Origin: an uncultured Elusimicrobiales bacterium
Lineage (GTDB): Bacteria > Elusimicrobiota > Elusimicrobia > Elusimicrobiales > Elusimicrobiaceae
Assembly (NCBI GenBank): GCA_944325235.1
Contig: CALUZE010000001.1
Location: forward strand, 1 to 42,163
Length of the DNA stretch: 42,163 nt
Direction of reading: 5' to 3'
How positions within the stretch are numbered: the first letter of the stretch is position 1; every line of letters begins with the position of its first letter. Under the pieces are notes generated by a model. The model did not search any database, was not told the DNA's origin, and saw only the letters and a list, made by a program, of their open reading frames with translations. The position numbers were made by a program, and so were the translations under genes. Below are positions 1 through 42,163 of the stretch, piece after piece.

Positions 1-1861
1 CCAAGACCGGGATTTTAACAATACGGTCCTGGCGTTGGAAAGCGCGTATACGTCCTATTGGTTCGTACCCAAGAACCTGTCGCTGCTGGCCTACTTCCAC
101 GCGGACCCGGCCGTGCGCGAAGCGGCCGCCCGGCTGGAAACGAAAGGCAGCCAAACCAAGGCCGCCGTGTTTGCCCGCAAGGATATTTACCGGGCTTTAA
201 AGGAATACGCGGACACCAACCCGCGCCTGGCCCACGAGGACGCGCGCCTGATGGCCAAATGGCTGGAGCGCTACGAGCGCGCGGGGATGGCCCTTTCCGA
301 TAAAGAAGCCGCCGAATACGCCCGCTTAAATACCGAACGCTTAAATAAAATCACGCAGTTTAACGTCAATTTGAACAATTATCAGGACGAACTGCACGTC
401 ACGCGTGAAGAACTGGACGGCCTGGGGGACACCTACATCAACCGCCTGGGCCGCACGGACGACGGGAAATACATCGTCACGCTTAAATACCCGGACTACA
501 ACCCGTTTATGGCGTCTTCCAAGAGCGAAAAAGCCCGCAAAGTCCTGCAGGAAAAATTCGCCCGCCGCGGCGGGAAGGAAAACGTTGCCCTGCTGGAGGA
601 CACGTTGGAATTGCGCCGCCGGCAAGCCGCCCTGCTCGGATACAAACAATACCCCGATTATGTGCTGCCGGTGCGGATGGCCAAAAACTATAAAACGCTG
701 GAAAAATTTTTAAAAGGGCTGCAAAAGGAAGTCACCCCGCTGGCGCAAAAAGAATTAAAAGAATACTTAAAATTCAAGGAAGAAACCACCGGCCAAAAAG
801 CCGACGAAATGCCCGCCTGGGAACTGCCGTATTGGGAAAACGAATACAAAAAGAAATACTACCAAGTGGACAACGATAAAATCAAAGAATATTTTCAGGC
901 GGACCGCGTGATTGCCGGAATGTTTGATATTTTTGGTAACTTATTTGGCGTGACGTTTGAAAAAGCGGATTTGCCCACCTGGCACCCGGACGTGCTGGTG
1001 TACCAAATCAAGGATAAAAAAAGCGGGGAGCTGATTTCCAATTTTTACTTGGATATGTTCCCGCGCGACGGCAAATACACCCACGCGGCCACGTGGAGCT
1101 TTGTGGACCGGTTCCAACTGCCGGACGGTTCGTATCAGACGCCTTCGGTGGTGATTGCGGCCAACTTTACGCCCGCGGGCAACGGCGTGCCGGCGCTGAT
1201 GGAACACAGCGAGGTGGAAACGCTGTTCCACGAATTCGGGCACGTGCTGCAAATGTCTATGGCTACGTCCAAATACGCTACGCTGACGGGCGACAATGTG
1301 GCCTGGGACTATATTGAAACCCATTCCCAACTGTTGGAAAACTGGGCCTGGCAGCCGCAGGTGATTAAGCAAATTTCCGCGCATTACAAAACGGGCGAAC
1401 CGCTGCCGGACGAGATGATTGACGCGTTGGTCAAATCCAAAAAAGCCGGCGCGGCCACGGCGTTTATCCGCCAGAACTTTTTGGGACAGTTTGACGTAGC
1501 CGCCCACGCCGCCGATAAACGCGTGGACACCACGAAACTCTACGCCAAAATGATGAAGGACATCACCGGCATTCCGATGACGCCGGGAACCTACCCGCAG
1601 GCGAGCTTTGGGCACATTATGTCGCTTACGGACCCGTATGACGTGGGGTATTATGTGTATGCCTGGTCGCTGGTGATTGCGCAGGATATCTTCAGCCAAT
1701 TCCAGCAGCAAGGCCTCTTTAATGCCGAGCTGGGCGCGCGCTTGCGCGAATATGTGTACACGCCCGGCACCGTGTACGACGAAAACGAAATGGTGGAAAA
1801 GTTCCTGGGCCGCCCGTATAACGATAAGGCCTTCTTAAAGGACTTGGGCATTTTAGATTAA
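1..1861 (+). CDS. M3 family metallopeptidase (thimet oligopeptidase-like), 5'-truncated by the window edge
   Basis: HEFGH zinc motif in ETLFHEFGH, WDYIETHSQLLENW, FGHI...GYYVYAWS and FLGRP motifs; frame is open back to position 2. Confidence 0.93.
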   Translation, partial: QDRDFNNTVLALESAYTSYWFVPKNLSLLAYFHADPAVREAAARLETKGSQTKAAVFARKDIYRALKEYADTNPRLAHEDARLMAKWLERYERAGMALSDKEAAEYARLNTERLNKITQFNVNLNNYQDELHVTREELDGLGDTYINRLGRTDDGKYIVTLKYPDYNPFMASSKSEKARKVLQEKFARRGGKENVALLEDTLELRRRQAALLGYKQYPDYVLPVRMAKNYKTLEKFLKGLQKEVTPLAQKELKEYLKFKEETTGQKADEMPAWELPYWENEYKKKYYQVDNDKIKEYFQADRVIAGMFDIFGNLFGVTFEKADLPTWHPDVLVYQIKDKKSGELISNFYLDMFPRDGKYTHAATWSFVDRFQLPDGSYQTPSVVIAANFTPAGNGVPALMEHSEVETLFHEFGHVLQMSMATSKYATLTGDNVAWDYIETHSQLLENWAWQPQVIKQISAHYKTGEPLPDEMIDALVKSKKAGAATAFIRQNFLGQFDVAAHAADKRVDTTKLYAKMMKDITGIPMTPGTYPQASFGHIMSLTDPYDVGYYVYAWSLVIAQDIFSQFQQQGLFNAELGARLREYVYTPGTVYDENEMVEKFLGRPYNDKAFLKDLGILD

Positions 1862-1877
1862 CTAAATTCGCAAGCAT

Positions 1878-1912
1878 AAAAAATCCGCGCTCTAAAAAGC
1901 GCGGATTTTTTT
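1878..1912. terminator. Bidirectional intrinsic terminator
   Basis: AAAAAATCCGCGCT-loop-AGCGCGGATTTTTT between convergent genes. Confidence 0.88.
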
Positions 1913-1925
1913 GTGCACTAAAAAG

Positions 1926-2783
1926 CTATTGGGGTATCCAATTTTTTAAAGCTACCCACGACAAAAGCGAAATTCCCACCAACACAAACAACAGCACAAT
2001 CATCCATATTCCGCGGAAGCCCGTGTTTTCGGAAGCGGAAATTTCGGAACGGTTGGAGCATAACGCTTTTATCATTGCTTCGGCGCGCAGTTCGGCCGGG
2101 TCGGCCTTGGTGTTGGGCACCAGCGTGGCCGTGCTGGCAGGGCTGGCCTCATCCAAGCGCACGATGACGTTTTCCAATTCGTGCAGCAGTTGCAGCGCCC
2201 GAAAACGGAACTGCTGGAACTGCGCCAGCGGCATTTGGGCGTTTTCGTGGTAGACGAGGGCGTTGTCGTTTAATTCCAAATAAATGTTGTTGCGCGTTTT
2301 TAAAAGCCCGATGATAAAGGGCGTCAGCACCAGGGCCGAAGCCGGCGTGGGCGCGTGAATGCGGTAGCGGCTGTCTATCTGCGGGATGTTGGTTTTCATC
2401 AGCGCATATTGCGACGGCGCAAACGGGGAAGTAATCGGTGCAATTTTAAGCGCCGGGAATTGGCGTTTTTTCAGCTCCGCGGTAAAAATGGTGAAGTGTA
2501 TGGGTTTGGTTTTGGGGTTGTCGTCCTTATAAATGTTATCGTCGGCCACGCGGATAAAAGCAAAATTATCCGAGCAGGTGCATACGTTTTGGTATTGGTG
2601 GAAATACAGCGTAAAAAATTCCAGCCGTCCGGCCGTTTGTTCGGTGGTGACGGAATCTTTTTCCCGGTCGTAGCGGCAGCCGTTCATCTTGGCCATACGG
2701 GCAATCTGCGCCGAGCGCGTGCGCGCCGTGGCCACCAGTCCGGCCCCGCAGGCCAATATCAGCAAAACGATGATTATGTTCAT
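1926..2783 (-). CDS. Hypothetical membrane protein with N- and C-terminal TM helices
   Basis: 285 aa ORF, hydrophobic at both ends; extended -10 TGcTATGAT 8 nt before the ATG; no family securely recognised. Confidence 0.75.
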   Translation of the reverse strand: MNIIIVLLILACGAGLVATARTRSAQIARMAKMNGCRYDREKDSVTTEQTAGRLEFFTLYFHQYQNVCTCSDNFAFIRVADDNIYKDDNPKTKPIHFTIFTAELKKRQFPALKIAPITSPFAPSQYALMKTNIPQIDSRYRIHAPTPASALVLTPFIIGLLKTRNNIYLELNDNALVYHENAQMPLAQFQQFRFRALQLLHELENVIVRLDEASPASTATLVPNTKADPAELRAEAMIKALCSNRSEISASENTGFRGIWMIVLLFVLVGISLLSWVALKNWIPQ

Positions 2784-2850
2784 ATAACCATATCATAGCA
2801 AAAACAAAAACGGAGTTTGCTATAATTTAGGCATCTTACAAGGGGGGATT

Positions 2851-3255
2851 ATGCATTTACCGAATAAATGGTTGTATGGCAGTGTGGGGCTGTTTCTGCT
2901 GGGTGGATGTGCCCTGTGGCAGGAAGCGCAGGCGCCGATTGTGCCCGTGGGCGGCGTGCAGGTGGAGGGGATAATTTTGGTGGCCCAGCCGCCGGCGGAT
3001 ACCTGCCAGTTTAAGGGGGCCGTGTTGGGCGACACGAACCCGGATGTGTCGGGGCTGCCGGAGTCTATCTTGGATTTAAACGAAACCATCCGGCAGGGGC
3101 TTGTGTCCAGCGCCCGGCAAATGGGCGGCAACACCGTGTGGGTGCGCACGAAAAGCTGGCAAAACCCCGATGTGGATACCGACTATTCCCAGATGTTTTA
3201 TGTAAACAATGTGGAATATGGCGCGTTGGTGTACCAGTGCCCAAGCGAAAATTAA
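2851..3255 (+). CDS. Small lipoprotein, DUF4156-like
   Basis: Lipobox-like LLGGC; C-x-F-x-G, ARQMGGNTV and terminal YQCP motifs; G-rich RBS upstream. Confidence 0.65.
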   Translation: MHLPNKWLYGSVGLFLLGGCALWQEAQAPIVPVGGVQVEGIILVAQPPADTCQFKGAVLGDTNPDVSGLPESILDLNETIRQGLVSSARQMGGNTVWVRTKSWQNPDVDTDYSQMFYVNNVEYGALVYQCPSEN

Positions 3256-3265
3256 AAGTAAAAAT

Positions 3266-3298
3266 AAAAACCCCGCTTCGTTGGGAGCGGGGTTTTTT
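3266..3298. terminator. Bidirectional intrinsic terminator
   Basis: AAAAACCCCGCT...AGCGGGGTTTTT between convergent genes. Confidence 0.85.
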
Positions 3299-3311
3299 GT
3301 GGTCTGTAAAA

Positions 3312-5675
3312 CTATTTGTCTAACTGTTGGGCCGGTTTTTTGCTGGATAAAATCGCCCAGCTCAGTACCGCCAGCAGTACAATGACAATCACCCACCCGA
3401 GTTTGCCCAAGGGGGTAAAGTCGTTGTGGTAGTTTACGATGATAGGCGCCACGATGACGGCCACCATATTGACTACTTTAATCAGCGGGTTCACCGCCGG
3501 GCCGGCCGTATCTTTCAGCGGGTCGCCCACGGTATCGCCCACCACGCTGGCTTTGTGGCGTTCGGACCCTTTGCCGGTGTTGGCGGCAATGTCGGAGGGT
3601 TCGTCTTCCACCACTTTTTTGGCGTTATCCCACGCACCGCCGGCGTTGGACATAAACACCGCCAAGAGCTGCCCGGATACGATAATCCCGGCCAGGAAAC
3701 CGCCCAAGGCTTCCACGCCAAACGCCAGGCCCACTACCACGGGGGACACAATCCCCAACAGGGCCAAAATAACCAGTTCTTTTTGCGCCGCGATGGTGGA
3801 AATGTTCACCGCGCGGGTATAGTCCGGCTTGGCTTTGCCTTCCAGCACGCCGCCTTTAAACTGCCGGCGCACTTCCTGCACAATAAGCGCAGCCGCGCGG
3901 CTGACGGCGTTAATCGCAAACGACGAGAACAGCCACGGCAAGGCGCCGCCAATCAGCATCCCCACAAATACAACGGGGTTGGATACCACAATCCCCACCT
4001 GCGACAGCAAGGTAAGCACTTTGCCTTCTCCGGCGGCGGCCCACGCGTCGTTTAACAGCCGCTGCACGTTGCTCACGTCCACCATATAGGACGCAAACAG
4101 CGACACGGCCGCAATCACGGCAGAACCGATGGCCACCCCTTTGGTGATGGCTTTGGTGGTGTTGCCCACACCGTCCAGGTCGGCCATAATCTGGCGGGCC
4201 TTTTTGGTTTCTTCGTCGTTTTGGCCGTGCCAGGACATTTCGCCAATGCCGTTGGCGTTATCGGCAATCGGGCCGAAAGAGTCCATAGCTACGTTGTTGC
4301 CGGTCAGCGTCAGCATACCGATACCGGTCATCGCCACGCCGTAGAGGATGAAGTTGAACTTTTCCGACGGGGTCAAACCGTCAATCGTGCCGAAAATCAC
4401 CACGGAGCAGAAGATGGACGCCGCAATCACAAGCGTGGTCCACACCGCTGATTCAAACCCGACGGCAATACCGGACAGAATGGTCGTAGCCGAGCCGGTG
4501 GCCGTGGATTTTTTGATTTCCTGCACGGGTTTGTTTTCCGTACCGGTAAAGTATTCGGTCAGGCGGTCAATGATGATCGCCAGCAAAATGCCGATGGTGG
4601 TGGCCGCAAACGGTCTCCACCAGCCGCCGGGCACGTCGGTCATATAGTAGTAGGCCAACACGCCAAAGATGATGACGGAAATGGCCGCGGAAATGCTGTA
4701 CCCTTTAAAAATGGCTTTCATCGCGTTGCCGGCGGTGCGTTTGGAATCTTTCACCGCATAGGTGCCGATGATGGAGCACAGCACGCCGATACCGCGCACC
4801 AAGAGCGGATAGACAATCCATTCGTGGTGGCCGGTAATGCGCCACAGGCCGATACCCAAAATCAAGCCGGATACGATGGTGACTTCGTAAGATTCAAAAA
4901 TGTCGGCTGCCATACCGGCGCAGTCGCCCACGTTGTCGCCCACCAGGTCGGCCACGACGGCCGGGTTGCGCGGGTCGTCTTCCGGGATGCCCGCTTCCAC
5001 TTTGCCCACCAGGTCGGCCCCTACGTCAGCCGCCTTGGTGTAAATGCCGCCGCCCACGCGCATAAAAAGCGCCAACAGCGTGCCGCCGAAGCCAAACCCT
5101 AACAAAGCATCCGGCGCGGCAATGCCAAAAATGATAAAGATGACCGTTCCGCCCAACAGGCCCAGGCCGTCGGTCAGCATACCGGTTACGGTGCCGGCGC
5201 GGTAGGCGATGCGCAAAGCGTCGCCAAAGCTGCGTTTAGAGGCGGCCGCCACGCGCACGTTGGCGTCCACGGCAATACGCATCCCCAACTGTCCCACTAA
5301 CAGCGAGAACACCGCCCCCAAAATAAACGCACCCGCCCGCCCGAAAGCGGCGATGAGTTTGACGGTTTCGGGGCTTAACCCGGCAAAGCGTTCCATAGAG
5401 TCCTGCGACACCGGAACGATGTACACCGATAAAAACAGACAAACCGTTAACAGGCCGATGAGCGGCAGAATGGTTTTCAGCTGTCTTTTGAGATAGGCGT
5501 TTGCGCCTTCCCGGATGGCGCCCCATACTTTTTGCATTTCGGGGGTGCCGGCATCTTCGCGGATGACCTGCTTGCGCAGGAACAACGCATATAAAAGCCC
5601 TAACACTGCAATAAACAATACGCCAAACAGCGCATATTGCTCAAAGGGTCTTAGGGAGGCTATTCCGTACCACAT
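3312..5675 (-). CDS. hppA: Membrane-bound ion-translocating pyrophosphatase, K+-independent type
   Basis: GGGIYTKAADVGADLVGKVE, EDDPRNP, DNVGD, GNTTKA, GAWDNAKK and GDTVGDPLKD motifs; polytopic; AGGAG RBS. Confidence 0.97.
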   Translation of the reverse strand: MWYGIASLRPFEQYALFGVLFIAVLGLLYALFLRKQVIREDAGTPEMQKVWGAIREGANAYLKRQLKTILPLIGLLTVCLFLSVYIVPVSQDSMERFAGLSPETVKLIAAFGRAGAFILGAVFSLLVGQLGMRIAVDANVRVAAASKRSFGDALRIAYRAGTVTGMLTDGLGLLGGTVIFIIFGIAAPDALLGFGFGGTLLALFMRVGGGIYTKAADVGADLVGKVEAGIPEDDPRNPAVVADLVGDNVGDCAGMAADIFESYEVTIVSGLILGIGLWRITGHHEWIVYPLLVRGIGVLCSIIGTYAVKDSKRTAGNAMKAIFKGYSISAAISVIIFGVLAYYYMTDVPGGWWRPFAATTIGILLAIIIDRLTEYFTGTENKPVQEIKKSTATGSATTILSGIAVGFESAVWTTLVIAASIFCSVVIFGTIDGLTPSEKFNFILYGVAMTGIGMLTLTGNNVAMDSFGPIADNANGIGEMSWHGQNDEETKKARQIMADLDGVGNTTKAITKGVAIGSAVIAAVSLFASYMVDVSNVQRLLNDAWAAAGEGKVLTLLSQVGIVVSNPVVFVGMLIGGALPWLFSSFAINAVSRAAALIVQEVRRQFKGGVLEGKAKPDYTRAVNISTIAAQKELVILALLGIVSPVVVGLAFGVEALGGFLAGIIVSGQLLAVFMSNAGGAWDNAKKVVEDEPSDIAANTGKGSERHKASVVGDTVGDPLKDTAGPAVNPLIKVVNMVAVIVAPIIVNYHNDFTPLGKLGWVIVIVLLAVLSWAILSSKKPAQQLDK

Positions 5676-5753
5676 GTGGCAATCTCCTTTATTACAATGG
5701 TAAAACGTCCCCTATATTATAATAAAAATCCGGCGTAAGTTAACTTTTATTCT

Positions 5754-5819
5754 GGGCCTTTTGTCCCCAGGAAAGAGGGTCTTTTGGCCCTGGTTGCTCA
5801 AATGACATTTTTTTATACT
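5754..5819 (+). promoter_or_regulatory. Tandem GGGYCTTTTGKCCC boxes plus -10 element (TATACT)
   Basis: Boxes at 5754-5767 and 5777-5790; -10 at 5814-5819, 7 nt before ATG 5827; same layout recurs at 41990-42032. Confidence 0.6.
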
Positions 5820-5826
5820 TTTATAT

Positions 5827-7044
5827 ATGAAAGGATTAAAACGTTTGTTCATGGGTTTTTTGTTGGTGGCTGTGCTCGGTTCGGCCCTTCCGGCTGCGCC
5901 GTTAACCCCTTTTTTGGCTCAAGTTTCCAAAAGTGTTCGTCGCTCGGCGCTCGTCCGGCAAAACCCGGGCATGAACCGAATGCGCTGGATGCGGTTTTAT
6001 TTCCCGAGCACGACGGTGGCTCAGAAGGACGGCGTGTGGGAAAAACTCTACCACGCGTTTAATTCCAAAGACGAGCAGCGCGCGGTGGCGTTTTATCTGT
6101 ATCAGATGTACATTTCCGCCGCGGCTTACGGACAAATGCCCGGCAGGTATTTGACGATTAACCAGTTGGGCGTATTGGACGGACTGGAAAAGTTGACGAC
6201 TCCGTTTGATGTACGCAATGTACAGGAATTTTACGAAGACCATAAGCCGGAAATCAAAGCCTGGCTGAAACAATTTTTTAACAAAATCGGGCAAACCTCC
6301 TACCGCACCGACGACCCGCGCAACGACGCGACCGAACGGCAATTTTTGCAAATTTTGGCCAACAGTGCAGACGCCCGCGGCCGGGCCTGTTATCTGGTGG
6401 AAACCCCGAAATGGAAATCCGCCCTGCGCAAGCAGGACGCCGCCTGGCTGGCCCAGGTGCTGCGCGGCACCGAACGGGAAATCGGCCGAAAAGTAGCCCT
6501 GTACAAAATGCCGAAAAGCAGTTTAGCCGCGCTTGATAAACGCGTCGGCAGGATGGTGGGTGGGCAGATGTCCTATTTATTCCGCCCCGCCGGGCAGGAG
6601 TGTGCCGCCCGGGCTTATTTAACGGGCAGCGGGCTCTGCCGGCAAATGAAAAGCCAACCCGCCCAGGGACGGCAGATTTCGCGCGTGTATCAGCTGCATT
6701 TAAGCCCCACCGATAACGAATTTTTAAAGCCGGCCCGCGGGAACCGGTTCCGTGCCCCGAACGGAAAAGTATATCCGAATTGGTACTATCACGAGGCTAT
6801 TTTGGTAGTGCTGCAGCACGCCAACCAATACACGCCCGTGGTGTTGGATAAATTTTTGTCCGACAAACCGATTGTGCTGGAAAAATGGCTGACCTATTTT
6901 AACCCGAGAATGACGATTATTTACGCTTCGCCTTTCCAACGCTGGGAGGAAACGGAAAATACCCTGGTTCTCCCGGACAAGACCGGCCCAAAAGGCATTT
7001 TGAAAGACGGCCGGCTGTATCGCCCGTACCCGGTGGGAAAATAA
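5827..7044 (+). CDS. Secreted protein with C-terminal protein-glutaminase-like (Cys-His-Asp) domain
   Basis: Signal peptide; ECAARAY...WYYHEAILV...VLDKFLSDKPI...W resembles protein-glutamine glutaminase motifs. Confidence 0.65.
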   Translation: MKGLKRLFMGFLLVAVLGSALPAAPLTPFLAQVSKSVRRSALVRQNPGMNRMRWMRFYFPSTTVAQKDGVWEKLYHAFNSKDEQRAVAFYLYQMYISAAAYGQMPGRYLTINQLGVLDGLEKLTTPFDVRNVQEFYEDHKPEIKAWLKQFFNKIGQTSYRTDDPRNDATERQFLQILANSADARGRACYLVETPKWKSALRKQDAAWLAQVLRGTEREIGRKVALYKMPKSSLAALDKRVGRMVGGQMSYLFRPAGQECAARAYLTGSGLCRQMKSQPAQGRQISRVYQLHLSPTDNEFLKPARGNRFRAPNGKVYPNWYYHEAILVVLQHANQYTPVVLDKFLSDKPIVLEKWLTYFNPRMTIIYASPFQRWEETENTLVLPDKTGPKGILKDGRLYRPYPVGK

Positions 7045-7046
7045 TT

Positions 7047-8351
7047 TTAAAATTTCCCGCCGAACACAAAACCAATCTGATTGCTCCCGTCCTGCAAGTT
7101 ATGGGTATAGTTGACCCCGAACGGAAACGGAAAGCGCCACAGTTTGTAGGAAAGCGTTGCCCCGGCCCCGCTGTGGGGGCGGTAGCGTCCGCCCGTGTGG
7201 ACGTAGGCAATTTCGTAAAACGGCGCGGCCGACAAAAGGCCCGTTTCGTTGCGGAGCAAATAGTAGATAAATGAAACGGTTCCTCCCGCCCCGCGCGTGC
7301 CGCGCAAGCGGCGGTCGTAGCGGCCGATGCCGCTTAATAAATCGGTGGAAAAAACTTCTTCGCTGAACGGGGAATTAAACGCGTCCTGCGCGCGCAGTTC
7401 CGCCACCAGCATATGGCGGTTTTTCAGTTCCAGCACCCACGTCCCTTCTACCCCCAATTTGGAAATATGATAATCGCTGCCGCTAAAGCGCCCGCCCGCC
7501 GTGTAAAAAAGGTTGGCCACATAGCCTTGGCGGGCGTGCGGCAGGTTTTGCAGGCTTTTTTTCTTGTCCGTCAGCCCGTAGCCAGATAACGCCCCCATAT
7601 TGGCGCCTTTTCTCCGGTCGTCCGTTACGCGCAGGCCGAGGGTGATTTGGTTGTGGTTCCCGCCGTCAAAGCGGTCTTGCCCGTACGTGTAGCGCACATA
7701 TTCCGGGCGGATAAACGCCCGCACCGTGCGCGAAAGACGGCGCATATACGTAAGGGTGAGTTTCTCCTGTCGGGTATGCACCTGGTCCAACAGGCTGGAG
7801 GCGTATTCGTCTTCGTCATCGGTAGTGGAAAACACGCCAAACGTATTGCTCCAGCCGTTTCGGTAGAAGCGTTGGTCCACGCTCAGTTTAGTGTAGTTAA
7901 GCGACCAAAAATCGTTGCCCAGGCTTACGCCCGCCATCGTGCTGATGCCGTCCGAACTGCCGCCCACAAAAAAGAAGGAACTTTCCCCTTGCTTAAACAA
8001 ATTTCCCGCCGCCAGCGAAAGGGCCGCCGCGCTTTTTTTGCCGCCAGCCGCAAACGCCAGCGGAAAAATGTAATAGCCGTCCTGCGCATCAATAAAAATA
8101 TCGGTTTTGCCCTCTTGCGTGCAGGTGGAAAAATCCAGCTTTTTAAATACGCGCAAGTCGTGCAAATCGTCTTGCGCCTGTTCGTAGCGGTCAGGAGTGA
8201 ACACGTCGCCGGGTTTTAATAAAAAACGTTTTTGCAGGGTGGCCGGGCTCATCCGCGTGGCGGTGGCGTGCACCTGGCCGACGGTTTGCGTTTGTGCAGC
8301 GGAACACACGGCCCAGCCGAAACAGCATAGCAGCAAAAGGGCTTTTTTCAT
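7047..8351 (-). CDS. Omp85/BamA-TamA-like outer-membrane beta-barrel with one POTRA-like domain
   Basis: Signal peptide; POTRA-like LKPGDVFT...LHDLRVFK; GNLFKQGE; amphipathic strands; C-terminal Phe. Confidence 0.7.
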   Translation of the reverse strand: MKKALLLLCCFGWAVCSAAQTQTVGQVHATATRMSPATLQKRFLLKPGDVFTPDRYEQAQDDLHDLRVFKKLDFSTCTQEGKTDIFIDAQDGYYIFPLAFAAGGKKSAAALSLAAGNLFKQGESSFFFVGGSSDGISTMAGVSLGNDFWSLNYTKLSVDQRFYRNGWSNTFGVFSTTDDEDEYASSLLDQVHTRQEKLTLTYMRRLSRTVRAFIRPEYVRYTYGQDRFDGGNHNQITLGLRVTDDRRKGANMGALSGYGLTDKKKSLQNLPHARQGYVANLFYTAGGRFSGSDYHISKLGVEGTWVLELKNRHMLVAELRAQDAFNSPFSEEVFSTDLLSGIGRYDRRLRGTRGAGGTVSFIYYLLRNETGLLSAAPFYEIAYVHTGGRYRPHSGAGATLSYKLWRFPFPFGVNYTHNLQDGSNQIGFVFGGKF

Positions 8352-8485
8352 ACCCTAAATTATAACTTTTTGACTGATGCCCCCGACGGGAAGTTTTGCA
8401 TTAGTTGGCGGCGGGCGCGGTTTTGTTATAATATAAAAAACTTTTAGCGGGCGCCGGGCACAGCCCGGGGCCGGACGGAGGGCGT

Positions 8486-8974
8486 ATGGCAAGACGCGAC
8501 AAAACAAATTATTACCTGGACTTGGCGGATGTCGTTTCCCAGCGGGGCACTTGTCTGCGCCGCCGCTACGGCGCCGTGATTGTAAAGAACGACGAAGTGA
8601 TTTCCACCGGCTATGTGGGGGCTCCGCGCGGACGCAAAAATTGCAGCGATTTGGGCTATTGCATCCGCCAGCAGTTAAACATTCCCCGCGGCGAGCGCTA
8701 CGAATTGTGCCGCAGCGTACATGCCGAAGCCAACGCCATCATCAGCGCTCCGCGCGACAAAATGCTGGGCGCCACGCTGTATTTGTCCGGGCGGGAAGTG
8801 TCCACCAACGAGTACATCCAAAATTCCAACAGCTGTTCCATGTGCAAACGGATGATTATCAATGCCGGCATTAAAAACGTCATTGTGCGCGACACGCACG
8901 ACACCTACCGCGAAATTAACGTGCAGGATTGGATTGATAACGACGAATCGCTGATAGGCCAGCGCGGCTATTGA
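8486..8974 (+). CDS. dCMP deaminase (ComEB-like)
   Basis: CLRRRYGAVIV, HAEANAII and CSMC zinc motifs; GGAGG RBS. Confidence 0.9.
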   Translation: MARRDKTNYYLDLADVVSQRGTCLRRRYGAVIVKNDEVISTGYVGAPRGRKNCSDLGYCIRQQLNIPRGERYELCRSVHAEANAIISAPRDKMLGATLYLSGREVSTNEYIQNSNSCSMCKRMIINAGIKNVIVRDTHDTYREINVQDWIDNDESLIGQRGY

Positions 8975-8998
8975 CGGCGGCCCGGCAGAAGCATTTTC

Positions 8999-9031
8999 AA
9001 AACGCCCCGCTTATAAGAGCGGGGCGTTTTT
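8999..9031 (+). terminator. Intrinsic terminator of the deaminase gene
   Basis: AAAACGCCCCGCT...AGCGGGGCGTTTT. Confidence 0.8.
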
Positions 9032-9041
9032 AAAAAAGGGC

Positions 9042-9073
9042 AAAAAAATCCCGCCTTGCGGCGGGTATTTTTT
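9042..9073 (-). terminator. Intrinsic terminator downstream of tRNA-Asp
   Basis: CCCGCC-TTGC-GGCGGG hairpin flanked by A and T runs. Confidence 0.75.
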
Positions 9074-9077
9074 CAAA

Positions 9078-9155
9078 TGGCGGAGTCGACGAGATTCGAA
9101 CTCGCGGTCTCTGCCTTGACAGGGCAGCGTGTTAACCAGGCTACACCACGACTCC
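9078..9155 (-). tRNA. tRNA-Asp(GTC)
   Basis: Reverse complement GGAGTCG...CTGCC-CTGTCAA-GGCAG...TTCGAAT...CGACTCCGCCA folds as a cloverleaf with encoded CCA. Confidence 0.97.
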
Positions 9156-9239
9156 ATTGTTTCTTGCTACAGATATATTTTAGCTTAATTTCTAGCACCG
9201 CGTCAATAAATTTTAAACGGTGCGTTTTGTATAGGGGAA

Positions 9240-10139
9240 TTAATCAAAATTCCCCCACAAAATTTGTTCCAATTCCAATTCCACCCCGTGTTTTTCTTTC
9301 ACTTTTTGGCGCACTTGGTCCATCAGGGTTTTGATGTCCTGCGGCGTGGCGTGGTTGAAATTGATGATAAACCCGGCGTGCTTTTCCGACACTTTGGCCC
9401 CGCCCACGGACAGGCCGCGCAGGCCGGTGTCGTCAATCAGGCGGGAAGCATAGTCGTTTGCCGGGCGTTTGAACACGCTGCCCGCGGAGGGATAATCCAG
9501 CGGCTGTTTTTCCATCCGTTTGTGCAGCACGGTGTTGCGGGTTTCAATCAGTTGGGCAAAGTTGCCTTTTTGCAGTTTAAACCCGGCCGACAGGATAATC
9601 AAATCCTGTATGCCCTCTACTTTGCGGTAGGCGTGTTTGACGTCTTCTTTTAACAGCGTGGCCGGGCGGCCCTCGCGGTCAATGACGTCAAAATATTCCA
9701 AGCAGTCAAACGTTTCCTGGCCGAACGCGCCCGCGTTCATATATACGGCCCCGCCAATGCTGCCGGGAATGCCGGACAGTTTTTCCATCCCCGCCAGGCC
9801 CGCCTCGCAGGCGAGCTCGCAGGCTTTGTCCAGCGCGGCGCCCGCTTCGGCCTTGACGTGTTCCCCGTCCACGCTCACGTGGTTCATTCGTTTGGTGGAG
9901 CACGTAATCCCGCCGATGCCTTTGCCGCTTACCAGGATGTTGGAGCCAAAGCCGATGATACGCAGCGGAATGTTTTGCGTTTGCGCCAGTTTCAGCACAA
10001 AGCTCCATTCCTCCCGCGTTTGCGGGTACACGTACACCTCGGCCTTGCCGCCGGTGCGGTACGTGGTGTGCCGCGCCATCGGTTCGTCCAACAGGCAGTT
10101 TTCGCCAAAGAAATTTTTGAGTTCTGCTTTGTAATCCAT
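9240..10139 (-). CDS. murB: UDP-N-acetylenolpyruvoylglucosamine reductase
   Basis: HTTYRTGG, GFGSNIL, GIPGSIGGAVYMNAGA, QPLDYPSAGSVFKRP and KHAGFIIN motifs. Confidence 0.97.
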   Translation of the reverse strand: MDYKAELKNFFGENCLLDEPMARHTTYRTGGKAEVYVYPQTREEWSFVLKLAQTQNIPLRIIGFGSNILVSGKGIGGITCSTKRMNHVSVDGEHVKAEAGAALDKACELACEAGLAGMEKLSGIPGSIGGAVYMNAGAFGQETFDCLEYFDVIDREGRPATLLKEDVKHAYRKVEGIQDLIILSAGFKLQKGNFAQLIETRNTVLHKRMEKQPLDYPSAGSVFKRPANDYASRLIDDTGLRGLSVGGAKVSEKHAGFIINFNHATPQDIKTLMDQVRQKVKEKHGVELELEQILWGNFD

Positions 10140-10156
10140 ACCGTTACCGGACGTTG

Positions 10157-10855
10157 CTAAAAATTAAGCCCTAACCCGCCCTGCAGCGCGTGGCTGGAGG
10201 AAGTTTTGGTGTAGGCCGCAAACATATATACAAACGGGAACGGTTTTACGTTCACGCCGGCGGTGTAGCGCACGTCCCCGTCCGAGGTGGAGCGGGAAGG
10301 CAAAACGTCTTTCGTTTTCAGTTCGCCGTAGTCGTATCCGACGCCCACGTACGGGGTTAAAAAGAGCACGTTCATAGAAGCCACGGCCGACAGGGAGTAG
10401 TGGTCCGTGGTGTACCAATCGGTGGAGCCGCGGTCGTAAAACCCGCCCAACGAAACGTGAATCGTGTCCAACAGGCCGAAATTGTATTTTAAGCCGCCGC
10501 CCAACGATTTAAAACCGTTCATATCGGTTCCGCGCACGACGACACCCAAATCCAGCACCGGGATTTTGGTTTCCGCTGTGATAAAACCCGTGTAGAGGTA
10601 ATCGTCCGAAGTGATGTTGTTGTTGGAGGACGGTTTAATGGCGCTAAGGGTGGCGCCGATGTCAAACCCGGGGAAAGAGGTGCCTTTCCCGGTGTGGAAA
10701 TCCGCCACGCCGATTAACGCGTTGATGTCTTTGTTATAGGCAGACAGGTCCGAAGTCGCACGGTAATGCGCGCGGAAATCGTCTGCGATGTTAGCGGCGG
10801 AAGCAACTCCCGCCAGGCAGCATAAGCTGAGCACTGCGGCAAAGATTTTTTTCAT
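10157..10855 (-). CDS. Hypothetical outer-membrane beta-barrel protein
   Basis: Start reassigned to MKKIFAAV (GGAG RBS); signal peptide, alternating aromatic beta-strands, C-terminal GLGLNF. Confidence 0.7.
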   Translation of the reverse strand: MKKIFAAVLSLCCLAGVASAANIADDFRAHYRATSDLSAYNKDINALIGVADFHTGKGTSFPGFDIGATLSAIKPSSNNNITSDDYLYTGFITAETKIPVLDLGVVVRGTDMNGFKSLGGGLKYNFGLLDTIHVSLGGFYDRGSTDWYTTDHYSLSAVASMNVLFLTPYVGVGYDYGELKTKDVLPSRSTSDGDVRYTAGVNVKPFPFVYMFAAYTKTSSSHALQGGLGLNF

Positions 10856-10965
10856 AGGTCTCCGTTGCGAAATCGCAAGATATATAATATCATAAAAAAA
10901 GACGGGGGGATACGTAATCCGCCCGTTGGGGGAACTGATTTTATTTGGGCCGTATAGGAGAATGT

Positions 10966-12510
10966 ATGGTAAGTGAACTAGCTGGAACGTTAACAACACA
11001 AAAAATGGATACGGAAAAACTGAAAAACGAATTTTTCCACCCTTCTGCCGCGCCCGTGCCGGTGAAATTCGGCACTTCCGGGCACCGGGGCACGCTGGGG
11101 GCCGGGTTTTGCGCATTGCACGCCCGTGCGATTGCCCAAGCGGTGGCCCGTCTGCATAAAGAACAAAATTTAACGGGGCCCGTTTTGGTGGGGGGCGATA
11201 CGCGCCTGATGTCGGCTGAAACGGCGCGTTTGTGTGCCGAAGTGCTGGCCGGGAACGGCCTGACGGTTATCTTGCCCGATATGCCGCTGCCTACGCCGGT
11301 GTTCTCTTTTGAAATTCTAAACGGCCGCGCGTGCGCGTCGTTAAACGGCACCGCCAGCCACAACCCGCCCCAGGATATGGGTTTAAAATACAACCCCTCC
11401 ACCGGCGGCCCGGCGGACGCGGCCCTTACCGCGCAAATTGAAAAATACGCCAACGAATATATGGCCCACCCGGACCAAATTCAATCCATCCCGCTGGACG
11501 AAGCCCGCAAACAGGGGCTGGTCCGCACGGGCGATTTGGTAACTCCGTACGTAACGGCCTTGGCCAAATTTATTGATTTCAAGGCCATTGCCGCCTCACC
11601 CAAAAAATTTGCCGTGCACCCCTTGGGCGGCAGCAGCTTGGCTTTTTACCGGGCGATTAAAGAAAAATACGGCCTGAAAAATATGGATATCGTCAGCACG
11701 GTGCAGGACCCGACGTTTTATTTTATTCCCATAGACCACGACGGGAAAATCCGCATGGATCCGTCTTCCCAATATCCGATGTCGCCGCTTATTAAACTGG
11801 TGCAGGACGGCACGTACGATTTTGCCGGCGCCAGCGACCCGGACGCGGACCGCTTCGGCTGCGCCACCAAACAGGGGGGGCTTATTTCGCCCAACCACGC
11901 CTTGTGCGTGATGGCGGATTATTTGTACCGCCACCACAAAGTGCGCGACGCCTACGCCATCGGCCGCACGCTGGGCACGACCGCCCTGCTGGACCGCATT
12001 GCCGCCGCCTACAAACTGCGCTTGGACGAAGTAAACGTGGGCTTTAAATATTTTGTGGAAGGCATTATCAAACGCAAATACGTTTTGGCGGGCGAAGAAA
12101 GCGCCGGGATGTCCGTCAGCGGTTGGACCACGGAAAAGGACGGTATTTTTGCCGTGTGCCTGCTGATGGAAATTATGGCGGTGGAAGGCGATATCGCCGC
12201 GCTGTACGACCGCCTGACCAAGCTCTACGGCACCCCGTACTACACGCGCGTAGACGTGCCCACCGACGAAGAAACCAAAAAGCGCATTAAATCGCTCAAG
12301 GCGGAGAATTTTGAAAACCTCCACCAGGTGGCGGGGGAAAAAGTCACCCGCGTGCGCGATACGGACGGCATAAAAGTCTATCTGCAAAGTTCGTGGTTTT
12401 TGGTGCGTCCTTCCGGCACGGAAAATATCTTAAAAATCTATGCCGAAACGTTCATCGGCCCCAAACACTTGGAAACGCTGATTGAACAAGCCCAGCGGTT
12501 GCTGGCCTAA
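10966..12510 (+). CDS. pgm: Phosphoglucomutase
   Basis: FGTSGHRG, TASHNP, DPDADR, GEESAG and RPSGTE motifs; AGGAG RBS before ATG 10966. Confidence 0.92.
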   Translation: MVSELAGTLTTQKMDTEKLKNEFFHPSAAPVPVKFGTSGHRGTLGAGFCALHARAIAQAVARLHKEQNLTGPVLVGGDTRLMSAETARLCAEVLAGNGLTVILPDMPLPTPVFSFEILNGRACASLNGTASHNPPQDMGLKYNPSTGGPADAALTAQIEKYANEYMAHPDQIQSIPLDEARKQGLVRTGDLVTPYVTALAKFIDFKAIAASPKKFAVHPLGGSSLAFYRAIKEKYGLKNMDIVSTVQDPTFYFIPIDHDGKIRMDPSSQYPMSPLIKLVQDGTYDFAGASDPDADRFGCATKQGGLISPNHALCVMADYLYRHHKVRDAYAIGRTLGTTALLDRIAAAYKLRLDEVNVGFKYFVEGIIKRKYVLAGEESAGMSVSGWTTEKDGIFAVCLLMEIMAVEGDIAALYDRLTKLYGTPYYTRVDVPTDEETKKRIKSLKAENFENLHQVAGEKVTRVRDTDGIKVYLQSSWFLVRPSGTENILKIYAETFIGPKHLETLIEQAQRLLA

Positions 12511-12526
12511 GGAACAGACGTTTTTG

Positions 12527-12558
12527 CAAAAAGGCGGGGAATATACCCCGCCTTTTTG
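12527..12558 (+). terminator. Intrinsic terminator
   Basis: AAAAAGGCGGGG...CCCCGCCTTTTT. Confidence 0.85.
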
Positions 12559-12625
12559 TTGTATGCGGTCGGTGCAGCCGCTTTCCCCGAACTTGCCGGA
12601 AACAGAAATGATAAAATATACATAT

Positions 12626-12988
12626 ATGATGAATTTTATTTATGTGGGATTGGGCGGTTTTGTGGGGGCGGCGCTGCGCTACGGCGTAAGCGCGGGCACG
12701 GCGCTGCTGATGTGGCGCGGCCATTGGGCTACGCTGGCCGTGAATGTGCTGGGCAGTTTGGCCATTGGCTTTTTGGCCCCGTATTTTGAAAATCCCTCCC
12801 ACCCGGCGCGGCTGTTTTTGGTGGTGGGCGTGCTGGGCGGATTTACCACGTTTTCCTCGTTTTCGCTGGATACGCTTTCGCTGTACCACAACCGGGAATT
12901 TTTCCTGGCGGCGTGCAATGTGCTGCTAAACGTAATGGTTTGTTTGGCGGCCGTGTGGGCCGGGTTTCGGCTGAACCACGCTTTGTAA
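12626..12988 (+). CDS. crcB: Fluoride channel Fluc/CrcB
   Basis: GGFVGAALRY, TLAVNVLGS and GGFTTFSSF motifs. Confidence 0.95.
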   Translation: MMNFIYVGLGGFVGAALRYGVSAGTALLMWRGHWATLAVNVLGSLAIGFLAPYFENPSHPARLFLVVGVLGGFTTFSSFSLDTLSLYHNREFFLAACNVLLNVMVCLAAVWAGFRLNHAL

Positions 12989-13001
12989 TTAAAGAATACA
13001 T

Positions 13002-13034
13002 AAAAACCCCGCTTCTGATGAAGCGGGGTTTTTT
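13002..13034. terminator. Bidirectional intrinsic terminator
   Basis: AAAAACCCCGCTTC...GAAGCGGGGTTTTT. Confidence 0.88.
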
Positions 13035-13049
13035 GTCGGTACAAAAGAA

Positions 13050-13979
13050 TCAGGCGCGGCGGTCCATCACGTAAAAACTGCCGTTTTCGTGCTTTTTGGC
13101 CAGGCATTTAAGTTCACTGCCGATGTTGCTGACCATCGCAAACGACGTCAGCGGCCGCTTGGTGTTGTGCACAATGCCAATGCCGATAGACAGAAAGTGG
13201 AATTTTTCCAGCTCTCCTTTGCGGTTGGTGGACACCATATATCCGTTTTGGCGGTCTTCTTCATTATAAAAGGAAGGGGCCACGGCGTCGGTTTTAGAGG
13301 CGATTTCCCGCGCAATGGGTTCGGCTTTGTCAAACGAGCAGACAACGATAAAATCATCCCCGCCGATATGCCCTACAAAGGCGGACGGGTCCTGTTCCGC
13401 GGCGCGGACGATGATGTCCGCCTCGGTCTTCAGCACGCGGTCCCCCGCTTCAAAGCCGTATTTGTCGTTAAAAGATTTAAAATTGTTCAAATCGCAATAC
13501 AGCACCGCAAACGGGCGCCCGCCCGCAATTTCCGCCTCCACCCGCGCCTGGATAGACGGGTTGCCCGGCAGGCGGGTAAGGGGGTTGCAGTCCATTTTTT
13601 GTTTGTTGCGTTTTAAAAGCAATTTTACGCGCGCGACGATTTCGTCCTCGTCGGCGGGTTTGGTTAAATAGTCGTCAATATCCAGCCCCAGGCCTTCCAG
13701 CTTGGTGGATTTGTCCGTCACGGCGGTAAAAATGATGATGGGCGTATGTAAATAGCCGGTGCGGCTGCGCACTTCCCGCACGACTTCAAACCCGGTCTTT
13801 TTGGGCATTTCGTAGTCTAAAATCAACAAGTCGGGGTTTTCTTTGTAGGTTTTTTCAATGGCTTCCTGCCCGTCTTCGGCTTCTATCACGGTAAAGCCGG
13901 CATTGGTCAGAATTTCGGATACTAAAAAACGAATGGCGTGGGAATCGTCGGCCAGTAAAATCTTTGCATTGTGTTCCAT
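13050..13979 (-). CDS. Response regulator with diguanylate cyclase domain (REC-GGDEF)
   Basis: ILLADD, LDYEMP and KP receiver motifs; NPLTRLPGN, DLNNFKSFNDKYGFEAGD and GHIGGDDF. Confidence 0.92.
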   Translation of the reverse strand: MEHNAKILLADDSHAIRFLVSEILTNAGFTVIEAEDGQEAIEKTYKENPDLLILDYEMPKKTGFEVVREVRSRTGYLHTPIIIFTAVTDKSTKLEGLGLDIDDYLTKPADEDEIVARVKLLLKRNKQKMDCNPLTRLPGNPSIQARVEAEIAGGRPFAVLYCDLNNFKSFNDKYGFEAGDRVLKTEADIIVRAAEQDPSAFVGHIGGDDFIVVCSFDKAEPIAREIASKTDAVAPSFYNEEDRQNGYMVSTNRKGELEKFHFLSIGIGIVHNTKRPLTSFAMVSNIGSELKCLAKKHENGSFYVMDRRA

Positions 13980-14039
13980 AAGCATATTAAAATAAATTTG
14001 CATTTCCCGCGCAAGAGCCCTATTTCGTATAATTTAACT

Positions 14040-15359
14040 ATGACTTACGCCATTTTATTTATTGGGGTGCTCTTATTTTTGGGGCATATTTTTTCTTCCC
14101 TGTTTGAAAAAACCCGCCTGCCGGACGTGCTGCCGCTGATGATTTTGGGCATTGTGCTGGGGCCGGTGCTGAAAGTGGTACGCCCGGAGTCCTTCGGTGA
14201 GGCCGGGCAGATTTTTACCACCCTGGCGCTAATCGTGGTGCTGTTTAAAAGCGGGTTGGATTTCCGCATTTTGTCGCTGCGCGGAGCGGTAGGGCAGGGG
14301 CTGTTGCTCACCACCGTGTGCTTTTTGCTGATTACGGCCGTTATCGCTTTTATTACGCAGAGCCTTTTGGGCATTCCGCAAATTTACGCGCTGATTATCG
14401 GCTCCATCGTAGCCGATAACTCCACCGCCATCATCACCCCGATGCTGGCCAAACTGAAAATTGCCAAAACCACCAAAACCATTCTGTTCCTGGAAGCCAA
14501 CTTGACGGGGGTGTACTCCATTGTGCTGGCGCTGGCACTATTGTCGGCGGCGTCGCGCGGGGGAACGGTTTCGGCCGGGATGCTGGCGGCCGACGTGCTG
14601 AAATCCTTTAGTATCGGCATCGTGTTTGCTTTGGCGGCGGGATTGTTTTGGATGAGCATTTTAAACCGCGTGCGCCGGCTGGAGAATGCCATTTCGCTTA
14701 CGTTTGCGTTTGTGCTGTTGGTGTACAGCTTAAGCGGGTTGATCGGCGGGGACGGCGCCATCGCCACGCTGGCGTTTGGGGTGGTGGCCGGCAACATCCG
14801 GCTGATTAAGCGGCTGTGGCTGCCCAAGCTGGACTACCGGCGCCTGCTGTCGCTGAACAGCGGGGAAAAAGATTTTTTTGATGAAATTGAATTTATTTTT
14901 AAAACGCTGTTTTTCGTATTTATGGGCATTTGCCTGCGGCTGGGGCGGGTGGATTTGCTGGCGATTGGGCTCGTGCTGTCGCTGGCCAAGCTGGTGTTCC
15001 GCGCCCCGGTGGTGAATTACTGCGTATCGCGCAACATCACGCGGGAAGATTGCTCCGTGATTACGGCGATGTGCCCCAACGGACTGGTCAGCGCGGTGTT
15101 GGCGGCGATGATAGCCTCGCAATTGCCCAAAGAGGGGGCGGTCATTCAGGACGTGATTTACGCCGTCATCTTCTTTAGCGTGCTGATTTCCAATTTGATG
15201 TCCTTTCGCATTGAAAAGGGAGGCTTGAAATGGCTGGGCAAAGCAATGTTTTTCCGCCACGCGGCGGCCCCCGCACTAGCGGTGCCCGCCCCGAACCCGG
15301 CCCCGGCAGGCGAAGCGGCACCCACCGGTGACCCGGCTCAACCCGCGGAAAACAAATAA
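14040..15359 (+). CDS. Cation:proton antiporter (CPA family)
   Basis: Polytopic; LPDVLPLMILGIVLGP, LFKSGLD, LEANL and PNGLVSAVLA motifs; Pro/Ala-rich tail. Confidence 0.85.
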   Translation: MTYAILFIGVLLFLGHIFSSLFEKTRLPDVLPLMILGIVLGPVLKVVRPESFGEAGQIFTTLALIVVLFKSGLDFRILSLRGAVGQGLLLTTVCFLLITAVIAFITQSLLGIPQIYALIIGSIVADNSTAIITPMLAKLKIAKTTKTILFLEANLTGVYSIVLALALLSAASRGGTVSAGMLAADVLKSFSIGIVFALAAGLFWMSILNRVRRLENAISLTFAFVLLVYSLSGLIGGDGAIATLAFGVVAGNIRLIKRLWLPKLDYRRLLSLNSGEKDFFDEIEFIFKTLFFVFMGICLRLGRVDLLAIGLVLSLAKLVFRAPVVNYCVSRNITREDCSVITAMCPNGLVSAVLAAMIASQLPKEGAVIQDVIYAVIFFSVLISNLMSFRIEKGGLKWLGKAMFFRHAAAPALAVPAPNPAPAGEAAPTGDPAQPAENK

Positions 15360-15370
15360 TTTCATCCGAC

Positions 15371-15402
15371 AAAAAACGCCCCGCATTTGCTACGGGGCGT
15401 TG
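15371..15402. terminator. Intrinsic terminator between convergent genes
   Basis: AAAAAACGCCCCG...CGGGGCGTT. Confidence 0.7.
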
Positions 15403-15422
15403 TGCTGCTTATAAACCCGGCC

Positions 15423-16115
15423 TTAAGGTTTGTACACAAACGAAAGCAAACAATCTTTCACGTGGTCCCTCCGCCAGGAAAAGAAGTTTTCCTTATCGCC
15501 GCAGGTGCAGTAGTACGGGGTTTTGATGTCCGCGGCGTTCAGCCCGGCCAGCTGGAGCTGGAGGATGATTTCCGTATTTAAATTGACGAAAATTTTGCTG
15601 TCTTTGCGCACTACGCTCCGGGCGGAAAACTGGCTGGCGGTATCTTCCTGCACTTCAAAACAGCAACTTTGGATATGCGGCCCCAGCCAGCCGTACAGGG
15701 TGCCTTGCGCACCGGCGTCTTTCATCGCCATGGCGGTTTTATAGGGCAGTTGCTTGACTACGCCGCGCCAGCCGCAATGCGCGAGGGCAAACACGCGGGC
15801 GGTTTCGTCCCACAGAAAAAGCGGCACGCAGTCGGCCGTCAAAATGGCCGCGCCCCACCCGCCGCAGGACAGCACCCACGCATCGGCTTCTTGCTCGGGC
15901 TGGTTTTGAAAGGCCAGTGCGTCCGCGTCCGAACCGATGCGAATGATACGGTCGCTGTGCGTTTGGTGAAAATGCAGGATTTGCGTTTCCGGCACGTTTA
16001 ATTGGCGGAATACGGCCGTTTGGTTGGCCGCCTCGCGCATATTGCCTGCGTGGCGGGATACGGTTCCGCCCACCAGGCCCAGGGAAAGCATTCGGTTATC
16101 GGCGTATATCTTCAT
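15423..16115 (-). CDS. pgeF: PgeF/YfiH (polyphenol oxidase/laccase-domain) family protein
   Basis: QTHS, TADCVP, AHCGWRG, GPHIQSCCFEV and CTC...FFSWRR motifs. Confidence 0.9.
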   Translation of the reverse strand: MKIYADNRMLSLGLVGGTVSRHAGNMREAANQTAVFRQLNVPETQILHFHQTHSDRIIRIGSDADALAFQNQPEQEADAWVLSCGGWGAAILTADCVPLFLWDETARVFALAHCGWRGVVKQLPYKTAMAMKDAGAQGTLYGWLGPHIQSCCFEVQEDTASQFSARSVVRKDSKIFVNLNTEIILQLQLAGLNAADIKTPYYCTCGDKENFFSWRRDHVKDCLLSFVYKP

Positions 16116-16911
16116 ATTCTAATTTCTTCAGGCGGACGGCGCCTAATTTTTCGGAAAGTAATTTTTCGGCCAGGTGCTTAAAGCGGGTCGGGTCGTCGCT
16201 GGCGTAAAGCTGCACACGGCCTTTGCCGCGGGTTTCCAGCTGGCCGCGTTCGGCCAAAAAGGCTTGGGCGGCGTCGGCCAGGGTGTCGGCCGAGTCCACC
16301 AGGCGCACGCTTTTGCCCAAAATGCGGGACAGGACCGGCTTTAACAGCGGGTAATGGGTGCAGCCTAAAATCACGGTGTCGGCGCCGTTTTTTTGCACGG
16401 GCTTTAAATATTCCTGCGCAATCAGCGCGGCGGCGGGTTTTTTGCCCCAGCTTTCTTCGGCCAGCGGCACAAACAGCGGGCACGCCTGCTGCACAACGCG
16501 CGCTTTCGGCGCACACTTTAAAATGGCTTTGGGATAGGCTTTGCTGCGCACGGTGCCTTCCGTGCCCAATACGGCAATCCGCCCGTTGCGTGTGACGTCC
16601 GCCGCCCGCCGGGCGCCGGGTTCAATCACGCCCATGACGGGCACCGTCATTTGGCGGCGCAGTTCCGCCAGCGCCTGGGCCGAGGCCGTATTGCACGCCA
16701 CCACAATCAGCTTGACCCCCTGGGTTTGCAAAAAACGGGCAATCGCCAAAGAAAATTTGGTTACGGCCGCTTTGGATTTGGAGCCGTAAGGTACATTGGC
16801 GGTATCGCCGAAATAAATTAAATCTTCGTGCGGCAGTTTGCGGCGCAGGGCTTTTAAAATGGTCAGCCCGCCCAGGCCGGAGTCAAAAACGCCGATGGGT
16901 TGTTTTTTCAT
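16096..16911 (-). CDS. murI: Glutamate racemase
   Basis: IGVFDSGLGG, PYGSK, ACNTASA and LGCTHYP motifs. Confidence 0.97.
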   Translation of the reverse strand: MKKQPIGVFDSGLGGLTILKALRRKLPHEDLIYFGDTANVPYGSKSKAAVTKFSLAIARFLQTQGVKLIVVACNTASAQALAELRRQMTVPVMGVIEPGARRAADVTRNGRIAVLGTEGTVRSKAYPKAILKCAPKARVVQQACPLFVPLAEESWGKKPAAALIAQEYLKPVQKNGADTVILGCTHYPLLKPVLSRILGKSVRLVDSADTLADAAQAFLAERGQLETRGKGRVQLYASDDPTRFKHLAEKLLSEKLGAVRLKKLEYEDIRR

Positions 16912-16973
16912 AATTCTTATTATAGTAATTTGGATATTGGAACAAAACCCTTTCTTTGTGCTAGAATATCCTT

Positions 16974-18461
16974 ATGTTTAAAAAGAAGATTCTCTGGCTT
17001 TTGGCGGTGTGTTTGTGCGGGGCTTCCCTGTGGGCTGCCCCTGCCCGGCAAAGCGCCCCGCTGATTGTGGGGGGCAATTTTTCCGCCCAGACCAATACTT
17101 CTTCGCAAACCAAAGTGTTCAACCAAGCGGCCCGCAACGCGGAGATTGCGTCCTTAAACAGCCAGCTGAAACAAAAACGCTTTACGGACGTTATCCGCCG
17201 GATTAACGCGCTGACGGCCAACAACTTCCTGGATAACCGCTTTCACCTGTTACTGGCCATCGCCTACGACGGCCTGGGCAAGTACGACGACGTCATCTAT
17301 TCTGCCGGCCAAGCCATTGCCGTGGCCCCGCAGGATTCCCGCGCCTACATTTTGCGCGGCGGCGCCTATTTGCAATTGGGCGATTATGAACGCGCCCGCA
17401 TGGACGCCGATACCGCCCTGAAACTGAACCCTTCTTCCCGCCTGGCCCAAAAATTGCAGAGCGATTTGGATGAAAAACTGGCCATCAAACGCAACGAAAC
17501 GCCGTCCCAGCCCGTTAAAAAGGAAACTACCCCGCGCTGGATTATGCTGTATTTCCTGGCGGTGTTTGTGGCGCTTCTCTTGTTTATCTATTGGCGCTAC
17601 GAAGATGTTTTCCACCAGCCCAAGAATGCCTTTTCCCGCCGGGAAGTGGACGTAAAAGAACAGTACGATTTTATCCGCCAAATCGGCGAAGGCGGCATGG
17701 GCAAAGTGTACGAAGCGTACGACAAAGTGCTCAAGCGCAAAGTGGCCATCAAACGCGTCCGCCCGGAACTGGTGCGCAGCGCGTACGTGCGCGAGCAGTT
17801 CTTGTCCGAAGCGCGCATGGTGGCGTTATTGCGCCACCCGTGCATTGTGGAAATTTACACGGTGATAGAATCCGAAAGCTCCCTGTATTTGGTGTTTGAA
17901 TACGTGGACGGCCAAACGCTGGAAACCCGCTTGGATATTGACGGCCGGTTGCCGTTTTCCAAAGCGAAACGGATTTTTGAATACGTCTGCCGCGGCTTGC
18001 AGTATGCCCACTCGCAGGATATTATTCATTGCGACTTAAAACCCGGCAACATTATGCTGTTTGACGATGACAAAGCCAAAGTGATGGACTTCGGCGTGGC
18101 CAAAAAATCGGTGGACCACCAAACCGGCGCCCGCACCGTGGCCGGTACGCCTGCGTATATGGCGCCCGAACAGCAGAAAGGTTTTATGCGCAAACAGTCG
18201 GACGTATACTCCTTGGCGCTGTGCCTGTACGAAGCGTTGGTGGGGCAGGTGCCGTGGACGGTGAAAGGCTTTGATATTGCCAACAAAAAAATTGTGCCGG
18301 CTTCCAAACTGGCGCCCAATATTCCGCCGGCGGTGGATGGCTTGCTGGCCGACGCGCTGAAAGAGGACCCCAAGGAACGTATCCAAACGATTGACGAATT
18401 TTGGAGCCGCTTAAAAGCCATTGATCCGTTGCCGGAAGAATTGGAACAAACGCACTATTAA
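16974..18461 (+). CDS. Membrane-anchored Ser/Thr protein kinase with N-terminal TPR domain
   Basis: Signal peptide, TPR repeats and a TM helix, then GEGGMG, VAIK, HCDLKPGN, DFG and APE. Confidence 0.92.
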   Translation: MFKKKILWLLAVCLCGASLWAAPARQSAPLIVGGNFSAQTNTSSQTKVFNQAARNAEIASLNSQLKQKRFTDVIRRINALTANNFLDNRFHLLLAIAYDGLGKYDDVIYSAGQAIAVAPQDSRAYILRGGAYLQLGDYERARMDADTALKLNPSSRLAQKLQSDLDEKLAIKRNETPSQPVKKETTPRWIMLYFLAVFVALLLFIYWRYEDVFHQPKNAFSRREVDVKEQYDFIRQIGEGGMGKVYEAYDKVLKRKVAIKRVRPELVRSAYVREQFLSEARMVALLRHPCIVEIYTVIESESSLYLVFEYVDGQTLETRLDIDGRLPFSKAKRIFEYVCRGLQYAHSQDIIHCDLKPGNIMLFDDDKAKVMDFGVAKKSVDHQTGARTVAGTPAYMAPEQQKGFMRKQSDVYSLALCLYEALVGQVPWTVKGFDIANKKIVPASKLAPNIPPAVDGLLADALKEDPKERIQTIDEFWSRLKAIDPLPEELEQTHY

Positions 18462-18474
18462 TTTATCCCTATGC

Positions 18475-18555
18475 AAAAGCCGGGGCAAAATAAATGCCCC
18501 GGCTTTTTTGTTTGCCGGCCCCAAATAAAAATGCCGCCCGGCGGGGCGGCATTTA
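18475..18555. terminator. Two back-to-back intrinsic terminators
   Basis: AAAAGCCGGGGCA...TGCCCCGGCTTTT and AAATGCCGCCC...GGGCGGCATTT between convergent genes. Confidence 0.8.
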
Positions 18556-18563
18556 AAAGCAAG

Positions 18564-19310
18564 TCAGCGGAGTATTTTGCGGGCGGCTTCAAACACGTCT
18601 TCCAACGCGCGGAAGATGGGTTTCTCGCCAAAGTGCGGGTCCCACTTCAGTTGGCTTAAGCAGTCGCTCACTACAAATGCCGCCGCGCCTTTGGCTTTGC
18701 GTTTGGCGCATACGGCGTAAAAGGCGGCCGCTTCCATTTCCACGGTCAGCACGTCTTTCTTTTGGTAGTGTTTCACTTCTTCTTTGGTCTCGCGGAAGAT
18801 GGCGTCCGTCGTCCAGTTGCGCCCGATGTGAAAGTTCTTTCCGTCCGCTTTAAGCTGTTTGGCCAGGCGGGAGAGCAGGGCTTTGTTGGGGCGGCTGGTT
18901 TCGCGCGCGGTGTAGCAGGGGGAGGTGCCGTCATCGCAGAGGGCTTCGTCGCACAGGACGATGTCGGCCGGCTGCACTTCTTCCTGCAGCGATCCGGCCA
19001 GCCCGATAAACACAAATTCTTTCACGCCCAGCGCAATTAACACTTCCAGCGCCATGGTCATCCCCGGCGCGCCGGAGCCGAACTGCGTGACGTAGCACAA
19101 ATCTTCGCCTTGCAGGGCGTAGATGTCGGCCTCGCAATTGTATTTTTTGTATTTGGCGTGGCTGTCCACATAGCGGGTAAGGGACGAAATGGGGCACAAA
19201 ATCGCCTTGGAAGGCAGTTTTAGGCCGGCCGCCACATGGCGCACGTAACCGGCGGGGGTGGAAATCTCTTTTAAAGAGGGTTTTTTCGTTTTTGGAAATA
19301 GTAAGGTCAT
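18564..19310 (-). CDS. Nucleoside phosphorylase (uridine phosphorylase/PNP_UDP_1 family)
   Basis: GSGAP, IGLAGSL, DDGTS, WTTDAIFRET, VEMEAAA and VSD motifs. Confidence 0.88.
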   Translation of the reverse strand: MTLLFPKTKKPSLKEISTPAGYVRHVAAGLKLPSKAILCPISSLTRYVDSHAKYKKYNCEADIYALQGEDLCYVTQFGSGAPGMTMALEVLIALGVKEFVFIGLAGSLQEEVQPADIVLCDEALCDDGTSPCYTARETSRPNKALLSRLAKQLKADGKNFHIGRNWTTDAIFRETKEEVKHYQKKDVLTVEMEAAAFYAVCAKRKAKGAAAFVVSDCLSQLKWDPHFGEKPIFRALEDVFEAARKILR

Positions 19311-19387
19311 ATTTTGATAAAATTTACAGGTTGTGCTTTAGCACACTAATACTATACAAAAAAGGAACCGCAAAAGGAACAAGGCTT

Positions 19388-20734
19388 ATGGAACTGATTA
19401 CGCAGGGAGTCGTTCGGTTAAACGCGTTTTTATGGGGTGCGCCGATGTTGGTGCTGATTATCGGCATCAGTGTATATTTTACTTGGAAATTAAAATTTAT
19501 CCAAAAGCATTTGTTCCCTGCCATTTCGCTTTCGTTGGCCAAAAGCCGCAGCGCGGGCGCCGTAAGCAGTTTTGGCGCTTTGGTAATTGCGCTGGCCGCT
19601 ATGGTGGGCACGGGCAACATCGTGGGGGTGGCGGCGGCCGTTTCCACCGGCGGGCCGGGGGCGCTGTTTTGGATGATGCTTTCGGCCTTTTTGGCGATGG
19701 CCACCAAATATGCCGAGGCCGTGCTGGCCGTCAAATATCGCGAAAAAAACGCCGCGGGCGAATATGTGGGCGGGCCAATGTACGTGCTTAAAAACGGATT
19801 GAATATGAAAAAGACCGCCGTCGTGTTTGCCCTGGCCACGGCATTGATGGGGTTTGCCGACGCGCTGATTCAGACCAATTCGCTGGTAGCCATTTACGGG
19901 TCCGTTTTCCGGGCCCCGGCGTGGACGACGACCGTCGTGCTGATTGTATTGACGGCCGCGGTTATTTTGGGCGGCGTGCGCAAAATTGCCGCGTTCTGCA
20001 AATGGCTGGTGCCGTTTATGGCGGTGTTGTACATTGTGCTGTGCCTGGCCGTGATCGTAACCCATTTGGAAAAACTCCCGTGGGCCATTGCGTGCATTTT
20101 TAAAAGCGCTTTTACCGGCACGGCCGTATTAGGCGGCGCGGTGGGCATTACGATAAAAGAAGCGGTGCGCTACGGTGTGTCGCGCGGGGTATTGTCCAAC
20201 GAAGCCGGCAGCGGCAGCGGCGCCATTGCCGCGGCGGCCGCGCAAACGCCCAATTCCGTGCGGCAGGGGCTCATTTCGGCCACGACCGTGTTTTGGGATA
20301 CCTTGGTGATTTGCTTGCTGTCCGGGGTGGCGGTGGTGCTGGCGGGCGATTGGCAGAGCGGCACGCTGTTTGGCGCGCAGTTGGCGGAAAACGCTTTCGG
20401 CACGCTGCCGGGCGGGTCGTTTTTCCTGCTGGCGTCTTTGACGCTGTTTGCTTTTTCCACCTTGGTAGGGTGGAGCTATTACACGGCCAAATCGGTGCAG
20501 TTTTGTTTAGGCGTACAGGTGGAAAAGCCCGTCTATTGGCTGTGGCTTGCAATGATGTGCGCCGGCGGATTTTTAAGCCCCAAGCTGGTGTGGGAATTGG
20601 CCGATACCGCCATTGCGGTGATGTGCGTGCCGAACATTTTGGCGTTGTGGCTGCTGCGCAAAGAAGTGTTTGCCGAAACCCAAACGTACCTGTCCGCGGA
20701 GTTATCTTACGCGCACCGTTTGGAACACAAATAG
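19388..20734 (+). CDS. Alanine/glycine:cation symporter (AgcS family)
   Basis: VGTGNIVGVA, GGPGALFWM, GGPMY, RGVLSNEAGSGS and FAFSTLVGWSYY motifs. Confidence 0.93.
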   Translation: MELITQGVVRLNAFLWGAPMLVLIIGISVYFTWKLKFIQKHLFPAISLSLAKSRSAGAVSSFGALVIALAAMVGTGNIVGVAAAVSTGGPGALFWMMLSAFLAMATKYAEAVLAVKYREKNAAGEYVGGPMYVLKNGLNMKKTAVVFALATALMGFADALIQTNSLVAIYGSVFRAPAWTTTVVLIVLTAAVILGGVRKIAAFCKWLVPFMAVLYIVLCLAVIVTHLEKLPWAIACIFKSAFTGTAVLGGAVGITIKEAVRYGVSRGVLSNEAGSGSGAIAAAAAQTPNSVRQGLISATTVFWDTLVICLLSGVAVVLAGDWQSGTLFGAQLAENAFGTLPGGSFFLLASLTLFAFSTLVGWSYYTAKSVQFCLGVQVEKPVYWLWLAMMCAGGFLSPKLVWELADTAIAVMCVPNILALWLLRKEVFAETQTYLSAELSYAHRLEHK

Positions 20735-20798
20735 GGCGATAAAAAGCCTTTACAAGCCGGTTGTTAGGTGGTATCATTAGTATATAGGCGAGAGAAAA

Positions 20799-21713
20799 AT
20801 GCTCAAAAAATACGAAATTTTAAATAAAAAGCTGACGGAAACCGAATCGGACGCTGCCCAAGTGCTGGTGTACACCAACCCCTCGGTAGAGGAACAGCGC
20901 TATTTGGTGGAATCCTGCCAGATTGACGAACACACCCTCGCCTCTGCCCTGGACCCGGACGAATTGCCCCGCTTGGAATTTGAACCCGAACACATCGTGA
21001 TGATTTACAAACGCCCCAAAAATTATTCCGGCAAAGACCAGCTGGAATTTAAGGTGGCTTCGGTGGGGATGTTTTTGTTTGAAAACAAACTCATCGTGGT
21101 CCTGGCCGAAGACATCCCGCTGTTTGTGGGCAAGCGGTTCCATACGGTATCTTCCATTAAAGAAGTCTTTTTGAAACTGGTGTACAATTCCATTTCCCAC
21201 TACGTGGAACACTTGCGCATTATTCATATGATTTCCGAGGAAATTGAGGATAAAATTACGGAATCTATGGATAACACGTATCTGCTGAACCTGTTCAGCC
21301 TGGTAAAAAGCTTGGTGTACTACGCCGAGGCTATTACTTCCAACGGTTTTGTGTTTGAAAAAGCCCGCAACCTTTCGGCCCGTATCGGCTTTGACGAAAA
21401 AGACGAAGAAATGCTGGACGATATCATCGTGGAAAATATGCAGTGCAAAACCCAGGCGGATATTTATTCCAACATTTTGGCCCAGTTGTTGGATGCGCGT
21501 GCGTCCATCGTAAACAACAATTTAAACCAGCTGATTAAAAAACTAAACGTCATCACCATTTGGATGATGGTGCCTACACTGGTGGTCAGTGCGTACGGGA
21601 TGAACGTGGCGCTGCCGCTTTCCAACCACCCGGACGCTTTTTGGATGTTGATGGGGCTGTGTTTGATTTTGGTGTGGCTGGTGATGATGTTCTGGCGGCA
21701 CAAAAACTGGTAA
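20799..21713 (+). CDS. corA: Magnesium transporter CorA family
   Basis: ALDPDELPRLE; YGMNV signature between two C-terminal TM helices. Confidence 0.9.
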   Translation: MLKKYEILNKKLTETESDAAQVLVYTNPSVEEQRYLVESCQIDEHTLASALDPDELPRLEFEPEHIVMIYKRPKNYSGKDQLEFKVASVGMFLFENKLIVVLAEDIPLFVGKRFHTVSSIKEVFLKLVYNSISHYVEHLRIIHMISEEIEDKITESMDNTYLLNLFSLVKSLVYYAEAITSNGFVFEKARNLSARIGFDEKDEEMLDDIIVENMQCKTQADIYSNILAQLLDARASIVNNNLNQLIKKLNVITIWMMVPTLVVSAYGMNVALPLSNHPDAFWMLMGLCLILVWLVMMFWRHKNW

Positions 21714-21729
21714 TTTTTAACGAACGCAC

Positions 21730-21752
21730 AAGCGGGCTTGGCCCGCTTTTTT
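21730..21752 (+). terminator. Intrinsic terminator
   Basis: AAGCGGGC-TTG-GCCCGCTTTTTT. Confidence 0.75.
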
Positions 21753-21817
21753 AATCTAATCCTTTTTTTCGGGGCGGTTGGATTGGTGCCCCGGAGGCAT
21801 TTTGGTACACTGTATAT

Positions 21818-22381
21818 ATGCAAACTCCCGCTAAACTTCTCGTGTTATCTTGCTGCGCGCCGTGTTCGTGTGCGGCGCTAAAAAAACTGTCGCAGGACGG
21901 GGTGGACGTGACCGTGCTGTTTTACAACCCGAACATCTATCCCGCCGCCGAATACATAAAACGCCGCGACGAACAAAAAAGGCTGTGTGAACGGTTGGGC
22001 GTAAAATTTGCCGAACTGCCCTACGAGCCCGACGTGTGGGACGCGTGCGTGAAAGGGTTGGAAAACGAACCCGAACGCGGCAAACGCTGCTCGGCCTGTT
22101 TTTATTTGCGCCTTAAAAAAGCGGCCGAATACGCCCGCCAACACAAATTTGACGCTTTTGCTTCGGTTTTGGGCGTATCGCCGTATAAGGATTTAAAACA
22201 AGTCAACGAGGCGGCCCGCCGGGCGTGGATTGTCACCGGCAAACCGTATGTGGCCATTAATTGGCGCAAGGGCGGGCTGGAAGAACTGCGCCGCGCGCTG
22301 ATTAAAGAATTTCAACTCTACAAACAAAATTATTGCGGCTGTAAATACAGCCTGCGGAAAAATGAAGAAAAAATGGATTAG
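21818..22381 (+). CDS. queH: Epoxyqueuosine reductase
   Basis: CCAPCS, FYNPNI, PERGKRCSACF and YKQNYCGC motifs. Confidence 0.93.
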   Translation: MQTPAKLLVLSCCAPCSCAALKKLSQDGVDVTVLFYNPNIYPAAEYIKRRDEQKRLCERLGVKFAELPYEPDVWDACVKGLENEPERGKRCSACFYLRLKKAAEYARQHKFDAFASVLGVSPYKDLKQVNEAARRAWIVTGKPYVAINWRKGGLEELRRALIKEFQLYKQNYCGCKYSLRKNEEKMD

Positions 22382-24818
22382 ATGGGTAGCCGCCGGAGTT
22401 GCGGCGGTGTTGTTTTTGTTGGCAGGGGCCGAAACGGGCCTGCGGTGGGCGTCGTCGTCCGATTGGGCGCGCGAATGGGCGCGTCAAAAGGCGGCCGAAA
22501 TGCTCCACCGGGACGTGCGGCTGCAAAAAATGTCGGTCAGCTTCAGCGGCATTAAGCTGGACGGACTGGAAATTGCCGAACCGGGCGGCTTTGAAGAAGG
22601 CACCTTTGTGTCGGCCCAGCGGGTGCGCGTACGCGTGAATTTGCTGGCCCTGCTGCGCAAGCGGCTTGCCGTGCGGGCGTTTATCATTACGCAGGCCGAA
22701 GTGAACCTGGTGCGGCGCGAAGACGGCACGTTTAATTTTGACGGCATTGTCCCCGCGGCCGAAGAAAAACCGAAGGACGAAAAACCGTCCGCCTGGCCGT
22801 TGGACATCACGCTGGACCGCCTGTCCATGCGGGATATGGCCTTGACGTATACCGATTTGCAGCAACACACCCGGGCGGCCGCGTCGGACGTGGCTTTCCA
22901 AATCAGCCAGTTCGGGCTGAAGCAGAAATTTTCGGTGGAAATTAAATCCGTTTTGACGTACGAAACGCAGGGAAAAACCATCAGTGTGCCGGCCGGATTG
23001 CAGGCGCAGGCGTATTTGGAAGGGCTAAATTTGGCCCGTGCGTATGTGGAAGTCGGCCGTTTTACGGCGCAGTATAAGGATGCGTCTTTCACGTTGCGTT
23101 TGCGGGTGGAAGATTTTACCCGCCCGCTGGTGCACGCCGCTTTGCAGCTGGAAAACGTTACCTCGGCCGTAGTGGCCGAATGGATGGACGACGTGCCGGA
23201 GTTTACGCTGCCGGAGCTGTCCGCCGTGGCCGATGCGCGGATTGACCTGCAAGCCCAAAAGGCGGACATCCAACAATTGTCTTTGGAATTGCCGGGCCTG
23301 GAAAGCCAATTCGCGGGCGAGTGGGATTACGCCCGCCAACAACCCAACGATTTTGAAACTTCTTTCACGGTTGACTTGGCCGACATCGCCAAGCTGGTGC
23401 CCCTGTGGGTGGAAGAATACCGCCTGAAAGGGGAACTGACGGGTTCCGCCAGCCAAAAAGAAGGGGCGCTGACGGCCGATGTCGTACTGGAAAACGGAGC
23501 CGGCCGCGTGCCGTACACCGGGGAATTTACCAAAGTGGCGGCGTCGTTCCACGCGCAGGAAAAAGCCGGCCTGACCGAAGGCTCCGCCAGCGGCAGCTTG
23601 AGCGGCCGCCTGAACGGGGACCCGTTTAACGGTTCCCTCACGCTGACGCAGCTGCCCGACGAGTGGAAAGCGGACGTAAAACTGCGTGCGGGCCGCGTGG
23701 CGCTGCCGCCGCTGGCGCAAACGCCGCCGGCCGATGAAACGCTGTTCGTGGCCGATACCAAACTGCCCGTGGCCGAAAAGGCCGCCTGGCCGCTGCCGCC
23801 GGTTTCCGTCAAGGCGGATATTGTGATAGACTCGCTGGATGCCCCGTATATTTACGGGACGGATTTAAACTTCCAGGCCGATTTGACGGGCGTTACGCCG
23901 AATTTAAAAACGACGCACGGAAAACTGCGGCTGGATATGGGCAGCGGGGAAATTAAGGACTTGTACCGCCTGACCAACGCCAACGCCGTGACCAAAATTC
24001 TGTTCCTGTCCGTCAACGTAGTGGGCAAAGTGTTCAACACGATGAACGTGTTTTCCGTGCTGGACGGATTGGGGAGCGGATTACTTAACGTAATCGGTAT
24101 GGGTGCAGCCCCCAAAGAGGCCGATTTGGTGGTGCAAACCGTCACCGATCCGGACGGAACCACGCACCAAATTATGGTGCCGTATACGGACCGGAAAATC
24201 AGCGGGCGGATGGCGTATGACAAATTTTCCACGGATGTGGATTTTAAACAAGGGCTGGCCAATATTCAAAACGGGATATTCGTGTCCGACACGGTTTCCT
24301 TTGCGTTGGATGGCACGACGGACTTTAACAGCGGCAATTTGGATATGACGGTGCAAGCCGCACCCGGCAAACACGAGGCCGACGGCATTATGCCGCTTAC
24401 GTTAAAAATCGGGGGGACGGTGTCCGACCCCAAAGGCAGTATGAGTGTGATCAGCTCCGTATCTTCGCTGGTGACGCAGGGATTAGGTAATAACTTCGCC
24501 AGCCGATCCGTCAAAAAAGGGTTGGGCGGTTTGTTCGGATTATTTAAAAAAGACAAATCCGCTAAGAAAGAAAAACAAACGGACGCAACGCCCGCGGCCC
24601 CGGCCGAAGAAACGCCCGTGCAAACGGACGACCTCGCCGAAACGGGCACGCCCGCACCGGCCGATGTGGCAGGTTCCTCCGTACCGAGTGCAGCCGAGCC
24701 CGCGGCTGATGAAGCCTCGGCAGTGGTGACGGCGCCGACCGTTTCCGAAGCGGCAAAGACGGGGAAAGCCCCCGCCGAAGAAACAACCCCCGATGAGGAG
24801 CCGCCGGCGGAAGAATAG
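22362..24818 (+). CDS. AsmA family protein
   Basis: N-terminal TM anchor, VNLVRREDGTFNF, C-terminal PLTLKIGGTVSDP; acidic Pro/Ala tail. Confidence 0.82.
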   Translation: MKKKWIRWVAAGVAAVLFLLAGAETGLRWASSSDWAREWARQKAAEMLHRDVRLQKMSVSFSGIKLDGLEIAEPGGFEEGTFVSAQRVRVRVNLLALLRKRLAVRAFIITQAEVNLVRREDGTFNFDGIVPAAEEKPKDEKPSAWPLDITLDRLSMRDMALTYTDLQQHTRAAASDVAFQISQFGLKQKFSVEIKSVLTYETQGKTISVPAGLQAQAYLEGLNLARAYVEVGRFTAQYKDASFTLRLRVEDFTRPLVHAALQLENVTSAVVAEWMDDVPEFTLPELSAVADARIDLQAQKADIQQLSLELPGLESQFAGEWDYARQQPNDFETSFTVDLADIAKLVPLWVEEYRLKGELTGSASQKEGALTADVVLENGAGRVPYTGEFTKVAASFHAQEKAGLTEGSASGSLSGRLNGDPFNGSLTLTQLPDEWKADVKLRAGRVALPPLAQTPPADETLFVADTKLPVAEKAAWPLPPVSVKADIVIDSLDAPYIYGTDLNFQADLTGVTPNLKTTHGKLRLDMGSGEIKDLYRLTNANAVTKILFLSVNVVGKVFNTMNVFSVLDGLGSGLLNVIGMGAAPKEADLVVQTVTDPDGTTHQIMVPYTDRKISGRMAYDKFSTDVDFKQGLANIQNGIFVSDTVSFALDGTTDFNSGNLDMTVQAAPGKHEADGIMPLTLKIGGTVSDPKGSMSVISSVSSLVTQGLGNNFASRSVKKGLGGLFGLFKKDKSAKKEKQTDATPAAPAEETPVQTDDLAETGTPAPADVAGSSVPSAAEPAADEASAVVTAPTVSEAAKTGKAPAEETTPDEEPPAEE

Positions 24819-24838
24819 CCCATTCATTTGGCAGACAC

Positions 24839-24870
24839 AAAAAACCCCGGAGCGTTTGCTCCGGGGTTTT
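24839..24870. terminator. Bidirectional intrinsic terminator
   Basis: AAAAACCCCGGAGC...GCTCCGGGGTTTTT. Confidence 0.88.
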
Positions 24871-24873
24871 TGG

Positions 24874-26187
24874 TTATTTGATGATTTCTTTTACAATCTT
24901 GTAAGGGGCGGGTTTTTTCTTGCCGAGTTTTACGGCCTGCTTAAACAGCTCCACCCCGTCGGCCAAGCGTTTTTTGTCGGACGCGTACAGCGTGGCGATG
25001 ACGTCGCCTTTCTTCACGGCGTCGCCGGCTTTTTTGTCCAGCCAAATGCCGGCGCCGTAATCAATGGCGTCTTCCATCGTGTTGCGCCCGGCGCCCAACA
25101 GCACGCCCGCCATACCGGCGGTTTTGGCGTCAATGTGTTCCACGTACCCGTTGGTGTCGGCCTTCAGTTCAAATTTCAATTTTGCATTTTGGAAGTATTT
25201 CACGGGATTGTCCACCGCCTCGGGGCTGGCCCCCTGCCATTTGATCATTTCGCGCAGTTTGGCGGCGGCTTCGCCGTTGGCGATTTTTTCTTCCATCAGG
25301 GCGCGGGCCTTTTTGATGTCTTTTACTTTGCCGCTGATGACCAACATATTGGCGGCTTCTTCAATTAACAATTCATAAAAGTCCGGCGCCAGTTTTTTGT
25401 CGCCTTTCAAAATCAGTACGGTTTGGCGCATTTCGTTGGCGTTGCCGATGGCGCGGCCCAAGGGCTGGTCCATATACGTAATGAGTGCGCGGCATTTGAG
25501 GCCCAACAGTTTGGCCGTGTTCACCAGCGCGCGGGCCAGCTTGCGGCTGTCCGGCAGTTTTTGCATAAACGCGCCGGAGCCGTATTTCACGTCCATTAAC
25601 AGGCTGTCCACGCCTTCGGCATATTTTTTGGAAAGAATGCTCGCCACGATGAGCGGGCGGCTTTCCACGGTGCCGGTGGCGTCGCGCAGGGAATAGAGTT
25701 TTTTGTCGGCGGGGGCCAAGTCCTGCGTTTGGCCAAACATACACACGCCCAGTTTTTGGATTTGGCGGTAGATGAGTTTGACCGGGACGCGCACTTCAAA
25801 ATTTTTCATAGATTCCAGTTTGTCCAGCGTGCCGCCCGTGTGCCCCAGGCCGCGGCCGGACATCATCGGTACGGCTACGCCCGCGCACGCCACCAGCGGC
25901 GCCAGCGCCATGGAAATGCCGTCCCCTACGCCGCCCGTGGAGTGTTTATCCACCGTCGGCATTTTGACGGACGAAAAATCCAACCGTCCGCCCGAATGGG
26001 CCATGGCCTTGGTGAACATAGCGGTTTCTTTATCGGAAAGGGGGCGCAAAAAACACGCCATTAAAAAAGCGGAAAGCTGATAGTCTGGCACGGTGCCTTT
26101 GGCGGCGCCTTGTGCAACAAAGTTGAATTCTTCCTGCGTGAGGGTCTTGCCGTTGCGTTTCTTGATGATGACATCAATCATTCTCAT
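24874..26187 (-). CDS. pdp: Pyrimidine-nucleoside/thymidine phosphorylase
   Basis: DKHSTGGVGD, SGRGLGHTGGTLDKLE and LGAGR motifs; start MRMIDVI after GGAGG-like RBS. Confidence 0.93.
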   Translation of the reverse strand: MRMIDVIIKKRNGKTLTQEEFNFVAQGAAKGTVPDYQLSAFLMACFLRPLSDKETAMFTKAMAHSGGRLDFSSVKMPTVDKHSTGGVGDGISMALAPLVACAGVAVPMMSGRGLGHTGGTLDKLESMKNFEVRVPVKLIYRQIQKLGVCMFGQTQDLAPADKKLYSLRDATGTVESRPLIVASILSKKYAEGVDSLLMDVKYGSGAFMQKLPDSRKLARALVNTAKLLGLKCRALITYMDQPLGRAIGNANEMRQTVLILKGDKKLAPDFYELLIEEAANMLVISGKVKDIKKARALMEEKIANGEAAAKLREMIKWQGASPEAVDNPVKYFQNAKLKFELKADTNGYVEHIDAKTAGMAGVLLGAGRNTMEDAIDYGAGIWLDKKAGDAVKKGDVIATLYASDKKRLADGVELFKQAVKLGKKKPAPYKIVKEIIK

Positions 26188-26316
26188 AGTTTGCTGCCTC
26201 CTTTTCCCCGTAAGAGGGGGTGAATTCCAGCATATCATTTTCCGGCGGAAAAGAGAACCCCTCCCGGCGGATAAATATGGGAAAGCGGTGCGGTGTGATT
26301 TTTTTAAAAAATCCCG

Positions 26317-26336
26317 CCTGGCCTGCAAGCGGGATG
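26317..26336 (-). terminator. Probable intrinsic terminator of the upstream hypothetical gene
   Basis: ATCCCGC...GCGGGAT stem (about 26321-26335) with a T run on the minus strand. Confidence 0.55.
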
Positions 26337-26343
26337 ATACCAA

Positions 26344-27774
26344 TTATTTTCCGTCGTTCAAGGCCAGTTCTTCGCGGATGTTTTGGATATCGCTTTGCGT
26401 TTGGTTAATCAATTTTTGCAAACGCGCTTTGCGCGCCGCCACAAAGGACCACGCCGCCATATATTCCGGCATATCGTGGGCGGCGTCCCGGGGATTTTTG
26501 GCCTGTTTGTCTACCAGCTTTTTCATGTGGTTCAGCTGATATTGGGCGTTTATCAATTGCTGCAAGCGGGTATTCAGCACATTCAGGCGGGCCTGCAACG
26601 TGCGGATGCGTTTGTTTTGCGCGTCAAACAAGAACATACCGACCGAACTTTTCCTTTTCATATCTCCGTTAGGCCAGATGACTTGTTTGTGATTGCGGAC
26701 CCAGGTTAATTTATTTAATATTTTTTGGGAAGTTTCATCTTTTAAGGAATTATTTAGCAGCCACAAGGCGGCCTTCGGTTCCAAGTACGTTGCGGCGCTC
26801 AGCACGGCTTGGGCTTTTTTGGCCGGCAGATAGACGGATGTTTGCATAAACAATTCAAAATCGTTTTCCGACCAGGAGCCGCTCTTAATCAATTGATTTA
26901 ACAGGCGTCTTTGCACGGTGTAGGCATATTGGCGCAGCGAATCGTTGGCTTGGGGCAGGGCGCCGGCGTCGTAGGAAACGGAGGGAATTTCGTTAAATAC
27001 ATACATATATAATTGGACGAAGTTATGCGACAGGACGGACGCGGCTTCGTCAATCAGCATAATAAACGTTTGTTTTTGCTCGGTGGATAGCGTTTTTTCC
27101 TGCAGGATAAAGTCGTACACGTCCGACATGGATTTTTCGGGCTGTTCGGTCAGTTTTTCCATGACTTCTTGGGAAATATAATGCGGGTCGCCGGGATTTT
27201 CGGAAAGTTTTACAGGCGTTACGCGTACCTGGTCCCAATTAGGCGTCCCCCAGGAAAAAGACGGCTTTTTGCCTTTTAAAATTTGTTCCCACATCTGGCG
27301 GGATACCGTTTGCGATTGCAGCATTTTGTTGGCGTCCCACTTCAGCATTTTGGAGGGGATATCCGGCCGCGGCTTTTCGGCAAGGATTTTGCCCAATACG
27401 CGGCTTTCGTGCTGCAAAATTTGGTTGAGTTGCTGGCGGTAAAGTTCTTTGTCTTTCAAGGGCGCGTTGACCGCGGGCTGTTGGGGCAGGGGCAGGCCCA
27501 GCATTTTTAAATGGGCGGCCGTGGTGGTAAAATCTTGGGAAACGACCCAGCCCGGGTTTTGGTATAGGGCGCGGCGGACTTCTTCTATAGCGCTGTAGCG
27601 GTTGCGCAGGGCCTGTATTTGTACGGAGGATAAACTGTTAGAGGCAAAATTTCCAGGTGCCGTAAAGGAAGATTTCAATAATTGGTTTAAGCTTTGGGTG
27701 GGCATTTGGGCCGCCGCGGTGCCGGCTGCCAATAAACAACCCAGCAACAGGCCCAAACAAGAAAAATTTTTCAT
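26344..27774 (-). CDS. Hypothetical secreted protein with C-terminal coiled coil
   Basis: 476 aa; signal peptide ending AAA-Q; AAGGAG RBS; no recognisable family. Confidence 0.78.
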   Translation of the reverse strand: MKNFSCLGLLLGCLLAAGTAAAQMPTQSLNQLLKSSFTAPGNFASNSLSSVQIQALRNRYSAIEEVRRALYQNPGWVVSQDFTTTAAHLKMLGLPLPQQPAVNAPLKDKELYRQQLNQILQHESRVLGKILAEKPRPDIPSKMLKWDANKMLQSQTVSRQMWEQILKGKKPSFSWGTPNWDQVRVTPVKLSENPGDPHYISQEVMEKLTEQPEKSMSDVYDFILQEKTLSTEQKQTFIMLIDEAASVLSHNFVQLYMYVFNEIPSVSYDAGALPQANDSLRQYAYTVQRRLLNQLIKSGSWSENDFELFMQTSVYLPAKKAQAVLSAATYLEPKAALWLLNNSLKDETSQKILNKLTWVRNHKQVIWPNGDMKRKSSVGMFLFDAQNKRIRTLQARLNVLNTRLQQLINAQYQLNHMKKLVDKQAKNPRDAAHDMPEYMAAWSFVAARKARLQKLINQTQSDIQNIREELALNDGK

Positions 27775-27833
27775 ACGCGCTCCTTATGAATGTTCCTTAA
27801 TAATAGCATAGAAAAGCTATTCCGTCCAGACAA

Positions 27834-27894
27834 GGGGCTTTGGACCCAGAACAAGGCGGGACTTTTTGCCCGCGGCGTCTAGGCCTTTTTGGCC
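27834..27894. promoter_or_regulatory. Three degenerate GGGNC-N4-GNCCC boxes in a divergent intergenic region
   Basis: GGGGCTTTGGACCC (27834), GGGACTTTTTGCCC (27858), AGGCCTTTTTGGCC (27881); period 24/23 bp. Confidence 0.5.
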
Positions 27895-27960
27895 GCAAAG
27901 CGGTTTTGCCGGCAGTTTAGATTTGATATCATATACTTACCAAGCTATTTTGGAGGAACT

Positions 27961-29982
27961 ATGAAGAAAATTGTCGTACCCGGGTGGATTAAAACCTATA
28001 TTCAATTCATCCTAGCCAACTGGGTATTTTTTATGTTGATGCGCGGAATTTTTCTGTTTGTATTCCGCACGGCGCTGCTGCCGCAAAATTACCACGAACT
28101 GTGGAAGACTTTCTACGTGGGCGCCAAGTTTGACTTGCGCCTGGCCTGTGCGGTAGCTATTTTGCTGGGGTTGTATTTCACCCTGTGCGCTTTCTGGAAG
28201 AAAGCCCGCTGCCTGCGCAAAGGCGTGGCCGTGCTGTACGGCGTGATAGAAGCGCTGGTGCTGCTGGTGTACTTTTGTGATTTTGCGCACTACTCCTATA
28301 TTTCCATGCGCATTAACTACTCCATTTTTAAATACGCCGAAAACGCCCTCATTTCCCTCCAAATGGCTTGGGAAACCTACCCGCTGGTGTGGGGCATTTT
28401 GGCACTGGTAGTGTGGGGCGTGCTGTGCGGTTGGTGGGTGAACCGCCTGCAGAAAAAAGCCTTCGCGCAGGAAGACAACTACCGCTGGAAAGGCAATTTG
28501 GGGTGGTTCTTCGTGGGGCTTTTGCTGACGGGTGCTTGTATGTTCGGCCAGCTGAGCCAATACCCGTTGCGCTGGAGCAACGCCTATCACTCTACGAATA
28601 ACTTCATCTGCAACCTGACGCTGAACCCGGTGCTGAATATCTACGATACGGCCCGCTTTGTAAAGGCCGACAGCTACGACGCCGAAAAAACGGCCCGGTA
28701 CTATGATGAAATTTCCCGCTACCTGGGTGTAGACAAACCCAACAAAGATACCCTGAATTTTGAACGCGTCATCGCCGCCAAACCGGCCGACCAGCAGAAA
28801 AATTACAATGTGGTGATTATCTTTATGGAATCGCTGGCGTGGAACAAAATTTCCATGACCAACCCGGATATTGACCCGACCCCGTTTGTAAAAGAACTGG
28901 CGGACAAATCCATTTTGTTTAATCACTTCTTTGCGCCTACCTCGGCCACGGCCCGCGCGGTGTTTGCCACCATCACGGGCATCCCGGACGTAACGTCCTT
29001 TAAAACCAGCTCCCGCAACCCGCTGATTGTGGACCAGCACGTGGTGGTCAACGCGCTGCGCGATTACGAAAAATACTTCTTTATCGGCGGCAGTGCCAGC
29101 TGGGGCAACATCCGCGGTATTTTGGAACATAACCTGACCGGCGTGCATATGTACGAAGAAGGCCACTTTAAAAACGAACACCGCAACGACGTGTGGGGTA
29201 TTTCCGACCTGGACCTGTTCCGCGAAGCCAACCGCATTTTAAACGAAGAACAGCAAAAGGAAAAGAAACCGTTCTTTGCCGTCATTCAAACGTCGGGCTA
29301 CCACCGCCCGTATACGATTCCGGACGACAACGCCGGCTTTGAACTCAAAGACATTGGCGAAGATTTGGCCCACAGACGCAGCTTTGTCAGCGTGGCGGAA
29401 TACAACTCGCTGCGATTCTCGGACCATGCGCTGCATGAATTCTTTAAGCTGGCCGAAAAATCCGATTACTATGACAACACGGTATTCTTTATCTTCGGCG
29501 ACCACGGTTTGTCGGCCCCGCAGTCAGAAAATATGCCGCGAGGATATGTGGAATTAAACTTGATTAACCACCAGATTCCGCTGATTATTGCGGGTAAACC
29601 GATTGAAAAACCGCAGGTGATTGAACGCACCGCCAGCCAGGTGGATATCCTGCCGATTGCCATGGGCCTTTTGGGCCGGCCGTACTTCACCCGCGCCATC
29701 GGGCGCGACGTGCTGAGCGACCCGTCCTTGGAGCCCGGTTCCCTGCTGTACGGTTGGGCCAGCTCGCCGGCTACCGTCGGTTTTGTGCAAGGGGAATACT
29801 ATTATTTAAGACAAGGCGACAAAGAAGGCCTTTACAAATACACGGCGGACAATTATAATGAAGATATCTCAAAACAAGACCCCAAACGTTTTGAACATAT
29901 GAAAAATATGGCGCTTGGGCTGTACGAGACTTCTCGCTATCAGTTCTATCACAACCAAAAACGCGACGAGCGTGACGATTAG
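27961..29982 (+). CDS. LTA synthase family / membrane sulfatase-like phosphotransferase
   Basis: Five N-terminal TMs; NVVIIFMES, Thr nucleophile region TSATARA, WGISD, HRPY, GDHG and SQVDI motifs; GGAGG RBS. Confidence 0.88.
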   Translation: MKKIVVPGWIKTYIQFILANWVFFMLMRGIFLFVFRTALLPQNYHELWKTFYVGAKFDLRLACAVAILLGLYFTLCAFWKKARCLRKGVAVLYGVIEALVLLVYFCDFAHYSYISMRINYSIFKYAENALISLQMAWETYPLVWGILALVVWGVLCGWWVNRLQKKAFAQEDNYRWKGNLGWFFVGLLLTGACMFGQLSQYPLRWSNAYHSTNNFICNLTLNPVLNIYDTARFVKADSYDAEKTARYYDEISRYLGVDKPNKDTLNFERVIAAKPADQQKNYNVVIIFMESLAWNKISMTNPDIDPTPFVKELADKSILFNHFFAPTSATARAVFATITGIPDVTSFKTSSRNPLIVDQHVVVNALRDYEKYFFIGGSASWGNIRGILEHNLTGVHMYEEGHFKNEHRNDVWGISDLDLFREANRILNEEQQKEKKPFFAVIQTSGYHRPYTIPDDNAGFELKDIGEDLAHRRSFVSVAEYNSLRFSDHALHEFFKLAEKSDYYDNTVFFIFGDHGLSAPQSENMPRGYVELNLINHQIPLIIAGKPIEKPQVIERTASQVDILPIAMGLLGRPYFTRAIGRDVLSDPSLEPGSLLYGWASSPATVGFVQGEYYYLRQGDKEGLYKYTADNYNEDISKQDPKRFEHMKNMALGLYETSRYQFYHNQKRDERDD

Positions 29983-29990
29983 GAGAGTAT

Positions 29991-30554
29991 ATGAACGGAC
30001 TTTGGATTGCAGTTTTATTAATTGTTGTTTTTGTGGTGTATGCCGTGTCGGTATACAACGGGTTTATTGCGCTTAAAAACCGGGTGAACGAAGCCTGGAG
30101 CGATATTGAAGTGCAAATGAAACGCCGCTACGATATGGTGCCCAACCTGGTGGAAACCGTAAAGGGCTACGCCAAGCACGAAGCCGGCACGCTGGAAAAA
30201 GTTATCCAGGCGCGCAATATGGCCATGGGCATGCATGAAAATATGAAGGAGATTTCCGAGTCCGAAAATATGCTTTCCGGGGCGCTGAAATCCATTTTTG
30301 CCCTGTCGGAAAACTACCCGGATTTAAAGGCCAACGCCAACTTTATGGAACTCCAGCGCGAACTGCGTGACACGGAGGACAAACTCCAGGCCGCCCGCCG
30401 CTTTTACAACGGCAACGTGCTGGCCTACAACACCAAGGTGGAAATGTTCCCCAGCAACATCGTGGCTTCCATGTTCCATTTTGACAAGCGCGATTTCTTT
30501 GAACTTGCAGAAGATGAACAGGCGGCCCGCGACGCGGTGAAAGTGCAGTTCTAA
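29991..30554 (+). CDS. lemA: LemA family protein
   Basis: AWSDIEVQMKRRYDMVPNLV, ENYPDLKAN and ARRFYN motifs. Confidence 0.95.
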   Translation: MNGLWIAVLLIVVFVVYAVSVYNGFIALKNRVNEAWSDIEVQMKRRYDMVPNLVETVKGYAKHEAGTLEKVIQARNMAMGMHENMKEISESENMLSGALKSIFALSENYPDLKANANFMELQRELRDTEDKLQAARRFYNGNVLAYNTKVEMFPSNIVASMFHFDKRDFFELAEDEQAARDAVKVQF

Positions 30555-30562
30555 CCTTCCTT

Positions 30563-31576
30563 ATGGCTACGATTTACGACCATATTGAACAAAACAAGCG
30601 GCGCACCTGGCTGCTTGTTTTGTTGTTTCCGCTGACGTTTGCCGCACTTGGATATGTGTTTTTGCTGGGGTGGATGCATTTTTCTACGGCCCATTACCGC
30701 TACGACGCCCAACAAGACGCCTACTACCAGGTGTACGAGGCCGAGGAACCCAATATATGGGTAAAAGCCAACGAGCGGGCCGTGCAGGTGCTGCCGTGGC
30801 TGTGGGCGGCGGCCGTGCTGTGGATTATCGTTGCGTATTATGGCGGAAGCTCGTGGCTGATTAGCTCCGTGCACGGCATAGAAATCCACCGCGAGGACCA
30901 ACCCGAAATTTACCGGCTGGTGGAAAATTTGTGCATTGCCCAGGGCTTGCCCATGCCGCGGATTTACATTATTGACGACAACTCGCTAAACGCGTTTGCC
31001 ACCGGGCGGGACCCGGAACACGCGTCCATCGCGCTGACGAAAGGCATCGTGCTGAAGCTGGAACGGGCGGAACTGGAAGGCGTGATTGCGCACGAACTTT
31101 CGCACATTCAAAACCGCGATATCCGCCTGATGCTCATTACCGTGGCGGGGATTTCCTTTTTTACGTTTCTGTCGGAAATGTGCTTTCGGATAGGACTTTC
31201 CAGCGGCAACAGCAGCGGGAAAAACAAAGGTGCGGCGGCGTTATTCTTTTTTGCGCTGGGCGTCTTTTTGGCCATTTACGGCTACTTGATTGCGCCGCTG
31301 ATTCGGCTGGCCGTGTCGCGCGTGCGCGAATACCAGGCCGACGCTTCCGCCGCGCTCATGACGCGCCACCCGGCCGCATTGGCCAGTGCCCTGCAAAAAA
31401 TCAGTGTGGACCCGCGGGTGGAAGTGCTGGACGAACACGCCAGTATGTCGGCCATGTGCATTGCCAACCCGTTGGCGAAAGGCACCCTCTTTACGGCAAT
31501 ATCCGGGCTGTTTGCCACGCACCCGCCCATAGAGGAGCGCATTGCCGCCCTGCGGGATATGGACGGCCGCATTTAA
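30563..31576 (+). CDS. htpX: M48 family zinc metalloprotease HtpX
   Basis: NAFATGR, AHELSH, SRVREYQAD and FATHPPIEERI motifs; follows lemA. Confidence 0.92.
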   Translation: MATIYDHIEQNKRRTWLLVLLFPLTFAALGYVFLLGWMHFSTAHYRYDAQQDAYYQVYEAEEPNIWVKANERAVQVLPWLWAAAVLWIIVAYYGGSSWLISSVHGIEIHREDQPEIYRLVENLCIAQGLPMPRIYIIDDNSLNAFATGRDPEHASIALTKGIVLKLERAELEGVIAHELSHIQNRDIRLMLITVAGISFFTFLSEMCFRIGLSSGNSSGKNKGAAALFFFALGVFLAIYGYLIAPLIRLAVSRVREYQADASAALMTRHPAALASALQKISVDPRVEVLDEHASMSAMCIANPLAKGTLFTAISGLFATHPPIEERIAALRDMDGRI

Positions 31577-31606
31577 GGCGAATGCGTTTAATACACAATA
31601 CATATC

Positions 31607-31642
31607 AAAACCCCCGGTTCCGTTTGGAAACCGGGGGTTTTT
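31607..31642. terminator. Bidirectional intrinsic terminator
   Basis: AAAACCCCCGGTT...AACCGGGGGTTTT. Confidence 0.88.
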
Positions 31643-31654
31643 GTCAGACGTAAA

Positions 31655-32194
31655 TTATTCCATTACTTTTTCCAGGCTGGGGTCAAAGTCAAAGTATTCA
31701 TACGGCTCCAGTTCAAACATTTTGGCCAGCAGGTTCAGCGGGATAACGCCCGTAATGGTGTTGAAATCGCGCGCGGCGCTGTTGTATTTTTTCTTGGAGT
31801 TTTGCACTTTGCTTTCGGCATGGATGATACTGCGCTGGAGTTTTAAGAAATGTTCGTCGTTTTTCAGTTCCGGGTGGTGCATGGCGGCGGTAAAAACTTT
31901 TTTGAACTTTTGGGTGATATCGTTTTCCAGCCGCACGCGCTCTTGCAGAGAGGCCGTTTGACGGCAGGCGTCTTTAAGGTTGGAAAGTTCGTAAATAAAC
32001 GAGCGTTCCAGTTCGTTAAATGACGCAGCCGACAAAGCCAGGCTGGGGATAAGTTCCGCGCGGTTCTTCATATTGTTGTCCAGCTGTTGCCACGCCCGCG
32101 CGGCGGCTTTGTTAAGCGCTACAAATTTGGCATAAGCAAACATCAGCAGCACTACCAGCATACACATCGCCCCAAACAAGAACCAAATCACCAT
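31655..32194 (-). CDS. Divergent LemA family protein
   Basis: N-terminal TM; AWQQLD..MKNRAELIP, HPELK and KKYN...FN...PLNLLAKMF. Confidence 0.82.
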   Translation of the reverse strand: MVIWFLFGAMCMLVVLLMFAYAKFVALNKAAARAWQQLDNNMKNRAELIPSLALSAASFNELERSFIYELSNLKDACRQTASLQERVRLENDITQKFKKVFTAAMHHPELKNDEHFLKLQRSIIHAESKVQNSKKKYNSAARDFNTITGVIPLNLLAKMFELEPYEYFDFDPSLEKVME

Positions 32195-32397
32195 ATTTCA
32201 TCCTCCCGGTTGACGAACGAACCTATTATAATTACAATGAAAGTAGCGGTTTAGCTACTAAAAGTATAGATATTAACCCGAAAGAAATCAAGAACCGCCG
32301 GGCGGCACGTTCTGCGCCGCGGGTTAATAGATGGTTTCTTATGTTGTGCCGGCAACAGCCGGGATTGTAGTTCTTAAAATTCCAAACGGAGGGTTCC

Positions 32398-33996
32398 ATG
32401 TTACTAACGATATCGTCGTTTGTCGGGTTTACGGCGCTCGTACTGGGGTTGTCGTATTACTTGACGAGAAAGAAAGACGCAACTTCCTCGGAAGGCTATT
32501 TCTTGGCCGGAAGAGGACTGACGGGCTGGGTGATTGCGGCCTCGCTATTGCTGACCAACTTGTCTACTGAACAGATGGTGGGCTTAAACGGACAGGGATA
32601 TATGTTCAATATGTCGGGGATTGGCTACGAACTGGGCGCTTCACTGGCGTTAATCATCGTGGCGTTTTTCTTCCTGCCCCGGTATTTAAAAAAAGGTTAC
32701 GCTACCATTCCGGATTTTGTGGGGGACCGGTACGATTCCGCGACTAAGCAGTTTGTAAACTTCTTGTTCCTGGCGGGATATGTGCTGATTTTGCTGCCCA
32801 CGGTGCTGTATTCCGGCGCTATCGGGATGGGCGGTATTTTTAACATTATGGATACCTTCGGCCTGTCTGAAATGACGGCCATTATTATTGTGGTAGTGGC
32901 CATTGGCGTGCTGGGCTGCTTGTATACCATTTTCGGCGGGCTGCGCATTATGGCCATTGCCGATACGCTCAACGGTATCGGGTTGATTTTCGGCGGATTA
33001 ATGGTGCCGCTGTTTGCCTTGGCGTATGTGGGCGGCGGCGATATTTTGGGCGGATTGACGGAAGTGGTCCGTTCCCATCCGGAAAAATTCAATGCTATCG
33101 GCGGCCCGAACGACCCCGTTCCGTTTGCCACAATGTTTACGGGGATGTTTTTAGTCAACTTGTTCTACTGGGGCTGCAACCAGACAATTATTCAGCGCGC
33201 GCTGGCGGCCAAAAACTTGAAAGAAGGCCAGAAAGGGTTGTTCCTGGCGGCCATCTTTAAGTTAATCGGCCCCATTTATCTCATCATTCCGGGGATTGTG
33301 GCGTTCCATATCTTCCAGGATAATCCGCTGAAAGTGGGCGATATGGCCTACCCGATGCTGGTAAATAAAGTACTGCCTTTCTACCTGATCGGTTTCTTTG
33401 CGGCGGTGTTGTTCGGCGCCATTTTGAGTTCGTTTAACGCGGCGCTGAACTCCACGTCCACGCTGTTTATGTTAAACGTCTATAAGCCGCTTATCAAACC
33501 GACCGCTACGGACGAAGAACTGGTGACCAAAGGCAAATACGTGGGCATTTTGCTGGCCATTTTCTCTATGTGTGTGGCTCCGCTGATTGCCATGGCGCCT
33601 TCGGGTTTGTTTAACTACCTGCAAATGGTAAACGGTTTTTACAACGTGCCGATTTTCACGCTGATTATCTTCGGTATGCTTAACAAAACCGCCCCGGCGT
33701 GGTCTGCCAAAGTGACATTGATTTTCTTTATGGTGGGCTACGGGCTGACCCAGCTGGGGGTGATTAAAACCAACATCCACTTCCTGCATATTTTGGCCAT
33801 CTTGTTTGTGATTTCGGTGGTATTTATGTACATTACCGGCAAACTGTGGCCGGCCAAAAACCGCTATGACGACGGCAAGGATTTGAACATTGTAGATACG
33901 ACGCCGTGGAACTTGCGCTTTACGGTGAGTATTGCCATTATTCTGTGCGTGTTTGGGTTGTATGTGCTGTTCTCCAAAGCGGGGATAGCGGCCTAA
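32398..33996 (+). CDS. Sodium:solute symporter (SSS, YidK-like sugar transporter)
   Basis: GYFLAGRGL, SLLLTNLSTEQMVG, YWGCNQTIIQRAL and AILSSFN motifs; GGAGG RBS. Confidence 0.92.
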   Translation: MLLTISSFVGFTALVLGLSYYLTRKKDATSSEGYFLAGRGLTGWVIAASLLLTNLSTEQMVGLNGQGYMFNMSGIGYELGASLALIIVAFFFLPRYLKKGYATIPDFVGDRYDSATKQFVNFLFLAGYVLILLPTVLYSGAIGMGGIFNIMDTFGLSEMTAIIIVVVAIGVLGCLYTIFGGLRIMAIADTLNGIGLIFGGLMVPLFALAYVGGGDILGGLTEVVRSHPEKFNAIGGPNDPVPFATMFTGMFLVNLFYWGCNQTIIQRALAAKNLKEGQKGLFLAAIFKLIGPIYLIIPGIVAFHIFQDNPLKVGDMAYPMLVNKVLPFYLIGFFAAVLFGAILSSFNAALNSTSTLFMLNVYKPLIKPTATDEELVTKGKYVGILLAIFSMCVAPLIAMAPSGLFNYLQMVNGFYNVPIFTLIIFGMLNKTAPAWSAKVTLIFFMVGYGLTQLGVIKTNIHFLHILAILFVISVVFMYITGKLWPAKNRYDDGKDLNIVDTTPWNLRFTVSIAIILCVFGLYVLFSKAGIAA

Positions 33997-34013
33997 AAAA
34001 GTTTGTGGCGTAT

Positions 34014-34043
34014 AACGGGCGGAAAATTTTCCGCCCGTTTTTT
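34014..34043 (+). terminator. Intrinsic terminator
   Basis: AACGGGCGGAA...TTCCGCCCGTTTTT. Confidence 0.85.
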
Positions 34044-34093
34044 GTTGCCTCGGGGGAAAACTTGTTATAATAACTACACGGAGGGAACCCTTT

Positions 34094-34957
34094 ATGAACG
34101 AAAACCGCATTAACATTATGGGGCCGGATATCCCCGTTGCGCCGCAGCCGGCCGCACCCGAAGAACCCAAGGTGGAATATGCCTCGGTTCCGGAACGGTT
34201 TGTAGCGCTGCTGATTGATTACGGCGTGGTGTTTATCCCGGTGAGCCTGATTTTGTGGGTCTATTTAAAGATTTCCGGCCCGTTAGACGGCATTTGGCCG
34301 CCGCTTTTTTTGCTGCTGGGCCTGAACTTTTTGTTTGTGTTGTACGAAGCCGTTTTTTCGTGCGGGGACCGGGTGACCCTGGGCAAATCTCTGGTGGGGA
34401 TTGCCGTGATGAAAGCCGATTTAAGCGGCCCGATTTCCTTCCCGCGGGCGTTTTTGCGGGCGATCGGGTACTATGTCAGCGCACTGTTGCTGATGTGCGG
34501 GTTCCTGCTGGCGTTTTTTGACGACCGCCGCCGCGCACTGCAAGACCACTTGGGCGGCAGCGTGGTCGTGCGGGTGCGTGCCACCTTGTGGGGGGAACGC
34601 GTCGGCGTTCAGTTCGTGGGTGCGTTGTTGCTGGTCGCGTTCGGCTGGGTGTTTTACGATCAGGTGCTGGGCGGCGGTTCTTTAACCCAACAAGCCTATA
34701 TCCGCCAAGCCGAAAAACAGCTTAGAAACATCGCCTTGCTGGAAGAAGCCCACTATAATCGTTACGGACATTACACCAACGATTTGCTGCGCTTGTCGCT
34801 TTTATCCGGCGACCCGGTGCAATTCCAGCGGGATACGCAAAAAGTGCTGTACCACAAAGGGTTTAAAATCGGCGTACAGGGCGATACGTACAAAATTTCC
34901 GCCCGTGCGCAAGACGCCGGGCATACGCCGGTGTATTTTGCGCCGCGGCAGCCGTAA
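34094..34957 (+). CDS. RDD family membrane protein with C-terminal pilin-like extension
   Basis: RFVALLID, TLGK, RAFLR and RRALQD RDD motifs, then a TM and a LRNIALLEEAHY...Y segment. Confidence 0.8.
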   Translation: MNENRINIMGPDIPVAPQPAAPEEPKVEYASVPERFVALLIDYGVVFIPVSLILWVYLKISGPLDGIWPPLFLLLGLNFLFVLYEAVFSCGDRVTLGKSLVGIAVMKADLSGPISFPRAFLRAIGYYVSALLLMCGFLLAFFDDRRRALQDHLGGSVVVRVRATLWGERVGVQFVGALLLVAFGWVFYDQVLGGGSLTQQAYIRQAEKQLRNIALLEEAHYNRYGHYTNDLLRLSLLSGDPVQFQRDTQKVLYHKGFKIGVQGDTYKISARAQDAGHTPVYFAPRQP

Positions 34958-34977
34958 GAGGTACATTGGTTTTATAG

Positions 34978-35005
34978 AACCGGGCCCTAAAAGGCCCGGT
35001 TTTTT
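34978..35005 (+). terminator. Intrinsic terminator
   Basis: AACCGGGCC...GGCCCGGTTTTTT. Confidence 0.82.
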
Positions 35006-35179
35006 ATGAGTTTTTTCAGGGAATGGTCCGTTTATAGCGGGCCGGAAATTTGCTTTGCCTCGGGCTGCCGCCGTGCCACACGGGGTGCGTGTCAAACGAA
35101 CTGTATCGGCGGGCAAAAGGCCAATAGAAAAGCGGCTCTTGTGTGGCAAAAGCAATTCCCGCCACCCGATTGCCCCAAT

Positions 35180-35210
35180 AAAAAACCCCGCTTGGATAAG
35201 CGAGGTTTTT
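35180..35210 (-). terminator. Intrinsic terminator of psd-pssA
   Basis: AAAAAACCCCGCTT...AAGCGAGGTTTTT. Confidence 0.75.
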
Positions 35211-35227
35211 GGTTGCAACAGTTAAAA

Positions 35228-36040
35228 CTATTTTTCCACTTTGATGCCGCGGAATGCCCGGTACAATACGGCCAACAGCCCGAAAATGACGTACAGGGAA
35301 AATACGATGAAGATGACGTCCTGCGGGAATCGGATTAACATCACGACCAAAATCACCAACAAGAGCAGCATCCAAATGCTCAGGCGTTTTTCGCGTTTGG
35401 CTTTAAAGGCCGCATACGGAATATTGGATACCATCAGCAAGGACAAAATCAACATCGCAAACCAGACGAAGTTGTACAGGTGCGGCAGGTAAATCGTCAG
35501 CAGGTGAATGTTGCGCCCGGCGATGTCGCCTTCCATAATGCAGTAGGAAATGGCAAACGAGGCCAAAAGCGCCGCCGGCGCCGGAACGGGCAGCCCGGAG
35601 AAGTATTTTTTAGAGCCTTCCCCCGCGTGGGCCATCGCGTTGAATTTAGCCAAGCGCAATACGCCGAAGCACGTATATACGCACGCAATCGGCGCGCCCC
35701 ACAGCGGCTGCAGGTGGAGCACAAAGAAATACATCAAAAAAGCCGGCGCGGCACAGAACGAAACCGTATCCGCCAGCGAATCCATTTCCACGCCAAAATC
35801 GCTTTCGGCGTCCAGCAGGCGGGCGATGCGCCCGTCAAACATATCAAATACGGCTGCAGCCAAAATCAGCCAGCCGGCCTGCACAAAATTGCCGCGTGCA
35901 GACGCCAAAATAGAGAAAAATCCGCAGGCTAAATTGCCCAGCGTAAACAAGGAGGGCGCCGTCATGGCACCGGTGTGTTTAAGTTTTTCTACGACTTTGG
36001 TTTCTTTGTTTTCTTCTTGCATAAAAGCCTCTATTTCCAC
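35228..36040 (-). CDS. pssA: CDP-diacylglycerol--serine O-phosphatidyltransferase (start may be ATG at 36022)
   Basis: DMFDGRIAR...G.EMDSLAD CDP-alcohol phosphotransferase motif, RLAKFN and FSGLPVP; follows psd. Confidence 0.93.
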   Translation of the reverse strand: MEIEAFMQEENKETKVVEKLKHTGAMTAPSLFTLGNLACGFFSILASARGNFVQAGWLILAAAVFDMFDGRIARLLDAESDFGVEMDSLADTVSFCAAPAFLMYFFVLHLQPLWGAPIACVYTCFGVLRLAKFNAMAHAGEGSKKYFSGLPVPAPAALLASFAISYCIMEGDIAGRNIHLLTIYLPHLYNFVWFAMLILSLLMVSNIPYAAFKAKREKRLSIWMLLLLVILVVMLIRFPQDVIFIVFSLYVIFGLLAVLYRAFRGIKVEK

Positions 36041-36699
36041 AGCCCCAATACGGTAATGCCGCCCTGCACTTTTTGGCCTTCTTTCACCAAAATGCGCACG
36101 GCTTTTTTGGGCAGATATACCGCCACTTGCGAGCCAAAGCGAACCAGCCCCAAGTGCCCGCCGATTTTAATTTCCTGCTGGGGTTTCACCCAGCATTCAA
36201 TGCGCCGGGCAATCGCGCCGGTGATTTGTTCCACGTGGGCGAATTTGGCCGGGTCGCCGTTTTTAAAAAGCTGAATCAGGTTGCGTTCGTTTTTGTCGGC
36301 GGCGGGGTTGTTGGCAAACAGGAAGGTGCCTTTGTGGTAAAAAATTTCACCCGTTTTGCCGCTTACGGTAGAGCGTTGGATGTGCACGTCAAAAATGGAC
36401 AGGAAAATGCGGATGACGACCGAGTTGGGGTCGTCTTCCGTTTTGATGGAAAGGACGGTGCCGTCCGCCGGGCAGGCGATTTCGTCATCGGCGAACACGG
36501 TGTCGCGCTTTGGGTCGCGGAAGAAAAACGCGCAGAAACAGCCGGCCAGCAAGCACAGCACGCCCAGCGTGCGCAGGTCCAGGAACAAAAGTACCGCCGC
36601 GGCAGCCACCGCGATGGCAAAGAATTTAAGCCCTAAAGGCAAAACGGTATTAACCCAATCAAAACATTTGGTAAGGGTGCGGGTGATGTCTTCTAACAT
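36031..36699 (-). CDS. psd: Phosphatidylserine decarboxylase proenzyme
   Basis: FFRDPKR, PADG, IFLSIFDVH, GAIARRI and RFGS self-cleavage motif. Confidence 0.93.
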   Translation of the reverse strand: MLEDITRTLTKCFDWVNTVLPLGLKFFAIAVAAAAVLLFLDLRTLGVLCLLAGCFCAFFFRDPKRDTVFADDEIACPADGTVLSIKTEDDPNSVVIRIFLSIFDVHIQRSTVSGKTGEIFYHKGTFLFANNPAADKNERNLIQLFKNGDPAKFAHVEQITGAIARRIECWVKPQQEIKIGGHLGLVRFGSQVAVYLPKKAVRILVKEGQKVQGGITVLGLWK

Positions 36700-36743
36700 A
36701 ATAATTTACTGGTGGGTTTGATTGAATGGCAGGAAATTGTAAG

Positions 36744-36826
36744 TGGGCAGGGGGGGACTTGAACCCCCACGACCTTGCGGTCAACAGATTTTAAGTCTGT
36801 CGCGTCTGCCATTCCGCCACCAGCCC
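36744..36826 (-). tRNA. tRNA-Leu(TAA)
   Basis: Reverse complement GGGCTGGTGGCGGAATGGCAGACGC...ACAGA-CTTAAAA-TCTGT, long variable arm, TTCAAGT T-loop; CCA not encoded. Confidence 0.95.
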
Positions 36827-36889
36827 TCTTATGCAATTATTTTAACAAAAAATCACGACCTTTGCACTGTTTTTATGCAAGGGGGCAAA

Positions 36890-37300
36890 TTACTTATCAA
36901 ACGTTTTCAGCCCGTTATAAAACTTCCGGCAGAAAAGCGTCTTTACCCCCAGGCTTTTTAGGGCTTCTTGCAGTTGGCGGTCGTCCGTTACGGCAATCAC
37001 GCGCGTGCCGCTTTGGTTCAAAAAATCGGCGCGTTCGTAGATGATTTGGTCGGCCGAGTCCTCCTCCGAAAACGAAATATGCACTCCGCCGCGGTACAGC
37101 GGACCAATCGGGCGGAAGGACCCGTCAAAAATCACCTCGTACTGGTGCATAGAGTAGTGCTCATCTTGCGAGATTTCGCTTAAAAAATCAAGGAAATCCG
37201 CCGTTACTTCTTCTTCCGAACGGGCAAATTCATACAAAAAGCTGCGTACCAGGTTCAGCCCGTCAATCAAGTACACAGTCGGTTTGGTGGTCAGATACAT
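36890..37300 (-). CDS. NYN domain ribonuclease, YacP/Rae1-like
   Basis: YLIDGLN, VIFDG, SADQII and VTDDRQL motifs. Confidence 0.82.
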   Translation of the reverse strand: MYLTTKPTVYLIDGLNLVRSFLYEFARSEEEVTADFLDFLSEISQDEHYSMHQYEVIFDGSFRPIGPLYRGGVHISFSEEDSADQIIYERADFLNQSGTRVIAVTDDRQLQEALKSLGVKTLFCRKFYNGLKTFDK

Positions 37301-37393
37301 ACGTGTATTGCCTTTGGCGCATAAAATTGTTATAAGAAAATGATACAATATAATGCTAATTTACCAAAAGCGTTCTTTGACAATTTCCGTAAC

Positions 37394-37737
37394 GGGGGTG
37401 TAATAGATTCGACGGGTATCTGTTGCCGCCCGGGAGCAAGTGCCGGTTGGCCAGGCCGGCTAAAATAGGGCCACACAAATAACTAACGACAATCAAGTCG
37501 CTTGGGCTAACGCTTAGTCCCACCGCGCCTTTGGTGTCTTCCATACGCTAAAGGGCCGCGGTTATTATATGGAATGCGGCAAAGCGGGCGCGGTTCGTCC
37601 GGCTTTGCCTAAGACCCACGAACCAAACCGCAAGCGTGCCGCTCTGCGCTTAGCTTGCGGTTAACCAAGCAGAGCTAAACTTGTAGTGCCCGGTTGGAGA
37701 GGATGTTCGGACGGGGGTGCGAATCCCCCCACCTCCA
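37394..37737 (+). ncRNA. ssrA: tmRNA
   Basis: 5' GGGGGTGTAATAGATTCGAC; 3' GGACGGGGGTGCGAATCCCCCCACCTCCA with G3:U pair; internal tag ORF 37485-37517. Confidence 0.95.
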
Positions 37738-37846
37738 CTTTTATTTGTGTGTTCGGCGGCGGATGAAATAAATCCGGCCGTTGGCGTGTTATATCAGGGT
37801 ACGGAAATTGCCAAAAACGGATGTTACCTTTTTCACGGGAGAGTGT

Positions 37847-39256
37847 ATGGCAGCTGAGATTAAATTCGGAACCGACGGTTGGAGAGGGGTGATTGCGTGG
37901 GATTTTACATTTGAGAACGTCCGCCGTATGGCGCAGGCCTTGGCCGATTACATCAACGAAAACGCCCCCAGCGGCGAAGACGGCAAACTGCCTAAAATTT
38001 TTGTCGGGTACGACCGGCGTTTTATGTCGGATATGTTCGCGGCCGACATTGCCAGCATTTTCCGCTCCAATAAAATTGACGTTACCCTTTCTTCCTGCCC
38101 GATTTCCACGCCGGTGGCGGCGTGCCTGAGCCTAAGCAAATTTTGGATGAGCATTATGGTGACGGCCAGCCACAACCTGGCCCAATATAACGGGATTAAA
38201 ATCAAGCTGGCCGGCGGGTCCGCTTCGTCCCGCGTGACCAAAGAAGTGGAAGAATTTTTGGACCAAAATTCCGTGCTGTTCCTGTATGGGCAGAAAGCGG
38301 AACAGAAAGATTTGACCGACGTGTATTTTAAGTATGTGGCGGCCCACGTGAACGCCAAAAAATTAAAAGCGTTCAAGTCCAAGGTCGTCATAGATTATAT
38401 GTACGGCGCGGCCGCGGGATACCTGGAAAAGTTCCTGCCTGCCAAACAGGTAATTGCGCTCCATTGCGAGCACGACCCCACTTTTGGCGGCGGCCAGCCC
38501 GAACCGGTGGAAAAGAATTTGACCTTGCTCAAAAAAACCGTACTGGAAAAGAAAGCCGCCCTGGGCGTGGCCTTTGACGGCGACGGTGACCGCGTGGCCC
38601 TGGTGGACGAAAAGGGCACCTATCTAACCCCGTGTATGATTGCCGCCGTGCTGTGCCACTATCTGGTGAAGTACAAAAAGCTGAAAGGCAAAATCGTACA
38701 GACGGTTTCTATGGGCTATCTGCTCAAGCGGATTGCCCGCAAATACGAAATGCTGTTTGAAGAAGTGGGCGTTGGCTTTAAAAACGTGGCCGAACGGATG
38801 AATTTGGACGATGTGGCTTTTGGCGTGGAAGAATCGGGCGGATTTGCCTGGAAGGGCAACCTGCCGGACCGCGACGGGCTGACGGTGGCCTTGGCCTTTT
38901 TGGACATTATGGCCACCACCGGCAAAAAAGCCAGCGAACTGTGCGCCGGCGTGACGCAGGAATATGGGGCGTCCGTCTATATGCGCAAAGATTTGCCGCT
39001 TGCCAAACCGGTGGATAAAAACGTAATGGCCGAAAAAATGCGCAAAAAACTGCCTAAAAAAATCAACGGCCGCCGCATTGCGGAAACGTTAACGTTGGAC
39101 GGACTCAAAATTATTTTTGAAAATGACGAATGGCTGTTGTTGCGCCCGTCCGGCACCGAGCCGCTCTTGCGCATTTATGCCGAAAGCGCCACCAAAAAAG
39201 ACACGCAGGCATTGTTGGATTTTGGGGCAAAACTGGTAGCCCCTTATCAAAAATAG
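37847..39256 (+). CDS. Phosphoglucomutase/phosphomannomutase family protein
   Basis: FGTDGWRG, TASHN, DGDGDR, EESGG and RPSGTEP motifs. Confidence 0.92.
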   Translation: MAAEIKFGTDGWRGVIAWDFTFENVRRMAQALADYINENAPSGEDGKLPKIFVGYDRRFMSDMFAADIASIFRSNKIDVTLSSCPISTPVAACLSLSKFWMSIMVTASHNLAQYNGIKIKLAGGSASSRVTKEVEEFLDQNSVLFLYGQKAEQKDLTDVYFKYVAAHVNAKKLKAFKSKVVIDYMYGAAAGYLEKFLPAKQVIALHCEHDPTFGGGQPEPVEKNLTLLKKTVLEKKAALGVAFDGDGDRVALVDEKGTYLTPCMIAAVLCHYLVKYKKLKGKIVQTVSMGYLLKRIARKYEMLFEEVGVGFKNVAERMNLDDVAFGVEESGGFAWKGNLPDRDGLTVALAFLDIMATTGKKASELCAGVTQEYGASVYMRKDLPLAKPVDKNVMAEKMRKKLPKKINGRRIAETLTLDGLKIIFENDEWLLLRPSGTEPLLRIYAESATKKDTQALLDFGAKLVAPYQK

Positions 39257-39264
39257 AGGAGTTC

Positions 39265-39624
39265 ATGGTAAAGATTGCATTAGTGGACGATTCGGTTATT
39301 TTACGTTCCGCCATTAAGAACGTGTTGGAATCGTCCGGCTTTGAAGTAGTGTTTGAAGCAAACGGTTCCGCGGAGCTGTTTTCCAAGTTGGACGGCAGCG
39401 GTGTGGGGCTGATTTTGCTGGATATTTTCTTTCCGACGGAAAACGGCTTGGATATTTTGGCCAAACTCAAAAAGCATATGCCGCAGGTGAAGGTGCTGAT
39501 TGTCACCGGGCTGCGGCAGGATACCATCTTGGCCGAAGCCCAGCGCTTGGGGGCGGACGGTGTGCTGTACAAGCCGTTTGACACCGACGAGTTGCTATCC
39601 GCCATTCACCGTTTGACGCACTGA
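39265..39624 (+). CDS. Single-domain response regulator
   Basis: IALVDD, LLDIFFP, VTG and KPF motifs; GAGGAG RBS. Confidence 0.88.
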   Translation: MVKIALVDDSVILRSAIKNVLESSGFEVVFEANGSAELFSKLDGSGVGLILLDIFFPTENGLDILAKLKKHMPQVKVLIVTGLRQDTILAEAQRLGADGVLYKPFDTDELLSAIHRLTH

Positions 39625-39636
39625 TTTGGCTGTTGC

Positions 39637-39675
39637 AAAAAAGCGCCGCCCGGCAAATAACCGGGCGGCGTTTTT
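39637..39675. terminator. Intrinsic terminator between convergent genes
   Basis: CGCCGCCCGG...CCGGGCGGCGTTTTT. Confidence 0.82.
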
Positions 39676-39738
39676 GTTTGTTCTATCAAAACAGGCGGCA
39701 ACCGGGTTGTTCCCAAAGACAACCCCGCTGATAGAAAA

Positions 39739-40821
39739 TTACAGTTTCAGCCACTTAAATTCAAAAAATACGACGACCGAAAAGAACACCACCGGACCCC
39801 AGCCGGCCAGGAAAGGGTTGATGTAGCCGTTTTCGCCGATGGAGGTGAACATGGAAATCAGCCACCAGAAAGTAAACGCGATAACCAGCGAGGCGATGAT
39901 GTTTAAAATTTTGCTTTTGCGCCGCAGGCTGATGGCAAACGGCATACCCAACAGGCACATAATCAGCGTAACAAACGGCGTGGCCAGTTTGGATTGCAGC
40001 ATCGTCTGCGCCGAATAAGACGCCAGCCCGCTGCGTTTAAAGAAATGAATGCGTTTGTATAATTCCCGTATGCTTAACAATTTGCCGTCCGTACGGTTCA
40101 CGGACATTTCCTGCGGGTTCAAGTTCACCGGGGATTCGGCCGTTTCAAACGCTTGCTCGGTGGTGTCCATCGGGTCCAAAAAAGTGCGCTGTACCCCTTT
40201 GGAAAACAGCCAGCTTTCGGTTTGCGGGTCCCACACCATCTGGTCGGCCACAATTTGCTGGGCAATATCCCAGCCCGCGTCGTACGTATCCAGGGATACG
40301 CGGTTCATCGTACCGTCTTTTAAATTTACTTCTTTGGCAAAAAGCATTTGGTTGGGGGACACTTTTAAAATGACGTCCTGTTCCGTATCCGGGTGGTAGG
40401 ATTCGGAGGGATTAATGCGGGTGTTGTAAATTTCGGCGGATTTTGCGTTTAGCGGCGGAATGATGAATTCCTGCAGGGCCATCGTCAGCAGTACGACCAG
40501 CAAAATACAGCTGATGACGGGTTTGAACAGTTGGCGCGGGGCAAAGCCGCTGGCGATACAGGCGGTCCATTCCCCGTTGGCGACCATTTCCGAAATGACC
40601 GAGATGGCCCCCAGCAGGCACGCTACCGGCATAATGGTGGCCAGCCAGTTGGGGAATGTGGTGATAGAATAGGAAAGCAAATCCAGCATGGTGGTGGTGC
40701 CGTTGCTGAGGTTTTTCATTTTTTCAAAGGTGTCTCCCAGCACGACCAAGGTGGTAAATACCCCCAGCGCAAAGAAAAACGGCCCCCAAAATTTACGGGC
40801 GATATAGAAATAAATCCGCAT
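39739..40821 (-). CDS. lptG: LPS export ABC transporter permease LptG
   Basis: 3+3 TM layout around a periplasmic domain; NGEWTACIASG and PFLAGWGP; coupled to lptF through TGATG. Confidence 0.85.
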   Translation of the reverse strand: MRIYFYIARKFWGPFFFALGVFTTLVVLGDTFEKMKNLSNGTTTMLDLLSYSITTFPNWLATIMPVACLLGAISVISEMVANGEWTACIASGFAPRQLFKPVISCILLVVLLTMALQEFIIPPLNAKSAEIYNTRINPSESYHPDTEQDVILKVSPNQMLFAKEVNLKDGTMNRVSLDTYDAGWDIAQQIVADQMVWDPQTESWLFSKGVQRTFLDPMDTTEQAFETAESPVNLNPQEMSVNRTDGKLLSIRELYKRIHFFKRSGLASYSAQTMLQSKLATPFVTLIMCLLGMPFAISLRRKSKILNIIASLVIAFTFWWLISMFTSIGENGYINPFLAGWGPVVFFSVVVFFEFKWLKL

Positions 40822-41915
40822 CAGATGTTCAACCTCTTTTTCCACAGGTATTTAGCGGCAAAAATGCCGACGACAATCGGTATCCAGGGGCCCGGGTAGG
40901 CCAGCCAACTGTATTTGTTGCCCAGGGATAAGCCCATCGTCATCAGCAAATAAAACGTAAAAATGATAATCACGCTGCACAGCATGCCCCAGCCTTTGTT
41001 GGTGCGCTTGCCGAACGAAAACCCGATCGGGCAGCTGACGAACAGCAAAATAATGGGGGAAATGGCCAACACGTTGCGCATGCTGATTTCGGTGCGGTAC
41101 TCGTTGATGGTTTCCTGGTCCAGCGGTATTTGACGCATGCGGCGCAGCAGCTTGGTGGTGGACATTTCGCCCACGCGCAGCCGGCGGAATTGTTCTTTAA
41201 GCAGCGAAATACTCATAACGTATTTGTCAAAATTGGCGGCGATGAACAACGTGGGGTCTTTTTCGTCCAATCGCTGCATTTGTCCGTCTTCCAGCTGCAG
41301 GCCGATGGCCGTGTCGCTCAAAATCACTTTGCCGCTGGCGGCGTTTACTTTGGTGCTCAGGGCGCCTTCGTCGTTGCGTTTAATCAGGTGGATTTGGCGG
41401 GCGAGGTCGGTGTGTTTGTCCAAGCTTTCCAAATACAAATCCCATTCGCCCAGGTTTAAAAATGTTTTCGGTTCCAGGTTTACTTTGGTGATTTTGCTGC
41501 GGGCTTCGGCGCGGCGGTCCAACAAACGTTTGTAGCTGCGGGGGGTAAACCAGTTGCTCATCACAATTAAAATGACCGACAGCGACACCGCACAAATCAA
41601 AAGCGGCCGGATAATTTCTTTAAACGAAAATCCCGCCGCACGCAAGGCAATCAGTTCGCCGTGTTCGCTCATATTGGTTAGGGTCAGCAAAATGGCAATT
41701 TGGAAAGCCATCGGCGCACTTAAGCAAAATACGTCCGGCAGTACGTTAAGCAGCGACGACGCCACCCACCCCCAGCTGGTGCCGTACGTCATAGCCATAT
41801 CCAAAATGCGGATGAACTGGTTCATAAAAATGACAAACGTCAATATCCCCAGCACGCCCACAAAAAACGTCAGCAGGCTTTTAGCGATATATTTGGTAAA
41901 AATGCCGATACGCAT
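40821..41915 (-). CDS. lptF: LPS export ABC transporter permease LptF
   Basis: GELIALRAAGFS motif, 3+3 TM layout, tandem with lptG. Confidence 0.87.
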   Translation of the reverse strand: MRIGIFTKYIAKSLLTFFVGVLGILTFVIFMNQFIRILDMAMTYGTSWGWVASSLLNVLPDVFCLSAPMAFQIAILLTLTNMSEHGELIALRAAGFSFKEIIRPLLICAVSLSVILIVMSNWFTPRSYKRLLDRRAEARSKITKVNLEPKTFLNLGEWDLYLESLDKHTDLARQIHLIKRNDEGALSTKVNAASGKVILSDTAIGLQLEDGQMQRLDEKDPTLFIAANFDKYVMSISLLKEQFRRLRVGEMSTTKLLRRMRQIPLDQETINEYRTEISMRNVLAISPIILLFVSCPIGFSFGKRTNKGWGMLCSVIIIFTFYLLMTMGLSLGNKYSWLAYPGPWIPIVVGIFAAKYLWKKRLNI

Positions 41916-41989
41916 ATATCTTATTCTAACAAAATATCACTCGGCCGAGTAAGCCCAATTGTGCAGAGCCGCCGGGCCTACCCCCGGTT

Positions 41990-42032
41990 GGGCCTTTTGG
42001 CCCTGGTATCCTGTGCCCAAGGTCGCTATAAT
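41990..42032 (+). promoter_or_regulatory. GGGCCTTTTGGCCC box plus -10 element (TATAAT)
   Basis: Box at 41990-42003, -10 at 42027-42032, ATG at 42039; same 23-nt gap as at 5777-5819. Confidence 0.6.
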
Positions 42033-42038
42033 ACAAGT

Positions 42039-42095
42039 ATGAAAACGTGGATTACGCTGGCTTGTTGTCTGTTTAGCACCCTATCCCTTTGCTAA
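42039..42095 (+). pseudogene. Signal-peptide-only ORF (MKTWITLACCLFSTLSLC*), probable truncated secreted-protein gene
   Basis: Good promoter and a signal-peptide-like start, but a stop after 18 codons; near the window edge. Confidence 0.4.
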
Positions 42096-42163
42096 TGTGC
42101 GATAAAGAAGTAATAGAAGTGTAAAAAATTTTGCCGTTCCTATCCGGCACTTAGGGCTGTGTC

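Follow-up and report, generated by a model that had tools for sequence, protein, structure and literature searches.

The box loci of the window

The window, i.e. the whole stretch of 42,163 nucleotides that was analysed, holds three loci with a short palindromic box, GGGNC-N4-GNCCC, and each locus sits between a housekeeping gene and a divergent gene for a protein with a signal peptide. The housekeeping neighbours encode an H+-pyrophosphatase (5777 locus), a sulfatase-family protein (27834 locus) and LptF/G (41990 locus). The features are the following (no strand is assigned to the boxes):

5754..5767, secondary box GGGCCTTTTGTCCC, 23 nt upstream of the proximal box and kept in relatives
5777..5790, promoter-proximal box GGGTCTTTTGGCCC, predicted centre -42.5
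5791..5796, plus strand, predicted -35 position TGGTTG, abutting the box and 17 nt before the -10
5814..5819, plus strand, predicted -10 TATACT, without TG extension
5827..7044, plus strand, gene, predicted to be leaderless, whose 405-aa secreted product has a protein-glutaminase-like (Gln_deamidase_2) domain
26344..27774, minus strand, gene whose 476-aa product has a predicted signal peptide and matches no Pfam family
27805..27810, minus strand, predicted -10 TATGCT of the 27774 gene, which has a 30-nt leader with AAGGAG
27834..27847, promoter-proximal box, reading GGGTCCAAAGCCCC towards the 27774 gene, 23 nt from TATGCT
27858..27871, second box, degenerate, 24 nt upstream of the 27834 box
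27881..27895, third box, degenerate, with a good GGCCTA half-site, 23 nt further upstream
41965..41980, degenerate upstream box with a GGCCTA half-site, 24 nt before the 41990 box
41990..42003, promoter-proximal box GGGCCTTTTGGCCC
42027..42032, plus strand, predicted -10 TATAAT
42039..42089, plus strand, first 17 codons of an interrupted gene for a secreted trypsin-like protease (intact in genome G017, 399 aa)
42090..42163, plus strand, end of an insertion-sequence-like element, whose inverted-repeat partner lies at the end of contig C15

All six copies of the box that had been listed in the original prediction were found in place. The copy at 27834, which had been grouped with two others as degenerate, is instead an exact match (as are those at 5754, 5777 and 41990) and constitutes the main promoter-proximal box of its locus, on the minus strand; the copies at 27858 and 27881 are degenerate, with five T, and the degenerate box at 41965 had been missed. 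As claimed, the boxes at 5777 and 41990 lie exactly 23 nt from a -10 hexamer (TATACT and TATAAT, respectively), with an ATG 7 and 6 nt later.

The adjoining genes had been described as encoding unrecognised or orphan signal-peptide proteins, which holds for the 27774 gene (no Pfam family) but not for the glutaminase-like protein and the interrupted protease. The 5827 protein matches Gln_deamidase_2 with an E-value of 4e-7, and its residues C259, H322 and D341 are invariant in 9 aligned sequences; a protein search returned 9 matches, one of them the window's own protein, a single-sequence fold was too poor for use (pLDDT 35.6), and the C-terminal part gave no PDB sequence match. The 42039 frame is cut short, with a stop after 18 codons, by an element that begins at 42090 and has terminal inverted repeats, and the remainder of the protease gene is found on contig C15. 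The terminal inverted repeats of this insertion-sequence-like element are imperfect and ~24 bp long, and the same end occurs at contig ends in two genomes (G014 and G017).

At each of the three loci, box and secreted-protein gene tend to be present or absent together. The box is present in 9 of the 10 pyrophosphatase loci that have the glutaminase-like gene (it is degenerate in the tenth) and in 0/10 that lack it, in 8 of the 9 lptF loci with the protease gene (the ninth has one mismatch) and 0/5 without, and in 6/6 sulfatase loci with the orphan gene and 1/5 without, one locus being unaligned.

Box promoters in the genome and their anatomy

Within the window alone the number of strict boxes is a weak and not significant excess (4 versus 1.67 expected; at least 4 in 8 of 100 shuffles). 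In the 727 intergenic regions of the genome's assembly (G000; 1.25 Mb, 154 contigs, 84% complete), GGGNC-N4-GNCCC occurs 24 times versus 4.95 expected, with a maximum of 11 in 100 shuffles, and the relaxed form RGGNC-N4-GNCCY 43 times versus 11.8 expected (shuffle maximum 25), i.e. far above the background frequency. A spacer of 4 nt is the commonest for the relaxed box in these regions (43), the next lengths giving 30 and 28. A weight matrix without an anchor ended up in terminator hairpins and was abandoned for one in which the box is tied to the -10; seeded with 22 sites and iterated, this anchored model yields 38 promoter sites in G000, all 38 of which are intergenic by our own gene calls. 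The consensus of the palindromic 16-mer is T-RGGNC-YWWN-GRCCC-T, followed by K-G. Among 107 sites, GG-C and G-CC are near-invariant, which the search pattern partly imposes, C, T or A is the usual fourth base, and the outer pair commonly has A opposite C.

The distance between the box and the -10 is fixed, with a peak in G000 at 23 nt (21 sites) and 24 nt (8 sites), and 0-3 sites at each of the other distances between 10 and 40 nt, except for 28 (5 sites) and 29 (7 sites). The -10, of the general form TAnnnT, is the ordinary TAnAAT; the -35 position lies 17 nt before it and shares its first base with the end of the 16-mer. The 23 nt to the -10, together with the ATG that follows 6-8 nt later in the leaderless cases, place the centre of the proximal box at a predicted -42.5, a value that builds on a deduced transcription start. 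A leaderless start had been included in the signature of these promoters, but it is unspecific and general in the genome, an ATG at leaderless distance being found in 11 of 34 box targets versus 126 of 1098 genes genome-wide. Many of the ~126 apparently leaderless genes of G000 have a TG-extended -10 after a T-tract and no clear -35. The TG-extended -10 is found at 1/35 box promoters versus 48/118 other leaderless promoters, and the match to the -35 is slightly better at the box promoters (3.0 versus 2.5 of 6).

Second boxes lie 22-25 bp upstream with a peak at 24, where 13 of the 58 promoters of G000 and G119 have a full box; half-sites (36 right, 23 left) cluster at matching upstream offsets, and a few of the 58 have a third box near offset 46-48. 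These upstream copies occur without a -10 of their own. The predicted tandem arrangement is thereby upheld, with the correction that a spacing of 23-24 bp is slightly more than the two helical turns proposed.

Distribution of the box

The strict pattern of box plus -10 was recovered from all 61 genomes of the family (2-41 sites each), 11 of 12 genomes of the sister family and 15 of 22 genomes elsewhere in the class Elusimicrobia. Outside the class it occurs in 7/105 genomes with 1-2 sites each, i.e. at background, as it does in four families within the class; controls with reversed patterns gave 0-3 sites. Several families have retained the box, whereas the set of genes under it changes. What had been predicted as a lineage-specific regulon for secreted proteins does have secreted targets, but the system spans most of the class rather than one lineage.

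Predicted targets

A downstream ORF is present at 34 of the 38 sites in G000. By our own heuristic, 28 of these 34 targets have a signal peptide, versus 126 of the 450 remaining genes that stand first in an operon (odds ratio 12, p 4e-10), and the predicted association of the box with secreted-protein genes is thereby supported at the genome scale. The outcomes that would have refuted the original prediction, which concern frequency, position and association with secreted-protein genes, were thus not seen. With the same heuristic signal peptides were called in 21/24 targets of G119 and in 25/40 of G238 and G239 taken together, a set that includes part of the 44 sites of G239 and some miscalled starts. 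By a strict count, the box targets make up about a fifth (26/119) of the soluble secreted proteins of G000. Most of them are without a known family: a Pfam scan of 29 G000 targets left 16 without a match and 4 with a match above cut-off, and no match was obtained for 23/24 targets of G119 and 20/28 of G238/G239. Those that can be named comprise peptidases, an esterase, a phospholipase D-like protein, a SpoIID-like protein and signalling proteins.

Exported box targets in this genus have a basic stretch after the signal peptide. With heuristic cleavage sites in G000, the mature N-termini of box targets start with Gln in 15/26 cases versus 24/93 (p 0.004) and carry a charge of +2.6 versus +0.4 over 25 residues (p 0.0005), whereas those of G239 look Pro/Ala-rich instead; this composition may serve as a further signal for export or targeting. 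Some proteins with a signal peptide are fused to modules that are normally internal, namely at L010:4367-8269 (a weak MFS transporter match), L023:198-1583 (a receiver domain) and L276:190-2001 (an acyltransferase plus an AMP-binding domain). A conserved protein of 40-55 aa (MKTKNNLRFLLALG...) stands under the box in two genera (G000:C13:1972-2212 and L076), at L076 followed by repeated AAACCCC motifs. A stand-alone receiver-domain protein is found under the box at L286:193-606 and L294:1450-1848, 70% identical between two distant families, and could provide feedback on a phosphorelay.

One box site drives a predicted C-rich RNA of 70 nt, the hairpin of which was found in 9/121 genomes and always behind the box; it had no match in Rfam at E up to 1. 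This candidate small RNA (70-90 nt; L008:3655-3725, minus strand, i.e. G000:C109, and also L229-L237) has single-stranded parts rich in C and a hairpin whose loop (UCCCAAACCCU) is conserved, and might pair with G-rich ribosome-binding sites.

A candidate regulator in the Tad pilus operon

The search for a protein that binds the box covered ten DNA-binding families. G000 has two NarL-type regulators, one of which (G000:C21:8136-8837) lies in a Tad pilus operon, after a dCache sensor kinase and a receiver-kinase hybrid and before pilin-like genes; the same operon in G119 holds the Tad ATPase, secretin, CpaB, TadE, Flp and TadB/C, and the kinase, hybrid, regulator and pilin genes stay together in 79/80 loci of the genus. 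This candidate, the C21 regulator, consists of a receiver domain (PF00072) and a GerE helix-turn-helix (PF00196), both above cut-off, its phospho-aspartate aligns with those of DevR and VraR, and GerE is the best PDB match for its helix-turn-helix. It aligns with DevR without gaps across the recognition helix, with N167, K168, K179, T180, K182 and N183 kept, and KT[IV]KNHL is unchanged in all 43 aligned orthologue or homologue sequences. Helices of the KTVKNH type are, however, common in NarL proteins with other sites, examples being VraR and a KTVKNH protein.

Other candidates were rejected. The second NarL protein and an XRE protein are limited to the family or its surroundings (7/34 and 8/37 genomes, respectively), neither G000 nor G119 yielded a protein of the OmpR or Fis type, and TetR was not found in G238. 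No HTH_Crp_2 match over cut-off was obtained for CRP/FNR in the 84% complete G000, and its TGTGA- or TTGAT-type half-site differs from that of the box. As for LexA, its promoter has a repeated AGAACAAAAT but no full box, and there are no SOS genes among the targets; the direct repeat (L003:370-400) is a candidate SOS box of the lineage. Matches to HTH_24 and HTH_17 also occur in a box-negative genome and thus do not discriminate.

The regulator was compared with the box in 64 genomes outside the family, which are related and thus not independent. In 25 genomes with an orthologue of at least 59% identity there are 520 box sites versus 48 controls, with 18 genomes having at least 10 sites; 12 genomes with a homologue of 46-54% have 19 versus 28, and 27 genomes without a homologue 16 versus 79. 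In these related genomes, all 18 box-rich genomes (at least 10 sites) have the orthologue and none of the 39 that lack it is box-rich. The match is essentially that of one clade, and any clade-specific protein would therefore show it.

Comparison with known systems

The core of the box, GGGNC-N4-GNCCC, equals that of the DosR consensus TTSGGGACTWWAGTCCCSAA (PMC2275270), and the C21 regulator keeps the residues named as DNA contacts of DosR, in which K179, K182 and N183 read GGGACT/TGTCCC (PMC13486717). DevR boxes are centred at -42.5 and -63.5 at tgs1 (PMC3177182) and at -43.5 at hspX (PMC13486717). The promoters described here share with those of DevR/DosR of Mycobacterium tuberculosis a proximal box that is centred at -42.5 or -43.5 and adjoins a suboptimal -35, a tandem of a stronger and a weaker box, genes that diverge and a NarL-family protein, and, as at NarL/FixJ class II sites in general, inverted half-sites stand beside the -35 of a sigma70-type promoter. 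The systems differ in the box spacing (23-24 bp here versus 21) and in the half-site (T-RGG(Y/A)C versus TTSGGGACT); in addition, the DosR regulon includes the regulator's own two-component operon, at which we find no such box, the kinases here are of the dCache/HisKA type, unlike those of DevR/DosR, and the targets are mostly secreted orphans, hydrolases and a small RNA instead of hypoxia and dormancy genes. The C21 regulator is a family relative of DosR and not its orthologue, and from these sequence comparisons the box promoter likely works like a DevR-type class II activator promoter outside the DosR regulon.

The consensus of GerE of Bacillus subtilis is RWWTRGGYN2YY (PMC2695774). Its TRGGY is fitted by the left half of the box at 26/35 sites, although GerE, a 74-aa chain, has no receiver domain, unlike the C21 regulator. 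Together with sigmaK, GerE acts on spore-coat genes. Pseudomonas aeruginosa likewise has a two-component system within a Tad pilus locus, namely PprA-PprB in flp-rcp-tad, where PprB activates the tad genes themselves; in the present system, in contrast, no box was found at the Tad promoters of the four genomes scanned, and the genes predicted as targets are scattered.

Interpretation

We consider the box to be an activator operator at sigma70-type promoters of predicted secreted-protein genes, with a probability of roughly 0.9. Its position just upstream of the predicted -35, as proposed for a dimeric activator, has been borne out; the function as an activator and the identity of the protein are proposals. 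The binder is probably the NarL-family response regulator of the Tad pilus operon, which would act as a class II activator. In that case the dCache kinase and the receiver-kinase hybrid, the genes of which adjoin that of the regulator, would phosphorylate it; a dimer would, by analogy with DosR, read the two T-RGGNC half-sites via the K-T-I-K-N helix, the weaker box found 23-24 bp upstream may help binding cooperatively, and the bound dimer would recruit RNA polymerase to promoters that lack a TG-extended -10 and may depend on it. In each genome, some 25-55 secreted proteins that change rapidly, hydrolases among them, would be produced in this way, along with the 70-nt small RNA. That the -35 of the box promoters is no weaker than at other promoters counts against this reading.

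A clear minority possibility is that the same activator operator is bound by a different clade-restricted dimeric factor, from a family beyond the ten searched or missing from the assembly. Regulators embedded in a pilus operon might be expected to control their pilus locus, which counts against the C21 regulator as the binder: no promoter box was found at its own operon in 80 genus-level loci (two sites lie 1.6 and 6 kb downstream), nor upstream in 20 wider regulator loci (except for one on the opposite strand, 3.3 kb away), nor at the Tad promoters of the four genomes scanned. Furthermore, 6 of the 25 orthologue-bearing genomes (G039, G043, G046, G056, G060 and G280) have only 0-3 sites, and the kinases beside the regulator are of the HisKA type, whereas partner kinases of NarL proteins are usually HisKA_3. 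The identity of the box core with that of DosR and the conservation of the residues that read this core nevertheless speak for the C21 regulator, and well-formed sites, though few, do occur in the low-count genomes (e.g. G046:C8:119219 and G060:C44). Moreover, a genome with a homologue of only 52% (G117) has three box-like sites in a cluster, one near each of three neighbouring genes whose products are small, rich in cysteine and apparently secreted (L204:2411-6982, G117:C3).

That the box is a repressor operator, from which a signal would have to release the protein before the secreted-protein genes are expressed, seems improbable. It would fit the overlap of the last base of the 16-mer with the first of the -35, as well as the slightly above-average -35 hexamers. 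The sites of repressors, however, vary in position and usually cover -35 to +1, and a tolerance of a single base (23-24 nt) across the class is what contact with the polymerase needs; DevR activates from the same position, and the box promoters are without the TG extension.

Still less credible is the reading in which an alternative sigma factor, such as the 401-aa second sigma on C141, recognizes the proximal half, GRCCC-T, as an extended -35. The proximal half is indeed the more fixed (CCC in 94/107 sites, then T) and the second sigma is group-1/2-like, but the distal half is equally invariant and palindromic with it, the upstream copies lack a -10, the -10 is an ordinary TAnAAT, and second sigmas also occur in box-negative genomes. 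Finally, the view that no protein reads the element, and that it is a hairpin of RNA or DNA, the remnant of a terminator or a dispersed repeat, is largely refuted: GGGCC-TTTT-GGCCC can fold as a 5-bp stem and G000 has many GC-rich intergenic hairpins, but there is no covariation between the variable positions of the arms (4 and 11 pair in 45/107 sites versus 41 expected by chance), the box lies upstream of the predicted start at a fixed distance to the -10, and the flanks are unrelated between sites.

Significance

No description of the motif was found in the literature searched (subscription journals and bioRxiv supplements lay outside it), including passages of 10.1101/765248, 10.1101/2023.11.21.568195, 10.64898/2026.02.16.704739 and PMC3162934, and the same literature yielded no described regulon for Elusimicrobia, a group that is common in animal guts and groundwater. 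The activator box marks an apparent major regulon of small genomes with few regulators, in which most target proteins have no known family, and it yields a computable list of co-regulated unknown genes together with a named candidate regulator. As a switch the system is conventional, and what makes it interesting is the function of the proteins under its control. One speculative and rather doubtful scenario is that the Tad pilus and its built-in phosphorelay sense cell contact and switch on, class-wide, exported effectors such as the orphans and hydrolases. If this were true, it would point to a hidden host-attached or predatory phase in Elusimicrobia, and the box would be a ready tag for listing effectors in any genome.

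What the first reader, a model, noticed from the sequence alone, without database searches (positions are those of the whole stretch)
5827..7044. Orphan secreted protein with a protein-glutaminase-like catalytic triad
Seen: a signal peptide, ~230 aa of unrecognised N-terminal region, then ECAARAY (Cys259, 6601), NWYYHEAILV (His322, 6790) and VLDKFLSDKPIVLEKW (Asp341, 6847). Known: Chryseobacterium protein-glutaminase has C-Y-A-R-A-H, W-x-Y-H-V-A and I-D-P-S-L motifs forming a Cys-His-Asp triad with similar His-Asp spacing, and is made with a pro-domain. Inference: a secreted deamidase or papain-fold effector with a novel pro- or targeting domain, in a lineage where I do not know it to be described. 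It sits under the motif described above.
Basis: partly seen in the sequence, partly recalled or inferred. Interest (0 to 1): 0.72.

Follow-up and report, generated by a model that had tools for sequence, protein, structure and literature searches.

The report
Secreted glutaminase with new helical domain
A gut bacterium carries a gene for a predicted exported enzyme whose catalytic half belongs to the protein-glutaminase family (food-industry enzymes that turn glutamine into glutamate in proteins); it likely deamidates proteins outside the cytoplasm, and it is fused to a predicted all-helical domain with no close match among the solved structures searched, which is predicted to brace the enzyme rather than block it.

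The parts
5753..5770 (+). Distal copy of the palindromic promoter motif (RGGNC-N4-GNCCY), 23 nt upstream of the proximal copy
   Evidence: Sequence, located; a second upstream copy occurs in 13 of the 41 homologue promoters that carry the motif
5776..5793 (+). Proximal palindromic motif abutting a weak -35 (5791-5796); centre about 43 nt before the ATG; inferred regulator site
   Evidence: Motif plus -10 in 41 of 49 homologue promoters; 29 sites in G000 against 0, 0 and 0 in three shuffles; 118 of 121 family genomes
5814..5819 (+). -10 hexamer, 17 nt after the -35 and 7 nt before the ATG; predicted leaderless transcript
   Evidence: TAnnnT 5-8 nt before the ATG in 41 of 49 homologues
5827..7044 (+). 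Gene for the 405-aa protein P0001, single copy in G000
5827..5895 (+). Predicted Sec/SPase I signal peptide, residues 1 to about 23, no lipobox Cys
   Evidence: Sequence; heuristic scans
5902..6423 (+). All-helical N-terminal domain, residues 26-199, no close solved relative found; G115, L117, D118 and Y189 lie in the predicted interface with the catalytic domain
6424..7041 (+). Protein-glutaminase-fold catalytic domain, residues 200-405
6526..6564 (+). Low-confidence loop, residues 234-246, with conserved D237 just before the nucleophile helix; possible lid or substrate-binding loop
   Evidence: pLDDT under 50; D237 in 44 of 49
6601..6603 (+). Cys259, predicted nucleophile (PG Cys156)
   Evidence: 49 of 49, 66 of 66; aligned to the PG-type Cys
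6790..6792 (+). His322 (PG His197)
   Evidence: 49 of 49; W-x-Y-H aligned to PG
6847..6849 (+). Asp341 (PG Asp217)
   Evidence: 49 of 49; aligned to PG IIDPSL

Best explanation
The gene encodes a protein-glutaminase-family domain with an intact, invariant Cys259-His322-Asp341 triad, and the protein is predicted to be exported by Sec and likely hydrolyses glutamine side chains of proteins to glutamate and ammonia, with a fused helical domain predicted to brace the enzyme and likely to help it pick substrates. Mechanism, inferred from PG: Cys259 attacks the glutamine side-chain amide with His322 and Asp341 as base and relay, ammonia leaves, and water hydrolyses the thioester. The N-terminal domain is predicted to pack on the edge of the catalytic sheet (residues 363-377 against 186-197 and 111-122), with no catalytic residue listed in the interface, so the full-length mature protein is likely active without a pro-peptide cleavage. 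The gene is an accessory member of a set of exported proteins under one promoter motif, inferred to be one regulon for acting on proteins at or beyond the cell surface (host, diet or a neighbouring cell). Shown: family membership, triad conservation, domain layout, distribution, promoter motif. Inferred: export, chemistry, the role of the N-domain, co-regulation, substrate.
Confidence: 0.55

Rival explanations
1. Pre-pro-enzyme: the N-terminal domain is an unrelated pro-domain that keeps a PG-like deamidase inactive until a secreted protease removes it.
For: Characterised PGs are made as inactive pro-proteins (PMC13139226 passages). The order signal, domain, catalytic domain is the same. Two trypsin-like proteins lie under the same promoter motif (below Pfam cut-off). 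Low-confidence segments 57-80 and 234-246 could reach the active site.
Against: The predicted interface lists no active-site residue. The domain is about 175 aa against 114 aa for the PG pro-region (PMC6132073 abstract). Among close relatives it is under stronger constraint than the catalytic half (dN/dS 0.13-0.19 against 0.27-0.39). 3 of 49 homologues have a signal peptide and catalytic domain with no N-domain match.
Confidence: 0.17
2. Same fold, different chemistry: a periplasmic or surface cysteine protease (LapG-like), transglutaminase or acyltransferase acting on one partner protein.
Against: The only Pfam family over cut-off is Gln_deamidase_2. PG-specific features are kept: the Arg six residues before the Cys (47 of 49), W-x-Y-H-x-A and D-x-x-L...P...W. 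No LapD- or LapA-like family was found among the 35 window proteins scanned.
Confidence: 0.15
3. A bacterial N-terminal glutamine amidohydrolase (NTAQ1-like) that matures the co-regulated exported proteins, many of which begin with Gln after signal cleavage.
Against: No PF09764 hit. The 204 others include pilins, lipoproteins and false calls, which inflates the contrast. Five near-complete genomes with 10-25 motif promoters lack the gene, so the set of exported proteins does not need it.
Confidence: 0.1

Closest known systems
Protein-glutaminase of Chryseobacterium proteolyticum (2zk9, 3a54) and Flavobacterium sp. 316 (8z3i); Pfam PF18626; also Bacteroides helcogenes PGB
   Different: 16% identity over the structural alignment; E-C-x4-Y instead of G-C-Y-A-R-A-H; Cys-His spacing 63 against 41; a 175-aa helical domain predicted away from the active site instead of the 114-aa cleaved pro-region; different phylum.
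Human N-terminal glutamine amidohydrolase NTAQ1 (3c9q, 4w79; PF09764)
   Different: No Pfam hit, 8% identity; NTAQ1 is a single-domain enzyme of the eukaryotic N-end rule, while this protein has a signal peptide and an extra domain.
Papain-fold bacterial effectors and surface enzymes: SpvD (5lq7), SseI (4g29), Ceg10 (9b8d), OspI (3w30), LapG (4fgo)
   Different: No sequence-level match; those are injected or LapD-controlled proteins (recalled), while this one has a Sec-type signal and sits in a gut lineage with no known pathogens (recalled).

Membership tests
Gln_deamidase_2 domain family (PF18626) | Score over the Pfam gathering cut-off | tested here: met
   30.6 bits against 25, E 4e-7, residues 249-356; 63 of 66 members hit
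Gln_deamidase_2 domain family (PF18626) | Cys-His-Asp triad in register with PG Cys156/His197/Asp217 | tested here: met
   PG numbering from PMC4214742
Gln_deamidase_2 domain family (PF18626) | PG fold | tested here: met
Gln_deamidase_2 domain family (PF18626) | Triad side chains assembled in space | not testable with these tools
   Model coordinates are not returned; block pLDDT around the three residues is 85-86
Canonical pre-pro protein-glutaminase (EC 3.5.1.44, Chryseobacterium type) | G-C-Y-A-R-A-H nucleophile motif | tested here: not met
   E-C-x4-Y: E258 in 60 of 66, D in 5, Gly in none; Y264 in 61 of 66. Filed under the domain family, not as a canonical PG
Canonical pre-pro protein-glutaminase (EC 3.5.1.44, Chryseobacterium type) | Cleaved inhibitory pro-region of about 114 aa | tested here: inconclusive
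   The N-domain is longer and all-helical; the predicted interface lists no active-site residue; cleavage cannot be tested
Canonical pre-pro protein-glutaminase (EC 3.5.1.44, Chryseobacterium type) | Signal peptide | tested here: met
   Heuristic only; 48 of 49
Canonical pre-pro protein-glutaminase (EC 3.5.1.44, Chryseobacterium type) | Deamidates protein-bound Gln without protease or transglutaminase activity | not testable with these tools
   Needs an enzyme assay
NTAQ1 (PF09764) | Pfam model match | tested here: not met
   No hit at E up to 10 (HMMER filters drop weak hits)
NTAQ1 (PF09764) | Fold and selectivity for N-terminal Gln | tested here: inconclusive
LapG / C93 peptidases (PF06035) | Pfam model match and lapD/lapA context | tested here: not met
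   No hit; no such family among the 35 window proteins scanned

The most novel reading that the evidence does not exclude
A pro-peptide-free, target-selective glutamine deamidase whose helical domain is a new fold that recognises a specific eukaryotic or microbial protein. It would be one of some 30 co-regulated exported enzymes (protease-like, ChaN-like, possibly ADP-ribosyltransferase-like) that gut Elusimicrobiaceae deploy against or on a host cell such as a gut protist. That would give a first molecular handle on the lifestyle of these small gut bacteria and on their reported association with Entamoeba.
Probability: 0.2. Interest if true: 0.75.

Novelty: new variant of a known kind. Interest (0 to 1): 0.45.

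Why it matters
Few protein-glutaminases are characterised, and the ones I read about come from Bacteroidota and need pro-peptide removal, a practical burden in food-enzyme production (PMC13139226). A divergent clade of about 80 sequence clusters with a changed active-site motif and probably no pro-peptide would widen that toolbox and may show different specificity. The N-terminal domain is a confident model with no close solved relative, so it is a good structure target. Biologically it marks a family-wide promoter motif and a set of exported proteins in gut Elusimicrobiaceae, bacteria whose way of life is poorly understood. A named species encodes a homologue annotated only as hypothetical (Elusimicrobium simillimum WP_423971167.1), so the question is testable.

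Full report
Observation. The ORF 5827-7044 (+) gives a 405-aa protein with the three motifs at the stated codons. It hits Pfam Gln_deamidase_2 over the curated cut-off (E 4e-7, 30.6 against 25 bits, residues 249-356) and is single-copy in its genome, G000, which is 84% complete.

Family. A first search found 9 proteins, one of them the window's own. A profile of 9 sequences matched 49 of 401 genomes of the phylum: G000 plus 48 of 118 in its own family (36 of 77, 11 of 30 and 1 of 4 in three genera) and 0 of 282 in other families. Record titles of close relatives read uncultured Elusimicrobiales and Ca. Avelusimicrobium faecicola, and one distant homologue is named Elusimicrobium simillimum hypothetical protein. 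The same profile matched 85 cluster representatives among 1.84 billion at E up to 0.001. Six of the weakest of these are canonical-type PG-domain proteins. The Pfam model itself found one further genome, in another family (G380). That protein was in my input but did not match the family profile at E 0.01 and is not counted.

Evolution and context. The gene is monocistronic, divergent from the H+-pyrophosphatase gene and convergent on a POTRA/BamA-like gene. The pyrophosphatase is adjacent in 29 of 48 loci. In 5 of 5 near-complete genomes without the gene, that slot is assembled and holds neither gene nor motif, so it is an accessory gene. It changes faster than its neighbours: 81% identity where they keep 85-100%. 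dN/dS is 0.23-0.30 in 5 of 6 comparisons with the window (one saturated) against 0.00-0.17 for neighbours, and 0.07-0.19 in 10 of 11 other close pairs (one saturated). That shows purifying selection, not proven positive selection.

Promoter. 41 of 49 homologues have a palindrome RGGNC-N4-GNCCY touching a weak -35, a 17-nt spacer and a -10 box; in 33 of these the ATG follows within 8 nt, which implies leaderless mRNA. A matrix trained on 37 homologue sites, the window's own left out, found 68 sites in G000, 29 with a correctly spaced -10; three shuffles gave 25-32 sites and none with a -10. A fixed pattern occurs in 118 of 121 family genomes, up to 45 copies, against 0-3 for the reversed control. 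The position, about 43 nt before the start, is where class II activators bind (recalled); the regulator was not found. Of the 29 sites, 26 had a callable ORF and 22 of these start with a signal-peptide-like stretch. Most of the 27 proteins scanned have no family over cut-off; hits include an M20 peptidase, trypsin-like, receiver, SpoIID, ankyrin, zinc-ribbon and ChaN-like domains. The motif is present in genomes that lack this gene, so the gene is one optional member. The genome has two secretin genes, in Tad-like and type IV pilus/type II-like contexts by my reading, so a route past the outer membrane may exist but is not shown.

How it likely works. Sec export, then Cys259-dependent deamidation of glutamine side chains in proteins at or beyond the cell surface, the helical domain staying attached. 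The mature protein is basic (pI 9.9; over 9 in 37 of 49). The purpose may be nutritional (ammonia release, making protein easier for co-regulated peptidases) or directed at a partner cell. Elusimicrobia were more abundant in Entamoeba-positive people (0.10 against 0.03%, q 2e-5; passages of PMC4664238), and a survey places PF18626 among deamidase and transglutaminase families that are often virulence factors (passages of PMC10318531). Neither ties this gene to a host.

Novelty. The catalytic domain is a member of a known family. The fusion, the motif change and the lineage were not found in print: 0 papers with 'Elusimicrobi' and 'protein-glutaminase' and one with 'PF18626'. The library lacks most subscription journals, and I read no supplements, where PG-mining sequence lists could include these proteins. 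Verdict: new variant of a known kind, interest 0.45.

Noticed in passing
window 5753-5826, 27831-27848 (-), 41989-42006 (+); G000-wide: Family-wide promoter motif (palindrome touching the -35, often leaderless mRNA) ahead of about 30 exported proteins per genome; 118 of 121 family genomes. Regulator unknown. Possibly more interesting than this gene alone.
   Followed up: partly
window 26344-27774 (-): 476-aa signal-peptide protein with no Pfam or NCBIfam hit under the same motif; predicted mature start Gln.
   Followed up: partly
G000 motif-controlled genes: Predicted mature N-terminus is Gln in 15 of 27, against 31 of 204 other candidates, often followed by a basic stretch; may be a sorting signal. 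Heuristic only.
   Followed up: partly
L101:103-993 and L101:1094-1975: Two tandem exported paralogues (30% identical), each under the motif, with a Y-R-G motif that recalls ADP-ribosyltransferase folds (recalled resemblance); no Pfam, NCBIfam or PDB hit.
   Followed up: partly
L096, L097, L100, L109: Several motif-controlled exported proteins that look ChaN/Tiki-like by eye; only L096 has a weak Pfam hit (E 4e-4).
   Followed up: no
L092:130-1245, L099:99-1484: Signal-peptide proteins ending in a response-regulator receiver domain, unusual for an exported protein.
   Followed up: no
G000: About 27 type IV pilin-like genes counted by eye, plus two secretin loci (L117, L118).
   Followed up: no
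L110-L114: In genomes lacking this gene, the slot beside the H+-pyrophosphatase holds a pilin-like gene (G050), ankyrin-like membrane proteins (G033, G052) or a convergent ferritin-like gene (G036, G046); names by eye.
   Followed up: partly
L055 (G380): A different 330-aa-frame PF18626 protein with a signal peptide in another family of the order, lacking the helical domain.
   Followed up: no
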